A stretch of DNA of 64,000 bases from Leptolyngbyaceae cyanobacterium (GTDB lineage Bacteria; Cyanobacteriota; Cyanobacteriia; Phormidesmidales; Phormidesmidaceae), in contig CBDHHL010000056.1 in NCBI GenBank assembly GCA_965263355.1, forward strand, positions 2,080,001 to 2,144,000, given 5' to 3'. A model generated the notes under the pieces. The model did not search any database. It had not been told where the DNA came from and saw nothing but the letters and a program-made list of their open reading frames with translations. Each line of letters begins with the position of its first letter. The stretch's first letter is position 1. The position numbers and the translations under genes are program-made. Below are positions 1-64,000 of this stretch, one piece after another.

Positions 1-398
1 GTTTAGGGGTTGAAGAATATTTTCAATATGATCCTACTGCTGATTATTTGGTTCCACAGTTACAGGGAGCACGCTTGGTAGATGGTTGCTATGAACCATT
101 GCCAGTCCAGCACACAGAGGAAAACATTGCTTATATCCGCAGTCAGGTACTTGGTTTAGATTTGCAGCTACGTAACGTCTTCAAGGGAATTGGTATCGCA
201 CCATTACCTAAAGCACTACGGTTTTATGATCCTCAAACTAACCGCATCTTACCTAGTCAAGAGGAAGTGCTCGAAGAACGCAATAACACCTTACAGGCAT
301 TGGATAATGCCGAGCAGCGGGCAGATTCGGCAGAGCAGCGGGCGGCAGCATTAGCGGAGAAGTTGCGATCGCTCGGCATCGATCCAGAGGAGGTTTAG
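1..398 (+). CDS. Uma2 family (PD-(D/E)xK) endonuclease-like protein, 5'-truncated by window edge
   Basis: Frame reads LGVEEYFQYDP from the window start; C-terminal AEQRAAALAEKLRSLGIDP tail typical of cyanobacterial Uma2 proteins. Confidence 0.85.
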   Translation, partial: LGVEEYFQYDPTADYLVPQLQGARLVDGCYEPLPVQHTEENIAYIRSQVLGLDLQLRNVFKGIGIAPLPKALRFYDPQTNRILPSQEEVLEERNNTLQALDNAEQRADSAEQRAAALAEKLRSLGIDPEEV

Positions 399-1009
399 AT
401 TCCTGACGCAAATACTGCATCTACGGTCAAATCCAACCCAGGAAATACTCCAGAAATCAATTTTTCTCCTGTTACAAATCGTCGCATTTGATATTCGTCT
501 CCATCTAGCTGGCAGATCGTAATCGTCGGCTGCTTCGGCTTGCCAATATGACGTACGGCCCCTAAGGCTCGAAAATCAACCAGCCAATATTCAGCAATGC
601 CCATGGCCTCATATTCAACAAACTTGTGTCCATAGTCATCCCGCCAGTTAGTGCTCACCACCTCCACCACCAGGGGGGCTGTTTTACCATCTTGTATCAC
701 TGAAGCTGTTGGCCATAGAGATTCCTGCTTTAATAAGTCACGATTAAGGACGACCACATCAGGCATATAGCCTGAGCCTTCGGCGTGAGGTTTCACTAAA
801 CAAGTACGAGGAATTGAGTAAGGCAACTTATTTCGCCGAATTGCAAAATTAAATTCTGCGCTCAAAAAGCCAGCGATATCTTCATGGGGACCTGTTGGCA
901 ACATCTCAACCACAACTCCCTCAATCAATTCATACCGACGGCCATCGTCTGGATACCACTCCAGAAACGCTTCAAAACTCATCGGGCTGACTACCCGCGC
1001 CTGAACCAT
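395..1009 (-). CDS. Uma2 family endonuclease-like protein
   Basis: YELIEG, PDVVV, LVVEVVS and GIAEYWLVD motifs. Confidence 0.9.
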   Translation of the reverse strand: MVQARVVSPMSFEAFLEWYPDDGRRYELIEGVVVEMLPTGPHEDIAGFLSAEFNFAIRRNKLPYSIPRTCLVKPHAEGSGYMPDVVVLNRDLLKQESLWPTASVIQDGKTAPLVVEVVSTNWRDDYGHKFVEYEAMGIAEYWLVDFRALGAVRHIGKPKQPTITICQLDGDEYQMRRFVTGEKLISGVFPGLDLTVDAVFASGI

Positions 1010-1063
1010 AAGGAATCCTCAATTTGGTCTAAAGTCTGAGGTTAGACCTAGTATAGGCTCAAT

Positions 1064-1318
1064 TTATCCAGCGGTAATGTTCTGCCAGAGTTCAGAGATG
1101 GGGAAGGTTTGGCGGGATTGGGCTTGCTGGGTGGCGGTTTGCAGGTCTGCGAGGATTTGGCTGTTGGGTTCTTGCTCGTCAATGGGGTCAAGGCCGCTGC
1201 TGTTTTGAAGGATTGCTAGCAGTGTTTCCCACAGGTCTACCGGAATGAGGACATCGGTTTTTTCTCCGGCAGCGTTGGTGAGGTAGCGGACTTGGTTGGT
1301 GATTTTGGAGGAAAGCAT
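1064..1318 (-). CDS. Small protein resembling a type II antitoxin; no cognate toxin adjacent
   Basis: YLTNAAGEKTDVLIP N-terminus and FPISELW C-terminus resemble small cyanobacterial antitoxins. Confidence 0.5.
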   Translation of the reverse strand: MLSSKITNQVRYLTNAAGEKTDVLIPVDLWETLLAILQNSSGLDPIDEQEPNSQILADLQTATQQAQSRQTFPISELWQNITAG

Positions 1319-1356
1319 TGTCGAATTCTATAACTTGGTTGATAGGGCTATAAAAA

Positions 1357-1706
1357 CTAGGTAGCTAGCTTAAACGTATGTACGAGGCTCTGATTCAGAC
1401 GTTGCATGAGGTCAGGCCCTAAATTACCCAGGCGTCTTCGCAAAAGACGGCGTTCTAAGGTTACGATTCTGCCAACACGAACCTTAGAGGTTACTTTCAG
1501 ACCGCTTTGAGCAAACTCTGGTACCTCAGCTTCAATCAGAAATTCATCGTCAGTGAGGCGGTTGAGGTTTTGGGATGAGATGAAACATAGGGTAATGTCA
1601 TTGCCGTTGGGATCGCCCCATAGAATAATAGCGGGTCTGAGCTTGGTCTGGCTTAGATCGGTAAAGGGAAAGGAACTAGGACGATGTCGCCTTTAACGAG
1701 GGTCAT
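1357..1706 (-). pseudogene. PemK/MazF family toxin, frameshifted
   Basis: Hand translation MTLVKGDIVLVPFP, then a 1-nt deficit in CCTTTCCCTTTACC, then TDLSQTKLRPAIILW...SGLKVTSKVRVGRIVTL...LAT*; ATG overlaps the upstream gene's TGA. Confidence 0.8.
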
Positions 1707-1924
1707 AGGGCAGACTCTCCGATGGGTTCTCCATCTTCTAGGCTGTAGAGGTCGGGTTCTTCGGCAAGGAAGTGAAAACTGCTGCCCTGTAGGGCTAAGG
1801 TGATCAGCTCAAAGGCTGTGGGATAGGCCGTGTCGAAAAATAGCTTTTCCTCCAGGGCGGATTGTTCTGCAGTTGATAGGGACCGAATGATTTGAACCAG
1901 GGAATCAATGAGTTGGGTGTTCAT
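1703..1924 (-). CDS. Putative antitoxin partner of the MazF-like pseudogene
   Basis: MNTQLIDSLVQIIRSL...FLAEEPDLYSLEDGEP; ATGA overlap with the toxin start. Confidence 0.65.
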   Translation of the reverse strand: MNTQLIDSLVQIIRSLSTAEQSALEEKLFFDTAYPTAFELITLALQGSSFHFLAEEPDLYSLEDGEPIGESAL

Positions 1925-1971
1925 GGGTGTATTCGATGTGGTGATGGCGGATAGGTCTATGCTAACGGGCT

Positions 1972-2112
1972 TTAGAGTTGACCTTTGAAGGCTTTGTCGA
2001 GGATGGCGGGGAGTAGGACGTCGAGTTCGGTGGCGGTTTGGGTTTGGAGGGTGCGGAGGGTGTTGATTGTTGTTTGGAGCTTGTCGAGGTAAGTGACCAT
2101 TTGTTTTTGAAA
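1972..2112 (-). pseudogene. hsdS: 3' remnant of type I restriction-modification specificity subunit
   Basis: QKQMVTYLDKLQTTINTLRTLQTQTATELDVLLPAILDKAFKGQL* matches the conserved HsdS C-terminal helix; no upstream TRD. Confidence 0.8.
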
Positions 2113-2436
2113 GAAGGGCATGCGACAAGGCCAGCTGCAAACAATTTTAGAATCAACTCTTTTACGTGTCGTATCTCCTGTAGTTGTCGAGAGATAATCT
2201 TCTATGTCTACAGAAGCCTGAATCAAACAATACATAAAACACTGACAAATCTGTCGATGGCTGAGTGCTAACTAAAGCATCTGCTATAGTTGCCGTTGAT
2301 AGATATAGTAGGTAAATATTTTTTCTATCTTCTCCCTTAGTACTTACTGATGTGACAGTACCGATGATCGAAACTATATATCTGTAGAGAAATAGTCTAG
2401 AGATGAATAATAAAGCTTCAAGCTCCTACTGCTTAT

Positions 2437-5178
2437 TTAAATTGCTGCTTTTTGCAAAAAATCGATTAGGTGCTTATAAGTTACAGGTAATATACTCGTC
2501 AACTCCTTACGTCTCTTTAACCACTCTCTTCTTTCTTTCCAGTTAGTTTTATGATACTCCTGACTATAAGCAGTTGACCTACTGCTATAGTTTCGAAATT
2601 CATGACATTTCATAAGTCCAGGCAAAGTCATTGGAGCAAGATTTTTCATTTCCGATATCATATTTTTCATCCCATTAATGTTTCTCTCTGGGCATTGTCG
2701 TTGGGTTATTCCATCAAGTAAAACTTGGTGGAATGAATCACTGTACAAAATAAATAACTCAGGTTCTCTCTCATAATATCCTTTTGCTTTGCATACATTC
2801 TTCAGTGCCGCATCATAGGCGTCTTTGCCCAGGAAAGATTTAAGATTTATTTTTACTCCTATCTCCTGAGGTAATTTAAAGAAATGAATCATATAGTCAG
2901 TAATACCGTCTGTAGAATCTTCTTCCACAAGAAAGTAGTTACTTATGAACCAGCTTGGATAGTTATTAAAGTATTCATAACTATATCCTCTTGAAGCCAT
3001 AAGATATCCAATCACCAAATTAAAATCATCAGATATTTTTTGCCCATTTGAGTAAAGCTCATCAAAAAGCCTCATTGTAATCTCTGGAAACTCCTTAAAG
3101 ACTTTCACAATAAGAGATACATAAAAAGGTAAGTCGTTTTCATGGTTCTGTTTTTTCAATTCTGTCCTCAGTAAATCAGGCAGGATAGAATTTATATCTT
3201 CTCTCTCACTTAAAATATCTAATAAACTTCTTTTTAGTATCCAGTGAGTTTCAGCTTTTTCTAAACTTGAAAAGCTGAACGAGAGAACCTCTTTTATATT
3301 TATTTGATCCTTGAAAAGTTTATGTTCTAAAATTTTTGCTGTACACCAATCGTGTGGTAGTGAAGACTTTACTAGATGAATTAGAGATTCAGAAATGTCA
3401 TCATAATCATCAAATTTATTTAGGTAATAAATACAGACATCAGTTAAATAAGGATAGTCATATAATACCTCCAATACTATTTTTTTCGCCCAGCTAAGTG
3501 GGTTTAGTCGAAATAATGAAAACTTGAAGTTTGTCGAATCCTTAATAATAACTTCCCCTTCCGAATTCTGTTCAAAAGATGACTTTAAGATATCCTCCAA
3601 GGCTTCTTGCTTTGTCTCATCATCCTTTTCAGCAAGATATAGACTTATGAGGCTATTTTCTCCCTTTAGGATTTCATCCACATTATTTGGTTTCTTAATT
3701 TCTGTTTTTCCACTTTGTGGAATTAGGGAAAGTTCTCTGGCATTTATATCAAGCTCAATCAGCCCTTTTGTGACAGATATCTTGTCTTTACCCATCAACA
3801 TGATGTCATCAACATATCGCAGGTAAATGAAGTCATGTCTTATGGCTAATGCATGCATTTTCTTGTCCAAATGGTGAAGATATATATTAGCTAAAGCTTG
3901 TGAAGCGCATGGTCCTTGTGGAATTCCTTGAGAATAATTAAAGCTGACTTCTTTAGGCTTGCACCATTTATCTAAAGCTCTTAGGAATTGTCTCCTAAGA
4001 CTTTTATCAAAGGTATTTACTGCGACTTCAACTAAAATCTTATGATCTATAACATCATAGAAAGAAGCAAGGTCAAATTTGCAAATCCATTGGAAACCTG
4101 AATCGAATTTAGTCCTAATAGTATTCTTGTATGCTTCATATTCATCTTTCCAACTTGAAAGAAAAAATATACTTTTAGGACTGTCTATATTGAATCCACC
4201 ATAAACAAGATTTTTGCGAAAACGCTTTATCTCTTCCAATCTAGCTTCACAGACGAGATTGGCTACAGCTTGATAAAATATTTGATCTTTTACAGATAGA
4301 ACCGTAATGGGTCTAACTAAGCCTGAATTCTTTGGTAAATAATACTTGCTGGAACCAGATGGACTGTAGGTTTCATTTCTTATCTCTAGAGATAGAAGAT
4401 TTATCTTTTCCTTCTGATTCCAGCCAAATGCTTCATAAGATTCTAAATTCAGTTGCTTATAATCTTTGTTGCTGCTCGTCAATACTCTTTGCCAAGCTAG
4501 GCTTAGATTTTCTTCCCTAGACAGACTCTCAATGGTAAATAAGTTTGAGTTTTTTTGGGAAGTGCTTATACAAAATATTCTTTTATTTTCTTTGTCTTCT
4601 TGTAATTTAGAGGTAGCGTCTTCCTGTGAAGATGCTGGTGGATTATTATTGGCAATGTTTTCTCTCCTTTCTCCCTGTTGGTTAAGGGTTTTCGAAGGTC
4701 TGACAGGTAATGTTTCGCTATTCTTTCGCCTGATGTTAGATATTACTTTTTCAATTTCTTTAGAGATTTCTTGAAAGGCAAGGTCTTTTGATTCCCATCT
4801 GGTTACTGGTTGATTATTGGAGGGCAATGATTTCAGCTTTTCAAAAGGAGTGCCTTCAAAGCCTACGGGGCGTAACAAAATCGGAATTACACATGCATTT
4901 CCAGAATTATGGCGTTTCATAGCCAGCTTGACCTCAATTTCATAGCAATAGTCTGATGCTATGAAATCTACACTTACCAAAAGAAGAATGATATCAGCGG
5001 TTTTAAGATTACGGTCTATTTCATCGTCTTTCTCAGCACCTGCAAGAATTTCCTGGTCATGCCAACTGTGGATGACTTTCCGTCTTTCAAGGATTATGAG
5101 GTGTTTGGCTAACTCTGCTCTTAGCTCCTCATCCTTGTGGGAATAAGAAAAGAAAACTGATATCGGTTTTTCCGTCAT
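2437..5178 (-). CDS. TIR domain - reverse transcriptase fusion, probable anti-phage RT (UG/Abi/DRT-like)
   Basis: N-terminal TIR (VFFSYSHKD, SWHDQEILAG, SDYCYEIE); RT motifs PKNSGLVRPI, KFDLASFYDVIDH, GIPQG, YLRYVDD; long C-terminal extension; AT-rich. Confidence 0.9.
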   Translation of the reverse strand: MTEKPISVFFSYSHKDEELRAELAKHLIILERRKVIHSWHDQEILAGAEKDDEIDRNLKTADIILLLVSVDFIASDYCYEIEVKLAMKRHNSGNACVIPILLRPVGFEGTPFEKLKSLPSNNQPVTRWESKDLAFQEISKEIEKVISNIRRKNSETLPVRPSKTLNQQGERRENIANNNPPASSQEDATSKLQEDKENKRIFCISTSQKNSNLFTIESLSREENLSLAWQRVLTSSNKDYKQLNLESYEAFGWNQKEKINLLSLEIRNETYSPSGSSKYYLPKNSGLVRPITVLSVKDQIFYQAVANLVCEARLEEIKRFRKNLVYGGFNIDSPKSIFFLSSWKDEYEAYKNTIRTKFDSGFQWICKFDLASFYDVIDHKILVEVAVNTFDKSLRRQFLRALDKWCKPKEVSFNYSQGIPQGPCASQALANIYLHHLDKKMHALAIRHDFIYLRYVDDIMLMGKDKISVTKGLIELDINARELSLIPQSGKTEIKKPNNVDEILKGENSLISLYLAEKDDETKQEALEDILKSSFEQNSEGEVIIKDSTNFKFSLFRLNPLSWAKKIVLEVLYDYPYLTDVCIYYLNKFDDYDDISESLIHLVKSSLPHDWCTAKILEHKLFKDQINIKEVLSFSFSSLEKAETHWILKRSLLDILSEREDINSILPDLLRTELKKQNHENDLPFYVSLIVKVFKEFPEITMRLFDELYSNGQKISDDFNLVIGYLMASRGYSYEYFNNYPSWFISNYFLVEEDSTDGITDYMIHFFKLPQEIGVKINLKSFLGKDAYDAALKNVCKAKGYYEREPELFILYSDSFHQVLLDGITQRQCPERNINGMKNMISEMKNLAPMTLPGLMKCHEFRNYSSRSTAYSQEYHKTNWKERREWLKRRKELTSILPVTYKHLIDFLQKAAI

Positions 5179-5289
5179 CCTACAACGGTTATATTGCTAA
5201 GCTGTGCCAATGATAGCCTTGAACTTTAAGATAGTCAGGCATTAGCAGAAGGAAGAACCTGATGTAGCTAATTCTTTTGCGCTCGACTG

Positions 5290-5371
5290 CCGTCGAGTGA
5301 GGCTCACGCTCCCACACAACCTCTTGAAGCTTGGGTAATACATACTTTCGACAGCTATCAGCTTCACTCAT
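5290..5371 (-). pseudogene. hsdR: 5' remnant of type I restriction endonuclease subunit R (EcoAI/EcoEI-like)
   Basis: MSEADSCRKYVLPKLQEVVWEREPHS matches the EAD(T/S)CRKY..PKL...W N-terminus of these HsdR proteins, then diverges. Confidence 0.7.
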
Positions 5372-5598
5372 GGTCAAGACGGTTGAAAAATTATCGTCAG
5401 AGAGCAAAATAACGACTAAACTGCCTGTCACCTACGCCCTTCTATATAGTTCACCCATAAATCAAACAAAACTGATAGTTTTTTAGCAGAAATTTCAACA
5501 TTCGTTATGCGTCACACGCTAGACGTCTTACTTTTTGGCTCAAATCAGTTCCAATCAATTCAGCTAAAATAAGCGCAGTATATTCCCGGGCTAATGCA

Positions 5599-6192
5599 AT
5601 GGTTGCTTTGCCGTCTCTACCCTTCGATACCCACACACTCAAACGCTGGAGCGTGGACGAATACCATCGCATGGCAGAGACTGGGCTATTGGCTGAGTGC
5701 GATCGCACAGAACTTCTGGCAGGACAGATCATCCTTATGATTGCCAAAGGCACCCCCCACGTCACCGCCCTTCGCCTAGTAGCAACCGCCTTAGATCAGG
5801 CATTAGCCAATCAGCCATTCTTCGTCAGCACCCAAGACCCCATTCAGTTGGACGACTATTCAGAACCTGAACCTGACCTAGCCATTGTTAAAGGCAATTT
5901 TCTAGACTACGCCGCCCATCATCCCACCCCACAAGATATTTGCCTGGTGGTTGAAGTGGCCGATTCCACCCTAAAGCAAGACTGCGAAGTCAAAGACAAA
6001 CTCTATGCCCAAGCTGGCATCAACGATTACTGGGTGTTGGACCTACCCCATCGACAGCTGCACATTTTTCGCACACCCACCACGACTGGCTATACCAGCC
6101 ACCTCATCCTTAAACAAGATCAGCAAATCTCTCCCCTAGCCTTTCCAGAGATTATGCTGTCCTTAGAAAAGTTGTTGCCACCTGTTGTCTAA
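5599..6192 (+). CDS. Uma2 family endonuclease-like protein
   Basis: WSVDEYHRM, SEPEPDLAIV, LVVEVADST, YAQAGINDYWVLD. Confidence 0.9.
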   Translation: MVALPSLPFDTHTLKRWSVDEYHRMAETGLLAECDRTELLAGQIILMIAKGTPHVTALRLVATALDQALANQPFFVSTQDPIQLDDYSEPEPDLAIVKGNFLDYAAHHPTPQDICLVVEVADSTLKQDCEVKDKLYAQAGINDYWVLDLPHRQLHIFRTPTTTGYTSHLILKQDQQISPLAFPEIMLSLEKLLPPVV

Positions 6193-6213
6193 TCTGGCAA
6201 TGATCAGCACCAT

Positions 6214-6250
6214 AAAAAAAGCTGCGATGGCGCTTAACACCATCACAGCT
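6214..6250 (-). terminator. Intrinsic terminator of typA
   Basis: Minus strand AGCTGTGATGG/CCATCGCAGCT stem followed by a T run. Confidence 0.75.
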
Positions 6251-6279
6251 ATTCAAAAGCTTTTAATCAATCAAACCGT

Positions 6280-8076
6280 TTAACGCTTAGCAAGCTTTTT
6301 TTTAGGCATCTTGCGCAGACGAATGGACTCCGGAGTTACTTCCACCATCTCATCCGATGCAATGTACTCCAGCGCTCGCTCCAGACCCATTTCCTGAGGT
6401 GCCTGTAGCTGAACCAATTCATCACCACTCGCCGCTCGGTGGTTGGTAAGCTGCTTCTTAGCCTTACAGATGTTTAGCTCCAGATCCTGGGGACGATTAT
6501 TTTCCCCAACAATCATGCCCTTATACACCTTGGTACCCGGCTCAATAAAGAAGATGCCGCGATCTTCAGCATTCTTCAGCGCGTAGAATGTGGCCACGCC
6601 TTCTTCAAAGGAAATCAGCACACCATTGCGGCGAGCAGCCACCTCCCCAGACATGGGCCGATACTCCAAGAAACTGTGGTTCATAATGCCCTCACCGCGA
6701 GTTTGACGCATAAACTCACCTCGGAAGCCAATCAAACCACGGGCCGGTACTACAAACTCAAGCTGGGCACGGCCATTGCCGTCCACCATCATGTCTTGCA
6801 TTTCACCACGACGCTGACCCAAACGCTCCATACAGCCACCCACAGCATCTTCAGGCACGTCCATCACCAGCTGCTCGTAGGGCTCACAGGGCTGACCGTT
6901 TACTTCACGGAAAATTACCTGAGGCTGAGATACCTGAAACTCGTAGCCTTCCCGACGCATGGTTTCAATCAAAATGCCGAGGTGAAGTTCACCCCGACCC
7001 GATACTCCAAAACGGTCGGGGGAGTCAGTTTCTTCCACACGCAAAGCAACGTTGGTTTCCAATTCGCGCATTAAGCGATCGCGAATCTGACGTGACGTAA
7101 CAAACTTACCTTCTTTACCCGCAAACGGAGAGTCATTCACCGCAAAGGTCATCTGCAGAGTGGGCTCATCCACCTTAATCAATGGCAAGGCTTGGGGATT
7201 CTCAGGAGACGTCAGCGTTTCACCAATGTTGGCATCCGCAAAACCAGCCACTGCCACAATATTGCCAGCCGTCGCTTCTTCAATTTCAGTACGCTGCAGG
7301 CCTTCAAACCCCATCAGCTTAGAAATTTTAGACTTAACGATTGAGCCGTCTTCTCTAACCAAAGCCACCTGCTCACCCGCATGAATCCTCCCGTTGTGGA
7401 CCTTACCAATGACGATGCGGCCAAGGTACTCGGAGTAAGCCAGGGTGGTCACCTGCAGCTGTAAGGGCTTTTCAGAATCACCCACTGGCGGTGGCACATG
7501 GTGCAAAATCCCCTCAAATAGAGGCTGCATATCCTTGTCTTCGTCTTCTAGCGAATTTTTGGCATAGCCAGATAGACCGGACGCAAACAGATAAGGAAAA
7601 TCGCACTGGTCATCATCAGCCCCCAGCTCGATAAATAAATCCAGCACCTTATCAACCGCACCCATGGGTTCTGCCCGAGGCCGGTCAATCTTATTGACCA
7701 CTACGATGGGTCGCAACCCTTTCTCCAGGGCCTTCTTGAGTACAAACCGGGTTTGGGGCATTGGCCCTTCATTCGCATCCACAATCAGGATGCAGCCATC
7801 TACCATCCCGAGAACCCGTTCTACTTCACCACCAAAATCTGCGTGGCCAGGGGTATCAACAATATTGATTAGAGTGTCTTTATAATGAACTGCCGTGTTC
7901 TTGGAAAGAATCGTGATCCCACGCTCACGCTCCAGATCATTGGAGTCCATGACACAGGTGGGTACCTCTTCACCTTCCCGGAAGATACCGGACTGTTGAA
8001 GCAGGGAGTCAACCAGGGTGGTCTTACCGTGGTCTACGTGGGCGATAATTGCAACGTTGCGGATGGGAAGGCTCAT
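6280..8076 (-). CDS. typA: Translational GTPase TypA/BipA
   Basis: [31 protein letters not shown]. Confidence 0.97.
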
Positions 8077-8283
8077 TGGATTGGAACTTCCAGAACTAGC
8101 GGCGTGATGTTTCGTAAAAAACCTTTACAATTGTAGCTTAGATAGCAAAGATCTCAGGCAAAAGCGGTCGGCATTTGCCAAAGTTTTCCGTTACAAAGTT
8201 CCTGATCTCAGGAAAGTACTAACACTCTCATCAAGAAATATTCAGAGATTCTGCGGACTGATTACCCATCGTCCATGCTCCAC

Positions 8284-8311
8284 GCAGGGGCATTGCATGC
8301 AATGCCCCTAC
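8284..8311. repeat. GTAG-type REP-like palindrome; related copies at 13140-13166, 41016-41065, 45676-45703 and 51156-51187
   Basis: GCAGGGGCATTGCATGCAATGCCCCTAC and variants in intergenic regions. Confidence 0.75.
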
Positions 8312-8452
8312 CCATTGCCTTTATCCCTGCAATCCTCACCTTCCAGTTCGGTTCTGCCCACTATGGGAACTTCAGCCACTTTGTTAGATTGATATCACAG
8401 CGGCGGATAAGCCAAAACAGCCGCTACCAACGATGTTTTGAGTGAGGTCAAT

Positions 8453-8800
8453 ATGACTAACCGATCTGACAACAATGCCAACTCTGGTTTTGTTGGTGGG
8501 GCTGCTGTAAAGGGCAATTCTCTAATGCAGTATGTCCAGTCCATGGAACCGGAAACGATTGCTAAACTGTCACGGCCCGTATCGGGTGACGTGATGCAGG
8601 CAATGGAACACAATATTATTGCGATGCTGGGGGGGCTTCCCGCCGAGGGGTTTGATGTTTCTATCACCACCAGCCGTGAAAATCTGGGCCGTTTACTGGC
8701 GTCAGCCATGATGGGTGGCTATTTCCTCAAGGGTGCTGAGCAGCGCTTAGCGATGGAAACCTCGTTTATGGGTGTTTTAGAAACTGAGGCGACTGAATAA
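8453..8800 (+). CDS. DUF760 domain protein
   Basis: NSLMQYVQSMEPETIAKLS, ENLGRLLASAMMGGYFL. Confidence 0.85.
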   Translation: MTNRSDNNANSGFVGGAAVKGNSLMQYVQSMEPETIAKLSRPVSGDVMQAMEHNIIAMLGGLPAEGFDVSITTSRENLGRLLASAMMGGYFLKGAEQRLAMETSFMGVLETEATE

Positions 8801-8885
8801 CTCATAGTAGGCTTGCATCAAGCTAAAAGTTTTGGCTAGGGCGTTTAAATAGTGCAGTGCATGGTGCATAGCGAAGTGATCCACA

Positions 8886-10085
8886 GTGGGTGAGGGAAAG
8901 CAAAAAAGAAATCGCGTACGCGATCGCACCGACAGTAAGTACGGCCCAAAGCAGATGTCTTTTTCCAAGGCATCTGCTTTGGGCTTTGATGGGCCAGCCA
9001 ATTTAGCATCCGTCGCCCCTGCCCTACGTAAAGCATTGCTGAGGTGGTACGGCGAGCAGGGCCGCGATTTACCCTGGCGACGCAGTCGAGATCCCTATGC
9101 TATTTGGATTTCGGAGATCATGCTGCAGCAAACCCAGGTAAAAACGGTGTTGCCTTACTATCAGCGGTGGTTAGCAACGTTTCCAACTGTGGAGGACCTG
9201 GCCAACGCTGAGCAGCAGACTGTGCTAAAAGCCTGGGAAGGATTGGGCTATTATGCTCGGGCACGCAACTTGCATAAAGCCGCCCAACTAATTGTGGAAC
9301 AGCATGGCGGGGTGTTTCCAGAAAACGTTGAAGATGCGATCGCACTACCTGGCATCGGTCGTACCACTGCTGGCGGTATCCTCAGTGCCGCCTATAACCT
9401 GCCAGTGGCAATTCTCGATGGTAATGTAAAACGGGTGCTGGCCCGTCTAGTCGCCTTACCTCGACCACCGGCTAAGGCCATCAACGAGCTGTGGCAGCTG
9501 TCCGAACAAATTTTAGCTCCCCAGCAGCCCCGTGACTTCAACCAGGCCATCATGGATTTAGGAGCTACCCTATGCACCCGGCACCGGCCCTCTTGTCTGC
9601 TCTGTCCCTGGCAAACTCATTGTGCTGCCTACCATCAAAACCTACAGACCGAATTACCCATGTCCGAATCCCGTGCTCCATTACCCCATAAACAAATCGG
9701 CGTCGCCGTTATCTATGACGATGAGGGACATATTCTCATTGACCGCCGTAAGCAAGAAGGTCTGCTGGGTGGTCTTTGGGAATTTCCAGGGGGTAAAATC
9801 GAGCCTAACGAAACCGTTGAAGATTGTATTAAACGAGAGATTAAAGAGGAACTTGATATCGAAATCGCAGTCAATGAGCGACTGATTACGGTTAACCACG
9901 CCTACAGTCACTTTAAGGTCACTCTCAATGTATTTAACTGTACCCATGTGAGTGGTGTACCCCAGACCATCGAATGTGATGAAGTCAAATGGGTGACGCT
10001 AGATGAAATCGATAGCTATCCGTTTCCTAAAGCCAACGGTCAAATTATTGAGGCCATTAAGAAAAGAGCAGGCCAGGCTGGCTAG
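8886..10085 (+). CDS. mutY: A/G-specific adenine glycosylase with C-terminal Nudix domain
   Basis: SEIMLQQTQV, LPGIGRTTA, DGNVKRV, 4Fe-4S C-x6-C-x2-C-x5-C, WEFPGGK...REIKEE. Confidence 0.95.
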   Translation: MGEGKQKRNRVRDRTDSKYGPKQMSFSKASALGFDGPANLASVAPALRKALLRWYGEQGRDLPWRRSRDPYAIWISEIMLQQTQVKTVLPYYQRWLATFPTVEDLANAEQQTVLKAWEGLGYYARARNLHKAAQLIVEQHGGVFPENVEDAIALPGIGRTTAGGILSAAYNLPVAILDGNVKRVLARLVALPRPPAKAINELWQLSEQILAPQQPRDFNQAIMDLGATLCTRHRPSCLLCPWQTHCAAYHQNLQTELPMSESRAPLPHKQIGVAVIYDDEGHILIDRRKQEGLLGGLWEFPGGKIEPNETVEDCIKREIKEELDIEIAVNERLITVNHAYSHFKVTLNVFNCTHVSGVPQTIECDEVKWVTLDEIDSYPFPKANGQIIEAIKKRAGQAG

Positions 10086-10319
10086 AAGGGACTTCGTTGT
10101 GTCTGGCGAGGGGCCTACCGAGGTAGGTTACAGAGGGACTTGCAGGATTGTAAACGTCACCCAAGATTAAGAACATTGTTCTCATGAGTCTTCTTGCATA
10201 ACCAAAGCTAACAATTTTTGTGGTGCTCAAATTTACTCTTGAATGGGGGCAAGGCACACCCCACAGACATATTCAAATCCAAGGAAAATCTTAAATGTCA
10301 CCACCAATCCTTATGGGGA

Positions 10320-10375
10320 GAAGAAAGAGCCCCAAAGATGCATCTCCAGGGCTCGGAATCAGGGTGCATCTACCA
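10320..10375 (-). ncRNA. NsiR1-like small RNA with upstream TCCGGA (DIF1-like) motif at 10405-10410
   Basis: Minus strand TGGTAGATGCACCCTGATT, then GAGCCCTGGAGA/TCTTTGGGGCTC hairpin and TTTCTT; NsiR1 similarity is from memory. Confidence 0.55.
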
Positions 10376-10497
10376 TTCAAACATGCTTGATTTATCGGGC
10401 TATATCCGGAGTTGAGCAATGACTTCACTAAGACTTCAAACAATATCCGATGTCATCCGAGTATTAATGAATTTTCCAGTTAACTTCAAAAAGCAGG

Positions 10498-12042
10498 TTG
10501 CATTATTTACTTAGAACTGCCATGGCTCTTAAACCCGTCCAGAATGCTGAACGCACTAACAACAGGACATTTCAAGGCAGAAAAATATTCTTCTGCACAT
10601 CTTTAAAGGGACTTTTAAGTATTGCCTGGGGATTGAACATTTGGCTATCAGGAGAGGCTGCCGCTGTTGCACAAGGGTATTGTCGAGCAGAGGTGGCTGA
10701 ACGGGTGGATGCGATCGCATCCCGCCCCGAGCTAATCCAAGCCCATTTGGGCCTACTCTTAGAGACCCAAGCTGCCAAGGCAACTGAGCGTCAGACTATT
10801 CTGGAACGAAATGCTAATCAATGGTTTGTTCCTGCATCTACCCTTAAACTTTTAACGACCGCTGCCGCCCTCCAGGAATTGGGACCAGATTTTCAAATTC
10901 CAACATCGGTATATCTTTATAGAGAAAACGACCAGACCAATCTCTATGTCATCGGACGAGGCGACCCCACATTTAGCGATGAACAACTCAGCGACCTGGC
11001 TCAACAGATCGCTCAACAGGGCATTCAACAGATAGATCAGCTATGGGGCTACGACAGTTATTTTCCGGGGCGCACCGTGCACCCCAACTGGGAATGGGAA
11101 GATGTGCTGGCAGGCTATGGAGCCTCAGCCAATGGTCTTATAATCAATGAAAACGCCATTGGGGTAACCCTATACCCAACTGAAATAGGCCAACCTCTGC
11201 GGGTAGAGTGGCAAGATTCAGCCCAAGCCCACTGGCAAATCAACAATACCTCTCGCACGGTTGCGGCTGGAGAACCCATCACTGCCGACGTTGGCCGTGA
11301 CTGGAGTCAACCTATTCTCCATGTCTTTGGCAACCTGACTGTTGATGCTGGCCCTGACCCATTTGCCCTGGCCATTACACAACCTGGTAATTATTTTATA
11401 GAACAGTTTGCAGCGCGCTTAACCCAGGCTGGTATCACCGTCAATCAAACAGACTTAACAACTAGTTGGCCAAGGCTAGAACTCTCTGAAATTGCAACTA
11501 TCAAATCGCCACCACTCTCTGCATGGTTAGCCAAGATTAATCATGACAGCAATAATCTATATGCCGAAGTCTTACTAAAATCTCTGGGCCTTACAACAGG
11601 TAATCCAGATGATGCTACCCAGGCAGGAACAAAATCAGTGCAATCGATTTTAAGTGGGTTAGGGGTGGATGCTAATGGCTATCAAATGGTAGATGGATCA
11701 GGGCTATCGCGTCATAATCTAGTTACCCCACATACCTTAGTCGATACTCTACAAGCCATGGCCTACAATCCCCACAGTGACCTTTATCGTCGTTCTCTGG
11801 CAACAGCAGCAGAAGGGAGCGGTTTAAATTATCGTTATCGTAATGCCCCAAGCGCAATACAAATACAGGCTAAAACTGGCTTTGTTAGCAACAACGAGTC
11901 TTTAGCAGGTTATCTACAACCTACTGATCATCCCCCCTTAGTGTTTAGTATCTTTTTAAACAACGCAAACCTCTCTGCCACGGACATGCGCCAGATTATT
12001 GATGAAATTATTTTAACAATTGCTCAATTGTCAGATTGTTAA
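10498..12042 (+). CDS. dacB: D-alanyl-D-alanine carboxypeptidase/endopeptidase (peptidase S13)
   Basis: PASTLK (SxxK), SNN, DGSGLSR, KTG; start uncertain. Confidence 0.92.
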   Translation: MHYLLRTAMALKPVQNAERTNNRTFQGRKIFFCTSLKGLLSIAWGLNIWLSGEAAAVAQGYCRAEVAERVDAIASRPELIQAHLGLLLETQAAKATERQTILERNANQWFVPASTLKLLTTAAALQELGPDFQIPTSVYLYRENDQTNLYVIGRGDPTFSDEQLSDLAQQIAQQGIQQIDQLWGYDSYFPGRTVHPNWEWEDVLAGYGASANGLIINENAIGVTLYPTEIGQPLRVEWQDSAQAHWQINNTSRTVAAGEPITADVGRDWSQPILHVFGNLTVDAGPDPFALAITQPGNYFIEQFAARLTQAGITVNQTDLTTSWPRLELSEIATIKSPPLSAWLAKINHDSNNLYAEVLLKSLGLTTGNPDDATQAGTKSVQSILSGLGVDANGYQMVDGSGLSRHNLVTPHTLVDTLQAMAYNPHSDLYRRSLATAAEGSGLNYRYRNAPSAIQIQAKTGFVSNNESLAGYLQPTDHPPLVFSIFLNNANLSATDMRQIIDEIILTIAQLSDC

Positions 12043-12118
12043 TGTCGCCATATGGAGACTATTTTTCTAGGATGGCTTACTCGTTATTCATTGGGATAAT
12101 ATCTACTCGCCGGCCTCT

Positions 12119-12343
12119 TCAATCTTGTAAAAAGCCCTCAAAACGCTCTAGAGAAAATTGCTCTTTGGCAACTGCTTTACCGAGTTCTTCTAAAAAGGGG
12201 ATAGCATCAACACAATCCATTTGGCTAAGCTCATCCACCATATCTTTAAGAGACTTCTCCCCTAAATGAACACTATTGGCAAGCCCAAAACCTTTAAATC
12301 TACCTACACTAAAAGAGGTAGTTAATCGGAAATAAGTTAACAT
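12119..12343 (-). CDS. Hypothetical protein
   Basis: 74-aa ORF in otherwise unoccupied DNA with GAGGA upstream; no motif recognised. Confidence 0.4.
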   Translation of the reverse strand: MLTYFRLTTSFSVGRFKGFGLANSVHLGEKSLKDMVDELSQMDCVDAIPFLEELGKAVAKEQFSLERFEGFLQD

Positions 12344-12671
12344 TTTGTCGCTATATTCCTCTTAACTGCCATTTTTTCCTCCTAGAGCCTAATTTATTAA
12401 TCTAACTACAGTATCATTCACCATTTACGCCATTAAGACGCTTTCAGCTTCTTAAACTCTTGTGTACTATGCTTTCAGCAATGAACCAGGCATCATCAAG
12501 TCTATAAGCGCAATCGCTTATGTATTATCGTTTTGGCCTGCGCCTCATTTACGGCGACTAAAATCCCAGTACTACTAAATTTATACAACTATACTACTAC
12601 AATTACAACCGCTACTCCATCGAGAATACGGGCACGGAAGTTATTAAATCCTCATTCCTTAACGTGACGCC

Positions 12672-13025
12672 CTAAGGCGCTGCAGGAGATTCTGGCGGGG
12701 CATCGAGTTTTGCTTCTAATGTTGAAACACGCTCTTGTAGTTCGATAATCAATATGGCTAGATGGTCGAACTGTTGATCAAAGGATGGTGCATCAGGAGC
12801 AGGGGGCTGACTATTGGTAATGGGTTGACGGCTACCTGCTCTTGGTAGTTGGGACTGGAGTCGGGTTACTTGGGCTTGGAGAGATCGCACCTGCGACTCT
12901 AACCGATTAATCCGTGGGTCTACCAGGGAAAGCGACGCCTCAGCTGACCGCAGCCACAGACTTAGCAGCAGTACAACGGCCAAACAAAACCACAGAAAAG
13001 GCTTGAATCGGGATTGCATAGTCAA
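12672..13025 (-). CDS. Hypothetical secreted coiled-coil protein
   Basis: Signal-like N-terminus; RINRLESQV and FDHLAILIIELQER coiled segments. Confidence 0.7.
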   Translation of the reverse strand: MTMQSRFKPFLWFCLAVVLLLSLWLRSAEASLSLVDPRINRLESQVRSLQAQVTRLQSQLPRAGSRQPITNSQPPAPDAPSFDQQFDHLAILIIELQERVSTLEAKLDAPPESPAAP

Positions 13026-13275
13026 GGATTATGCCAGATCGTATTGGAGAACCATGGTCATGCAGAATGACAAGTATGCCAATGCTAACGCAATCGACAG
13101 CTTGGCCTAACCGGTTCCAACATCTACCCTTTGACATCGGTAGGGGCATTGCATGCAATCCTCGTAAACATTCCCTATTGCCCGTTACCCCTTGTATCCC
13201 AAAATGTAGCCAACGAGGAATAATAGAACCTATCAGGCACCATCCTGACTGAGAGCCTTTATTTGGTCTGTCCCC

Positions 13276-13770
13276 ATGAGATACCTTGTCGCTGCTTTTT
13301 GCGATCGCACCCAAGCCGAAGAAGCCTATACCCGGCTAGAAGCCAATAACTTTCCCACAAACGATATCGCTATTCTCGGCAAAGGGTACAAAACCACCGA
13401 CGAGTTTGGCCTGCAAACCCCCAGAGAAGCCGCCTGGAGCCAATTCAAACGAATGGCTATCTGGCTTGCCCCCTTTGGCTTTGCAGGCGGATTTATCTTT
13501 GACACCATCACCGGGCTCAATACCTTCACATGGACCGGTAGACTCGGCAATCAGCTACTTGGTGGTGTTTTAGGCGCAGGGTCTGGCATTATGGGCAGTT
13601 TCTTTATTGGTGGCGGTCCTGCATTACTGTTTAACAACAATGAGACACCCTATCGAGATCGCATCGCCGCCGGAGAATATCTAATCGTCGTCAACGGTGG
13701 TGAAAGCATCATCACCCAGGCTGCCCGCATTCTCCAGGCGCTCAATCCAGACACCATCGAAGCCCGATAA
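13276..13770 (+). CDS. Conserved cyanobacterial membrane protein
   Basis: AEEAYTRLE, ILGKGYKT, Gly-rich hydrophobic segments. Confidence 0.75.
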   Translation: MRYLVAAFCDRTQAEEAYTRLEANNFPTNDIAILGKGYKTTDEFGLQTPREAAWSQFKRMAIWLAPFGFAGGFIFDTITGLNTFTWTGRLGNQLLGGVLGAGSGIMGSFFIGGGPALLFNNNETPYRDRIAAGEYLIVVNGGESIITQAARILQALNPDTIEAR

Positions 13771-13928
13771 TCCGGTTATGACTAGAGAATTCGGAGTTCG
13801 GAATTCGGAAAATACTCGCTGCACGCCAGTCCCGAAAAATCACAGTAAACTATAGTTCTAAGTTGGAATGATTCTGGAAAGTTAGTTTTTCTGAAAGTTC
13901 TGTCACCTTATATTTCCCAAAGCAAATT

Positions 13929-16031
13929 ATGACTTCTACGGCAACTACCAGTGCTCCCGCAACAGTAACCAATCCTTTTTTAATTGGTCATGGTCTACCC
14001 CCCTTTGATCAGTTTCAGCCCGATCAAGTAGAACCCGCCGTTACCCAGCTGATTCGAGACCTCACTACGGCCCTAGAGGCATTGGAACAAACCATGAATC
14101 CCACCTGGGCAGGTCTGGCAGAACCTCTCACTAAAATTAGCGAACGGTTGGGTTGGACATGGGGAGTCTTAGGCCACCTAATGGGGGTGCAAAATAGCCC
14201 AGAGCTACGCGCTGCCTATGAAGCTGTACAGCCTACATTGGTGCAGTTTGCCACCCGTTTAAGCCAGAGCAAAGCCTTTTACAATGGATTCAAAACCCTG
14301 GCAGCAGACCCTGGCCTTAGCCCTGCTCAAAAACGCATTGTCGACGCTGCTATCCGAGATTCTGAGCTATCCGGCGTTGGTCTGGAAGGGGAAACCAAGG
14401 CAAAATTTAACCAGATTCAGCAACAGCTGGCTGAACTCAGCACCCAGTTTTCTAACCATGTGCTGGATGCCACAAAGGCCTTTAGCCTCACCCTAACCAC
14501 CCAGGATGACATTGCTGGCTTACCCCCTAGCTTGTTGAGTTTGGCGGCTCAAGCTGCCCGCGATGCAGGCGAAGAAACTGCCACTGCAGAAGCTGGTCCC
14601 TGGCGGATTACCCTGGACAGTCCTAGCTACGGTCCATTTCTAAAGCACAGCCGTCGTCGGGATCTACGGGAAATGCTCTACCGGGCTTACATTAGTCGTG
14701 CGTCCTCCGGTGATTTGGATAATTCACCCTTAATCGATAAAACCTTAGCCCTGAGAAAACAACAGGCTAATCTACTCGGCTTTGATACCTATGCCGATCT
14801 GAGTATTGCTAGAAAAATGGCCTCCTCGGTCAATGCGGTCGAAGCATTAATGGAAGAACTACGCAGCGCTAGCTATGATGCTGCCACTAAAGAATTATCA
14901 GACCTGCGGATATTTGCTAAAGGGCAAAATGCGCCTGAGGCGGATGACTTGAAACAGTGGGATATTCCTTTCTGGGCAGAGCGCATGCGGGAAATAGAGT
15001 TTGACCTCAATGATGAAGAGCTGCGGCCTTATTTTCCGTTACCCCAGGTACTCAACGGGTTGTTTGAGTTAGCCCATCGACTCTTTGGGGTAACTATTAC
15101 CGCTGCCGATGGTCAGGCCCCGATCTGGCATCCAGATGTGCGTTATTTTGCGATCGCTGACACTGATCACAATCCGGTGGCGTACTTTTACCTGGATCCC
15201 TACAGTCGACCGGCTGAAAAACGGGGCGGTGCCTGGATGGATGAATGTATCGTCCGCGCCCATACGGAACCGAGCCATCCTGTACGACTACCGATCGCGT
15301 ATCTAGTGTGTAACCAGTCACCTCCGATAGATGGAAAACCCAGCCTGATGACCTTCCGGGAGGTGGAAACCCTATTCCATGAGTTTGGCCACGGGTTGCA
15401 ACATATGCTGACCCAGGTAGATTATCCAGAGGCTGCCGGTATTAATAATGTGGAGTGGGACGCCGTCGAACTCCCCAGCCAGTTTATGGAAAACTGGTGC
15501 TATGACCGCAGTACTCTGTTCAAAATGGCGCGCCATTTTGAAACGGGAGAACCCCTGCCAGAAGCAGATTATCAAAAGCTTCTGGATGCCCGTAACTTTA
15601 TGACCGGCAGTGCCATTTTGCGTCAGGTTAACTTTGGTTGGCTCGATATCGAACTGCATTCTCGACACCAGCCCGATGGTCCTGAAACTATTTGGGATGT
15701 GCGGGATCGTCTGGCCCAAAAGACAACTGTCTTAGAACCGCTAGCGGAAGATGCCTTTCTATGCAGCTTTGGTCATATCTTTGCCGGTGGCTATGCCGCA
15801 GGCTATTACAGCTACTTCTGGGCAGAAGTCCTCAGTGCCGATGCCTTTGCTGCCTTTGAAGAGGTAGGCATTGAGAATGAAGCCGCTGTACAGGAAACTG
15901 GTAAACGGTTTCGCGATACGGTGCTGGCCCTCGGGGGTAGCCGTCATCCAATGGATGTATTCCAGGCATTTCGCGGACGTGAACCTAGCACTGATGCACT
16001 TTTGAGACATCGAGGATTGAAAGCAGCGTAA
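13929..16031 (+). CDS. prlC: Oligopeptidase A (M3 family)
   Basis: HEFGHGLQH zinc motif, WDAVELPSQFMENW, GYAAGYYSY. Confidence 0.95.
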   Translation: MTSTATTSAPATVTNPFLIGHGLPPFDQFQPDQVEPAVTQLIRDLTTALEALEQTMNPTWAGLAEPLTKISERLGWTWGVLGHLMGVQNSPELRAAYEAVQPTLVQFATRLSQSKAFYNGFKTLAADPGLSPAQKRIVDAAIRDSELSGVGLEGETKAKFNQIQQQLAELSTQFSNHVLDATKAFSLTLTTQDDIAGLPPSLLSLAAQAARDAGEETATAEAGPWRITLDSPSYGPFLKHSRRRDLREMLYRAYISRASSGDLDNSPLIDKTLALRKQQANLLGFDTYADLSIARKMASSVNAVEALMEELRSASYDAATKELSDLRIFAKGQNAPEADDLKQWDIPFWAERMREIEFDLNDEELRPYFPLPQVLNGLFELAHRLFGVTITAADGQAPIWHPDVRYFAIADTDHNPVAYFYLDPYSRPAEKRGGAWMDECIVRAHTEPSHPVRLPIAYLVCNQSPPIDGKPSLMTFREVETLFHEFGHGLQHMLTQVDYPEAAGINNVEWDAVELPSQFMENWCYDRSTLFKMARHFETGEPLPEADYQKLLDARNFMTGSAILRQVNFGWLDIELHSRHQPDGPETIWDVRDRLAQKTTVLEPLAEDAFLCSFGHIFAGGYAAGYYSYFWAEVLSADAFAAFEEVGIENEAAVQETGKRFRDTVLALGGSRHPMDVFQAFRGREPSTDALLRHRGLKAA

Positions 16032-16124
16032 TCGGTTAGGAAGGTATGCCCATTTTTCCAGCAGAAATTTGTCAGATTTTCTTCATTCAGTGTCCGTTCC
16101 ACCACTAGACTATAGGCAACTGGA

Positions 16125-17540
16125 TTGGGCATACCTTCCTTGACGGATACTGAACAGGCTACAAGCACTGCATCATTCTCGCGCAGGGAACTGCGTGAAC
16201 TGGTGCGATCGCAACTCCAGGCTCTACTAGAACAGGACAATTACCAGGGAGCAAAAGCTCTCCTCGTGCCTGTCCAGCCTGCGGACATCGCTGAAGCTAT
16301 TGAAGGGCTGCCTGACGCCATGCAGGCCCTTGCTTTTAGACTCCTATCAAAAGCCGAAGCCATTGAGGTCTACGAAAATTTAGACTCCAGCATTCAACAA
16401 ACCCTGGTTGAAGACTTTAAGCGCCAGGATGTCATCGACATTGTGGACAAAATGTCCCCCGATGACCGGGCCAGACTTTTTGACGAACTCCCCGCCAAGG
16501 TCGTACGACAATTGCTGCAACAGCTCAGTGCTCAAGAACGCGAAGCCACAGCTTTGTTATTAGGCTACGAAGCCGGTACCGCTGGGCGGGCCATGACCCC
16601 CGAATATATTGCACTGAAGGAAAACTGGACGGTAGAGCGGGCCCTCAACCACATTCGCAAACTGGCCAGCGCCAGTGAAACAGTTTATTACCTATATGTG
16701 ACGGACAGAGCCCGTCGTCTAACAGGGATCTTATCGCTACGGATTTTGGTCACGGGGCAGCCAGACCAAACCATTGGAGAACTGATGACCCGTGAAGTGG
16801 TTTCAGTGCAAACGGGGGATGACCAAGAAGATGTCGCCCGGTTGATTCAGCGTTATGACTTTTTGGCCGTTCCCGTTGTTGACACAGAGGAGCGACTAGT
16901 CGGCATCATCACCGTCGATGACGTGATCGATATCCTCGAAGAAGAAGCCACCAAAGATATTTATGCCCTGGGCGGTGTGCAATCCGGTGGCGATAACTAT
17001 TTTCAAACCAACTTACTGACCGTCGCCCGTAAGCGCGTAGTATGGCTCTCAGTGTTGCTGGTGGCCAATACATTCACAACGGCTGTCATTAACAGTCAAG
17101 CGGATCTCATTCAGCAATTTGCCGTCTTAGCCTCATTTATTCCATTGCTTATCGGTACCGGTGGCAACGTCGGTGCCCAATCTTCAACCGTAGTTATTCG
17201 CGGATTAAATACGGATGACTTAAAGCTGCGCGAAGCGTTTCGAGTTATTCGTAGAGAAGCCATTGCCGGGGCCTTTTTAGGCCTCATGTTGGGTCTAGTA
17301 GTGACAGGAGTTTCCTATGTAGTTCCTGCCATTGATGTCGGTGTGGCCCTCACTGTTGGCTGTAGCCTGCTCGCGATCTCGATCTTAGCGTCCAGTGCTG
17401 GAGCTGCCCTACCGATCCTTTTCCAGAGTTTAGGATTTGATCCTGCCCTGATGTCAGCTCCCTTTATCACTACCGTTGTGGATGTCGTCGGCGTATTCGT
17501 TTACCTAACCCTGGCACGACAGGTACTCCAGCTCTCTTAA
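16125..17540 (+). CDS. mgtE: Magnesium transporter
   Basis: CBS pair, GGNVGAQSS, DPALMSAPFITT. Confidence 0.95.
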   Translation: MGIPSLTDTEQATSTASFSRRELRELVRSQLQALLEQDNYQGAKALLVPVQPADIAEAIEGLPDAMQALAFRLLSKAEAIEVYENLDSSIQQTLVEDFKRQDVIDIVDKMSPDDRARLFDELPAKVVRQLLQQLSAQEREATALLLGYEAGTAGRAMTPEYIALKENWTVERALNHIRKLASASETVYYLYVTDRARRLTGILSLRILVTGQPDQTIGELMTREVVSVQTGDDQEDVARLIQRYDFLAVPVVDTEERLVGIITVDDVIDILEEEATKDIYALGGVQSGGDNYFQTNLLTVARKRVVWLSVLLVANTFTTAVINSQADLIQQFAVLASFIPLLIGTGGNVGAQSSTVVIRGLNTDDLKLREAFRVIRREAIAGAFLGLMLGLVVTGVSYVVPAIDVGVALTVGCSLLAISILASSAGAALPILFQSLGFDPALMSAPFITTVVDVVGVFVYLTLARQVLQLS

Positions 17541-17748
17541 TCCTGAGGCTGCTATATTGTTATTCATCGATTTCAGGAATGCATCTAAGCTGATCATCGG
17601 AGTGATCCCAGCATTTGCCATAAATAAATTAAGATAGACATGGTGATCTGCTGTATAGCACAACTTCACTGTTCTCTGAAACAGGCACTATCCAACAAAC
17701 TTCTTTCACTGTAACCAACTGCTACGACCATAACTGAGACGTCAGCCC

Positions 17749-18528
17749 GTGCTAAAAAACTTCCAGCAAGGTTTGAAGAACGACCTAATCGCAGGTCTTC
17801 TGGTTGTTATTCCTCTCGCCACAACAATTTGGCTAACCATCACCGTAGCCAGCTGGGTAATTCGCGCGCTGACTAAGTTTCCTAAACAACTCAGCCCATT
17901 TACCGATCTGCATCCTGCCCTGGTTGCATTATTCAACCTTGGCGTTGGTTTTGCCGTACCGCTGCTGGCAATTTTGCTGATTGGTTTAATGGCCCGTAAT
18001 ATCGCTGGACGTTGGCTACTAGACTTAGGTGAGCGCATTCTCCAATCGATTCCCCTGGCAGGCTCTGTTTATAAAACCCTCAAACAGCTGCTAGAAACTA
18101 TTCTGCAAGATACCAAGAGTAAGTTCAGGCGGGTTGTCCTGGTGGAATATCCTCGTCGTGGTGTGTGGGCGATCGCATTTGTCACCAGTTCAGCCACCTC
18201 TATGAACCCTGATTCAAGCATGCTGAGCGTGTTTGTCCCCACCACCCCTAACCCCACCAGCGGCTGGTACGCCGTGGTTCCAGAAACTGACGTAGTCAAT
18301 CTCAAAATCTCGATCGAAGAAGCCTTCAAAGTACTCCTATCAGGCGGCATTGTCGGCCCCAATCTAGCTGAAGCCTTGATAGAAAAGGAGCCAGACAGAC
18401 CACAACTTCATGCTGGTCATGGAGAAGCGTTACCAACAGACTTAGCTCCATGCCAACCGGCTACCGCCGAAACCACTGAGGCTCCAGAAACCAGGGTTGA
18501 ACTCGTCAATATTGATCAACCAGGATAA
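17749..18528 (+). CDS. DUF502 domain protein
   Basis: VEYPRRG, FVPTTPNPTSG. Confidence 0.9.
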   Translation: MLKNFQQGLKNDLIAGLLVVIPLATTIWLTITVASWVIRALTKFPKQLSPFTDLHPALVALFNLGVGFAVPLLAILLIGLMARNIAGRWLLDLGERILQSIPLAGSVYKTLKQLLETILQDTKSKFRRVVLVEYPRRGVWAIAFVTSSATSMNPDSSMLSVFVPTTPNPTSGWYAVVPETDVVNLKISIEEAFKVLLSGGIVGPNLAEALIEKEPDRPQLHAGHGEALPTDLAPCQPATAETTEAPETRVELVNIDQPG

Positions 18529-18636
18529 ATTTTGTCTCTAGTTAACTGGTAGCAACCAACTGGTATCACCATCGTAAGCAGTACTCACACCCTGGCTGAT
18601 AAGATAGCTGAGCTAGACCACCCACTCTCAATTACC

Positions 18637-19344
18637 ATGCAATCCCGCCGCATTGCTCGTGAGCTTGCACTTCTCGGCATGAGTCAGCTGACTGACGCGC
18701 CTAAGCGTAGTAAGCAAAATTCTGTGATCTCAGTAGAGACACTGCTAACTGAAGCTATTCGCACCCTCTCCACTGAGGTCAAAGAGACATTAGAAGCAGC
18801 ATCCGCAGAACTTGTACGAGGTAATCGTCAGTTGCTCGACAGTGAGACCCGCTCCGGCGATCTTCGCAGTGCTCAAGACACGGTAAAAAGTGCCATTGAG
18901 CAAGTACAAACAGCGATTAATCGGCTGGGTGCTGCTACAGAACTACCAGAATTTGTTCAGCTAGCGGGACACAAAGACATCCAGGACTATGCCCAAAAGA
19001 TTATCACCCAGCTGATTCAACATCGGGATGACATTGACCACCAGTTAGACAGCGCCATGGTGGGCTGGAACCTGAAGCGTTTGGCCCGTGTAGATCGAGA
19101 TATTCTCAGAATTGCGCTAACTGAGATTTTGTATCTGGCCGTAGATAAACGTATCGCCATTGATGAAGCCATCGAAATCGCAAAGCGATACAGTGATGAA
19201 GACGGCTATCGGTTTATTAACGGCGTCATGCGTCGAGTCACCGATCAGCTAGAAAAACAGAAACTAGCGGCCAGGTCAGCGCCATTAAACTTGTCACAGA
19301 TAGCATCGGATAATCGCTCTGACAGTGCACCTAACGAACCTTAA
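18637..19344 (+). CDS. nusB: Transcription antitermination factor
   Basis: RRIARELAL, DRDILR, AIDEAIEIAKRY, FINGV. Confidence 0.93.
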   Translation: MQSRRIARELALLGMSQLTDAPKRSKQNSVISVETLLTEAIRTLSTEVKETLEAASAELVRGNRQLLDSETRSGDLRSAQDTVKSAIEQVQTAINRLGAATELPEFVQLAGHKDIQDYAQKIITQLIQHRDDIDHQLDSAMVGWNLKRLARVDRDILRIALTEILYLAVDKRIAIDEAIEIAKRYSDEDGYRFINGVMRRVTDQLEKQKLAARSAPLNLSQIASDNRSDSAPNEP

Positions 19345-19445
19345 TGCACTGCCAATATTTATTTGGTAATGAGCTTACAGTAAGCTTTTTATTCCTTTGG
19401 TGGGCGTACCCATCTCCCCATTGACCATTGACTGTTTTTTGCCCT

Positions 19446-20981
19446 ATGTCCTCATTCAATTGGTTCCGCCGTAGCTATGATGACGAGTCCCCTGATGATC
19501 AGAACAAGACTCTCCCATCAGAGGAAAATAACACCGATGATGCCGCTGCCCCAGACGAAAATGCCCCCCCTGCCAACGCTGAAGATTATCTAGCCTGGGC
19601 TAAGGCGGCTTACCAAAATATTCAGCAGCAAACAACCACTGAAACAGAGCCTCAGCCGGAAGCGGAGTCAGACGTTGCAGCAACCATTGACACTGAAACA
19701 GCTCCAGTTGCAGCAACCGACACCGCTCCCCCTGAAACAACCGACACCCCAGTTACCGCAGTCATTTCCCCCGAGACTGAAGCAACTGAAATCGCCGTAG
19801 AAGAGCCCCCAGTAGACAGTCCAACTGTCGCTGCGCCATTTTGGGCCAAAGCTGCCGAAGCCGAACGAGAGGCTCGCCTCACTAAACTGAAGGAAACGGC
19901 CATTGCAGCCTCCGAGCCAGAACCAGAAGTGGTACCACCAGCTCACGAGCCAGAGCTGATCATGCCAGATGTCGATCTAGACGAGGCCTTTCTCTGGTCA
20001 GCGGAGGTGTTGGCCTCCCAAGGAAGACGGCCAGATACTATTTCCCTCGAAGAAATCACCTGGCTCAACCAACTCCGCCAGGGGTTAGGCAAAACACGAC
20101 GGGGCTTAGTTAATCAGCTCAGGTCAGTGGTTGGTCAGGGACCGCTGAACGAAGATGCGATCTATGAAATTGAGGCCCTACTGCTTCAGGCTGATGTGGG
20201 TGTGGAAGCCACCGACCAGATTATCGAGTCGCTGCAGGCCAAAATGCGTGAGGAAACTCTGCCACCTGATGCGGCAATTCGATATCTCAAAACAATTTTG
20301 CGACAGATGTTGGACAGTCCTTTGGACGGGGAACATAATCTGCTGTTTGTACCTGAAAGTGAACGGCTCAACATTTGGCTGATGGTGGGGGTAAACGGGG
20401 CCGGTAAAACTACGACCATCGGTAAGCTCACCCATATTGCTAAAAAGTCTGGCTATAACTGTCTGATTGCAGCCGCTGACACCTTCCGGGCCGCTGCGGT
20501 CGAACAGGTTAAAGTTTGGGGCGCTCGCAGTGGTGTTGAAGTGATTGCCAATCCGGGTCAAAACACCGATCCGGCGGCGGTGGTATTTGACGCCATTGCC
20601 GCCGCTCAGTCACGCAATACAGAGCTATTGTTGGTAGATACGGCAGGTCGTCTACAAAATAAGAAGAATCTGATGGATGAACTCGCCAAGGTCCGGCGGA
20701 TTCTTGATAAGAAAGCGCCTGAGGCTAAAGTGGAAGCCCTCTTGGTGCTAGACGCTACCCTGGGTCAGAACGGGGTACGACAGGCCAAGGTATTCTCAGA
20801 AGCCGCCAATCTGAGCGGTGTGGTGCTGACAAAATTGGATGGTACCGCCAAAGGGGGGGTAGCTCTCGCAGTAGTCCAACAGCTGGGTTTGCCCATTCGA
20901 TTTATCGGTGCGGGGGAAGGCATTGAAGATTTAAGGCCTTTTTCAAGTTACGAGTTTGTCGAGGCCTTATTGAGCGGTTGA
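19446..20981 (+). CDS. ftsY: SRP docking GTPase
   Basis: Acidic N-terminus, GVNGAGKTT, DTFRAAA, DTAGR, TKLDGTAKGG. Confidence 0.96.
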   Translation: MSSFNWFRRSYDDESPDDQNKTLPSEENNTDDAAAPDENAPPANAEDYLAWAKAAYQNIQQQTTTETEPQPEAESDVAATIDTETAPVAATDTAPPETTDTPVTAVISPETEATEIAVEEPPVDSPTVAAPFWAKAAEAEREARLTKLKETAIAASEPEPEVVPPAHEPELIMPDVDLDEAFLWSAEVLASQGRRPDTISLEEITWLNQLRQGLGKTRRGLVNQLRSVVGQGPLNEDAIYEIEALLLQADVGVEATDQIIESLQAKMREETLPPDAAIRYLKTILRQMLDSPLDGEHNLLFVPESERLNIWLMVGVNGAGKTTTIGKLTHIAKKSGYNCLIAAADTFRAAAVEQVKVWGARSGVEVIANPGQNTDPAAVVFDAIAAAQSRNTELLLVDTAGRLQNKKNLMDELAKVRRILDKKAPEAKVEALLVLDATLGQNGVRQAKVFSEAANLSGVVLTKLDGTAKGGVALAVVQQLGLPIRFIGAGEGIEDLRPFSSYEFVEALLSG

Positions 20982-20983
20982 CC

Positions 20984-21970
20984 ATGCCGGTTTATTTCTT
21001 TTGGGGTGCCGATGAGTTTCGGATGAAAAAGGCGGTGCGAGCGTTATGCGATCGCAACCTTAATCCCGACTGGGCCAGCTTTAACTACGAAAAAATTCCG
21101 CCAGACCAGCCAGATGGAGCCATCCAGGCCCTGAACCAGGCAATGACTCCACCCTTTGGCATGGGCAAACGCATCGTCTGGTTAGTCGATACCCCCATTT
21201 GTCAACGCTGTACCGCCGATCTACTGACCGAGCTAGAACGCACATTACCCAATATTCCAGACAGTGCCATTCTGCTGATGACCAGCAGCAATAAACCGGA
21301 TGGACGCTTAAAATCCACCAAACTGATCAAAAAACACGCCGATATCCGCGAGTTTGACACCATTCCCCCCTGGAAAACCGAGCAGATTGAACACCAGGTG
21401 TACCAGGTGGCCAAGGACGTGGGTCTGCAGCTGACACCTCAGGCAGCGACCCTATTAGGAGACGCAATTGGTGCTGACACCCGCCGTCTTTACAACGAAC
21501 TGGAAAAACTCAAAACCTACTGGCCACAGCCGCAGCAGGCTTTACCCCCTGAAGCCGTCAATGCCCTAGTCGCTACCAGCACCCAAAGTAGTCTGCAGCT
21601 TGCGGCGGCATTACGACAAGGTCAAACAGACCGTGCCCTGACGCTCATTACTGAACTGTTGGAACGCAATGAGCCTGCCCTTCGTATTGTCGCCACTCTA
21701 GTGGGACAGTTTCGCACCTGGCTATGGGTTAAACTCATGACCGAATCTGGCGAGCGCGATACCCGTGTCATTGCCCAGGCCGCTGATGTCGGAAACCCAA
21801 AACGTATCTATTTTTTACAAAAAGATATACGGCCCGTCTCGTCTTTACAATTGCAAAATGCCCTGAAACTTTTACTCTCCCTTGAATATTCCCTTAAACA
21901 AGGCGCGCCAGAGATTGTAACATTACATACCAAAGTCATTGAATTGGCGCATTGCTTCAAGCCGATTTAA
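20984..21970 (+). CDS. holA: DNA polymerase III delta subunit
   Basis: YFFWGADEF, TPPFG, ELEKL. Confidence 0.9.
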   Translation: MPVYFFWGADEFRMKKAVRALCDRNLNPDWASFNYEKIPPDQPDGAIQALNQAMTPPFGMGKRIVWLVDTPICQRCTADLLTELERTLPNIPDSAILLMTSSNKPDGRLKSTKLIKKHADIREFDTIPPWKTEQIEHQVYQVAKDVGLQLTPQAATLLGDAIGADTRRLYNELEKLKTYWPQPQQALPPEAVNALVATSTQSSLQLAAALRQGQTDRALTLITELLERNEPALRIVATLVGQFRTWLWVKLMTESGERDTRVIAQAADVGNPKRIYFLQKDIRPVSSLQLQNALKLLLSLEYSLKQGAPEIVTLHTKVIELAHCFKPI

Positions 21971-21997
21971 GGCTTACTATGCAGTATTCCTGTTTCA

Positions 21998-22501
21998 TTG
22001 ACTAAAATTGGTCAACTCTTGCTAGATATTGCCATGATGCTTCCTCGTCGCTCTAGTCATGACACCCCCCGTCCACTGCGCTGGCTCGTTGGCACCAGCA
22101 TTAGTCTGGTGGCGATCGCATCCTTGCCCCTGTCCACCTTCTGGCAAAAAGGTTATGCCCAAAGCTTTACGGACGAAGAAATCGGCAACTACGCCAAAGC
22201 CGTCCTCGGGATGGAAAACATCCGGAAAAATGCGTATGCTGAAATCAGCGACCTAATGAGAAGCCAACAGCTAGACGTCACCCGCTACAGTCTCAGTTGC
22301 CCCAGGGCCAAAACAGTTGATTTACCGCGTTCGGTGCGTAGGCCAGTACGAATTTTATTAATTAATTATTGCAACAACGCTAAGAAACTGGTTGAAGACA
22401 CAGGCCTCACAGTTACCTTGTTCAATTCCATCACCGCCACCCATGAAAAGGATGAGGCCCTGGCGGAACAGATACAATTGGAAATAGCTAGGTTGCGTTA
22501 G
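21998..22501 (+). CDS. DUF4168-like secreted protein
   Basis: AQSFTDEEIGNYAKAVL, GLTVTLFNSI; start uncertain. Confidence 0.7.
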   Translation: MTKIGQLLLDIAMMLPRRSSHDTPRPLRWLVGTSISLVAIASLPLSTFWQKGYAQSFTDEEIGNYAKAVLGMENIRKNAYAEISDLMRSQQLDVTRYSLSCPRAKTVDLPRSVRRPVRILLINYCNNAKKLVEDTGLTVTLFNSITATHEKDEALAEQIQLEIARLR

Positions 22502-22619
22502 CGGGAAATTATCCCCACTCATATACCCATATAAAGGCCCAAAGTCATGCACTTACGCATACCAAGAGGCACTACTCACCTAACCTTGCCAATACTGTTC
22601 GCCGTCTACCGTCCCCCCT

Positions 22620-23693
22620 ATGCAATTCATCGATCAAGCCGAAGTTGACGTCCAAGGGGGCGATGGTGGAGATGGGCTCGTTGCCTTTCGCCGTGAAAAG
22701 TATGTCCCCACGGGGGGACCATCTGGCGGCAATGGAGGCCATGGCGGCTCGGTTGTGCTGAAAGCTGTCACCAATTTGCAAACACTGTTAGATTTTCGCT
22801 ACGCCCACCGATTCCGGGCCGAACCGGGCGAACGGGGTGGTCCCAAAAATATGACGGGGGCCACGGGTAAAGACCTAATCGTCGAAGTTCCCTGCGGCAC
22901 AATCATTTACGATGCCGATACGGGCGAGTTACTCGGAGATTTAGTCGCAGACGGCCAAACCCTATGTGTTGCCGAGGGTGGTAAAGGGGGCTTAGGCAAT
23001 AAACATTTTTTGAGCAATCGCAATCGAGCCCCAGAAGCTTGCTTGCCAGGACTGCCAGGGGAAGAACGACGCATTCGTCTAGAACTCAAGCTCCTGGCTG
23101 AAGTAGGCATTATTGGCTTGCCCAATGCAGGTAAATCTACCCTGATTTCAGCGCTATCTGCAGCCAAGCCCAAAGTGGCAGACTATCCATTTACGACCCT
23201 GGTACCTAACCTGGGCGTGGTCCGCAAGCCCACAGGGGATGGTACAGTCTTTGCCGATATTCCAGGCCTGATCGAAGGTGCCCATATGGGAGCTGGGCTG
23301 GGCCATGATTTCTTGCGTCATGTGGAACGCACCAGGGTGCTGCTACATGTCATCGACATCACGACCCTGGATCCGATTGAGCACTATCACACTATTCAAC
23401 AAGAGTTAGTGGCCTATGGTCACGGACTGGCGGACCGCCCCCAGCTATTAGCCCTGAATAAAATAGATGCGGTGCCGGAGGATGAGTTAGAGGTGGTAAC
23501 CGAGGAATTAATGGCTAGAAGTGGGTGCGATCGCATATTCGGCATCTCCGCCGTTAGCCGCCAGGGTCTAGACGACCTTCTTCAGGTTATCTGGGACCTC
23601 CTCGAAGAAATTAAACCGCAGGAAATTGTCATTGAACCAGAGCCATTTCCCAATCTGGTGCCCTCAGAGTTGGCCCCTACCCAATGGACTTAA
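22620..23693 (+). CDS. obgE: GTPase Obg
   Basis: Gly-rich Obg fold, [22 protein letters not shown]. Confidence 0.97.
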
Positions 23694-23794
23694 CTCCAAT
23701 AACCACCCATTAAGGCTGACAATCTTCCTAGATAAAGTTGACAATACTGCATACGGTTGACAATAGTTAGCAGTTCATTGGTTATGGGTGGACT

Positions 23795-24377
23795 ACTGAA
23801 CGTCATGCTGTCCTAGAGCTTTCAAAGGGAAAGTTAACAACAGACCCAGCCCGTCACTCAGGACAGGGAATCTTTTTTAGTTCTCGTATATTTGACTTTT
23901 TTGTGATTTTTTCAGGGAATCTTTCTTTTCTCATCAGTACGAAAAAATAGAAGATTGGATTATAGAACAGTATTCCCAAGACCTGCACCCATACAGAAGT
24001 ACATCCAAAGATATTTTTGACCAAGACCCATAGAAGAAGACTATGGCTTTATAAAAACTGTAGTACCAGTCAAACTTGTCCAATACGGAAATGAATTCTT
24101 AGTATCTCGCTCTCAAGCAAAACGATTGATGGCAAGAGTAGATAAATTTAAAGTTGTCATCCTTGATTTTGAAAAAATCGATGCCATTGGCCAAGCGTTT
24201 GCCAATGAAGTGTTTCGAGTTTTCCATAACCATCATCCTAAAATCCAGTTATATGCCATCAATACCAATAATGCTGTCAAGGAAATGATTTTGCGTGCTG
24301 GAGGCAAATCTAGTCTGGACAACTCTCAGGGGGAGATGGTACTACGGCTGGTGATAACTCTTCTGTTGGTTTCTTAG
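23795..24377 (+). pseudogene. Degraded ATP-binding/STAS-like (DUF4325) gene
   Basis: Fragments in different frames: HAVLELSKGKLTTDPARHSGQGIFFSSRIFD and LVSRSQAKRLMARVDKFKVVILDF..IGQAFANEVFRVF, separated by stops. Confidence 0.7.
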
Positions 24378-25711
24378 CGTAGTTTCCAGGTTTGCCCTTG
24401 TTGATTTAAGGCATTTTGCAGGTGATCGATAGTAACCGCTTCATCGCCTGCCAGTTTGCGGGCTATATGCCCAATTTCCAAGATCTGATCTTGGGAAAGT
24501 AATAGACCTTCAGCTAAAGCATGCCAACGGACTTTCCCCATGGATTTAACATCGTCGGGAAAAGCTTGCTGCCAGAGCTGGAGACGTAGATCGGCAGTGA
24601 GCATGGGGATATCGATTGCAGTGAGCTGTTGTCGCCAGTGACGGCGGACTAAATGGCGATGACGCACAGCAAAAATAATGTGGGCTGATGACTTGATAAG
24701 CCAGTGCTGCAATGCTGCAGACTCTATGGTCGAGTTGCGGCCTAGCCAATGATGGGCTGATTTGATCAATACAACTGAATAGGTGGCCTGGTCTAGTTCG
24801 GCTAGGCAGGCGGGCCAGGTCTGGGATGCAAGTTGGGCCAGGTCAAGGATGTGTAAGGGCTGTTTGAGATGGGTAGCGAGTGCGATCGCACTCCTCTCGT
24901 TGCCCACACCATTTTCCCCGACCAACAACAGCCTAGACTGAGGCTGAGCCACCAATGACTGCAACCGTTGCTTAAGCGCATTCGGCACGATTAAGTCTGG
25001 CCAAATGACCCGCCCTCGACTCGGTTGAGCAAACTGGTCAGCCATCGTAAACCGCTTTGGCCAATCAGGGTCAGGATTCTCTGCTAGTAAATACTCAACC
25101 CATTCAGGAGCCAGCTGTAGCTGACTGCCCAGTAAGGTTGGTGAACCGTCTATACAGCGTAAAATCTGCCGCTGGAGCAATGAATTTGTCCCCGTCAAAC
25201 GCAGTCGTGACCGCCGTCGTTCAGTATCATTACGGCACAGTAGCCGTAGCGCTAGTTCAACCGTAGGCAACGCCCCTACCGAACAGTTAGTCCCTGTTTG
25301 TAAATAGTGATATAACCGACCGTAGCGTATCTGTACCTCTGGAGCCAGCGCCATTAGCACTAGCTTCTTTTCAAATAAGCTTAGATTCAGGGACAGCTGC
25401 ATAGTCGGCAGCCCCAGGGAAACCTTAATAGCTCGACTGAGCAAAATTCGTTTATCTAATGTTTTTTGATAACCGAGGGAGGGTTGTTCGCTAGCTTTAG
25501 GCGCAGTATCATCATAGGCCCGATTTTTAACCGCAATTAGCCCCTGCCACCAATCACTCGTTGCCTTATCAGAGGGGCTTTTCGCCGCCTGAGCCACCGA
25601 CTTTAAAGTCTTACGCTGCTGAGATACGGTCACCAGCAACAGCCGTTCTAGCCAGCTCAGCTCCGTCTCCAGATAGGCCCAATTATTTGCAAACGGAACA
25701 CCAGAAGCCAT
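24374..25711 (-). CDS. AAA-ATPase-related protein with degenerate P-loop
   Basis: NNWAYLETELSWL and LALRLLCRND N-terminal region; LLLVGENGVGNE where Walker A is expected. Confidence 0.7.
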   Translation of the reverse strand: MASGVPFANNWAYLETELSWLERLLLVTVSQQRKTLKSVAQAAKSPSDKATSDWWQGLIAVKNRAYDDTAPKASEQPSLGYQKTLDKRILLSRAIKVSLGLPTMQLSLNLSLFEKKLVLMALAPEVQIRYGRLYHYLQTGTNCSVGALPTVELALRLLCRNDTERRRSRLRLTGTNSLLQRQILRCIDGSPTLLGSQLQLAPEWVEYLLAENPDPDWPKRFTMADQFAQPSRGRVIWPDLIVPNALKQRLQSLVAQPQSRLLLVGENGVGNERSAIALATHLKQPLHILDLAQLASQTWPACLAELDQATYSVVLIKSAHHWLGRNSTIESAALQHWLIKSSAHIIFAVRHRHLVRRHWRQQLTAIDIPMLTADLRLQLWQQAFPDDVKSMGKVRWHALAEGLLLSQDQILEIGHIARKLAGDEAVTIDHLQNALNQQGQTWKLR

Positions 25712-25714
25712 TGA

Positions 25715-26128
25715 TTATTTCAAGCGACGCAAAAACTCTAAGGGTAACCCATCAGTATCGGCAATAAAGGCCACTTCATATACATTAGCCCCGATCATTT
25801 GTTGTTGAGGTTCCAACAGCACGATTAAGGCCATATTTTGCGACATTGCCTTTTGCTTAAGTGTATCCAGCCAAGCCGGTAAACTGTGAGCTATTTGAGT
25901 CAAGTCAAACGAAAGGTGATAGTAACCGGTGTACTGCTCATCGCTAAAGGCATCTGCCGCCGGTTTAGGATCTGGCACCTGGATCAGCTCGATCCGTCCA
26001 TTTAATCCTTCCATCCAGCAAGCCAGGGTAATGCCAGCGGTAAAACGTTCTACCACTTCAAATCCCAACAGCTCATAAAAGCCGATGGCGCGATGGATAT
26101 CCGCCGTTCGAATCGACGCATGGTGCAT
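25715..26128 (-). CDS. VOC/glyoxalase family protein
   Basis: HHASIRT, GYYHLSF, DGLPLEF. Confidence 0.9.
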   Translation of the reverse strand: MHHASIRTADIHRAIGFYELLGFEVVERFTAGITLACWMEGLNGRIELIQVPDPKPAADAFSDEQYTGYYHLSFDLTQIAHSLPAWLDTLKQKAMSQNMALIVLLEPQQQMIGANVYEVAFIADTDGLPLEFLRRLK

Positions 26129-26161
26129 AGCGTTTTATCGCCAACTAATAATCGACGCGGT

Positions 26162-26671
26162 TTACTCAAAAAACTTTAAATAGCGGTAGTTATTAGGTAC
26201 CCCAGGTTCTTTTTCTAAATCAAAATTGATCACTTCCCACTGAGGTACCTCCTGGGAAGACGGGCTGAAGGCCACCGGCAATCCGTATAATCTGGGCGTG
26301 CCTGAATCCACTTGCCCACGCCAGGGGGCACTGTACTCTAGATACGATTTCACTAAAGACCGGTAGCGCTCAGCAATAATCACCCGCGTTGCCCGATAAC
26401 CCTCAGTATACAAGCGATCTAGAGCCTCATGGATCTCAAACCGAATGCCATCAGGATGGGTATGCTGACGATACCATTCCCCCTCCCACTGACGCCAGTG
26501 ACGGCCCGATTGCACATGTACTAAATCTTGGGTTTCGAGACTAACCTCAAACGCACCATGGCGTGTACAAAGATAGCTATCAGTCAGGGTTAATGCCGGA
26601 ATGGTCTGCCGACAGTGGGGACATTTGATCTCTGGCCCATAAAACGGATACTGAGAAGCTGAATTTATCAT
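26162..26671 (-). CDS. TIGR02652/DUF2396 family cyanobacterial protein
   Basis: CPHCRQTIPALTLTDSYLC, RQHTHPDGIRFEIHEALDRL. Confidence 0.85.
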   Translation of the reverse strand: MINSASQYPFYGPEIKCPHCRQTIPALTLTDSYLCTRHGAFEVSLETQDLVHVQSGRHWRQWEGEWYRQHTHPDGIRFEIHEALDRLYTEGYRATRVIIAERYRSLVKSYLEYSAPWRGQVDSGTPRLYGLPVAFSPSSQEVPQWEVINFDLEKEPGVPNNYRYLKFFE

Positions 26672-26900
26672 GCAGGTTTATTAGAACATTGACGCCCAAC
26701 TGAACTGACCTGTCTCAACTACCCCAATGTTGAGTCCAGCATCGCTCTATTATAACGGGAGGCAAAATACCACGATCTAACCCCTTACATAACATTATTC
26801 TGAAGATTTTTGTCCCCTATCCCTTCTAATAAAACGTTTACCTTAACTTGATACCTTTTAGACCTAACCTATCACCCTAAACCTATCCCCAGGTAATTTC

Positions 26901-27446
26901 GTGGCTAACCTCACCCCTGTTTTTATCCCCTCTGGTGGCTTTTGGCCTGCACCAGACCTTTCTAAAGCTGCTTTTGTCGCCCCCAACGCCACTGTTATTG
27001 GCCATGTGGAGATTCATGATGGGGCCAATATTTGGTATACCGCAGTCATTCGCGGCGATGTCGAACGGATTCATATCGGTGCCCACACCAATGTGCAAGA
27101 CGGGGCTGTCCTACACGGCGACCCTGGGCTGCCCACGATGTTGGAAGACTATGTCACCATCGGTCACCGGGCTGTCGTGCATAGTGCCCATATTGAACGG
27201 GGCTGCCTGATCGGCATCGGGGCCATCATTCTAAATGGTGTCCGCGTTGGTGCAGGCAGCATCATCGGCGCAGGCGCGGTCGTTAATAAAGAGGTCCCTC
27301 CCGGCTCACTCGTGGTCGGCGTTCCTGGCAAAGTCATCAAAACCCTATCCCCTGAAGAAATCGAGGACCTCATCGACCATGCTAAAAAATACGAGCAGTT
27401 AGCCTTGGTCCATGCAGGGAAAGGGACAAATTTAGGCTTTGAGTAA
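26901..27446 (+). CDS. Gamma carbonic anhydrase family protein
   Basis: Hexapeptide repeats, RGD, NVQDGAVLH, IGHRAVVH. Confidence 0.92.
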   Translation: MANLTPVFIPSGGFWPAPDLSKAAFVAPNATVIGHVEIHDGANIWYTAVIRGDVERIHIGAHTNVQDGAVLHGDPGLPTMLEDYVTIGHRAVVHSAHIERGCLIGIGAIILNGVRVGAGSIIGAGAVVNKEVPPGSLVVGVPGKVIKTLSPEEIEDLIDHAKKYEQLALVHAGKGTNLGFE

Positions 27447-27465
27447 CGCACCGGTACATTCCCCA

Positions 27466-27489
27466 CACCCTGAGCGCAGTCGAAGGGTG
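27466..27489. repeat. CCCTGAGCGnAGTCGAAGGG-type short dispersed repeat
   Basis: CACCCTGAGCGCAGTCGAAGGGTG, a recognised intergenic repeat; single copy in window. Confidence 0.5.
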
Positions 27490-27505
27490 CGCCATCACAA
27501 TTTCC

Positions 27506-28459
27506 ATGACTATGACCTCCAAATTCTTCCAGCCTGACGACTATCTCCAGCAAACACTCACCCAGGTCCTTGAGTTTACTTGGGGGCATTTTCCCAATCT
27601 GGCCCAAAACCAGATCGCGGTTACCTGGCTAGCGTACGAACCGCCCTACATCGTCAATACAGGTGGCGCATTAAGTGCTGACGACTTCTGGCAGCAGCAG
27701 CCCAAGGGGGCCACCTATCGCGGTGTGGAGCGGATTTATCCGGCTAGCGTTATCAAGCTATTTTATCTGGTGGCCATCCATGAGTGGTTGGAGCAGGGCA
27801 TGGTGCAGAACAACCTGGAACTAGAGCGGGCTATTCGTGACATGATTGTTGATTCGAGTAACGATGCGACTGGCTATGTGATAGATGTGCTGACTGGGAC
27901 AACGAGTGGGCCAGCGTTACCTCCGGGGCCGTTTGAAACGTGGAAAAGTCAGCGCAACTTGATTAATCGCTATCTAAAAGAGTTGAAATGGCCTGAACTA
28001 GCGACAATTAATGCTAATCAGAAAACTTGGTGCGATGGTCCCTACGGTCGGGAACGGGATTTTTTGGGTGAGGGCTATGAAAACCGTAATATGCTGACGA
28101 CCGAGGCATCTGCTCGGTTACTGCACAGTATTATTGGGGGTGTGGCGGTGAATGGGGAGCGATCGCAAACCATGATGACCCTGATGAAACGCGACCTGGA
28201 CCCTAAAGTTTTAGCGGCAGACCCCGAAAATCAAGTAACAGGCTTTTTAGGGGCTGGCGTACCGGTTGAGACCCAGGTTTGGTCAAAGGCAGGGCTCACT
28301 AGCAAAGTGCGCCATGATGCCGCCTACATTGAAGCCGATGGTGCACATCCTTATTTACTGATTGTATTTACCGAAGGCCAAGAGCACAGCAATAACGAAG
28401 CTATTTTGCCCTTTGTCTCAGAAAAGATTTTGGCAGCGATGCATAAAATGGGGACGTAA
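27506..28459 (+). CDS. Serine hydrolase, class A beta-lactamase-like
   Basis: PASVIK, SSNDAT, SKAG, RHDAA. Confidence 0.88.
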   Translation: MTMTSKFFQPDDYLQQTLTQVLEFTWGHFPNLAQNQIAVTWLAYEPPYIVNTGGALSADDFWQQQPKGATYRGVERIYPASVIKLFYLVAIHEWLEQGMVQNNLELERAIRDMIVDSSNDATGYVIDVLTGTTSGPALPPGPFETWKSQRNLINRYLKELKWPELATINANQKTWCDGPYGRERDFLGEGYENRNMLTTEASARLLHSIIGGVAVNGERSQTMMTLMKRDLDPKVLAADPENQVTGFLGAGVPVETQVWSKAGLTSKVRHDAAYIEADGAHPYLLIVFTEGQEHSNNEAILPFVSEKILAAMHKMGT

Positions 28460-28582
28460 CATCCGAACTTAAAGGCAGTCTTTGCTTGCATCAGCCGAGA
28501 TTTTCGCCCCTCCCAGCCAGGAATTTACTTGCTCAGTAGCAAATTCCCCAGGGCACCCTAGACTCAGTTCAGGGGTGCATCA

Positions 28583-30022
28583 ATGATTACCACCACATCA
28601 TGGCCGCAAGTAGAGGCCCGGTTTAAAGAAATCTGGGGCTACGATAGTTTTCGCCCGCCACAGGACGACGTCATCCGCACGTTACTAGCGAAACAAGATG
28701 CTCTGATCGTCATGCCGACCGGTGGCGGCAAATCCATCTGTTTCCAACTGCCTGCCCTACTACAAACTGGGATCACTCTTGTTATCTCTCCATTGGTTGC
28801 CCTTATGGAAGACCAAGTACAGGAGCTAAAGCAACGCCATTTAGCTGCAGAACGTATCCACAGTGCTCTGGCTAACTTTGAAAAACGCAAGATACTGCAG
28901 CAGGTACAGCAAAACCGACTACGGCTGCTATACCTCTCGCCTGAAACACTCCTTAGCAAGCGAGTTTGGGAAACCCTCTGCCAGCCCCAGGTGATTATCA
29001 ATGGACTTATTTTGGATGAAGCCCATTGTTTGGTGCAGTGGGGCGACACATTTCGCCCTACCTATCGCAGGCTGGGGGCAGTTAGACCTGCCCTGCTAAC
29101 CCATAAACCTGCAGGTACCCAGCTCCCCATTGCGGCCTTTACGGCAACTGCAAACCCAACGGCTCAGCGCACCATTTGTAACGTGCTGCGCTTAAAACAA
29201 CCCCAGGAGGTCAAACTAAGTCCCTATAGGTCTAACCTAAATTTGGCTGTAAAAATGGTTTGGACCCCGAGGGGACGACGGCAGGCCATGCTGCAGTTTG
29301 TCAAGGCGCATTCGGGTCAGGCAGGCTTAATCTATGTGCGCACACGCCGAACAGCAGAAGAGTTGACTCAGTGGTTGCAACCGAAGGGGTTTTCTGTGGC
29401 CGCGTATCATGCTGGGTTGGCCAGCGAGGAACGTCGTCGCATTGAGGCGGAGTGGATAGAGGGGCGCTGTCAATTTGTAGTATGTACCAGTGCGTTTGGG
29501 ATGGGGATTAACCACCCGCGAGTGCGATGGGTCTGCCATTTTCATGCGCCTAGCACATTAAGTGAATATGTTCAGGAGATTGGCCGTGGGGGACGGGATG
29601 GGAAACCGGCAGATGCTTTGACGTTGGTGAGTGAACCCACAGGCTGGCTAGACTCGGAAGATAAACAGCGCTGGCAGTTTTTTGCGGAAAGCGCACGGAA
29701 GCTACAACAGGAGGCACGGCGGTTGGTGAAGTCATTAGCTGAGACTGGCAACATTGACCAGGTGTTGCACTCTAATGGGAAAGCTGCGACGGCGTTGGCG
29801 TTATTGCATGGGCAGGGACGGTTGATTTGGGAAGACCCGTTTCACTATCGGTTGACGGCAGGACAATCCTCCAAAGCTGATAAGCCAGTCGATAGCGTCA
29901 AGGAAATTAAGCAGTATCTATTTAGCCGAACGTGTCGCTGGCAGAAACTTTTAGTGCAGTTTGGCTGTGAAGAAGAAGCTCAAGATATGCAATGCGGTCA
30001 TTGCGATAATTGTCGCCATTAG
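28583..30022 (+). CDS. recQ: RecQ family DNA helicase, short form
   Basis: PTGGGKS, DEAHC, TATA, QEIGRGGRDG, CGHCDNC. Confidence 0.93.
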   Translation: MITTTSWPQVEARFKEIWGYDSFRPPQDDVIRTLLAKQDALIVMPTGGGKSICFQLPALLQTGITLVISPLVALMEDQVQELKQRHLAAERIHSALANFEKRKILQQVQQNRLRLLYLSPETLLSKRVWETLCQPQVIINGLILDEAHCLVQWGDTFRPTYRRLGAVRPALLTHKPAGTQLPIAAFTATANPTAQRTICNVLRLKQPQEVKLSPYRSNLNLAVKMVWTPRGRRQAMLQFVKAHSGQAGLIYVRTRRTAEELTQWLQPKGFSVAAYHAGLASEERRRIEAEWIEGRCQFVVCTSAFGMGINHPRVRWVCHFHAPSTLSEYVQEIGRGGRDGKPADALTLVSEPTGWLDSEDKQRWQFFAESARKLQQEARRLVKSLAETGNIDQVLHSNGKAATALALLHGQGRLIWEDPFHYRLTAGQSSKADKPVDSVKEIKQYLFSRTCRWQKLLVQFGCEEEAQDMQCGHCDNCRH

Positions 30023-30104
30023 TCAATATTTGACATCGTATGCCCGACTTCTGATAAGGGTAGCTTACACTAGAAATTGCAACCTGGTTTAAGCTCCATA
30101 GCCT

Positions 30105-30689
30105 ATGTCCGCTCTAACCCTATATTCATCAAAGGAATATCTTGAGCTAGAAACCTCAGCAACATTTAAGAGTGAATATCATGATGGCAAATTGGTATCT
30201 ATGACGGGTGGATCAACCAATCATAATCAAATCATTATTAACCTGATTGCATTTTTGAAATTCAGCTTGAAGAGTAAGGGCTATCGGCAATTTGCAGGAG
30301 ACGTAAAATTATGGATACCTGCAGTGCGACGTTACACCTATCCAGATCTGATGATTGTGCAGGGAGGTCCTGTCTATCACGATAACCGGACAGATACGAT
30401 TGAAAACCCTACGGCCATCATTGAAGTTTTATCTAAGTCCACACAAGACTATGATCATGGCGATAAGTTCAGCGCCTATAGAACGATTGCCACATTTCAA
30501 GAGTATGTATTGGTTAATCAGTACAAACAACAGATTGAACACTACGTCAAAACTGCTGAGAAACGCTGGTCTTTTCGGGAATATGATGCCAATGATCAGC
30601 AGTTGTCATTAGAAAAAGTACCGTTTGAAATCTTGTTAACTGATCTGTATGATGAGGTTGATTTTGCTCTAGAAAGTCCTGGAAACTGA
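30105..30689 (+). CDS. Uma2 family endonuclease-like protein
   Basis: KSEYHDG, YPDLMIV, IIEVLSKST, EYVLVNQ. Confidence 0.9.
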   Translation: MSALTLYSSKEYLELETSATFKSEYHDGKLVSMTGGSTNHNQIIINLIAFLKFSLKSKGYRQFAGDVKLWIPAVRRYTYPDLMIVQGGPVYHDNRTDTIENPTAIIEVLSKSTQDYDHGDKFSAYRTIATFQEYVLVNQYKQQIEHYVKTAEKRWSFREYDANDQQLSLEKVPFEILLTDLYDEVDFALESPGN

Positions 30690-30788
30690 CACATTTTACT
30701 TTTCAGAATTTCAAGGAGAACGCTCCAAAGCTGCCATCCTGTTCAGGATTTATCGTTAAGGCTATGGTGCACAAATCGATGATCACAA

Positions 30789-30913
30789 ATGCTCCCATGC
30801 TAGTGAGTGAACCTATAGGCTAGCTGGACTCAGAGAAGATAAACAACGCTGGCAATTTTTGCGGAAAGCGAACGAAAGCTGTCACAGGAGGCACGGTGGT
30901 TGGTGAAGTCATT
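30789..30913 (+). pseudogene. Diverged partial duplicate of recQ (source about 29613-29736)
   Basis: GTGAGTGAACC...GAAGATAAACA...GCGGAAAGCG...GGTTGGTGAAGTCATT shared, with substitutions and indels. Confidence 0.85.
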
Positions 30914-30933
30914 TTCAAAATCTGATGAATTGC

Positions 30934-31188
30934 ATTGCCTATAGCTTGGATGCGCTGCTCTCCGGCATTTACATCTGGCTAGGCCCTATCAAACTCCGCA
31001 TTGGCGGTAGCCAACCAGAAGAAAACTATGCAGGCACTATTAGCAAAACTGGGCTCAAGCCGAGCAATTGCCTATAGCTTGGATGCGCTGCTCTCCGGCA
31101 TTTACATCTGGCTAGGCCCTATCAAACTCCGCATTGGCGGTAGCCAACCAGAAGAAAACTATGCAGGCACTATTAGCAAAACTGGGCT
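30934..31188 (+). repeat. 122-bp direct repeat x2 (30934-31055, 31067-31188) within a truncated gene ending 31249
   Basis: ATTGCCTATAGCTTGG...AAAACTGGGCT appears identical twice with an 11-bp spacer. Confidence 0.9.
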
Positions 31189-31343
31189 AGCGCTAGTGCT
31201 TCCAGACTATTGCATTTACAGCACTTACCAGGACAGCTATGATCCTTGATAAGGATAAACTGGATGGTATTGAACACATCACGGAAAAAACTCTGCCGGT
31301 TGAAAAATTTGCAAAGGCCTCTGGTTTACCCATGGGATTATTG

Positions 31344-33032
31344 TTATGACTGACTAGCATATAGCGCAGGCTTAATCGTCAGCACCTGCTGATGATAGTT
31401 TTTCAAGGTGGGCCGATGTCCCACACTAATAAACGTAATCTCCATATTCAGCAGCAACTGATAAAGATGCGCCTCATGCGCAATATCCAGCGCACTGGTG
31501 GCCTCATCCAAAATCACATAGTTAGGCCGATTCACCAATATACGAGCAAACGAAAGCCGTTGTTGTTCTCCTAACGACAACAGATCACTCCAATCTTGTT
31601 CAGTATCCAAGCCACCAAAGCGAAGGTGCAAACCAGATAACTTAACCTGTTCAAGGATATGTTCCAGATCATTATCAGTCAGTTGCTGAGTCAGATTAGG
31701 ATAATACAGCTGGTCTCGCAAGGTACCCAGAATCATATAGGGCTTCTGTGGCAAAAACAGAATTTGGTTTAGGGGAGGTCGAGAAATTTCTCCTTCACCA
31801 GAGTTCCATAACCCCGCCAATGTTCTCAACAGAGAACTCTTACCACAGCCACTTTCACCCATAATCAACAACCCCTGTCCCCTCTCTAAATTCAGCGACA
31901 AATCCTCAAACAGGGTAGTGTGATAGTTCGGTGTATGGAGGGTCAAATTGTTGATCACAACATTCTGACTATGGCTTACCTGCAAACTAGTTTCCTGCGG
32001 CTCCAGACGATCAACACTTTCCAAATAATCCTGAAAAACATAGAGACGATCAATCGAAGCCGCAAATTTAGTGTATTGGTCAAACTCATACATAATGGCA
32101 TTCACTGAGAACGCAATATTGCCAAAAGCTCCCGCCGCTTCAACTAGTTTCCCAATTTCCACATCGCCAGCTAAAATTTGGGGTCCTAAAATAATGCTAG
32201 GAATAATCCAGGGGAGAAATCCAAACTGATATTTGAATAAACTCAAATACACCTCAGACCACATAATCCAACGTTTAAAAATGTCAAACACTTGCTGAAA
32301 CAAATACCTGGCCCGCTGGTCTTCCTGGGCAATGCCGTTATAGAACGCAATTGACTCAGCATTTTCTCTCACCCGCACCAGCCCAAACCGAAAATCTGCT
32401 TCCCGTTTTAGTTTTTCAAAGTTAAGCTGCGTCAACCGACGGCCATAAAAGACAAAGGTCAGTACATAGGCTAACAGGGTGTACACGACCAAAGCCAAGA
32501 CTAGATCATCAGAAATAGCATATAAAACAAGGCCAAATGAGATCACAACAATGGTGGAATCTGCAATGGTGAGAAAGAATTGCAGCGATCGTTGGCACAA
32601 GATAGCAATGTCTTCCGCGATCCGTTGATCCGGGTTATCAATGTCAGGTTTAAAGTGGCTAAGATTATAAAAAGAACGATTCTGGAAATATTGTTCTAAA
32701 AAATAGTGGGTCAACCATTTTCGCCAGTGAATACCAATAGTCTCTCTCGTATAACCATAACCAACATTGACAATACCGACTAAAACAATACCGATCAATG
32801 ATACAACAATAGATCGCCAAAACCGCTCAGCATCTTGATCCACAAGGGCTGAGGTCCATTCTCCTTGCTGCGAAATCAAAACCACTTTACCTTGAGTAAA
32901 GGTAACCAGCAGCACCAATAAAAGAGCTAAAAGACTGAGGGCTTTAAGTTTCTCCTCACCAAACCAGTAAAGTCGGAAAATCTTGAAAAAGTGTTTAATA
33001 AGCTGAGGATTTCTCTTTTTCATGTATGTCAA
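31344..33032 (-). CDS. ABC transporter fused permease/ATPase (ABCD/YddA-like)
   Basis: DNPDQRIAED, EADFRFGLVRVRENAESIAFY, GESGCGKS, LSLGEQQR, ILDEATS. Confidence 0.93.
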   Translation of the reverse strand: MTYMKKRNPQLIKHFFKIFRLYWFGEEKLKALSLLALLLVLLVTFTQGKVVLISQQGEWTSALVDQDAERFWRSIVVSLIGIVLVGIVNVGYGYTRETIGIHWRKWLTHYFLEQYFQNRSFYNLSHFKPDIDNPDQRIAEDIAILCQRSLQFFLTIADSTIVVISFGLVLYAISDDLVLALVVYTLLAYVLTFVFYGRRLTQLNFEKLKREADFRFGLVRVRENAESIAFYNGIAQEDQRARYLFQQVFDIFKRWIMWSEVYLSLFKYQFGFLPWIIPSIILGPQILAGDVEIGKLVEAAGAFGNIAFSVNAIMYEFDQYTKFAASIDRLYVFQDYLESVDRLEPQETSLQVSHSQNVVINNLTLHTPNYHTTLFEDLSLNLERGQGLLIMGESGCGKSSLLRTLAGLWNSGEGEISRPPLNQILFLPQKPYMILGTLRDQLYYPNLTQQLTDNDLEHILEQVKLSGLHLRFGGLDTEQDWSDLLSLGEQQRLSFARILVNRPNYVILDEATSALDIAHEAHLYQLLLNMEITFISVGHRPTLKNYHQQVLTIKPALYASQS

Positions 33033-33057
33033 TAAGGTGTTAGGTTAGGCACTTTTT

Positions 33058-33330
33058 CTAACTTCTTCTAATCAGGTCCAACCCACAAATACCGGCAAAT
33101 CCAGCAAAGAAATATGCTGAAAACTGTCCTGCATGAGAATCAATTAACGGAGTTGAAGCACCAATCAACCGACCAGAATTATCACTTGCTGTAAAAATCA
33201 ACACAAATGCTACCAGACATAGACCAACGCCTTTACCCAGGGTATAGTGCCTACTTTTAGAATATTTTTTCGGCTGCATGGGTGTCTTCTGCATCGTGGC
33301 CTCTCGACGTTTTAACTGTTTGCCATTCAT
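33058..33330 (-). CDS. Small hypothetical membrane protein
   Basis: Two hydrophobic segments; co-oriented with the ABC transporter. Confidence 0.5.
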   Translation of the reverse strand: MNGKQLKRREATMQKTPMQPKKYSKSRHYTLGKGVGLCLVAFVLIFTASDNSGRLIGASTPLIDSHAGQFSAYFFAGFAGICGLDLIRRS

Positions 33331-33334
33331 GGGC

Positions 33335-33532
33335 CTACTCCCTAGATGCCATTGTAATTAAGCCGACACCGCCCCCCATGAGCAATGCTGCCACACCCGA
33401 AATCTCACGATTTGGAATCAGGCTGATGGCTGTAAACATCAACCCAGTGCCAAACATGACACTGCCAAGGATTGCAATCATACGTTCGGAAAGAGTCATC
33501 ATAGGCAGTCCCAGCAAACATCTAGAGATCAT
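33335..33532 (-). CDS. Small hypothetical membrane protein
   Basis: Two Gly-rich hydrophobic segments; 4-nt gap to the next gene. Confidence 0.5.
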   Translation of the reverse strand: MISRCLLGLPMMTLSERMIAILGSVMFGTGLMFTAISLIPNREISGVAALLMGGGVGLITMASRE

Positions 33533-33673
33533 TGTAGGAGGCAGCTGGTTTTTACGGGATTCTTAACCTAACCTGTTCCACATTCAAAACAGTCACCTGT
33601 AGGAAACCACAAAATTTCAGCTTGTATAGAGTTTCGTGCAGTACCCTATGGCTGAGAGTTTCATACTGCGCTG

Positions 33674-36058
33674 ATGACTGCCTCTGATCACAACGCACAA
33701 CTGCAGCAACTGCGTGATAGCTTGCGGCCTGGCCAACGTCGTTTGGCCGATTGGCGCGGTGGACCGTTGGCGGTGTCAGCAGTACCAGGTTCGGGGAAGT
33801 CTACCGGTATGGCGGCTGGGGCTGCGATCGCAATCTCCCATTTCCAACTCCATGGCCGCAAACAACTCGTCCTCGTCACCTTTACCCGCTCCGCTGCAGC
33901 CAACTTAAAGGCCAAAGTTCGCCATCACCTCAGAGACCTCAAGCTGCCCTACAACAGTTTTATCGTCCAAACCTTACATGGTCTAGCCCTCAACATCGCT
34001 ACCCACAACCCCGAAGTCTCCGGCATCAACCTCGAAACCACCACCCTTGTCTCCCCCAATCAAAGCAATCGTCTCATCCGCACCGCCGTAGAAGCCTGGA
34101 TCCACACAGCACCAAACCTCTATCACCGTCTGGTCGAAGGCCAAAGCTTTGACGGCGAAGAAACCGAACGGTTGCGCCGACAGTCCGTCCTGCGTACTGA
34201 GGTCCTACCGGACCTGGCCTACACCGCCATCCATGAAGCCAAAAGCTCTGGCCTTCAGCCTGATGAGCTGAACCGCATTGGCCAACAAGCGCCCGCCAAT
34301 ATCTATAACCTATTAGAGGTGGCCGCCGGACTCTACGAACAGTATCAAACCCTGCTCAGCCAGAGAGACTTGATCGATTACGATGACATGATCCTGGCCG
34401 CACTGAAGGCCCTAGACGATCCAGATATTTGCCATCGCTGGCAACGTCAATTCTTTGCCGTATTTGAAGATGAAGCCCAGGATTCGTCGCCATTACAAAC
34501 AAGGTTGTTGGAGAAATTGGCAGCAGATCCAGATGCGGAAAAGGCAGCTTTAGGACAATTGGAAACAGGTTCCCCTCAATATCAGCGAAACAGCAGGAAC
34601 TCCCCTAATCTTGTTCGTGTTGGTGACCCCAACCAGGCCATTAACTCCACATTTACCCCTGCCGACCCTGTCTTCTTCAACCAATTTTGCGATGCCAACC
34701 GCCCCGACCGCCTCGCCACCATTGCCCAGGCCGGACGCAGTACTCAGAAAATTATGGATGCCGCCAACTACGTGCTGCAATGGGTCAACCAACAGTTCCC
34801 TAACGATGCCCTCCCGTTTCGAGCACAGGCCATTCTGCCAGTTCCCCCCGATGACCCCCAGCCCAATGCCAATCCTGCACCGTTAGGTCAGGGGGTTGAG
34901 CTAATCAAACCTGAAGACATCAATGCCTCTGTTCAGAAAATTGCGCACCGGGTTAACGCGCTGATTGATGCTTGGAAAGCAGAGAAAAAAATTAAGCCGT
35001 CAACAGCAACAGCTAAGCCACCTACATTTGCAATTTTGGTCCGAGAAAATCGTCAGGGCCGGTTTATTCGCGAAATTCTGGAAGAGCCTGAACGTCTGGG
35101 ATTTGATTTTATCGAGACTACCGGGCTTAAAATTTATGATGTGGGCAGTCGCGATCGCAGCACTCAAGTTCCCCTCGAAATGCTGCAATTGCTGCAATTT
35201 ATCGAGCGCCCCCATTCCCCCGACTATCTCAAAGGGGCCCTGCGCGTTCTCGTCAACCGCCAACGTATTCCGACCCAGGACCTCAATCCCCTCACCACTA
35301 ACCCTGAACAATTCCTTCACCCTGGCCCCCTCGATCCACCATTGACCACTGAAGCCGCCCTCAACGCCCGCCGCTACTGCACTAGCCTGCTACGGGCCCG
35401 CTTCGACCTACCGCCCTATCACCTGATCCCGTTTCTGGGCTCCACCCTCCAATACAACCAGAGCGAACTGGCCACTGCCGACAAACTAGCGGCCCGCATT
35501 GCCCAACAAACCACAGAAGATAGCAGCCTTAGCACCATGATCAGCGCCATACAAGAAATCGTTAGCTCTGAACGATTTGACGCCATCGAAGCCGAAGATA
35601 CCGAAGCCCAGTACACCCGCTCTGGCCAGCTCACCATCATGACCATGCACAAAGCCAAAGGCCTAGACTGGGATGCCGTATTTCTCCCATTCCTCCACGC
35701 CAAACTTATCCCCGGCGACTCTTGGGTTCCTCCCCAAGGGGAATTTCTCGGCAGCGTATCCTTACCCGATGTTGCCCGGGCCCAAATCCGCGCCTATAGT
35801 CATGGCAATGTCCATCAAAATTCAACCATTCCCGACATTCCTACCGCCTGGCAACGGGCCAATGACCTCAAACAAGCCGAAGAATTTCGCCTGCTCTACG
35901 TCGCCATGACCCGTGCCAAACGTCTGCTATGGATGAGTGCCGCCAAACAAGCCCCCTTCGCCTGGAGCAATCCCGATAACCTGCACGAGGGAACGCCTTG
36001 CCCAGTCTTACCTGCATTAAGCAAATTTATGCGGGAGCAACGGTCAGAGCGGCTTTAG
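33674..36058 (+). CDS. UvrD/Rep family ATP-dependent helicase
   Basis: AVPGSGKS, DEAQD, GDPNQAI, TMHKAKGLDW, LYVAMTRAK. Confidence 0.92.
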   Translation: MTASDHNAQLQQLRDSLRPGQRRLADWRGGPLAVSAVPGSGKSTGMAAGAAIAISHFQLHGRKQLVLVTFTRSAAANLKAKVRHHLRDLKLPYNSFIVQTLHGLALNIATHNPEVSGINLETTTLVSPNQSNRLIRTAVEAWIHTAPNLYHRLVEGQSFDGEETERLRRQSVLRTEVLPDLAYTAIHEAKSSGLQPDELNRIGQQAPANIYNLLEVAAGLYEQYQTLLSQRDLIDYDDMILAALKALDDPDICHRWQRQFFAVFEDEAQDSSPLQTRLLEKLAADPDAEKAALGQLETGSPQYQRNSRNSPNLVRVGDPNQAINSTFTPADPVFFNQFCDANRPDRLATIAQAGRSTQKIMDAANYVLQWVNQQFPNDALPFRAQAILPVPPDDPQPNANPAPLGQGVELIKPEDINASVQKIAHRVNALIDAWKAEKKIKPSTATAKPPTFAILVRENRQGRFIREILEEPERLGFDFIETTGLKIYDVGSRDRSTQVPLEMLQLLQFIERPHSPDYLKGALRVLVNRQRIPTQDLNPLTTNPEQFLHPGPLDPPLTTEAALNARRYCTSLLRARFDLPPYHLIPFLGSTLQYNQSELATADKLAARIAQQTTEDSSLSTMISAIQEIVSSERFDAIEAEDTEAQYTRSGQLTIMTMHKAKGLDWDAVFLPFLHAKLIPGDSWVPPQGEFLGSVSLPDVARAQIRAYSHGNVHQNSTIPDIPTAWQRANDLKQAEEFRLLYVAMTRAKRLLWMSAAKQAPFAWSNPDNLHEGTPCPVLPALSKFMREQRSERL

Positions 36059-36132
36059 AATTAGGGATAATTGATAATTAACAATGAATAGTTGATAGTT
36101 ATCAATCGTTAATTATCAATTAGGAGCCCACC

Positions 36133-36438
36133 ATGACCATCTCTCTGCTCAAGTTCTCTTCTGAAGATTGTGGTCTTTGCCACAAAATGTCCTTTTACGA
36201 CGCCAAGGTGGCCAATGAACTAGGTTTGGACTTTATCGATATCAAAATGCAAGATACAGCTACCTATCGAAAATACCGACAGATCTTACTCACTCAATAT
36301 CCAGACAAAGTAGATATGGGCTGGCCCACTTACATCATTTGTGAAGAACCAGAAGGGGAGTTCAAGATTTTAGGCGAAGTCAAAGGGGGCCATCCCAAAG
36401 GAGAATTTCGTAAACGACTTCAAGCAGTGGTGAATTGA
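36133..36438 (+). CDS. Thioredoxin-fold protein
   Basis: CGLC motif, GWPTYII. Confidence 0.75.
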   Translation: MTISLLKFSSEDCGLCHKMSFYDAKVANELGLDFIDIKMQDTATYRKYRQILLTQYPDKVDMGWPTYIICEEPEGEFKILGEVKGGHPKGEFRKRLQAVVN

Positions 36439-36496
36439 TATCATCGCCCAACGGCAAACGTTGCAAAATCATTTCCCCATGCCCATCAAGCCAAAT

Positions 36497-36526
36497 AAAA
36501 AAGCTGAAGGACTAATCCCCAGCTTT
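36497..36526 (-). terminator. Probable terminator after psaK
   Basis: AAAGCTG/CAGCTTT stem with flanking A/T run. Confidence 0.55.
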
Positions 36527-36625
36527 ATATAAAGTTATTAACGTGAAATGTTATTTGAGTCTGTCTAGCCAGACTATCTAACCCGAACAGCTAGATAGCC
36601 TGATGGATTGCATTATCTATTGGAG

Positions 36626-36889
36626 TTAAAGCACACCAACGGAGGCCAAACCAATGATGGCACCAATGCCGATGACGTGGCCTAGGCTAGTGCAGGCCAA
36701 CATTGCACCATGGCTCATACCACCGAAAAATTCGGGGGAAGGCAGGCCAAGGCCAATATTCTTATGCTTGATACCGTAGTTACCAAGCGCGATCGCAAGG
36801 ATATTACAGATGATCATGACGAGGCCCACTTTGGGGCTCCAAGCGACAGTGGCGGGAGTCACTGCCAATAAAGAAGGTAAGTAAAGCAA
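36626..36889 (-). CDS. psaK: Photosystem I subunit K
   Basis: WSPKVGLVMIICNILAI, SLGHVIGIGAIIGL. Confidence 0.92.
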   Translation of the reverse strand: MLYLPSLLAVTPATVAWSPKVGLVMIICNILAIALGNYGIKHKNIGLGLPSPEFFGGMSHGAMLACTSLGHVIGIGAIIGLASVGVL

Positions 36890-37038
36890 TTTACCGTCTC
36901 CTCTCAGAAATAGTATGGTTTTGAAGTCTGGAGCCTGACTTAGCGCAAACTAAGTACAAACCTTGTCATTATCTTTAATCAATGCGAAAGCTCAAAGACC
37001 GCCTCGTTGCAATACTTTACAATAGAGTATAAATACTT

Positions 37039-37449
37039 ATGATTCACGGTTTACTTTGGCTACCCCTTCTAGTCTTCTTTTTTTGGATTACCTGGGCCGG
37101 TTGGAACGAATACCAAAAAGTAGAAACCTACAAACAGTGGGCTACCCAATTTGAGCGCGCTAAATACGATATCTATGCCGCTTTAGGGCAAGCTGACCGC
37201 ACAATCACCTGGGGCTTACCGACGCGACAGGGGGTGATTGACTTGCAAAAAACCGAGCTAGATCACATTCACACCATAGATCTGCTGATTAAGGGTGATG
37301 ATGCATTTACCCAGCAAGTCACAGGAAACGCCAAGAAAGGTGACGCCGTCATTCAGCTAACGCTCGACAATGGCGCTACACCACAGATTCCATTTACAGA
37401 TGCCACCCTCGCAAAGCAGTGGCATGAGTTCTTAGTAAAGTCCTTATAA
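37039..37449 (+). CDS. Conserved cyanobacterial hypothetical protein
   Basis: GLLWLPLL, GWNEYQKVE, AKYDIYA. Confidence 0.8.
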   Translation: MIHGLLWLPLLVFFFWITWAGWNEYQKVETYKQWATQFERAKYDIYAALGQADRTITWGLPTRQGVIDLQKTELDHIHTIDLLIKGDDAFTQQVTGNAKKGDAVIQLTLDNGATPQIPFTDATLAKQWHEFLVKSL

Positions 37450-37636
37450 ATGTCTCGGGTTAAAACTTTTTTCCCAGAAGTGTCAGCATAAGGCCCCCAT
37501 TGGGAAGTCTTGATGCTTAAATATATTATTTTCAGACCTTCAAGCACATCGATCGGCTCTTAATCTTAAGCACAAGCAGTATCTCCTGCTCCCCCAATTT
37601 CCCCTGGCAACATCACCTACACCTACCGCCGTCTCT

Positions 37637-38476
37637 ATGCCAGACATCACCGAGTTCTCTAAGGAAAATCTGACCACCCGTCGACACAACCTCAAACGTA
37701 GACGTCATAGGCTTTTCTTGCAGAAACTATGGCAACATACGGCCATAATTGGCCTCATGGTGGGCTGTTTGAGTGTAGCCACTTCTAACCGTTGGCAGAT
37801 TCAGTCAACTGCGCAGATCACCCTCAGCGGCAATCGCCTCCTACCCGATGAGGAAATCCATGAACTTATGGATATCGACTATCCGCAATCCCTACTCAAG
37901 ATCACACCGTTGGAGTTAGAAAATATTTTGATCGCTAAAGGCCCCATTGCTGATGCGATTGTAAGACGCCGACTACTGCCACCAGGGTTAAACATTCGGA
38001 TTCAAGAACGAATACCAGTTGCGATCACACTTCCCAATACTGAAGTTGCCATTAAATCTTTAGATGACGACCCCCAAGGCTTTACCCAGATGGGGCTACT
38101 CGATGCTAATGGCTACTGGATGCCCTACAACAGCTTTACACAGCTAGGCTCCCAGGAACCAACACTTCAGATACAGGGAATGCGCCCCACTTACCAAAAA
38201 GACTGGCCTGACATATACCAAACATTAAAAACTCATCCAGTCTCCGTTTTCCAGCTAGATTGGCGCGACCCAACCAATTTGATTCTGCACACAGAGCTGG
38301 GAACAGTTCACGTCGGTCCCTACGGAGCCAATTTTTCTAAACAGTTGACTGCCCTCGACCAAATGCGCAATTTGAACGCCAAAATGAATATTGAAGAAAT
38401 TGCCTTTATTGACTTGAGCAATCCCGAAAATCCCACATTAGAAATACTCCAAGCAACTAAGACAGTAACCCCTTAA
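37637..38476 (+). CDS. ftsQ: Cell division protein FtsQ/DivIB
   Basis: Basic N-terminus, TM segment, POTRA-like region, ERIPVA; upstream of ftsZ. Confidence 0.88.
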   Translation: MPDITEFSKENLTTRRHNLKRRRHRLFLQKLWQHTAIIGLMVGCLSVATSNRWQIQSTAQITLSGNRLLPDEEIHELMDIDYPQSLLKITPLELENILIAKGPIADAIVRRRLLPPGLNIRIQERIPVAITLPNTEVAIKSLDDDPQGFTQMGLLDANGYWMPYNSFTQLGSQEPTLQIQGMRPTYQKDWPDIYQTLKTHPVSVFQLDWRDPTNLILHTELGTVHVGPYGANFSKQLTALDQMRNLNAKMNIEEIAFIDLSNPENPTLEILQATKTVTP

Positions 38477-38954
38477 TGAAGGCTATAGGTAACATCACTT
38501 AAGATCGCTGTACACACTCAACTACAATTATCTGCGGTCTTAAATCCTGATACTTAGATAGTGAGTTATAACAACTATCTCTTACTTGTAATCCAGACAA
38601 TTAGTCTGCTTTTTTGGGAAGCAAGTTCTTAACCACTAAAATTCTTGAATTAATTAGGAAGTTTAGTTGGTTTTTCAAGCAAGTTCCCGTATAGTTGACT
38701 AGAATATGAGCCCATAGTGTTCGAAATCAATCTTCAGAATCTCTGTAAAGCTCTTGGACAGCTTACTTCGGGCTTCCTCTGCATAGTTTGATGCGTCACC
38801 TGATCTGCCATTGCTAGAGACCTGCCCTAATTAGTTTGTAATTGCTATATAGTTAGTCTTTACTTTTAGGGTGGCAGTCGTTGGTGTTTTGTGACTATTT
38901 AGGTCAATAGCTCACCAACACTTCTTATTATATTTGTTGCCCTATGGTTGCCCT

Positions 38955-40196
38955 ATGTCTAACTCATCCTCACAAAACTCTCACGGAAATTCGAGCTTGA
39001 GCCTCAATATGTCTGATATGAATAATAATCATCATAATGAATCTACGTTGAGTAGTACGGCTATGGGGAGTGATATTGTGCCGGGCAGTATGGCAAGGAT
39101 TAAGGTTGTCGGTGTCGGCGGCGGTGGCTGTAATGCAGTGAATCGTATGATTGACACTGGCGTATCGGGTATCGAGTTTTGGGCCCTGAATACCGATGCC
39201 CAGGCCCTAACCAAGGCAAACAGCTCTAACCCACTACAATTGGGTCAAAAACTTACCCGTGGCCTAGGGGCAGGGGGTAATCCAGCCATTGGTCAAAAGG
39301 CCGCTGAAGAGTCACGGGATGAGATTTCAACGGCCATTGAGGGTGCTGACCTAGTCTTTATTACCGCAGGGATGGGGGGCGGCACTGGTACAGGGGCGGC
39401 TCCCGTAGTAGCGGAAGCCGCCAAAGAAGCAGGAGCGTTGACCATTGGCGTCGTCACTCGTCCCTTTACCTTTGAAGGTCGTCGTCGGACGTCCCAATCA
39501 GAAGAAGGGATCATGGCGCTACAAGAGTGTGTCGACACCCTGATCATCATTCCTAACGACAAGCTACTGTCAGTAATATCAGAGCAAACTCCGGTACAAG
39601 AAGCATTTCGGTTTGCCGATGATATTTTGCGCCAAGGCGTTCAAGGTATTTCTGACATCATTACCATCTCTGGCTTGGTCAACGTTGACTTTGCCGATGT
39701 TCGAGCGGTGATGGCCGATGCTGGATCTGCCCTCATGGGTATTGGTGTTGGGTCCGGTAAATCTCGTGCCCGAGAAGCAGCGATCGCAGCGATCTCATCA
39801 CCATTATTAGAAACGTCCATTGATGGTGCAACAGGGGCTGTGCTCAATATCACGGGCGGCAACGACATGACCCTCCATGAGGTCAATTCGGCAGCGGAGA
39901 TCATCTACGAAGCAGTTGATCCCAATGCCAATATTATCTTTGGTGCTGTGATTGATGAGCGGATGCAGGGCGAAGTGCGACTTACCGTGATCGCCACGGG
40001 CTTCAATGTCAATAGCGAATTCGGTAGTGCGAGTGCGGCGGCTACCTCACCATCGCGGATTGCCCCCCTGAAACGTCCATCCTCCGTAAATCCGGTACCA
40101 GCATCTGATATACCGAACATCCCTAGCAATCGACCTGGCACTTCACCGGACCTGGACATTCCAGATTTCCTGCAACGGCGACGGCAATCGCGGTAG
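38955..40196 (+). CDS. ftsZ: Cell division protein FtsZ (start uncertain)
   Basis: [29 protein letters not shown]. Confidence 0.98.
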
Positions 40197-40209
40197 GCAT
40201 TAGTTTTTT

Positions 40210-41007
40210 ATGGTTTACATTCCACCAGTAGCTCTAACCATCGCTGGCTCAGATAGTGGTGGTGGTGCTGGTATTCAAGCTGACCTGCGGACATTTTCAT
40301 TCCATGCCGTCCATGGCACCAGTGCCCTAACTTGCATTACGGCCCAAAATACCCAAGGTGTGTCACGGGTTGATGCTCTGGAGCCTGAGGCTGTCATCGC
40401 CCAAATTGAAGCTGTCGTCAACGACATTGGTATCCAGGCACTGAAAACAGGCATGTTGCTTAATCAAGCCATCATTGAAGCGGTAACAGACTATCTCAAA
40501 GGGTTAGTTGATATTGGCTGTGTGGTGGATCCGGTAATGGTCTCGCGTACGGGGGCTCAACTTATTGATGATGGTGCGATCGCAGCCCTAAAACAACTCA
40601 TTCCCCTAGCCACCGTCCTTACCCCCAATCGTTACGAAGCTGAAATTCTCAGCGGCCAATCCATCCAAACCCTGCAAGACATGGAAACGGCTGCCCAAAT
40701 TATTCATAAATTAGGGGCCCATGCCGTCATCGTTAAAGGTGGTGGCTTTGACGGCGACCTACGTGGCATTGACGTTTGGTACGATGGCACCACCCTAACC
40801 AAACTCACCACCCACTGCATTGACACCACCGATACCCACGGCACTGGCTGCACCCTTTCAGCGGCAATTGCGGCTAACCTAGCTCTGGGTTACAGTCCTT
40901 TCGAAGCGGTTACCCGCGCCAAAGACTATGTAACGAAAGCACTAGGCTACGCCTTACGAATTGGTCAGGGTCAGGGACCGGTAGGCCATTTTTATCCCTT
41001 GTTATAG
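40210..41007 (+). CDS. thiD: Hydroxymethylpyrimidine/phosphomethylpyrimidine kinase
   Basis: IAGSDSGGGAGIQAD, DPVM, HGTGCT. Confidence 0.95.
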   Translation: MVYIPPVALTIAGSDSGGGAGIQADLRTFSFHAVHGTSALTCITAQNTQGVSRVDALEPEAVIAQIEAVVNDIGIQALKTGMLLNQAIIEAVTDYLKGLVDIGCVVDPVMVSRTGAQLIDDGAIAALKQLIPLATVLTPNRYEAEILSGQSIQTLQDMETAAQIIHKLGAHAVIVKGGGFDGDLRGIDVWYDGTTLTKLTTHCIDTTDTHGTGCTLSAAIAANLALGYSPFEAVTRAKDYVTKALGYALRIGQGQGPVGHFYPLL

Positions 41008-41083
41008 GTGTTATAGGGTCATTTTTGTAGGGGTGTTGCATGCAACGCTCCTACAAAAATGACCCGGAAAAAACCCTTGTGAA

Positions 41084-41536
41084 TTAGTCCTTCGGCTGGG
41101 GCCAAACACTATCCCAATCAGGACATTCATCGTAGCCCTCAGGTCCATTGGGATGTAACGCACAGACCAGCATCTGGCCACCATAGCTCTCGCCATGGTA
41201 GTAGGAACAGCCCGCACACTTAGGGTGATTCTGCAACCAGGGAGTCAGGGTTTGATGTATCGGTGCCATAGTTTGCTCACACCAAGTCACCATCGACCCA
41301 ACGAATGGATCAATCTGGGTTTCTAACTCATCCAGTGCCTGGGAAAGCGGCGGCGAAATATTGTCCATAACTTGTTCCGCCAACTCATCAGCCATTTCAT
41401 CCGCTGCATCCAAAAGCGGACTAACCACTTCAGTGGCCTGATCAGCCAGATCATCCAAAAACTGCTCAGTTTTATCCAAAGTATTGTAAACAGATGTTTC
41501 CAAGTTTTGCTGGAGCTGTTTTAGCCAATCGTCCAT
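41084..41536 (-). CDS. Conserved hypothetical protein with Cys-rich C-terminus
   Basis: CAGCSYYHG...VCALHPNGP...CPDW. Confidence 0.75.
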   Translation of the reverse strand: MDDWLKQLQQNLETSVYNTLDKTEQFLDDLADQATEVVSPLLDAADEMADELAEQVMDNISPPLSQALDELETQIDPFVGSMVTWCEQTMAPIHQTLTPWLQNHPKCAGCSYYHGESYGGQMLVCALHPNGPEGYDECPDWDSVWPQPKD

Positions 41537-41593
41537 AGGGCAACAAAGGGGTAATCAGTAGGCAACGTTTTGAATTAAGCAAACAAAACTCCC

Positions 41594-41965
41594 TTAGGAA
41601 TTATCTTCTTCTTTTAAACGCTGTAGCTCAGCTTGCAGGTCCTCAATTTCTTTACGGAGGGCATCGGTCGCCGCTTGATCGTCAGCATCGTCCTCTTCAA
41701 TGATTTCAATCTTGCGAGGGGCTATATCCGCTGATTGAGCAGACTCCGTCGATGCAGCAGATTTCTGGGCCCGGTCAACCATGTCATTAACCATTTTTTG
41801 GGCTTCCTCAGCGGTGATTTCACCGCGAGCGACCAGTTCATCCACTAATTTCTGGGCCTGCTGACGCAAATCGCTAAACCCATCACCCGCTTTTTCAGAG
41901 GCATAGGACGCTAAACCTACGCCTAAATAGAATGCTTTTTGCACTAATTGGCCAAAATCTGCCAC
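41594..41965 (-). CDS. Phasin-family coiled-coil protein
   Basis: KAFYLGVGLA, ELVARGEIT. Confidence 0.8.
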   Translation of the reverse strand: MADFGQLVQKAFYLGVGLASYASEKAGDGFSDLRQQAQKLVDELVARGEITAEEAQKMVNDMVDRAQKSAASTESAQSADIAPRKIEIIEEDDADDQAATDALRKEIEDLQAELQRLKEEDNS

Positions 41966-42131
41966 TACTTACGCTCCTCTAACAACACTGGGCGCACAAC
42001 ATTAGGCGCACTATTCAGATGCGATTACCACCTCACATTTTCCGTTCTAACAAGAGATTGCGAGCGTGTGTAGCGTATTAAACGTCGGATAGCCGTACCT
42101 GATTAGAGCCAGACTCACCCTAAAAACAGAG

Positions 42132-42228
42132 GAGACCCGGAGACTACGCCTATCGCAAGCATCCCGTATTGCTGCTACCTTCCGGTCCTGACAAGGTTTG
42201 GGCGTTGTGATCGCATAGATCCGAGTCG
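42132..42228 (-). ncRNA. ffs: Signal recognition particle RNA (4.5S)
   Basis: Minus strand GTCAGGACCGGAAGGTAGCAGC domain IV motif inside a long hairpin closed by GACTCGGA/TCCGGGTC. Confidence 0.95.
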
Positions 42229-42258
42229 CTTACTAGCATAGCACCGTTTTCACGACCA

Positions 42259-43104
42259 TCAAGACGATTTGGGGACTTGCCGCAGGAACCTGATTAGATT
42301 ACGAAAAAACTTCGGGCTCAGCTGAGCATCGTCATCGCTTGAAAATACTGGCTCCGGCATCCCAACCAAGGGTTCTGACAGCCTCATGGGAATCTCTTCA
42401 GCCAGACCGACAAAAATTAAACGAAACGCAATCCGCTGCACCTCATCAATGGACAACCCCAGATAGGTAGCAATTTGACTCAGGGGCATTTTGTCATCAA
42501 TTAATCGCCAGACACTCCACTCTGATTGATTAATGCGCACGTTAGGCTGTCCCCGAACTAGACTTACCAATGACGATTGGGGATGGGGTAGTTTTTTCTG
42601 CAAGGCACTCCAATCTTTCAAAAGCCTCAGCCCTGGCAGAATTACCTCAGTCGCCACCACACTTAAACCAGTCATTTCCACTTTAGGCAACGGGGCATCA
42701 GGATCAAAGCTAAAATAGCCATCCGGTGCTTGAAACAGATCACAAATCTGACGAATGACCTGAGCCGCAAACAAAATTTTTAACTTTTTAGGGGTCAACA
42801 CACCCTGGGAACGTAAAAAACGGCCTAGGGGCTCATCAGGGGGACAACGCCGAATCAACCGCTCGGTCATGGTCGGACTCAGGTAGCGGCAATGGCTAAT
42901 TAAGGTGGCTAGTCCCCGACTATCTAACCGATTCGTAACCGTGACAATCCGCCCACGGTGCAGCCAAATGAAGTAATACTTGGGTTCGGTTTTCCCTAGA
43001 GCGGTCAGCCCCTGAATGGACAAAAGCCCCGTCTTTTTTCCATCTTGCAAAAGCTGGAAAACCTCTGGCAGTGAAAAATCTGAAAGATAACCGTTGACAG
43101 ACAT
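42259..43104 (-). CDS. DUF4388/PATAN-domain protein
   Basis: GYLSDFSLPEVFQLL...KTGLLSI; C-terminal HTH-like segment. Confidence 0.85.
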   Translation of the reverse strand: MSVNGYLSDFSLPEVFQLLQDGKKTGLLSIQGLTALGKTEPKYYFIWLHRGRIVTVTNRLDSRGLATLISHCRYLSPTMTERLIRRCPPDEPLGRFLRSQGVLTPKKLKILFAAQVIRQICDLFQAPDGYFSFDPDAPLPKVEMTGLSVVATEVILPGLRLLKDWSALQKKLPHPQSSLVSLVRGQPNVRINQSEWSVWRLIDDKMPLSQIATYLGLSIDEVQRIAFRLIFVGLAEEIPMRLSEPLVGMPEPVFSSDDDAQLSPKFFRNLIRFLRQVPKSS

Positions 43105-43235
43105 GCTGCACGATAGCGGCGGTAATTGGCGCTATTGTAACAGCATACATCGACCCGAACTGTGCCGGAAAATCGCCTTGACTTCAACTGTTTGAGCGAT
43201 TGGTACTACTAGATCCCCAACTGACATGGATGGGA

Positions 43236-43387
43236 TTACGCCGTCTTTGCACATTGCTCTATCAGCACCATGAGCGCATTTGGTTACCGATGCTTGCTCG
43301 GTAGCCTTAACAGGAATAATAGGTGGGCAATTAACTAGACTTGCCAGCAACCACAGGGCCAGCAACCATCAGTCTCATTATTTCCAT
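43236..43387 (-). pseudogene. MglA-like small GTPase, internally deleted
   Basis: MEIMRLMVAGPVVAGKSS* joined directly to C-terminal-like fragments CPPIIPVKATEQASV and ALMVLIEQCAKTA*. Confidence 0.7.
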
Positions 43388-43420
43388 GGAATCCCCAGAA
43401 CAGCCATTGAAAAAGCGTGG

Positions 43421-43792
43421 TTACATCAAAAGAGCCTGAATTTCGCCCACAGCTCGTTTCACTTCCAGGTTCAAAATACCCTTCTTCACCACGCGATTTG
43501 CCAGCACCAAAAAAACAGCATCTTCACCACAGTTACTCAAAATGCAGTAGCCTTCCTGACCGTCAATCGCGATTTGCTTAATATCTCCCCGCAGCAGATC
43601 GCTGCCAATCCGTTCGCCCAAAGACACGAGGGCAGCCGACATCGCCGCCACCCGCTCTTCATCCATATGGCTAGGCAACACCGACACTATTGGCAACCCA
43701 TCTAACGTAACCAGGGCCACCCCCTCAATGTCACTAGTACCACTGACAAAACTATGCAGAGTCGCTTGGAGTTTAGCTGCATCAATGGCCAT
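43421..43792 (-). CDS. Roadblock/LC7 (MglB-like) protein
   Basis: DGLPIVS, RVAAMSAALVSLGERI. Confidence 0.9.
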   Translation of the reverse strand: MAIDAAKLQATLHSFVSGTSDIEGVALVTLDGLPIVSVLPSHMDEERVAAMSAALVSLGERIGSDLLRGDIKQIAIDGQEGYCILSNCGEDAVFLVLANRVVKKGILNLEVKRAVGEIQALLM

Positions 43793-43964
43793 AATCTATT
43801 GCACTAATGAATTACTTAACGCACTTATGAACGCTCATCATATAGTGCCCTTAGCCTCAGAATCTCAGACCCAAGTAATATGTCAAGATTATTTTTGGGG
43901 TAGACGTCTGAGCAAAATACAAGACTGGGCACTGCCCACCAAATATTTTGCAGCAGCAATTACC

Positions 43965-45494
43965 CTACTGCATACGATCTATCGTACGGTACTGAATCGC
44001 TTCAGCAATGTGGGCTGTGTCCAAACTATCCACAGCAGCCAAATCGGCAATGGTACGAGCCACTTTTAAAATTCGGTCAGTCGCTCGGGCTGATAAGCCT
44101 AATTTACGGACCGCTGTTTCTAGCAATGTACGTGACGCATCATTCAACTGACACCACTGACGCAGATGGCGACTTTCCAAATCTGCATTACACTGCAGCT
44201 TGGGTTCCGAAGAAAATCTGGCCTGGGCCCGCTGACGAGCTAGCTCCACACGCTGACGGACCTGCTCTGATGGCTCTCCAGGTTTATGTTGAGTAATCTC
44301 TTCGGGTTTTAAGCGACTCACAACCACCTGAAGGTCAATACGGTCCATCAGGGGCCCTGACAATCTGGCCCAATACTGTTCTCGGCTGCGCGGTGTACAG
44401 GTACAAGGCTGTACCGAATCCCCAAAGAAACCACAAGGACAAGGGTTGGTACTAGCCACCAACGTAAACTGGGCAGGGAATTCAACGCTTTGCCTTGTCC
44501 TAGCGATACTGACATAGCCATCTTCTAGGGGCTGCCGTAAAAATTCCAGCACCTTGCGGTTAAATTCGGTTAGCTCGTCGAGGAAAAGGATACCGCGATG
44601 GGCCAAGGAGATTTCTCCTGGCTTTGGGAAGGTGCCTCCACCCACCAGGGAAGGGCCAGATGCGGAGTGATGGGGACTGCGAAAGGGGCGTTCGGTAACT
44701 AGAGACCCTTTTTCTTTGAGTAGACCTGCTACGGAGTGAATTTGGGTTACTTCCAAGGCTTCTTGAAAGTTGAGGGGGGGCAAAATGGTGGATAGGCGAC
44801 GGGCCAACATAGTCTTACCGCTTCCAGGTGGGCCAACAAAAATCAGGTTGTGACCACCCGCTGCTGCAATTTCCAGAGCCCGTCTTGCCTGGGCCTGCCC
44901 TTTTACGTCTCGTAAGTCGACTCCATGGGGCTGGGCTTGGGCCAAAGCTTCACAGCCATTGATGGTGAGGGGAGTGCGATCGCAACCCCCATTCAAAAAC
45001 TCCACTACATCACCAATGGTCTTAAACCCATAGACTTCCAGGTCTGGCACCACCGCCGCTTCCTGGGCATTATCCTCAGGCACAATCAAGCCCCGAATCC
45101 CCAGCTGAGGTGCCGCTGCTGCCATGGCCATCACTCCAGCTACCGGGCGCAGGGTACCGTCCAGTGACATTTCGCCTAAGAGCAAATAGTTACCGACAGT
45201 TTCCTGACTAACCAAGTCTGCAGCGGCCAAAATACCAATGGCAATAGGTAAGTCGTAAATTGGTCCTTCCTTGCGCACATCTGCCGGGGTGAGGTTCACC
45301 ACCACCTTGCGCATGGGAAACGGAAATCCAGCATTTTTCAGCGCGGCTTTGACTCGTTCCCGCGATTCCTGCACAGCAGTATCGGGTAAGCCTACAACGA
45401 CGACACCTGGTAGTCCGCCTGAGAGATCTACCTCCACACCGACTTTTAGGGCATCAATACCAACTAACGATGCACTCCAGATTCTTGCCAGCAT
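43965..45494 (-). CDS. YifB/ComM family Mg-chelatase-like AAA ATPase
   Basis: VGLPDTAVQESRERV, GPPGSGKT, PFRSPHHS, GEISLAH, LFLDE. Confidence 0.93.
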   Translation of the reverse strand: MLARIWSASLVGIDALKVGVEVDLSGGLPGVVVVGLPDTAVQESRERVKAALKNAGFPFPMRKVVVNLTPADVRKEGPIYDLPIAIGILAAADLVSQETVGNYLLLGEMSLDGTLRPVAGVMAMAAAAPQLGIRGLIVPEDNAQEAAVVPDLEVYGFKTIGDVVEFLNGGCDRTPLTINGCEALAQAQPHGVDLRDVKGQAQARRALEIAAAGGHNLIFVGPPGSGKTMLARRLSTILPPLNFQEALEVTQIHSVAGLLKEKGSLVTERPFRSPHHSASGPSLVGGGTFPKPGEISLAHRGILFLDELTEFNRKVLEFLRQPLEDGYVSIARTRQSVEFPAQFTLVASTNPCPCGFFGDSVQPCTCTPRSREQYWARLSGPLMDRIDLQVVVSRLKPEEITQHKPGEPSEQVRQRVELARQRAQARFSSEPKLQCNADLESRHLRQWCQLNDASRTLLETAVRKLGLSARATDRILKVARTIADLAAVDSLDTAHIAEAIQYRTIDRMQ

Positions 45495-45629
45495 TGAGGC
45501 ACTCCAACACGTTTATGTAGAGTGCCCAGCCATATATGAGTACCACCGAATCGGCCTTTACGAAGACGGCGTGTTCTTCACGAACCCTTCTATTTCACAA
45601 GGCTGCGTCTTTTTGCCCCAGGATATCTC

Positions 45630-45736
45630 ATACCAAATCCGAATTCATTAAACTCGATTAAAAATGGACGATCCTGTAGGGGCACTCCCTTGTGGATGCC
45701 CTTCGATACCGGGTACTATCAAGCAGGATTTCGTAT
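45630..45736. mobile_element. Possible MITE-like short element
   Basis: Ends ATACCAAATCC / GGATTTCGTAT form a 10/11 inverted repeat enclosing a GTAGGGGCA REP-like hairpin. Confidence 0.4.
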
Positions 45737-45913
45737 CATGCATCATCTGAGCTATCAGGGCCTCACATTCGGGGCACTGACCATTAAAGAGTAAATTCAA
45801 GTCGAGCAAACCAAAGACCTTTAACTTAGCTTCATCCGTAGTTTCCGTAATTCCCTAGGTGTTTTTAACAGGTACACAGGTTTCAATAAACACAGGTATA
45901 CAGGGAAAATGCG

Positions 45914-46051
45914 ATGCGTCTTCGAGAAAAGACAAAAAAGCTTTGGACTAAACTCGACGAAAATCAGCAAGAAACTATCAAGGGTGGCAAGGACGCCATG
46001 GCTAAAAAGCCTAGACAGATATTCACGCCGCCACCGGGCGGTTGGTGGTAA
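45914..46051 (+). CDS. 45-aa double-glycine leader peptide precursor (bacteriocin/RiPP-like)
   Basis: Hand translation MRLREKTKKLWTKLDENQQETIKGG-KDAMAKKPRQIFTPPPGGWW*; AGGGA upstream; terminator downstream. Confidence 0.7.
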   Translation: MRLREKTKKLWTKLDENQQETIKGGKDAMAKKPRQIFTPPPGGWW

Positions 46052-46132
46052 GCGCAAATGTAATTGCTATTGATTTGGAGCTTAGTGACCCTAGCCAGGG
46101 CTAGGGAGCACTAATTGAATAACAAGGACCGG

Positions 46133-46166
46133 CCCGCCATTGCCTTAAGTTTTGGCGGGTTTTTCT
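46133..46166 (+). terminator. Intrinsic terminator after the peptide gene
   Basis: CCCGCCA/TGGCGGG stem followed by TTTTT. Confidence 0.7.
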
Positions 46167-46417
46167 ATATTAATTTGGCTAACCCACGTCCAAGTTAAAA
46201 CTTGTAGCTTCTTCTACGGAAAAACTCCAGTTCTGGACGTGGACAAGGTTTAGATAGAGATTTTACGCTCTATGACCATGGCAGTTAAGCCCTAGCCACC
46301 TCATAACCTCATCCCCAGAGCTACCTGATAGTATTAGGAACACCATCCTGAACTACGCAGTATAGTACCTGTATACTAAACCGTTTAATAAGCACGGCTT
46401 AGCTTCTCCATCAGAAG

Positions 46418-46810
46418 TTGAGGCTCGATAGCTGCCACATATATATAAGTCACCTAAAACATATGTTGACGACTTCCAACGCCTCCAACGTTGCTATCAC
46501 CATCCGTGAAAAGCAACTCGAAGACGAGCAAATGAAGGACGTGGAACTTTTGCTAGAAAGCATGTTTAAGCGGGAAGAAGCCACCCTCCAGCTGATACTA
46601 GACCGTCTTTATGACATTGGTTCTAATAATTTGATCAACTGTCGAGTCAAGCCCCGTCGCCTCAATCGACTAATGAAATGGATTGCCCGGTTAACCAAAC
46701 CCGCATTTCATTACTTCGCCGTACGTTGGTCCCAAAAAAACTGCCCAAAGTTAATTACAGACTGGCTCTACTCACAAGTTCAGTTTTCTCAGCCATCCGC
46801 CGATAACTAG
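46418..46810 (+). CDS. Conserved cyanobacterial hypothetical protein
   Basis: REEATLQLILDRLYDIGS, KNCPKLITDWL; start uncertain. Confidence 0.75.
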   Translation: MRLDSCHIYISHLKHMLTTSNASNVAITIREKQLEDEQMKDVELLLESMFKREEATLQLILDRLYDIGSNNLINCRVKPRRLNRLMKWIARLTKPAFHYFAVRWSQKNCPKLITDWLYSQVQFSQPSADN

Positions 46811-47023
46811 TGGTCCGTCAAGCCTAAGATTTAGGATGAGACTAGTAAAGAGTGAAGCTTCAAATGGCATGGAGAGTGACTCTTTACCTTTACCCTTAAT
46901 CAATACAAGCCCCTAATCTTTAGCGTTGACGCTGCACTAGTATCCAAATCCATGCCTCTGGCCCCTGCCAAAACATATCAATTCTTAGCCTACTTACCAC
47001 CATCTAACCCTTAAAATACATAG

Positions 47024-47389
<366 letters not shown>

Positions 47390-47590
47390 GGTAGTTGAGT
47401 ATTCACTCATTATCTATGTAGAAGTGTATCAATAAGGCAAGTTTCTTGTCTTACCCCTACAAACCGATAAGCATATTTACTAATCTTATAAACGAGTCTC
47501 CATCTACTTATTTGCTGCAGAGAGTAAATTATTTTTCTTTGCTTGCCTTCACAGTGATGTTGACTCGTGTACATAACTTCATTCATCACT

Positions 47591-48673
47591 ATGACTTCTA
47601 CTTTGCAATCCCGTGATCGGGTGAGCACGTGGGATCAGTTTTGCAATTGGATCACTAGCACTGACAACCGCATTTATGTTGGTTGGTTTGGTGTGCTAAT
47701 GATCCCCACTCTGCTAGCTGCCACTACTTGCTTTGTCATCGCATTCATCGCTGCTCCTCCCGTTGACATCGACGGTATCCGCGAGCCCGTTGCTGGTTCT
47801 TTAATACTTGGCAACAACATTATCTCCGGTGCAGTAATTCCTTCTTCTAACGCTATCGGTCTACACTTCTACCCCATCTGGGAAGCGGCTTCTCTAGATG
47901 AGTGGTTGTATAACGGTGGCCCTTACCAGCTAGTAATTTTCCACTTCCTCATTGGCTGCTTCTGCTACATGGGTCGTCAGTGGGAATTGAGCTACCGCTT
48001 GGGTATGCGTCCTTGGATCTGTGTTGCTTACTCCGCTCCTTTGGCGTCTGCAACTGCAGTATTCTTGATCTACCCCATCGGTCAGGGTTCTTTCTCTGAT
48101 GGTATGCCTCTGGGTATTTCCGGTACTTTCAACTTCATGCTTGTTTTCCAGGCTGAGCACAATATTCTAATGCACCCCTTCCACATGTTGGGTGTGGCGG
48201 GTGTATTCGGTGGTTCCTTGTTCTCCGCTATGCACGGTTCTCTAGTGACTTCCTCATTGGTTCGTGAGACTACTGAGACTGAGTCTTTGAACTATGGTTA
48301 CAAGTTTGGCCAGGAAGAAGAGACTTACAACATCGTTGCAGCTCACGGCTACTTCGGTCGTTTGATCTTCCAGTATGCTTCCTTTAACAACAGCCGTTCC
48401 TTGCACTTCTTCTTGGGTGCTTGGCCCGTAGTTTGTATCTGGTTCACTGCACTAGGTATTTCCACTATGGCGTTCAACTTGAACGGTTTCAACTTCAACC
48501 AGTCCATCCTGGATTCCCAGGGTCGTGTTGTTAGCACTTGGGCTGACGTGATCAACCGTGCCAACCTGGGTATGGAAGTAATGCACGAGCGTAACGCTCA
48601 TAACTTCCCTCTAGACTTGGCTGCTGGTGCTGAAACTCCTGTTGCTTTGAGCGCTCCTGCAATCAACGGCTAA
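47591..48673 (+). CDS. psbA: Photosystem II D1 protein, Q130 form
   Basis: 360 aa; D170, E189, H332, E333, D342 and A344 ligands present; MGRQWE. Confidence 0.99.
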
Positions 48674-48712
48674 GTACTTTCGGTAACGGCTAAGTTGTAA
48701 AGGCTTAGTTTG

Positions 48713-48746
48713 AAAAAGGGGTTCCTCAAACGGGGAGCCCCTTTTT
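48713..48746. terminator. Bidirectional terminator between psbA and rnhA
   Basis: AAAAAGGGGTTCCTC-AAAC-GGGGAGCCCCTTTTT. Confidence 0.8.
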
Positions 48747-48838
48747 AGTGTTTTTTGTGATTCTGGAGCTGGTGGGCAATGCCCACCCTAGGAACTCTGG
48801 GAGGTTGACGGGGTGGGTTGTCAAGCTAATTCTGAGTG

Positions 48839-49705
48839 CTAATCTTCAATTCTTTCTAATTGCCAAAACTTATCTTGATCGGACTCGCTACTGACGCAAG
48901 AAATCGTCCAGTTACGCCAGGTCCAGTCATCGCCACGCTTCGCTAGTTCACCGGCAGATATTCCTGTTAAAACCACAAGTTCCGATGTGGTGATCAAATA
49001 TCCCTGGGTTGCAAGTTCATCAGCTGTTTGCAATAGTTTCAGCATATTGCTGACGCGATTAATGCGGGTGTCGGACATGTCACTCAGGGTGGTATCGATG
49101 ATAGGTAAGGAAATTTCTGGCTGTTGAGGAGATTTTTTGGGCAGGGTCGATGTGGCTTTGGGTATTGATTTGGTCTTTTCAGTAGTAGCTGATGCTTTGC
49201 TGGAGCCACCGATGGATTGGCTTAAGCTGATGGCACGCTGTTGCGAAAATGAACGGGCAATTTCATCGCAACGTTCGTTACCCACATTGCCTGCATGGCC
49301 TTTGACATATTGCCAATCGATATCAATACTTTGATCAGTTTTAAGGCTTTGCGCTAGTTCATCCAGCGTTAGCCACAGGTCTTTGTTGAGAACGGCTTTA
49401 CCTGCAGCTGTTTTCCAGCCTTTGCGTTTCCAGCCGCGCATCCACTGGGTGATGCCCTGGATTAAGTATTTGCTGTCGGTATTGAGTTGAATGTCATTGT
49501 CGTACGTGTGCTGTTGAAGAAATTGGAGGGCTGCGATCGCAGCCTGCATTTCCATCCGATTATTCGTCGTCCCCGGCTCATAGCCCCCCATTTCATGGAC
49601 TGAGCCATCCACAAAATAAATCACCGTCCCCCAGCCCCCCGGACCAGGATTTCCCGAACAAGCTCCGTCAGTGTATATCGCCTTGATCTCAGGCAAATCG
49701 GTCAT
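48839..49705 (-). CDS. rnhA: Ribonuclease HI with C-terminal extension
   Basis: YTDGACSGNPGPGG, TNNRME, VKGHAG, NERCD. Confidence 0.93.
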   Translation of the reverse strand: MTDLPEIKAIYTDGACSGNPGPGGWGTVIYFVDGSVHEMGGYEPGTTNNRMEMQAAIAALQFLQQHTYDNDIQLNTDSKYLIQGITQWMRGWKRKGWKTAAGKAVLNKDLWLTLDELAQSLKTDQSIDIDWQYVKGHAGNVGNERCDEIARSFSQQRAISLSQSIGGSSKASATTEKTKSIPKATSTLPKKSPQQPEISLPIIDTTLSDMSDTRINRVSNMLKLLQTADELATQGYLITTSELVVLTGISAGELAKRGDDWTWRNWTISCVSSESDQDKFWQLERIED

Positions 49706-49941
49706 AAAGTTTAGCGATCTCAACAAGAAACCCTATGCATCATAGCGACGATTATCAAAATTGCTGAGCCTTCAGCACAAAAGTTCTACTAGTGGAGCGG
49801 GTTCTACACCTCAAGTACTATTCAACATCCACCACTAATAGAACTGATAAGCAAAACTTTGCACTCAGCACTCTAAAGATATGGGATAAGAATTAAAGGG
49901 ATAACCCATCCACCCGACACAGGTACTAAGGACTAACAACA

Positions 49942-50670
49942 ATGAAAAAATTAATGCGGGGTCTGCGTCAGTTTCAGGAGAACTATGTACCTGCCCACAA
50001 GAAACTGATGTCGAGTCTGGCCAAAGGTCAGAGCCCAAACGTCCTCTTTATTACCTGTTCAGACTCACGGGTACAGCCAGAACTGATTACCCAGGCTGAG
50101 CTAGGCGAACTTTTTGTCATCCGCAATGCGGGTAATATTGTGCCCCCCTTTGGGGCCACCAATGGGGGAGAGGGTGCCACCATTGAATATGCCGTTAAAT
50201 CGTTGAATGTCGATCACATTATTGTTTGTGGTCACTCCAGCTGTGGGGCCATGAAAGGTTTGCTGCAAATTGGCAAACTCGAAGAAAAAATGCCCCTGGT
50301 CTACCATTGGCTAATCCATACAGAAGCCACCCGCCAGCTGGTGGAAGACCATTACAACGAGTTAGACAAAACTGACAAACTGGAGATGCTGGTAGCGGAA
50401 AATGTGCTGACTCAGATTGAAAACTTGCGTACTTACCCCGCTGTTCGTTCCATGCTCCATAGCGGTAACCTATCGCTCCATGGCTGGATTTATAACATTA
50501 ACGACGGCAGTATCCTCTCCTACGACTCCGATCGCCATGCCTTTGTCCCCCCCTTTAGTGATCCAGGTAAAACTCTCAACAATGGCAATGCTCACACTAC
50601 ATCCCAAATGCCAGGGGAAAATCGCCTAGCATACGGACAATCGGCCAGAATCTTTAAAGGCTCCTATTAA
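49942..50670 (+). CDS. Beta carbonic anhydrase
   Basis: CSDSR, RNAGN, CGHSSCGA. Confidence 0.93.
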   Translation: MKKLMRGLRQFQENYVPAHKKLMSSLAKGQSPNVLFITCSDSRVQPELITQAELGELFVIRNAGNIVPPFGATNGGEGATIEYAVKSLNVDHIIVCGHSSCGAMKGLLQIGKLEEKMPLVYHWLIHTEATRQLVEDHYNELDKTDKLEMLVAENVLTQIENLRTYPAVRSMLHSGNLSLHGWIYNINDGSILSYDSDRHAFVPPFSDPGKTLNNGNAHTTSQMPGENRLAYGQSARIFKGSY

Positions 50671-51134
50671 ATCCAATCCTTAAACGGATTCTCAACCAAA
50701 TTCGAATTGTAATATCGCGGATCCCCAGTCACCTCTTCACCAATCCATACAGGCAAATCAACCGTTTGCCCAGCATGGGTTAGTTCAACCTCGGCTAAAA
50801 TTAATCCCTGATTCTCTCCTAAAAACTCATCCACTTCCCAAACCGTTTCCCCTAACGCAATCCGATAGCGATGCTTTTCAATTAGAGGTCGTTGACATAG
50901 CTCAGTGAGAATAGCCTGGGCATCTGCCAGTGGAATTTCATATTCAAACTCAGAGCGGCTAATACCCACCACTGGACCTTTTAGGGTGAGATATCCCTGA
51001 TCGCCAATAATCCTTACCCGCACAGTTTGTTTCCCCTGGGTAGGGACGTATCCCTGACAGTAATAACGGCCTATCGCCAGACCACGCCAGGCATCACCTT
51101 GCACCAGAAATTTACGTTCGATTTCTACAGACAT
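50667..51134 (-). CDS. CYTH domain protein
   Basis: EIERKFL, EFEYEIP, WEVDEF. Confidence 0.92.
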   Translation of the reverse strand: MSVEIERKFLVQGDAWRGLAIGRYYCQGYVPTQGKQTVRVRIIGDQGYLTLKGPVVGISRSEFEYEIPLADAQAILTELCQRPLIEKHRYRIALGETVWEVDEFLGENQGLILAEVELTHAGQTVDLPVWIGEEVTGDPRYYNSNLVENPFKDWI

Positions 51135-51197
51135 CGGATTATATGGAGATATTTTGTGTAGGGGCGTTACATGCAATGCCCCTACACGCGTATGTTT

Positions 51198-52178
51198 TCA
51201 TTTTCTCAAAAACAAGAATGCGTCTACCTCTCGCGGGGTGGGTTGTCCTGCGATCGCACCGGCCCGTGTAGTGGTCAATGCCGCAACAGCGCTAGCGTAG
51301 CGCACGACGTCATGGACACAGTCAGCATCTAACAAACAGGTCCGCCCAAGGGTGCATAGCTGATGGAGAAATCCAGCAACAAAGGCATCTCCTGCCCCCG
51401 TCGTATCTTCCACATCGACATCAAACCCTGGGACATGACCACTATACCCACCCAGATAGTAGCGACAGCCAGCGGCTCCCGCCGTCACCATCACCCCTTC
51501 TAAATAGGGCCGTTGGGCTGCGATCTCAACCGGATCGGTCGTATCCAACAACCACTGAGCCTCCGTATCCGACAGCTTCAGAAACGAAACATACTTAAGT
51601 AAATCCATCACCAGCCCCATCGCCTGGGCCGGATTTTCCCAAAACATAGGCCGCCAGTTAACGTCTAAAACCACCCGACCATTTTGTTCTTGTATCCAAT
51701 TCACCGCCTGTAGCATCGACTCGCGGGTTTCAGGATAGGCCAGCCCTAAGGTGCCGAGGACTAGATATTTGGAGCCCTTGAATAGGTAAGGATCGATGCG
51801 ATCGCAAATCAGATGAGCATCCGCAAAACCAGCTGGGTCCGGTAACGAAAACCCAGCAAACGAACGTTCGCCCATATCATCTGTTAGAACATAAACCTCA
51901 CGGGTAGGAGCCGTTGGATGACGCTGTAAACCACGAGAACCTACCCGTAAATCGGATAATAGTTGCCCTAGGGCCTGCCCCCAAGCATCCACACCCACAG
52001 AACCGATAAATTCTGCCGATGTTCCCAACTTTGCTAGACCACAGGCCACATTCGCTGGAGCACCACCTGGTAACGACATCTTCTTTTGCCGATCTCCCAA
52101 CCAAAAGCTATCAACCAGAATTTCTCCCAGACACACCACTGGACTCACCGGATTATCCATCCTCGCCTCTGGCCCCAT
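51198..52178 (-). CDS. PfkB family carbohydrate kinase
   Basis: GGAPANVA, DVNWR, DTTGAGDAF. Confidence 0.92.
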   Translation of the reverse strand: MGPEARMDNPVSPVVCLGEILVDSFWLGDRQKKMSLPGGAPANVACGLAKLGTSAEFIGSVGVDAWGQALGQLLSDLRVGSRGLQRHPTAPTREVYVLTDDMGERSFAGFSLPDPAGFADAHLICDRIDPYLFKGSKYLVLGTLGLAYPETRESMLQAVNWIQEQNGRVVLDVNWRPMFWENPAQAMGLVMDLLKYVSFLKLSDTEAQWLLDTTDPVEIAAQRPYLEGVMVTAGAAGCRYYLGGYSGHVPGFDVDVEDTTGAGDAFVAGFLHQLCTLGRTCLLDADCVHDVVRYASAVAALTTTRAGAIAGQPTPREVDAFLFLRK

Positions 52179-52322
52179 TGTTGCGACATACTTTGACAGC
52201 CCTAAATAGATAGAACTCTCAGCCGAAAGTATAGGGTACTAAACGATTTTCCAAAGCCTCTGCTTAAAGAATTATTCTCTTTTTTCAATTCGCAACCTTG
52301 GTTGGCCCTGCCTACCCTACGC

Positions 52323-53294
52323 CTAATACAATCGGCTTAAAACATAGTTCGACAAGGCTTCCAACGCACGCTTTGGTTCCGATTGAGGTAATTCAGCCAA
52401 ATTCTCAATCGCCTGCTTTACATGCTGTGACGCCAGTTCTCGCGAGCGTTCAATGCCACGACTTGCTTTTACTAATGCCATCGCCTCATCAAAATCACCA
52501 CTTTGGGCAAACTCCCGTTCAATCAACGTTGCCAAGTAAGGGGTTTCCTCCATGGCATACAACACGGGTGCGGTCAGATTGCCACTGAGCAAATCAGAAC
52601 CTGCAGGCTTACCCAGCACCTCTTCAGAACCAGTGAAGTCAAGAATGTCATCCACAACCTGAAACGCTAGCCCCAGATTACGTCCATATTGGTAAAGCGC
52701 TTCTGTAAGCCGATCAGATGATTGGCTCAAAACACCCACAGACTTGCAACTATTAGCAATCAGCGAAGCCGTCTTGTAGTAGCTCTTCATCAGATAAGCG
52801 TCCGTCGACAAGGTCGTATCAAACCGATTTAAGCCTTGTTGAATTTCCCCCTCTGCCAAATCCATAATGACGCGGGAGAGCAGTTTAACGACCGTCAAAT
52901 TGTCTAAATTAGCTAGATGCCACGATGATTGGGCAAATAAGAAGTCACCGGCCAGAACAGCTACACGATTATTAAAACTGCTATGAACCGTAGGCACACC
53001 GCGCCTGAGTGATGACTCATCCACCACATCATCATGGACAAGACTGGCCGTATGAATCATCTCAGTAATTTCGGCTAGACGAAGATGTCGAGCAGGAATT
53101 TCTGCCTCCATTACCGTAGCGCGTGATAACAGCAGGACAATCGCAGGCCGAATGCGCTTCCCTCCAGCCCCAAACAAATGCTCTGCTGCAGCATAGAGAA
53201 TAGGATGCCGAGCACCGACCAGCTGCTTTAAATTATCCGTCAGTAGCCTCAGATCGGCTTCGACGGGTGCAAACAGCGATGTTGTTGAAGTCAT
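52323..53294 (-). CDS. sds: Solanesyl diphosphate synthase
   Basis: GGKRIRP, HDDVVD, FQVVDDILD. Confidence 0.92.
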   Translation of the reverse strand: MTSTTSLFAPVEADLRLLTDNLKQLVGARHPILYAAAEHLFGAGGKRIRPAIVLLLSRATVMEAEIPARHLRLAEITEMIHTASLVHDDVVDESSLRRGVPTVHSSFNNRVAVLAGDFLFAQSSWHLANLDNLTVVKLLSRVIMDLAEGEIQQGLNRFDTTLSTDAYLMKSYYKTASLIANSCKSVGVLSQSSDRLTEALYQYGRNLGLAFQVVDDILDFTGSEEVLGKPAGSDLLSGNLTAPVLYAMEETPYLATLIEREFAQSGDFDEAMALVKASRGIERSRELASQHVKQAIENLAELPQSEPKRALEALSNYVLSRLY

Positions 53295-53996
53295 GGGAGA
53301 AAATGCTCAGACAGCTAGATTACGAAATTTTAAGCAATCCATCTTCATTCTAAGCTAACGACTCAGTTGGTGTCGTGAATCCCATAAGAATCCCCATAGA
53401 ATATTTTGTAATGCCTTTTATCCAAGCACTTTGAAGCCCCTAAAGGCCGTAGATTCATAAAGAGCACAATCTGGCTAGCAATGATTAGATATTTCTATTT
53501 CATTTTTTTAATTGTGACCATGTAAATAACAAATGCTTATGTTAATCTAATAATAGGAATTGGAAAAATTTCATAAGCAAGCTTGATGATTGGTGTTTGA
53601 TAACCTTCCCTGGAATCTTTAATGATTACTAGTGTTACTAGGGTTGTTCGCCAATGTGTTGCAACTGCCTCAGATATTGATAATTGATATTTTTGGCAGG
53701 CCAATGTCTGAAAATTATGGTAACTATCTGACTAGGCCTTATGGCTGAATCAGCATAGTAAGCTCTCAAGCAGACAACTTGGTTAGTAGCTTTATCGGTG
53801 CATGTACGCGCTAAAGTGCGTATGGAGTGACGAGCGATACTGCAACACTCGTAGTGCTGGGTAATTCTGGTATTAAGGTTTTTTGATTATTGAGCATTCT
53901 AGCTATATTGAGCCAGCCAAGTGCTGCCATTTCCTGCTGCCTGCTTCTTTAAGTGTGCGGATTACCCTTGTTGCTCCTCTAACTCCAGCTACGTCA

Positions 53997-54119
53997 ATGA
54001 CTCACCCATTTACCCCCCTGCTCATGCTGCTACTCGCTATCAGTTATCTACTGATGGTCTACTTTGCGTTCACGGTTATTCAACGGTTTGTCAATAGCCG
54101 AAAGCAAATGTTGAAATAA
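53997..54119 (+). CDS. Possible 40-aa single-TM protein
   Basis: MTHPFTPLLMLLLAISYLLMVYFAFTVIQRFVNSRKQMLK: hydrophobic helix and basic tail. Confidence 0.4.
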   Translation: MTHPFTPLLMLLLAISYLLMVYFAFTVIQRFVNSRKQMLK

Positions 54120-54462
54120 CGATGACAGATGATTTCTAACGGCTCTTTTGAGTCGTCTGAATCGCTGCTATTTTCAGCAGTTGCATACGCTTATAAATTC
54201 TTTCCTCAATATATATTTATTATTCTCGCACAGCGGCTGAGTTACTTAGTAATTCAGCTGTTCTTTTTTAGAATTCATCCATTGACCGCCACAGCATCAC
54301 ATTATTTTTTGCTTTTCCAACTTCTTTTTCCCACTAGACTTTTTGGCTTGCTGATTTATTCAAGCTCTAGAGACTCAGACAACTTGAGCCAAGTATGTAT
54401 TCCCGAAAACAACTTAGGGAGTTAGCATAGACAGAAGTTTTGAACAGTAGGCAATCAGAAAT

Positions 54463-55764
54463 TTGAGTTCAGCCCCTGACGGTTTTGCCTCCAATATTTC
54501 CAATAGCGGCAAGCCCAACGTTCCATTTCCTGCCACCGTTGTCCGATTAGATAATGGCTTAACCGTGATTCATCAGGAAATTACGACTACCCCTGTCGTT
54601 GTCGTAGACGTTTGGATTAAGGCGGGTGCCCGCTACGAACCCAATCATTGGAATGGCATGGCTCATTTTTTAGAGCATATGGTGTTTAAGGGGACTGAGC
54701 AGATCCTGCCAGGCATGTTTGATGCCGCTATTGAGAATCGAGGTGGTCTGACAAACGCAGCCACCAGCCATGACTATGCTCATTTTTATATGACTATAGC
54801 TGCTGATGATTTGGCCGATGCGCTACCTTATCTCGCGGCGCTCTTACTACATGCAGCGATCCCCGCAGATGAGTTTGTACGAGAACGTCATGTGGTCGTT
54901 GAAGAGATTCATCAGTCATGGGATGACCCTGACTGGATTGGGTTTCAGACACTTGCAGAAATGATCTACGACGATCATCCTTACGGACGATCAGTTTTAG
55001 GATCTCCCGAAAGTTTACAGGAGCGTTCCCCCGAAGAAATGCGCCAATTCCATCGCACTTACTATCAACCCGAAAATATGCAAGTGGTGATCACAGGTGG
55101 CGTCTCCCTGGATCGAGTTCTAGAACTCGTACAGACAAATTTTCGGGCATTTGCCCAGCGGGCCTCTTGTGCCAACATCGAGCTAAACTCTTGTCCTCGC
55201 TTGCTGACTAACCCTCGCCAAGCAATCAAACTGCCTCGCTTAGAACATGGGCGTTTGCTCATGGCTTGGTTGGGCCCTGGTATCGGTGACCTAAAAACAG
55301 CCTGTGGGCTAGATATTTTAGCAACATTACTCGCTGAAGGGCGAATGTCACGGCTAGTGAGAGAACTCCGCGAAGATCGTCAATGGGTCGATGAAATCGC
55401 CAGTAGTTTTTCGGTACAGCAGGACTGCAGTCTATTTGTTTTATCAACTTGGTTAGCGCCAAGTCATATAAAAGAAGTAGAACAAATAATTTGCGATCGC
55501 ATCGCGTCCCTAGCCACCATACCGGTGACCAAGCTAGAGTTAGAGCGTGCTCAGCGGTTATTATGCAACGATTATGCCTTTTCCATGGAAACCCCAGGCC
55601 AGCTTGCCGGGCTATACGGGTATTATGGAACTTTGGCCACACCGGAGCTTTCCCTGGTATATCCCAACTACGTTAGCGCATACTCTGCGGAGCAACTCTT
55701 GCCGCTGGCAGAGCAATACCTCTCACCTAGCCATTGCGGTAGCCTAGCCCTCACTCCTGCCTAG
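54463..55764 (+). CDS. M16 family zinc peptidase, active subunit
   Basis: HFLEH (HxxEH), NAATS. Confidence 0.92.
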   Translation: MSSAPDGFASNISNSGKPNVPFPATVVRLDNGLTVIHQEITTTPVVVVDVWIKAGARYEPNHWNGMAHFLEHMVFKGTEQILPGMFDAAIENRGGLTNAATSHDYAHFYMTIAADDLADALPYLAALLLHAAIPADEFVRERHVVVEEIHQSWDDPDWIGFQTLAEMIYDDHPYGRSVLGSPESLQERSPEEMRQFHRTYYQPENMQVVITGGVSLDRVLELVQTNFRAFAQRASCANIELNSCPRLLTNPRQAIKLPRLEHGRLLMAWLGPGIGDLKTACGLDILATLLAEGRMSRLVRELREDRQWVDEIASSFSVQQDCSLFVLSTWLAPSHIKEVEQIICDRIASLATIPVTKLELERAQRLLCNDYAFSMETPGQLAGLYGYYGTLATPELSLVYPNYVSAYSAEQLLPLAEQYLSPSHCGSLALTPA

Positions 55765-55816
55765 TGTCTGTCAATTTTCTGACAGCCTTAACGAATAACT
55801 CTCAACCAAGACGCCT

Positions 55817-57088
55817 GTGACTGTATCCACTGCCCCAAAGCAAAATTCCATTACAACCCGTCTAGGCAACGGCCTGAAGGTTATCGCTATTGAAAATCCA
55901 GTCGCTGACATCGTCTCAGCACGAATGTTTTTGCCCGTTGGGCAAGGCCATGAGACACCGGAAAACGCCGGTATCTTCAGCCTACTCACATCGCTGCTGA
56001 CTCGAGGTACAGCTCACCGTAGTTCCTTAGAAATTGCTGAAGCTGTTGAGTATGTAGGTGCCAGTCTAGGAGCAGATAGCGCATCAGATTACAGCTTGGT
56101 CAGTGTCAAAACCGTCTCTGCCGACTTTGAGAAAATTTTCACCCTGGCTACCGAGATTTTGAGAGAACCCAGCTTTCCTGAAAATGAGATTGAGCTGGAA
56201 CGAAAGCTCACAATTCAAGGGTTGCGGTCGATGCAAGAACAGCCCTTTAGCGTGGCCTATAAATATTTTCGCGAAGGTATGTATGGCAGCCATCCCTATG
56301 GTTTTTCCAGCATGGGTACCGAAAAAACAGTCATGGCCATACAGCGAGATGATTTATTAGCAGCCCACAGCAAGCATTTCCGCCCCGATAATATGGTGGT
56401 AGTCATTGTTGGTCGCATTGATCCCGAGAGAGCAATTGCGTTAGTTGATAAACTTCTGGGTGACTGGACTGTGCCCAACTACCCAGCGCCTGAACCGCGA
56501 CTACCCGCCTTAGAATCCCATGCCTATCGCGTCGTTACCCCCCAGGAAACCAACCAAGCGTTTGTAATTATTGGCTATCTAGCCGCCTCGGTAAAGCACC
56601 CAGATTTTGCTGCCTTAAAGCTACTCAGCACTCACTTGGGTAATGGCCTATCGAGTCGTCTATTTGTTGAACTGCGGGAAAAACAAGGCCTTGCCTACGA
56701 TGTCTCAGCATTTTATCCCACACGCTTAGGGCCATCGCAATTTGTTAGCTACATTGGCACCGCCCCAGAAAATACGTCAGTCGCCTTGGATGGTCTACAC
56801 AGTGAACTACGACGTTTATGCGAATTGCCTTTAACTGAGCATGAACTGCAAGTTGCTAAAAACAAAATGTTAGGACAATATGCCCTTGGCAAACAGACTA
56901 ACGGACAGATTGCGCAGCTGTTGGGTTGGTATGAGATTTTGGGTTTAGGGACTGAGTTTGATCAGCAGTTTCAGGCAGATATTGCTGCTGTCACGATTGA
57001 CGCAGCCCAGGAGGCCGCAAAGCGTTGTTTTGTGGATTCCTATATTTCAATTTTGGGTCCGGCTACAGCAGTGGAAGCCTTGCGGTAA
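55817..57088 (+). CDS. M16 family peptidase, non-catalytic partner
   Basis: No HxxEH; SSRLFVELREKQGLAY. Confidence 0.9.
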   Translation: MTVSTAPKQNSITTRLGNGLKVIAIENPVADIVSARMFLPVGQGHETPENAGIFSLLTSLLTRGTAHRSSLEIAEAVEYVGASLGADSASDYSLVSVKTVSADFEKIFTLATEILREPSFPENEIELERKLTIQGLRSMQEQPFSVAYKYFREGMYGSHPYGFSSMGTEKTVMAIQRDDLLAAHSKHFRPDNMVVVIVGRIDPERAIALVDKLLGDWTVPNYPAPEPRLPALESHAYRVVTPQETNQAFVIIGYLAASVKHPDFAALKLLSTHLGNGLSSRLFVELREKQGLAYDVSAFYPTRLGPSQFVSYIGTAPENTSVALDGLHSELRRLCELPLTEHELQVAKNKMLGQYALGKQTNGQIAQLLGWYEILGLGTEFDQQFQADIAAVTIDAAQEAAKRCFVDSYISILGPATAVEALR

Positions 57089-57259
57089 AGCAAAATAACT
57101 GAGTATCTATCTAAAATCCTGATAGCCAGCATCTCAGACAATCAGCCTTGGCTTGAGAGTTTGTTGGTATTGCTAACGCAGGCTATCTGCTCATCAGACT
57201 CATGATTATAATGCCAGGTCAGGGCACTTAAAATAAGGGTCGCTATGCGGTCGGTGTGT

Positions 57260-57495
57260 CTCCTAGCTTGAGTCATCGTTTAACAGCCAATGGATTGCAG
57301 TCGAAGGCAGCTTGATAGAAACGATTAGTGCCGCGTTGGGTGGCATTGATATTGGCTCCATAATGGATAAGGAGTTGGAGCGATCGCAAGATATCCGCTT
57401 CCTCTTGCTCGTTTTCTGTTTCAAACCCAAGCATCTCTTGAAACGGATCCCATCCCTGTTTTCTGATGACCGTAATATCTGCACCAGCGGCCCTC
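57260..57495 (-). pseudogene. Ankyrin-repeat gene remnant
   Basis: Hand translation AAGADIT...LQLLIHYGANINA...YQAAFDCNPLAVKR*LKLG; no intact start, internal stop. Confidence 0.55.
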
Positions 57496-57539
57496 TTGAT
57501 AGGGCTTTTATACTAGAAACAGTATCGTCAAGTTAGCTC

Positions 57540-57677
57540 ATGCCTTCGCCATTTCCTGGAATGGCCCCCTCCATCGAGCAGGCTGCCTATTGGGCTTCGT
57601 TCCATAGCCGGTTGATTGTGGCTTTAGCGAATGCGATTGAGGCTAGACTCAGCCAGCAAATTGACCTACGTGGTTAA
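57540..57677 (+). pseudogene. DUF4058 family 5' remnant
   Basis: MPSPFPGMAPSIEQAAYWASFHSRLIVALANAI, stopping after 45 aa. Confidence 0.7.
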
Positions 57678-57840
57678 CACCACTAACTAACTCAAGAAAA
57701 TGACTGAGGCTAAAGAGTGGCAAGCTAGCAAATTTTAACTTCACTAAGAATAGACGTTTGGAAGAGAAAACTGACAACGTGTTGAAAGTACGCTGTCAGT
57801 CTTCATCTCAGACTCTAACTTTTAGATCCATCAGCTCTCA

Positions 57841-59520
57841 TTAAATCTGCACTGCATTACCGCTCATGCCTTGGAACTTAAACTGTCCGACCTCTTCACG
57901 GTATGTGGTCTTGACATCGCGCAGCATGCTAATCGCTAGTTTTTCACCCAGCAAATTACCACCCGTCTCAATCCCCATCTCCGGTCCAAAGGCAGTTCCA
58001 TCGGTGCGCCAATGCATACCAGCGCCATCACGAAATAGCGTAATATTCGCAATCAGCTTATTTAGCTCACCATGGATAGTCAGTTTTGTCCCCTGCAAGT
58101 CTTTTAGACCCTGACCGCTATCAGTGGGCACTTGTGGGCAAGGAAACTCACCATCAGCAAAAAAGGCCTTAGCCACCGTTGCCGCCGCTGCAATAAAGAC
58201 AGAGTGACCACCAGGATAAGCGGGGTGAGTAGGAGACCCCTCAGGGAAAGCCATCGGCAACAACCAGGTACCATCTTGATCACCACGCTTTTGAGCCAGG
58301 TTTTGCTGCTTATTGTGCTCAAAAATATAGTCAAGCACCGCTGTCTGCCGCCAAACATGCGCACCCTTACCAAACAAAGAAATAAATTTCTCATCATCGA
58401 ATGGGTTGTTTGGAGAATTCCCCAAAACACCACGCCGGAATAGCTCCAGACGCTGCGCATAGACTTCTGGTCGCAACTGGCGATGTACACACCATTTTTG
58501 GAACCAGGCATGCTTAAGACCATAAACACCGGCTAAACCAGCCTGAATGGTAATATCTGGACCACCCAAGCTACCAAATGCTTCAGCAGTTTCAATTGCT
58601 CCGCTAACATAGGGACTTGCCTGAGAAATAGCTGCCCCCAGTCCCAGAAGCATAATGGTGGACCAAAGACCCGACTGATGGGGAAAGTCAATATGTACCC
58701 ACTGCCCAGCATCACGCAATGTGGTGATATAGCGCTCACCTTCAAGAATATCGGTACCCGTGGGGTCAATATCGCCATTATTAACCCGTTGCCAGGTATC
58801 TAGATCGGTCATGTAATCTAGACATGGCTTAGGATAACGCTGCAGCTAACGAATCGGCTGATTACCAAAGTCAAAATCTTGCAACAGAAACTGTGACACG
58901 TGGGGACCCACATCACACCCTTCGTAAGGACCGCGGAAAATAGTATCCGGTGTGCAAACAAAGCCAAACTCCTGCTCAAACCCCAGGTTATTAAGGTCTT
59001 TACAAGCGGTTGCGATCAGCCCATTCGTGGCATATTCATCAAAGGGAATATCACGACATAGGGCCATCCAGTAGCGCTCGACCATATCAACTGCCGTATT
59101 ACGACTCGCAAATTTAGGAGCCACTGCCATGCGAGCACCATTGGAGTCATTACCAATCAGCTGAAAAGAATAGGTATTGAGAGGGTTAGCCAGCAAGCGG
59201 TTACCGCCACCAAGCTGCACATCATTAAATGCCTCTTGAGTATCTTCATCAATGGCCCGCAATAACGAATCAAACGATGACGGTTTTACAAACCCTTTGG
59301 CATCATGCTTCAGAGCTTTTGTAAACGATGCAAATCCAGGAAAGCCAATCTTTTCAAATCGTTCTTCGTCGCCATTGATTGGAGGAACAGCAACAACAAA
59401 ATCATCGGCTGCACTAGCCCGAACTTTTCGACGAATTTCATTGGCTGCCCGCCGACGCATTCTAAAATCTCTCCGATCTTTAGGATCTGATTCCTGCGGA
59501 ATTGGTGAATTACCTTTCAT
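57841..59520 (-). pseudogene. Vanadium-dependent haloperoxidase interrupted by in-frame TAG at 58846-58848
   Basis: Both ORFs share one frame (QPIR*LQRYPKPCLDYMTD); YWMALCRDIPF, AWFQKWCVHRQLRPE, HPAYPGGH, RDGAGMHW. Confidence 0.85.
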
Positions 59521-59822
59521 TCAATTTTCCCTCGAAGACTTTCATTAAGTGAGCTATACAAGACCTTTGACTTACCATCCATCATCAAAAGCAAGCCAAA
59601 GAAAAACAGAAAACAAAGCGCCTATTGCTACAAGCTTTGAAGATATTAGAATCAAGTATTGCGGATACAAAGAGGAGTAGATTTTGTAGCCTTAATCTGT
59701 TCTATAAAGTGAGTAATTTTCCTAACAGATCTGTGACCCAATAAAGTTGACCTTGAATTATTTCAATTATGGAATTAAGCTTTCTTGATTTAACAGTACA
59801 CTTTTGGGTACTTAATAAGTCC

Positions 59823-60131
59823 TTAGATGGTATTCATCGCAGTCAAGTCCTTGGCCTGGGCAGAATAATGAGTCTCTTCCAATAACAGATCAACAACATA
59901 TCCTTCCCTGTAGCAAACAACAATATCATCAGCATTTGCAACATCTCTTGCAGTAGTCGATTGAGCGGACAACAAAAAAATCACATACATCACATTAGCT
60001 TCTGCGGCATAGGACATCCAAAAAGATCTCTTCTTCAAATCCTTAATTGAGTGAGCTAATTGTAGAAAACTGTCAGCTTGACATTGTTTCATAGCCAAAA
60101 TAGTTCTTTCCCACTCAAATAGCTGCACCAT
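59823..60131 (-). CDS. Hypothetical protein, weakly DUF2283-like, possibly degenerate
   Basis: WMSYAAEANVMYVIF and DDIVVCY resemble the YD.EADVLYI.F pattern. Confidence 0.35.
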   Translation of the reverse strand: MVQLFEWERTILAMKQCQADSFLQLAHSIKDLKKRSFWMSYAAEANVMYVIFLLSAQSTTARDVANADDIVVCYREGYVVDLLLEETHYSAQAKDLTAMNTI

Positions 60132-60197
60132 GGAAAAGCATAATACGTAATACTTTATCTACACAGAAAACATCAAACCCTTACCGCCTTGCATCCC

Positions 60198-61097
60198 ATG
60201 ACTGACTCCCCATCTACCCAAACCCAATTCTGGACCTGGCAAGGCTTCCCTATCCGTTACCAAACTGCAGGCACGCAAGGTCCCCCCCTACTCCTAATCC
60301 ATGGTTTCGGAGCCCACAGCGACCACTGGCGCAAAAACCTACCTGACCTCGGCCAAACCCATCGAGTCTACGCCATCGACCTCATCGGCTACGGCCAGTC
60401 CGCTAAACCCACCCCTGGCAAACCCATTAACTACACCTTCGAAACCTGGGGCCAACAAATTATCGACTTTTGCCAAGAAATCATTGGAGAACCCACCTTC
60501 CTCGTTGGCAACTCCATCGGTTGCATTGTCGCCATGCAAGCCGCCACCATGGCACCAGACCAAGTCAATGGCCTTGTTATCCTTGACTGTTCTTTACGTC
60601 TGCTCCACGATCGCAAACGAGCGACCCTCCCCTGGTACCGCAGCGCACCCACCCCCCTCATTCAGGCCATCCTCAACTACAAACCTGTTGGCAAATTCTT
60701 CTTCTCTCGCCTAGCCAAACCCAACACACTCAAAAATATCCTGCGACAGGCCTACGGTCGCAAAGAAGCTGTCACCGACGAACTCATCGAACTCCTACTT
60801 GCCCCAGCCTGTGATCCAAATGCAGTTGATGTATTTGTCGCCTTTATCAGCTATTCCCAAGGACCACTCCCGGAAGATCTTTTACCCCAACTCACCTGTC
60901 CAGTACTAATGCTGTGGGGCGAAGCCGACCCATGGGAACCCATTGAGCTAGGTCGGGAACTCAGTAGGTATAACATCGTCGAACAATTCATACCACTCGC
61001 AGGAGTGGGCCACTGCCCCCAGGATGAAGCACCCGAACTGGTCAATCCATTGATTAGCGAGTGGGTGTACAGGATGGCGGCAACCAGCTTAGTTTAA
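60198..61097 (+). CDS. Alpha/beta fold hydrolase
   Basis: IHGFGA, DLIGYGQS, GNSIG, GHCPQDE. Confidence 0.93.
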   Translation: MTDSPSTQTQFWTWQGFPIRYQTAGTQGPPLLLIHGFGAHSDHWRKNLPDLGQTHRVYAIDLIGYGQSAKPTPGKPINYTFETWGQQIIDFCQEIIGEPTFLVGNSIGCIVAMQAATMAPDQVNGLVILDCSLRLLHDRKRATLPWYRSAPTPLIQAILNYKPVGKFFFSRLAKPNTLKNILRQAYGRKEAVTDELIELLLAPACDPNAVDVFVAFISYSQGPLPEDLLPQLTCPVLMLWGEADPWEPIELGRELSRYNIVEQFIPLAGVGHCPQDEAPELVNPLISEWVYRMAATSLV

Positions 61098-61196
61098 TGC
61101 AATTTAGCTGAGCCGCCTCCGCCTTGTAAACAGCAGGCGTGTCTAACGCCTCTTTTAGGCGTCTAACGCTCCTCCGCTTTCACATCTAAATTAGAC

Positions 61197-62207
61197 AAAA
61201 AAGTACCCTGGAAACACAAAAGTGGATCACAGGGTAGGGGCAACAGTTAAACGCTTGTGCTATTCATAGCCTCGCCTAAGAAAACGGTTAAACGCCTCAT
61301 TGTGTGTCGGTTTTTAGAGTGTCCATAATGCCATCCATAGACTTGCTTCCAGGGAGGGCATATGCGTTACATGGACATTTTTTCTTACTCTCAACAACAG
61401 TCCGTTTTAGCGCATACACTACAGCGTCATACAATATTGCACTGATGCATATCGTTAGTACAGCCCAATAGCTACTCACATTCAATAAAAAAGTACCTCG
61501 CGAACGCAGAGTTCACGAGGTCAGGGCAACAGTTAAACGCTTGTACTGTTATTAGGATTGCCTCAAAGAAAATCTACGCAGTTGGCCCTATGCCATTTCC
61601 TGTAGTGTCCATAATTTATTTACAGCCAAGGGGTTAGCCAAGTGAGCCATGTTACGCTTATGGTGCATCTACCACTGACGATTCGCCAATTTAAAGGTTG
61701 TACACAATCACTGTATAATTCCTGTTTAGTTGACGCGAATCGTCTCAAAAATTCGACCAATTCCCTTTAAATGAAAATATCCTTACAAATCTAAGCAAGC
61801 TCTTAGTAAGTCTCAGCCTTAATTGATAGTAAGGACAACAGTTAAACACTTGTGATTGAATATCACCGCCTAACTTTGAATAAAAAAATACCCCGCGAAC
61901 GTACAGTTCACGAGGTAGGGGCAACAGTTAAACGCTTGTGCTATTCGTAGAATCGCTCAAAAAACTTATTAAATACTATTTTTTGTGACGCTTTCTAGAA
62001 CGTCCATAGGTTTATCGGGTTGAGAATTACGACTATAAAAAGTTGGCGCGTTCACATCTACACTTAATGACCTTTAAATAAAAAAGTACCCCGCGAACGT
62101 ACAGTTCACGAGGTAGGGGCAACAGTTAAACGCTTGTGCTATTCGTAGAATCGCTCAAAAAAGGTCGTACGCCATTTGGCGTATGCCGATTCTTAGATCG
62201 TCCATAA
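61197..62207 (-). ncRNA. Tandem array of putative small RNA genes (4 full units and 1 partial)
   Basis: Core GGGCAACAGTTAAACGCTTGT on + at 61238, 61524, 61919 and 62117, variant at 61833; minus-strand terminator hairpins with T runs; GTCCATA 83 nt from each full core. Confidence 0.7.
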
Positions 62208-62657
62208 TTCAATTACAGCTTGAGCGGACACCATCAGCGTTGTCATTAACTCTGTCGTTACCCGACTCAGACCTAGCCCCATCGCCGATAGGATGAGGAT
62301 TGTGACAAAGGCTAAACTGTTCCCAACATCGCGAATCAATAATTCCACCCGCAGTAATAGCGACGCAGCCAACATCACTAGGAAGTAAATAAAAATCTGA
62401 ATCCAGGATACGACAACGACAGCTAGAGAGGCGATTATTAAGGCCATCACCGTATAACCAAAATCGGACTGAAATCCAAGTAAAAAGAAGTTACGTAAAG
62501 GCTGCCAAATAATGGTGAGGAAGGCTGATTCTATGACTGCATATCCTAAGGCTAGCCACCAGATAAAATCTGAACTATGACGAGCATGTAAAAAAGCCCC
62601 AAACCCCATATAGGCTAGTAGTAATAGAAGTGACGATAACCAGGGCAACTTTCTCAT
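62193..62657 (-). CDS. Hypothetical membrane protein
   Basis: MRKLPWLSSLLLLLAY start after GAGGA; multiple hydrophobic helices. Confidence 0.75.
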   Translation of the reverse strand: MRKLPWLSSLLLLLAYMGFGAFLHARHSSDFIWWLALGYAVIESAFLTIIWQPLRNFFLLGFQSDFGYTVMALIIASLAVVVVSWIQIFIYFLVMLAASLLLRVELLIRDVGNSLAFVTILILSAMGLGLSRVTTELMTTLMVSAQAVIELWTI

Positions 62658-62665
62658 GAGTATCC

Positions 62666-63070
62666 TCAAAGATTGGTAGAAATTGCCTGAACCGGACAAG
62701 TGGGGATACATTGCTCGCAAACAATGCATTGGGCTCGGTCAAAAACCAGTTTGAAGCTTTCTGGATCTAGACGTAAAGCTCCCGTAGGGCAAACCCCTGT
62801 ACATAGGCCACAGTGAACACATAGGTCTTCGTCAATGAGGATCTCCCGACTAGATAGGGATACACCAATTCCCTGGTTACGCATCCATTCAATCGCTTCA
62901 TCGAGCTGATCGATATCGCCAGACAGCTCAATGACCCCTTTACCAACCTGATTCGGTGCCACCTGCGCACGAATGATATTGGCTGCCACATTAAAATCCT
63001 TGGCTAGCCGATAGGTGATTGGCATATTCACCGTCTGTTTTGGAAATGTCAAGGTAACGCGCTTTTTCAT
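62666..63070 (-). CDS. NIL domain / 2x[4Fe-4S] ferredoxin
   Basis: NVAANIIRA; CVHCGLCTGVCP and CIVCEQCIPTCP. Confidence 0.92.
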   Translation of the reverse strand: MKKRVTLTFPKQTVNMPITYRLAKDFNVAANIIRAQVAPNQVGKGVIELSGDIDQLDEAIEWMRNQGIGVSLSSREILIDEDLCVHCGLCTGVCPTGALRLDPESFKLVFDRAQCIVCEQCIPTCPVQAISTNL

Positions 63071-63096
63071 TCCGCTAGACTAAAGAAGACGCTGTC

Positions 63097-63699
63097 ATGA
63101 CGCCACTGGCGCTTTTTTATTCTATGTCGGTTAACTCTCCTGAATCTGGCGGTTTCGGACAACGATTACGAAATTTTGTGGTAGCAATTGTAGCCATAGT
63201 GCTGAGTATAGCTGTGGTCCTTGGATTACAGACCCGTACCCCATCGGCCTCTCTTTCAAATATGGCTGAGGAATCTGTACCGCTCAACAAAGCCATTACG
63301 AATGGCAAGCCTACGCTCGTGGAATTTTATGCGAACTGGTGCACTAGCTGTCAGTCGATGGCTGGAGATCTGCAGCTGTTAAAGGATGAGTATCAGCAGG
63401 ATGTAAATTTTGTCATGCTGAATGTGGACAATAATAAGTGGCTACCGGAAATGCTGCACTACCACGTAGATGGCATTCCTCACTTTGCGTTTCTGGATAA
63501 GGCAGGGAAAGATGCTGGAACAGCCATCGGTGAGGTACCCCGGGCAGTACTGGCAGAGAACTTAACTGCGTTAGTGGCAGCAGATAAACTACCCTATGTC
63601 CAGGCTGAAGGGCAAACCTCAGATGTAGATACTGCAACTTTTGAGCCGTCCGGTTCAGCAGATGACCCGCGTAGCCATGGCTCACAGGTAGTGCAGTAA
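63097..63699 (+). CDS. Membrane-anchored thioredoxin-like protein (TxlA/HCF164-like)
   Basis: TM segment, FYANWCTSC, VDGIPHF. Confidence 0.85.
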   Translation: MTPLALFYSMSVNSPESGGFGQRLRNFVVAIVAIVLSIAVVLGLQTRTPSASLSNMAEESVPLNKAITNGKPTLVEFYANWCTSCQSMAGDLQLLKDEYQQDVNFVMLNVDNNKWLPEMLHYHVDGIPHFAFLDKAGKDAGTAIGEVPRAVLAENLTALVAADKLPYVQAEGQTSDVDTATFEPSGSADDPRSHGSQVVQ

Positions 63700-63703
63700 A
63701 AGG

Positions 63704-64000
63704 CTATTCCACCACGATATCGCGCAGGGCTATGTCCACTTTGGGATAGGCAAATGAAAAGCCGGTAGCTTGTGTGCGCTCTGGTAAAACTTTCTGGCCT
63801 TCGAGAACAACAATTGCACCATCACCAAGCAGTGTCTCGATCACAAAGTCAGGCACTGGCAACCAAGAAGGTCGATTCATAACTTTACCCAAAGCATCGC
63901 ATAGCTCAGACATGCGAACGGGGTGGGGAGCGGTACCGTTGTAAACCCCAGACATATTTTCATCGATAAGCCCTTGCATAAAGAGGCTAACCAGATCGTC
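63704..64000 (-). CDS. TIGR01777 family epimerase/oxidoreductase, 3' part
   Basis: GVYNGTAPHPV, RPSWLPVP, VLEGQKVLP. Confidence 0.85.
   Translation of the reverse strand, partial: DDLVSLFMQGLIDENMSGVYNGTAPHPVRMSELCDALGKVMNRPSWLPVPDFVIETLLGDGAIVVLEGQKVLPERTQATGFSFAYPKVDIALRDIVVE

Follow-up and report, generated by a model that had tools for sequence, protein, structure and literature searches.

An array of short repeated units in the window

The window, by which we mean the whole 64-kb stretch of DNA analysed, contains an array of short repeated units in the gap between a convergent alpha/beta hydrolase gene and a same-strand gene pair encoding a membrane protein and a NIL-domain ferredoxin. 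Its features are listed below by position, with the RNAs and their promoter elements given as predictions.

60189..61097, plus strand: convergent neighbour, alpha/beta hydrolase; a syntenic marker outside the RNA system
61197..61261, minus strand: predicted sRNA copy B2, 65 nt; seed 61243-61255; inner stem differs from the other copies
61303..61326, minus strand: putative upstream regulator site of copy B2, score 29.1; predicted -10 box 61268-61273
61487..61547, minus strand: predicted sRNA copy A2, 61 nt; seed 61529-61541; hairpin 61495-61521
61589..61612, minus strand: putative upstream regulator site of copy A2, score 18.2; predicted -10 box 61554-61559
61662..61674, minus strand: 13 nt in exact agreement with the 5' end of the NsiR1 consensus of Rfam; part of a conserved spacer segment
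61833..61856, minus strand: relic partial copy, core with two mismatches; without upstream site and without terminator
61882..61942, minus strand: predicted sRNA copy B1, 61 nt; seed 61924-61936; hairpin 61889-61917
61984..62007, minus strand: putative upstream regulator site of copy B1, score 28.0; predicted -10 box 61949-61954
62080..62140, minus strand: predicted sRNA copy A1, 61 nt; predicted +1 at 62140; seed 62122-62134; terminator hairpin 62087-62115, then a U-run
62147-62152, minus strand: predicted -10 box of copy A1
62182..62205, minus strand: putative upstream regulator site of copy A1 (about -65 to -42), score 25.2; overlaps the end of the upstream membrane-protein ORF
62193..63070, minus strand: upstream neighbours, a 178-aa hydrophobic protein and a NIL-domain 2x[4Fe-4S] ferredoxin; syntenic markers

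Exact 21-nt cores start on the plus strand at 61238, 61524, 61919 and 62117, with a two-mismatch copy at 61833, just where the first-pass annotation of this DNA had placed them; besides these five, no core was found in the 64-kb window at up to five mismatches. The description of the units in that annotation also proved accurate. Over exactly 76 nt (61889/62087) the last two units are identical, and each of the four reads on the minus strand as a hairpin followed by a U-run, which a consensus scan flags in three of them. The unit with core 61524 has a U-A pair where those with cores 61919 and 62117 have U-G, and the unit with core 61238 combines the same core with a different inner stem. The claim that the DNA between the units is largely unrelated has to be given up: each complete unit is preceded by a conserved 24-bp upstream site and a -10 box, promoter features absent from the earlier annotation, and the spacer at 61620-61770 holds more blocks conserved in relatives. 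The upstream-site matrix scores 18-29 in the four complete copies against a background maximum of 11.7 (224 windows), and -4.5 at the 61833 relic. A seed relic occurs at the same place in the related locus L004.

The proteins flanking the array share 78-99% identity with their counterparts at Leptothoe, Adonisia and Leptolyngbya PCC 7375-type loci. The 178-aa hydrophobic protein (62193-62729, minus strand) has no Pfam match and is kept beside the NIL ferredoxin in 59 of 73 loci. Within the promoter spacer of the first copy lies a 6-bp hairpin with a T-run (62168-62183, minus strand), which may mark the transcription end of the upstream ferredoxin/membrane-gene operon. Elsewhere in the window, two adjoining minus-strand ORFs of 323 and 224 aa (57841-59520) lack a Pfam match; we take them to resemble the two parts of a vanadium-dependent haloperoxidase gene interrupted by a stop codon or frameshift.

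Anatomy of the predicted promoter, RNA and terminator

A complete unit comprises the 24-bp upstream site (about -65 to -42), a -10 box, a predicted RNA of 61-65 nt in the window, an invariant seed (AGCGUUUAACUGU) and a covarying terminator. Among the 112 copies with full upstream sequence, position -11 is A in 110, position -7 is T in 111 and position -14 is G in 109, and on the strength of this promoter signature the predicted +1 was placed at the A of AGCACAAG. The distance from the upstream site to this position is 41-43 nt in nearly all lineages read. L579 (G167) provides a natural promoter-spacing variant, in which about 30 nt have been lost between the upstream site and the RNA.

The 85 distinct RNAs are 57-65 nt long. 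Conservation of their 5' part is to some extent built in, since the core served as the query, whereas the terminator lay outside it. In the terminator alignment 93.3% of cells are paired and eight of ten pairs show two-sided changes; none of 500 shuffles reached this level of covariation, a type of score that relatedness can inflate, and slid structures paired in 34-53%. The minus strand folds better than the plus strand in three of the four units of the window (-18.5, -19.8 and -19.7 against -16.1, -15.4 and -15.4 kcal/mol), the exception being the unit with core 61238 (-18.0 against -20.3 kcal/mol). The seed is unchanged in 16 diverse copies, contains the near-palindrome GTTWAAC and is predicted to be mostly unpaired (mean 0.65-0.69). 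The single-stranded seed surmised at first pass is retained here, although the functional seed appears to be the 13-nt AGCGUUUAACUGU rather than the full 21-nt core. A weak 5' helix obtained with RNAalifold was set aside.

As expected of a trans-acting base-pairing sRNA, the unit has its own promoter and intrinsic terminator and no ORF, as predicted from conservation, together with a conserved and probably accessible seed complementary to the leader of a trans-encoded mRNA, which is described below.

Comparison with known RNAs

A comparison with Rfam 15, the check proposed in the first-pass annotation, gave no match near a gathering score for the units or their relatives (window region, five distant homologous loci and three close arrays). 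The array is organised like that of NsiR1 (RF02399) from Nostoc sp. PCC 7120, which the accessible part of PMC9045159 describes as tandem copies of about 60 nt with individual promoters and terminators, repressing leaders by pairing. The two differ in sequence, with the best NsiR1 scores being 15.9 bits in the window and 21.0 bits in L020, both in the spacer, against a cut-off of 39. They also differ in setting: NsiR1 lies upstream of hetF and the family cassette away from it, and the family is mostly single-copy (51 of 71 loci) with a different upstream site. The DIF1 motif, TCCGGA, occurs in 1 of 115 upstream regions of the family.

The spacer segment that contains the NsiR1-like block (61620-61770, minus strand) is kept in four relatives (L004, L020, L052 and L067), and at the corresponding position L036 carries a seed relic. 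The segment shows neither a DIF1 motif nor a clear terminator; it may represent another small transcript or a unit in decay.

Yfr1 offers another parallel, being a short RNA with a conserved unpaired motif, a terminator and targets concerned with the envelope and peptidoglycan, the last of these only predicted for the family; the accessible part of PMC6974561 names mraY, murC, amiC2 and conR as regulated by Yfr1. The family differs in its predicted target and in its conserved activator-type upstream site. No Rfam match connects the two, and the Yfr1 motif is found in 0 of 115 family copies. Further afield, sibling sRNAs such as Vibrio Qrr1-5 and the envelope-stress sRNAs MicA, RybB and MicL offer parallels to the predicted family: redundant copies with a common seed behind distinct promoters under one activator, and a 5' seed combined with a terminator and directed at envelope mRNAs. 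Qrr and MicA/RybB/MicL sRNAs depend on sigma54/LuxO or sigmaE, and on Hfq. A sequence relation between any of them and the family was not found in Rfam.

The seed and terminator strings are absent from the 327 predicted Nostoc PCC 7120 sRNAs in the accessible part of PMC4734099, a comparison that a diverged PCC 7120 allele could escape, and the accessible part of the PMC3610870 supplement has no match to the RNA. PMC12873609, in the part available, reports 409 novel conserved structures near orthologous genes, among which the family terminator might be included. Searching full-text literature for the seed strings gave two irrelevant matches. No description of the RNA was found in the literature searched, which largely excludes subscription journals, and there is a good chance that the RNA family is hitherto undescribed. 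On these comparisons the family resembles sibling base-pairing sRNAs, with the organisation of NsiR1 and predicted envelope targets of the Yfr1 type, and belongs to neither.

Distribution and evolution of the array

An exact scan of the GTDB collection with a 19-nt core returned 76 loci, four of which were dropped as chance matches lying in unrelated contexts without the 5' bases and terminator. The 72 real loci, from records titled Phormidesmis, Leptothoe, Adonisia, Leptolyngbya, Vasconcelosia or unclassified cyanobacteria, are syntenic and belong to Phormidesmidales genomes. Typical neighbours are the alpha/beta hydrolase, the membrane protein, the NIL ferredoxin and a thioredoxin; with the window counted in, the hydrolase is the downstream neighbour in 68 of 73 loci, and in 59 the membrane gene is found on the upstream side. 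Copy number in this lineage, taken from 71 loci some of which end at contig edges, is one in 51, two in six, three in six and four in eight, with one copy in Phormidesmis and two to four in Leptothoe and Adonisia. The tandem organisation stressed at first pass is therefore right for the window and wrong as a general form, the array being the Leptothoe/Adonisia-type form of a mostly single-copy family.

Weaker covariance-model matches elsewhere in the phylum keep the upstream site, the 13-nt seed and the terminator. A pattern of seed plus T-run matched 43 of 401 phylum genomes, with few matches in reversed controls. Of these 43 genomes, 29 proved on reading to have the upstream site and another has the same RNA; the remaining matches seem due to chance or to coding sequence. 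The upstream site, used on its own as the query, brought to light a variant with the seed AGUGCUUAACUGUC. A promoter-plus-RNA model then matched 30 of 80 further genomes, 29 of them at E 3.3e-10 or better and the thirtieth unconvincingly. A variant is present in each of the 26 genomes searched from a group that we label Nostocales-like by its gene order (a divergent hemB-like gene and a nearby release factor 3) and its proteins. In L551-L575, from this group, about 25 nt separate the start of the hemB-like gene from the upstream site, and the promoters of gene and cassette therefore overlap. Altogether the RNA and its upstream site are present in at least 58 of the 401 sampled phylum genomes, the remainder having been searched in part; in 40 genomes, mostly earlier negatives, laxer filters gave a top match of 21.4 bits.

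The gene contexts of the cassette bear on whether it is a gene at all. It could instead be a cis element, a tandem duplication of the conserved 3' end of the upstream ferredoxin/membrane-protein operon together with its terminator, and in Phormidesmidales, as in several other genomes, it does follow that operon immediately and on the same strand. Yet no complete copy lacks an upstream site and -10 box of its own, and in other lineages the cassette has relocated intact to unrelated contexts, including a head-to-head arrangement with a divergent gene in most Nostocales-like genomes, so we consider such an origin improbable. A mobile or selfish repeat (REP, MITE or CRISPR-like) or a type I antitoxin is more improbable still. 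Tandem copies with a hairpin would suit a mobile element, as would the IS transposase pair (HTH + DDE_3; L049:4143-5260) that interrupts a four-copy array in Leptothoe kymatousa. Against this, synteny is fixed, 51 of 71 loci have a single copy, and none of 120 pattern matches read in viral contigs resembled the cassette. The dispersed copies by which the first-pass annotation would have recognised a mobile repeat are not seen in the PCC 7375 genome, where the covariance model matches the four array copies at one locus only. ORF clusters around the loci include no conserved small ORF or cas-like neighbour.

We conclude that the cassette is real and selected. That it constitutes an independent gene for an RNA of about 60 nt, as proposed at first pass, is very probable given the per-copy promoters, the terminator covariation, the relocation of the cassette and the absence of an Rfam match, and together its members likely form a new, widespread family of base-pairing cyanobacterial sRNAs.

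Two promoter types alternate in four-copy arrays. Across seven such arrays, similarity between copies at the same position in different genomes exceeds that between copies within a genome over -66 to -17 (0.74 against 0.65), whereas within-genome similarity is the higher over -16 to -1 (0.80 against 0.70). This suggests an old duplication whose promoters have been preserved, with gene conversion acting over the RNA part. Such conversion would account for the 76-nt identity of the last two units.

A predicted target in the leader of a LysM-M23 gene

Exact complements of the seed in six genomes pointed to a single pair of orthologues, a LysM gene of G050 and its counterpart in G083. A protein search of 30 genomes found 11 orthologues, all 11 of which have the seed complement in the leader just before AGGAGG and a TTG start; later leaders were gathered by the pattern of Shine-Dalgarno (SD) sequence and start or by protein, independently of the seed. 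The gene encodes two LysM domains and an M23 domain and is named MepM or NlpD by the sources. The complementary site lies 4-10 nt upstream of its SD. In LysM-M23 leaders (e.g. L405, L407, L409 and L415) the stretch from SD to start is very strongly conserved and forms a hairpin that covers the TTG start; about 50 nt upstream of the SD there is a CRP-box-like block.

RNA and leader are both known in 44 genomes, where the cognate duplex ranks in the top 1% among 637 control leaders in 39 and in the top 5% in 41, figures to be read knowing that 16 of these genomes are near-identical and that G050 and G083 are not independent because the target was found through their seed match. The pairing falls outside the top 5% in G023, G169 and G393. 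Control leaders were drawn from the fetched loci after removal of viral, chance and seed-selected loci. Where the leader site has at most two changes, the substitutions are A>G (eight), C>T (three) and T>C (two, both terminal), with no G>A, a count that leaves out the more heavily changed sites of G003, which is degenerate, and of the 1-nt-deletion variant in the 16-genome group. At the family-level loci there are 13 A>G and one T>C. The substitutions are thus mostly G-U compatible. Complementarity in the flanks tracks the sRNA of the same lineage (UGUUG with CAACA; UGUCCUUG with CAAGGACA), and in the Nostocales-like group a U-A pair of the seed/leader duplex has been swapped to C-G. Cognate assignment in 20 lineages was compared with 20,000 permutations, giving p=0.0002, or 0.0005 without the two discovery genomes, with kinship ignored in both. 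The cognate sRNA is the best partner for only three of the 20 leaders, and in one lineage group the leader pairs better with a foreign sRNA. The RNA of the window is predicted to pair with 12 family leaders at -20.5 to -24.5 kcal/mol.

In eight genomes with no detected sRNA the site is absent from five and kept in three (G005, G098 and G086); a predicted diverged sRNA was not found in these three or in G347 and G319. Single-genome seed matches include a response regulator in G002, a cupredoxin and others, and a pattern of seed complement plus ATG was not above control in 41 family genomes.

The first-pass annotation had proposed either mRNA pairing or protein titration. Of these, the conserved complementary site in the LysM-M23 leader favours pairing, and we consider it probable that the sRNA pairs with this leader. 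Were the RNA instead mainly to bind or titrate a protein, the leader site would reflect a second, opposite-strand or DNA-level use, such as a GTTWAAC transcription-factor site at +1 to +13 of the cassette and in the nlpD leader. In favour of this, the seed is an invariant, near-palindromic stretch that is short and single-stranded, the leader site persists in three genomes where no sRNA was detected, and titrating RNAs are typically amplified in copy. We nevertheless judge titration unlikely, since the leader site varies almost only by wobble-compatible changes while the seed is invariant, the complementarity reaches past the core in a lineage-matched manner, and each RNA has one motif only.

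As to the outcome of pairing, the SD of the LysM-M23 gene is predicted to be mostly paired, and over 18 leaders keeping the complementary site unpaired takes the mean accessibility of the SD from 0.35 to 0.36 and that of the start codon from 0.55 to 0.56. This unchanged SD accessibility gives no support to a structural switch at the nlpD SD. Binding 4-10 nt before an SD usually prevents 30S loading. Because the site lies at this distance from a mostly paired SD and blocking it leaves the SD closed, repression by occlusion is favoured over an activating switch, and we infer, with some reserve as to direction, that the sRNA represses the LysM-M23 leader. An sRNA that pairs with the leader could also activate or stabilise the mRNA, for instance if it protected a site of nuclease attack or changed the fold of the leader. 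The complementary site is clear of the SD, which is itself largely paired, and the accessible part of PMC6974561 gives a precedent in Yfr1 and amiC2, a wall amidase mRNA activated by a cyanobacterial sRNA. Set against the expected block to 30S loading and the unaltered accessibility of SD and start codon, activation seems rather unlikely, if slightly less so than titration.

A second candidate target is a GHL10 gene similar to that for the C. difficile wall protein Cwp19, presumably a hydrolase. A seed complement lies shortly before its start in five of seven orthologues, in one lineage only; for one of the two orthologues lacking it, the start that was read is misplaced. By this complementarity the GHL10 wall hydrolase is a candidate lineage-limited target. 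In the GHL10 leader (L136:1485-1500, minus strand; L715-L720) a CTCTCACAC stretch directly follows the seed complement; we take it to resemble the Yfr1 motif.

The upstream site and its regulator

The upstream site admits two readings, an imperfect palindrome and an imperfect direct repeat of 11 bp. In 115 sRNA promoters, the NtcA, CRP and NrrA motifs were each found in none. The HLR1 (RpaB) and Rre1 motifs, taken from the accessible part of PMC13421787, were found in none and one, respectively. RpaA was rejected as a candidate by eye, the top matches in the accessible part of the PMC10805033 table being AT-rich and unlike the upstream site.

At a score of at least 10, the site precedes the S41 Ctp protease gene in 12 of 26 orthologues, a count in which the best matches of G001-G003 are paralogues and the true orthologue was missed, and a Gfo/Idh/MocA gene in 8 of 24, compared with 1 of 224 background windows. 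In three genomes it also precedes a gene that is presumably plsC-like. At the same score it was found in 1 of 24 htrA/degP promoters, and it was seen in 0 of 13 nlpD promoter rows. The matrix also matches inside coding sequence, and genome-wide pattern counts of the site were not clearly above reversed controls. In L526 (G393; minus strand, 158-493) three copies of the site precede one gene, which we take to encode sucrose synthase, and in G002 (L084) one strong site precedes glycogen phosphorylase.

Proposed mechanism and significance

Sequence comparison supplied the cassette anatomy, conservation, synteny, terminator covariation and complementary leader site from which the following mechanism is proposed. 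Each copy would be transcribed from its predicted +1, with activation by a factor binding at -65 to -42. The seed would form a duplex with the leader in vivo just upstream of the SD, and translation would be repressed through occlusion of the 30S footprint or of a standby site before the structured SD. Physiologically, septal wall cutting would be damped. In Leptothoe/Adonisia-type genomes, four copies with position-specific promoters and a homogenised RNA would provide a higher dose and several inputs. On balance, we favour reading the locus as a four-copy trans-acting sRNA gene whose 13-nt seed would pair with the LysM-M23 leader before the SD and repress translation.

Ctp proteases are linked to the turnover of wall hydrolases in E. 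coli and Pseudomonas. There is some chance that the sRNA is the post-transcriptional arm of a hitherto undescribed cyanobacterial cell-wall regulon, in which one activator would turn on both the Ctp (S41) protease and the sRNA and these would jointly shut down the LysM-M23 and GHL10 hydrolases. As the connection between Ctp and wall hydrolases is drawn from E. coli and Pseudomonas, we offer this regulon tentatively, as a hypothesis.

To our knowledge, few sRNAs are conserved across cyanobacterial orders, and fewer still have a conserved target. The occurrence of a variant in every Nostocales-like genome searched means that the family can probably be tested in standard laboratory strains. The family exposes a predicted upstream binding site that fits none of the regulators compared, and it provides an example of sRNA gene amplification in which the promoters appear to have stayed distinct while the RNA part was homogenised. 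If the regulon hypothesis is true, filamentous cyanobacteria would have a dedicated switch on septal wall cutting, and with it on cell separation, nanopores and fragmentation, and in Leptothoe and Adonisia this switch would have been amplified to four differently wired promoters.
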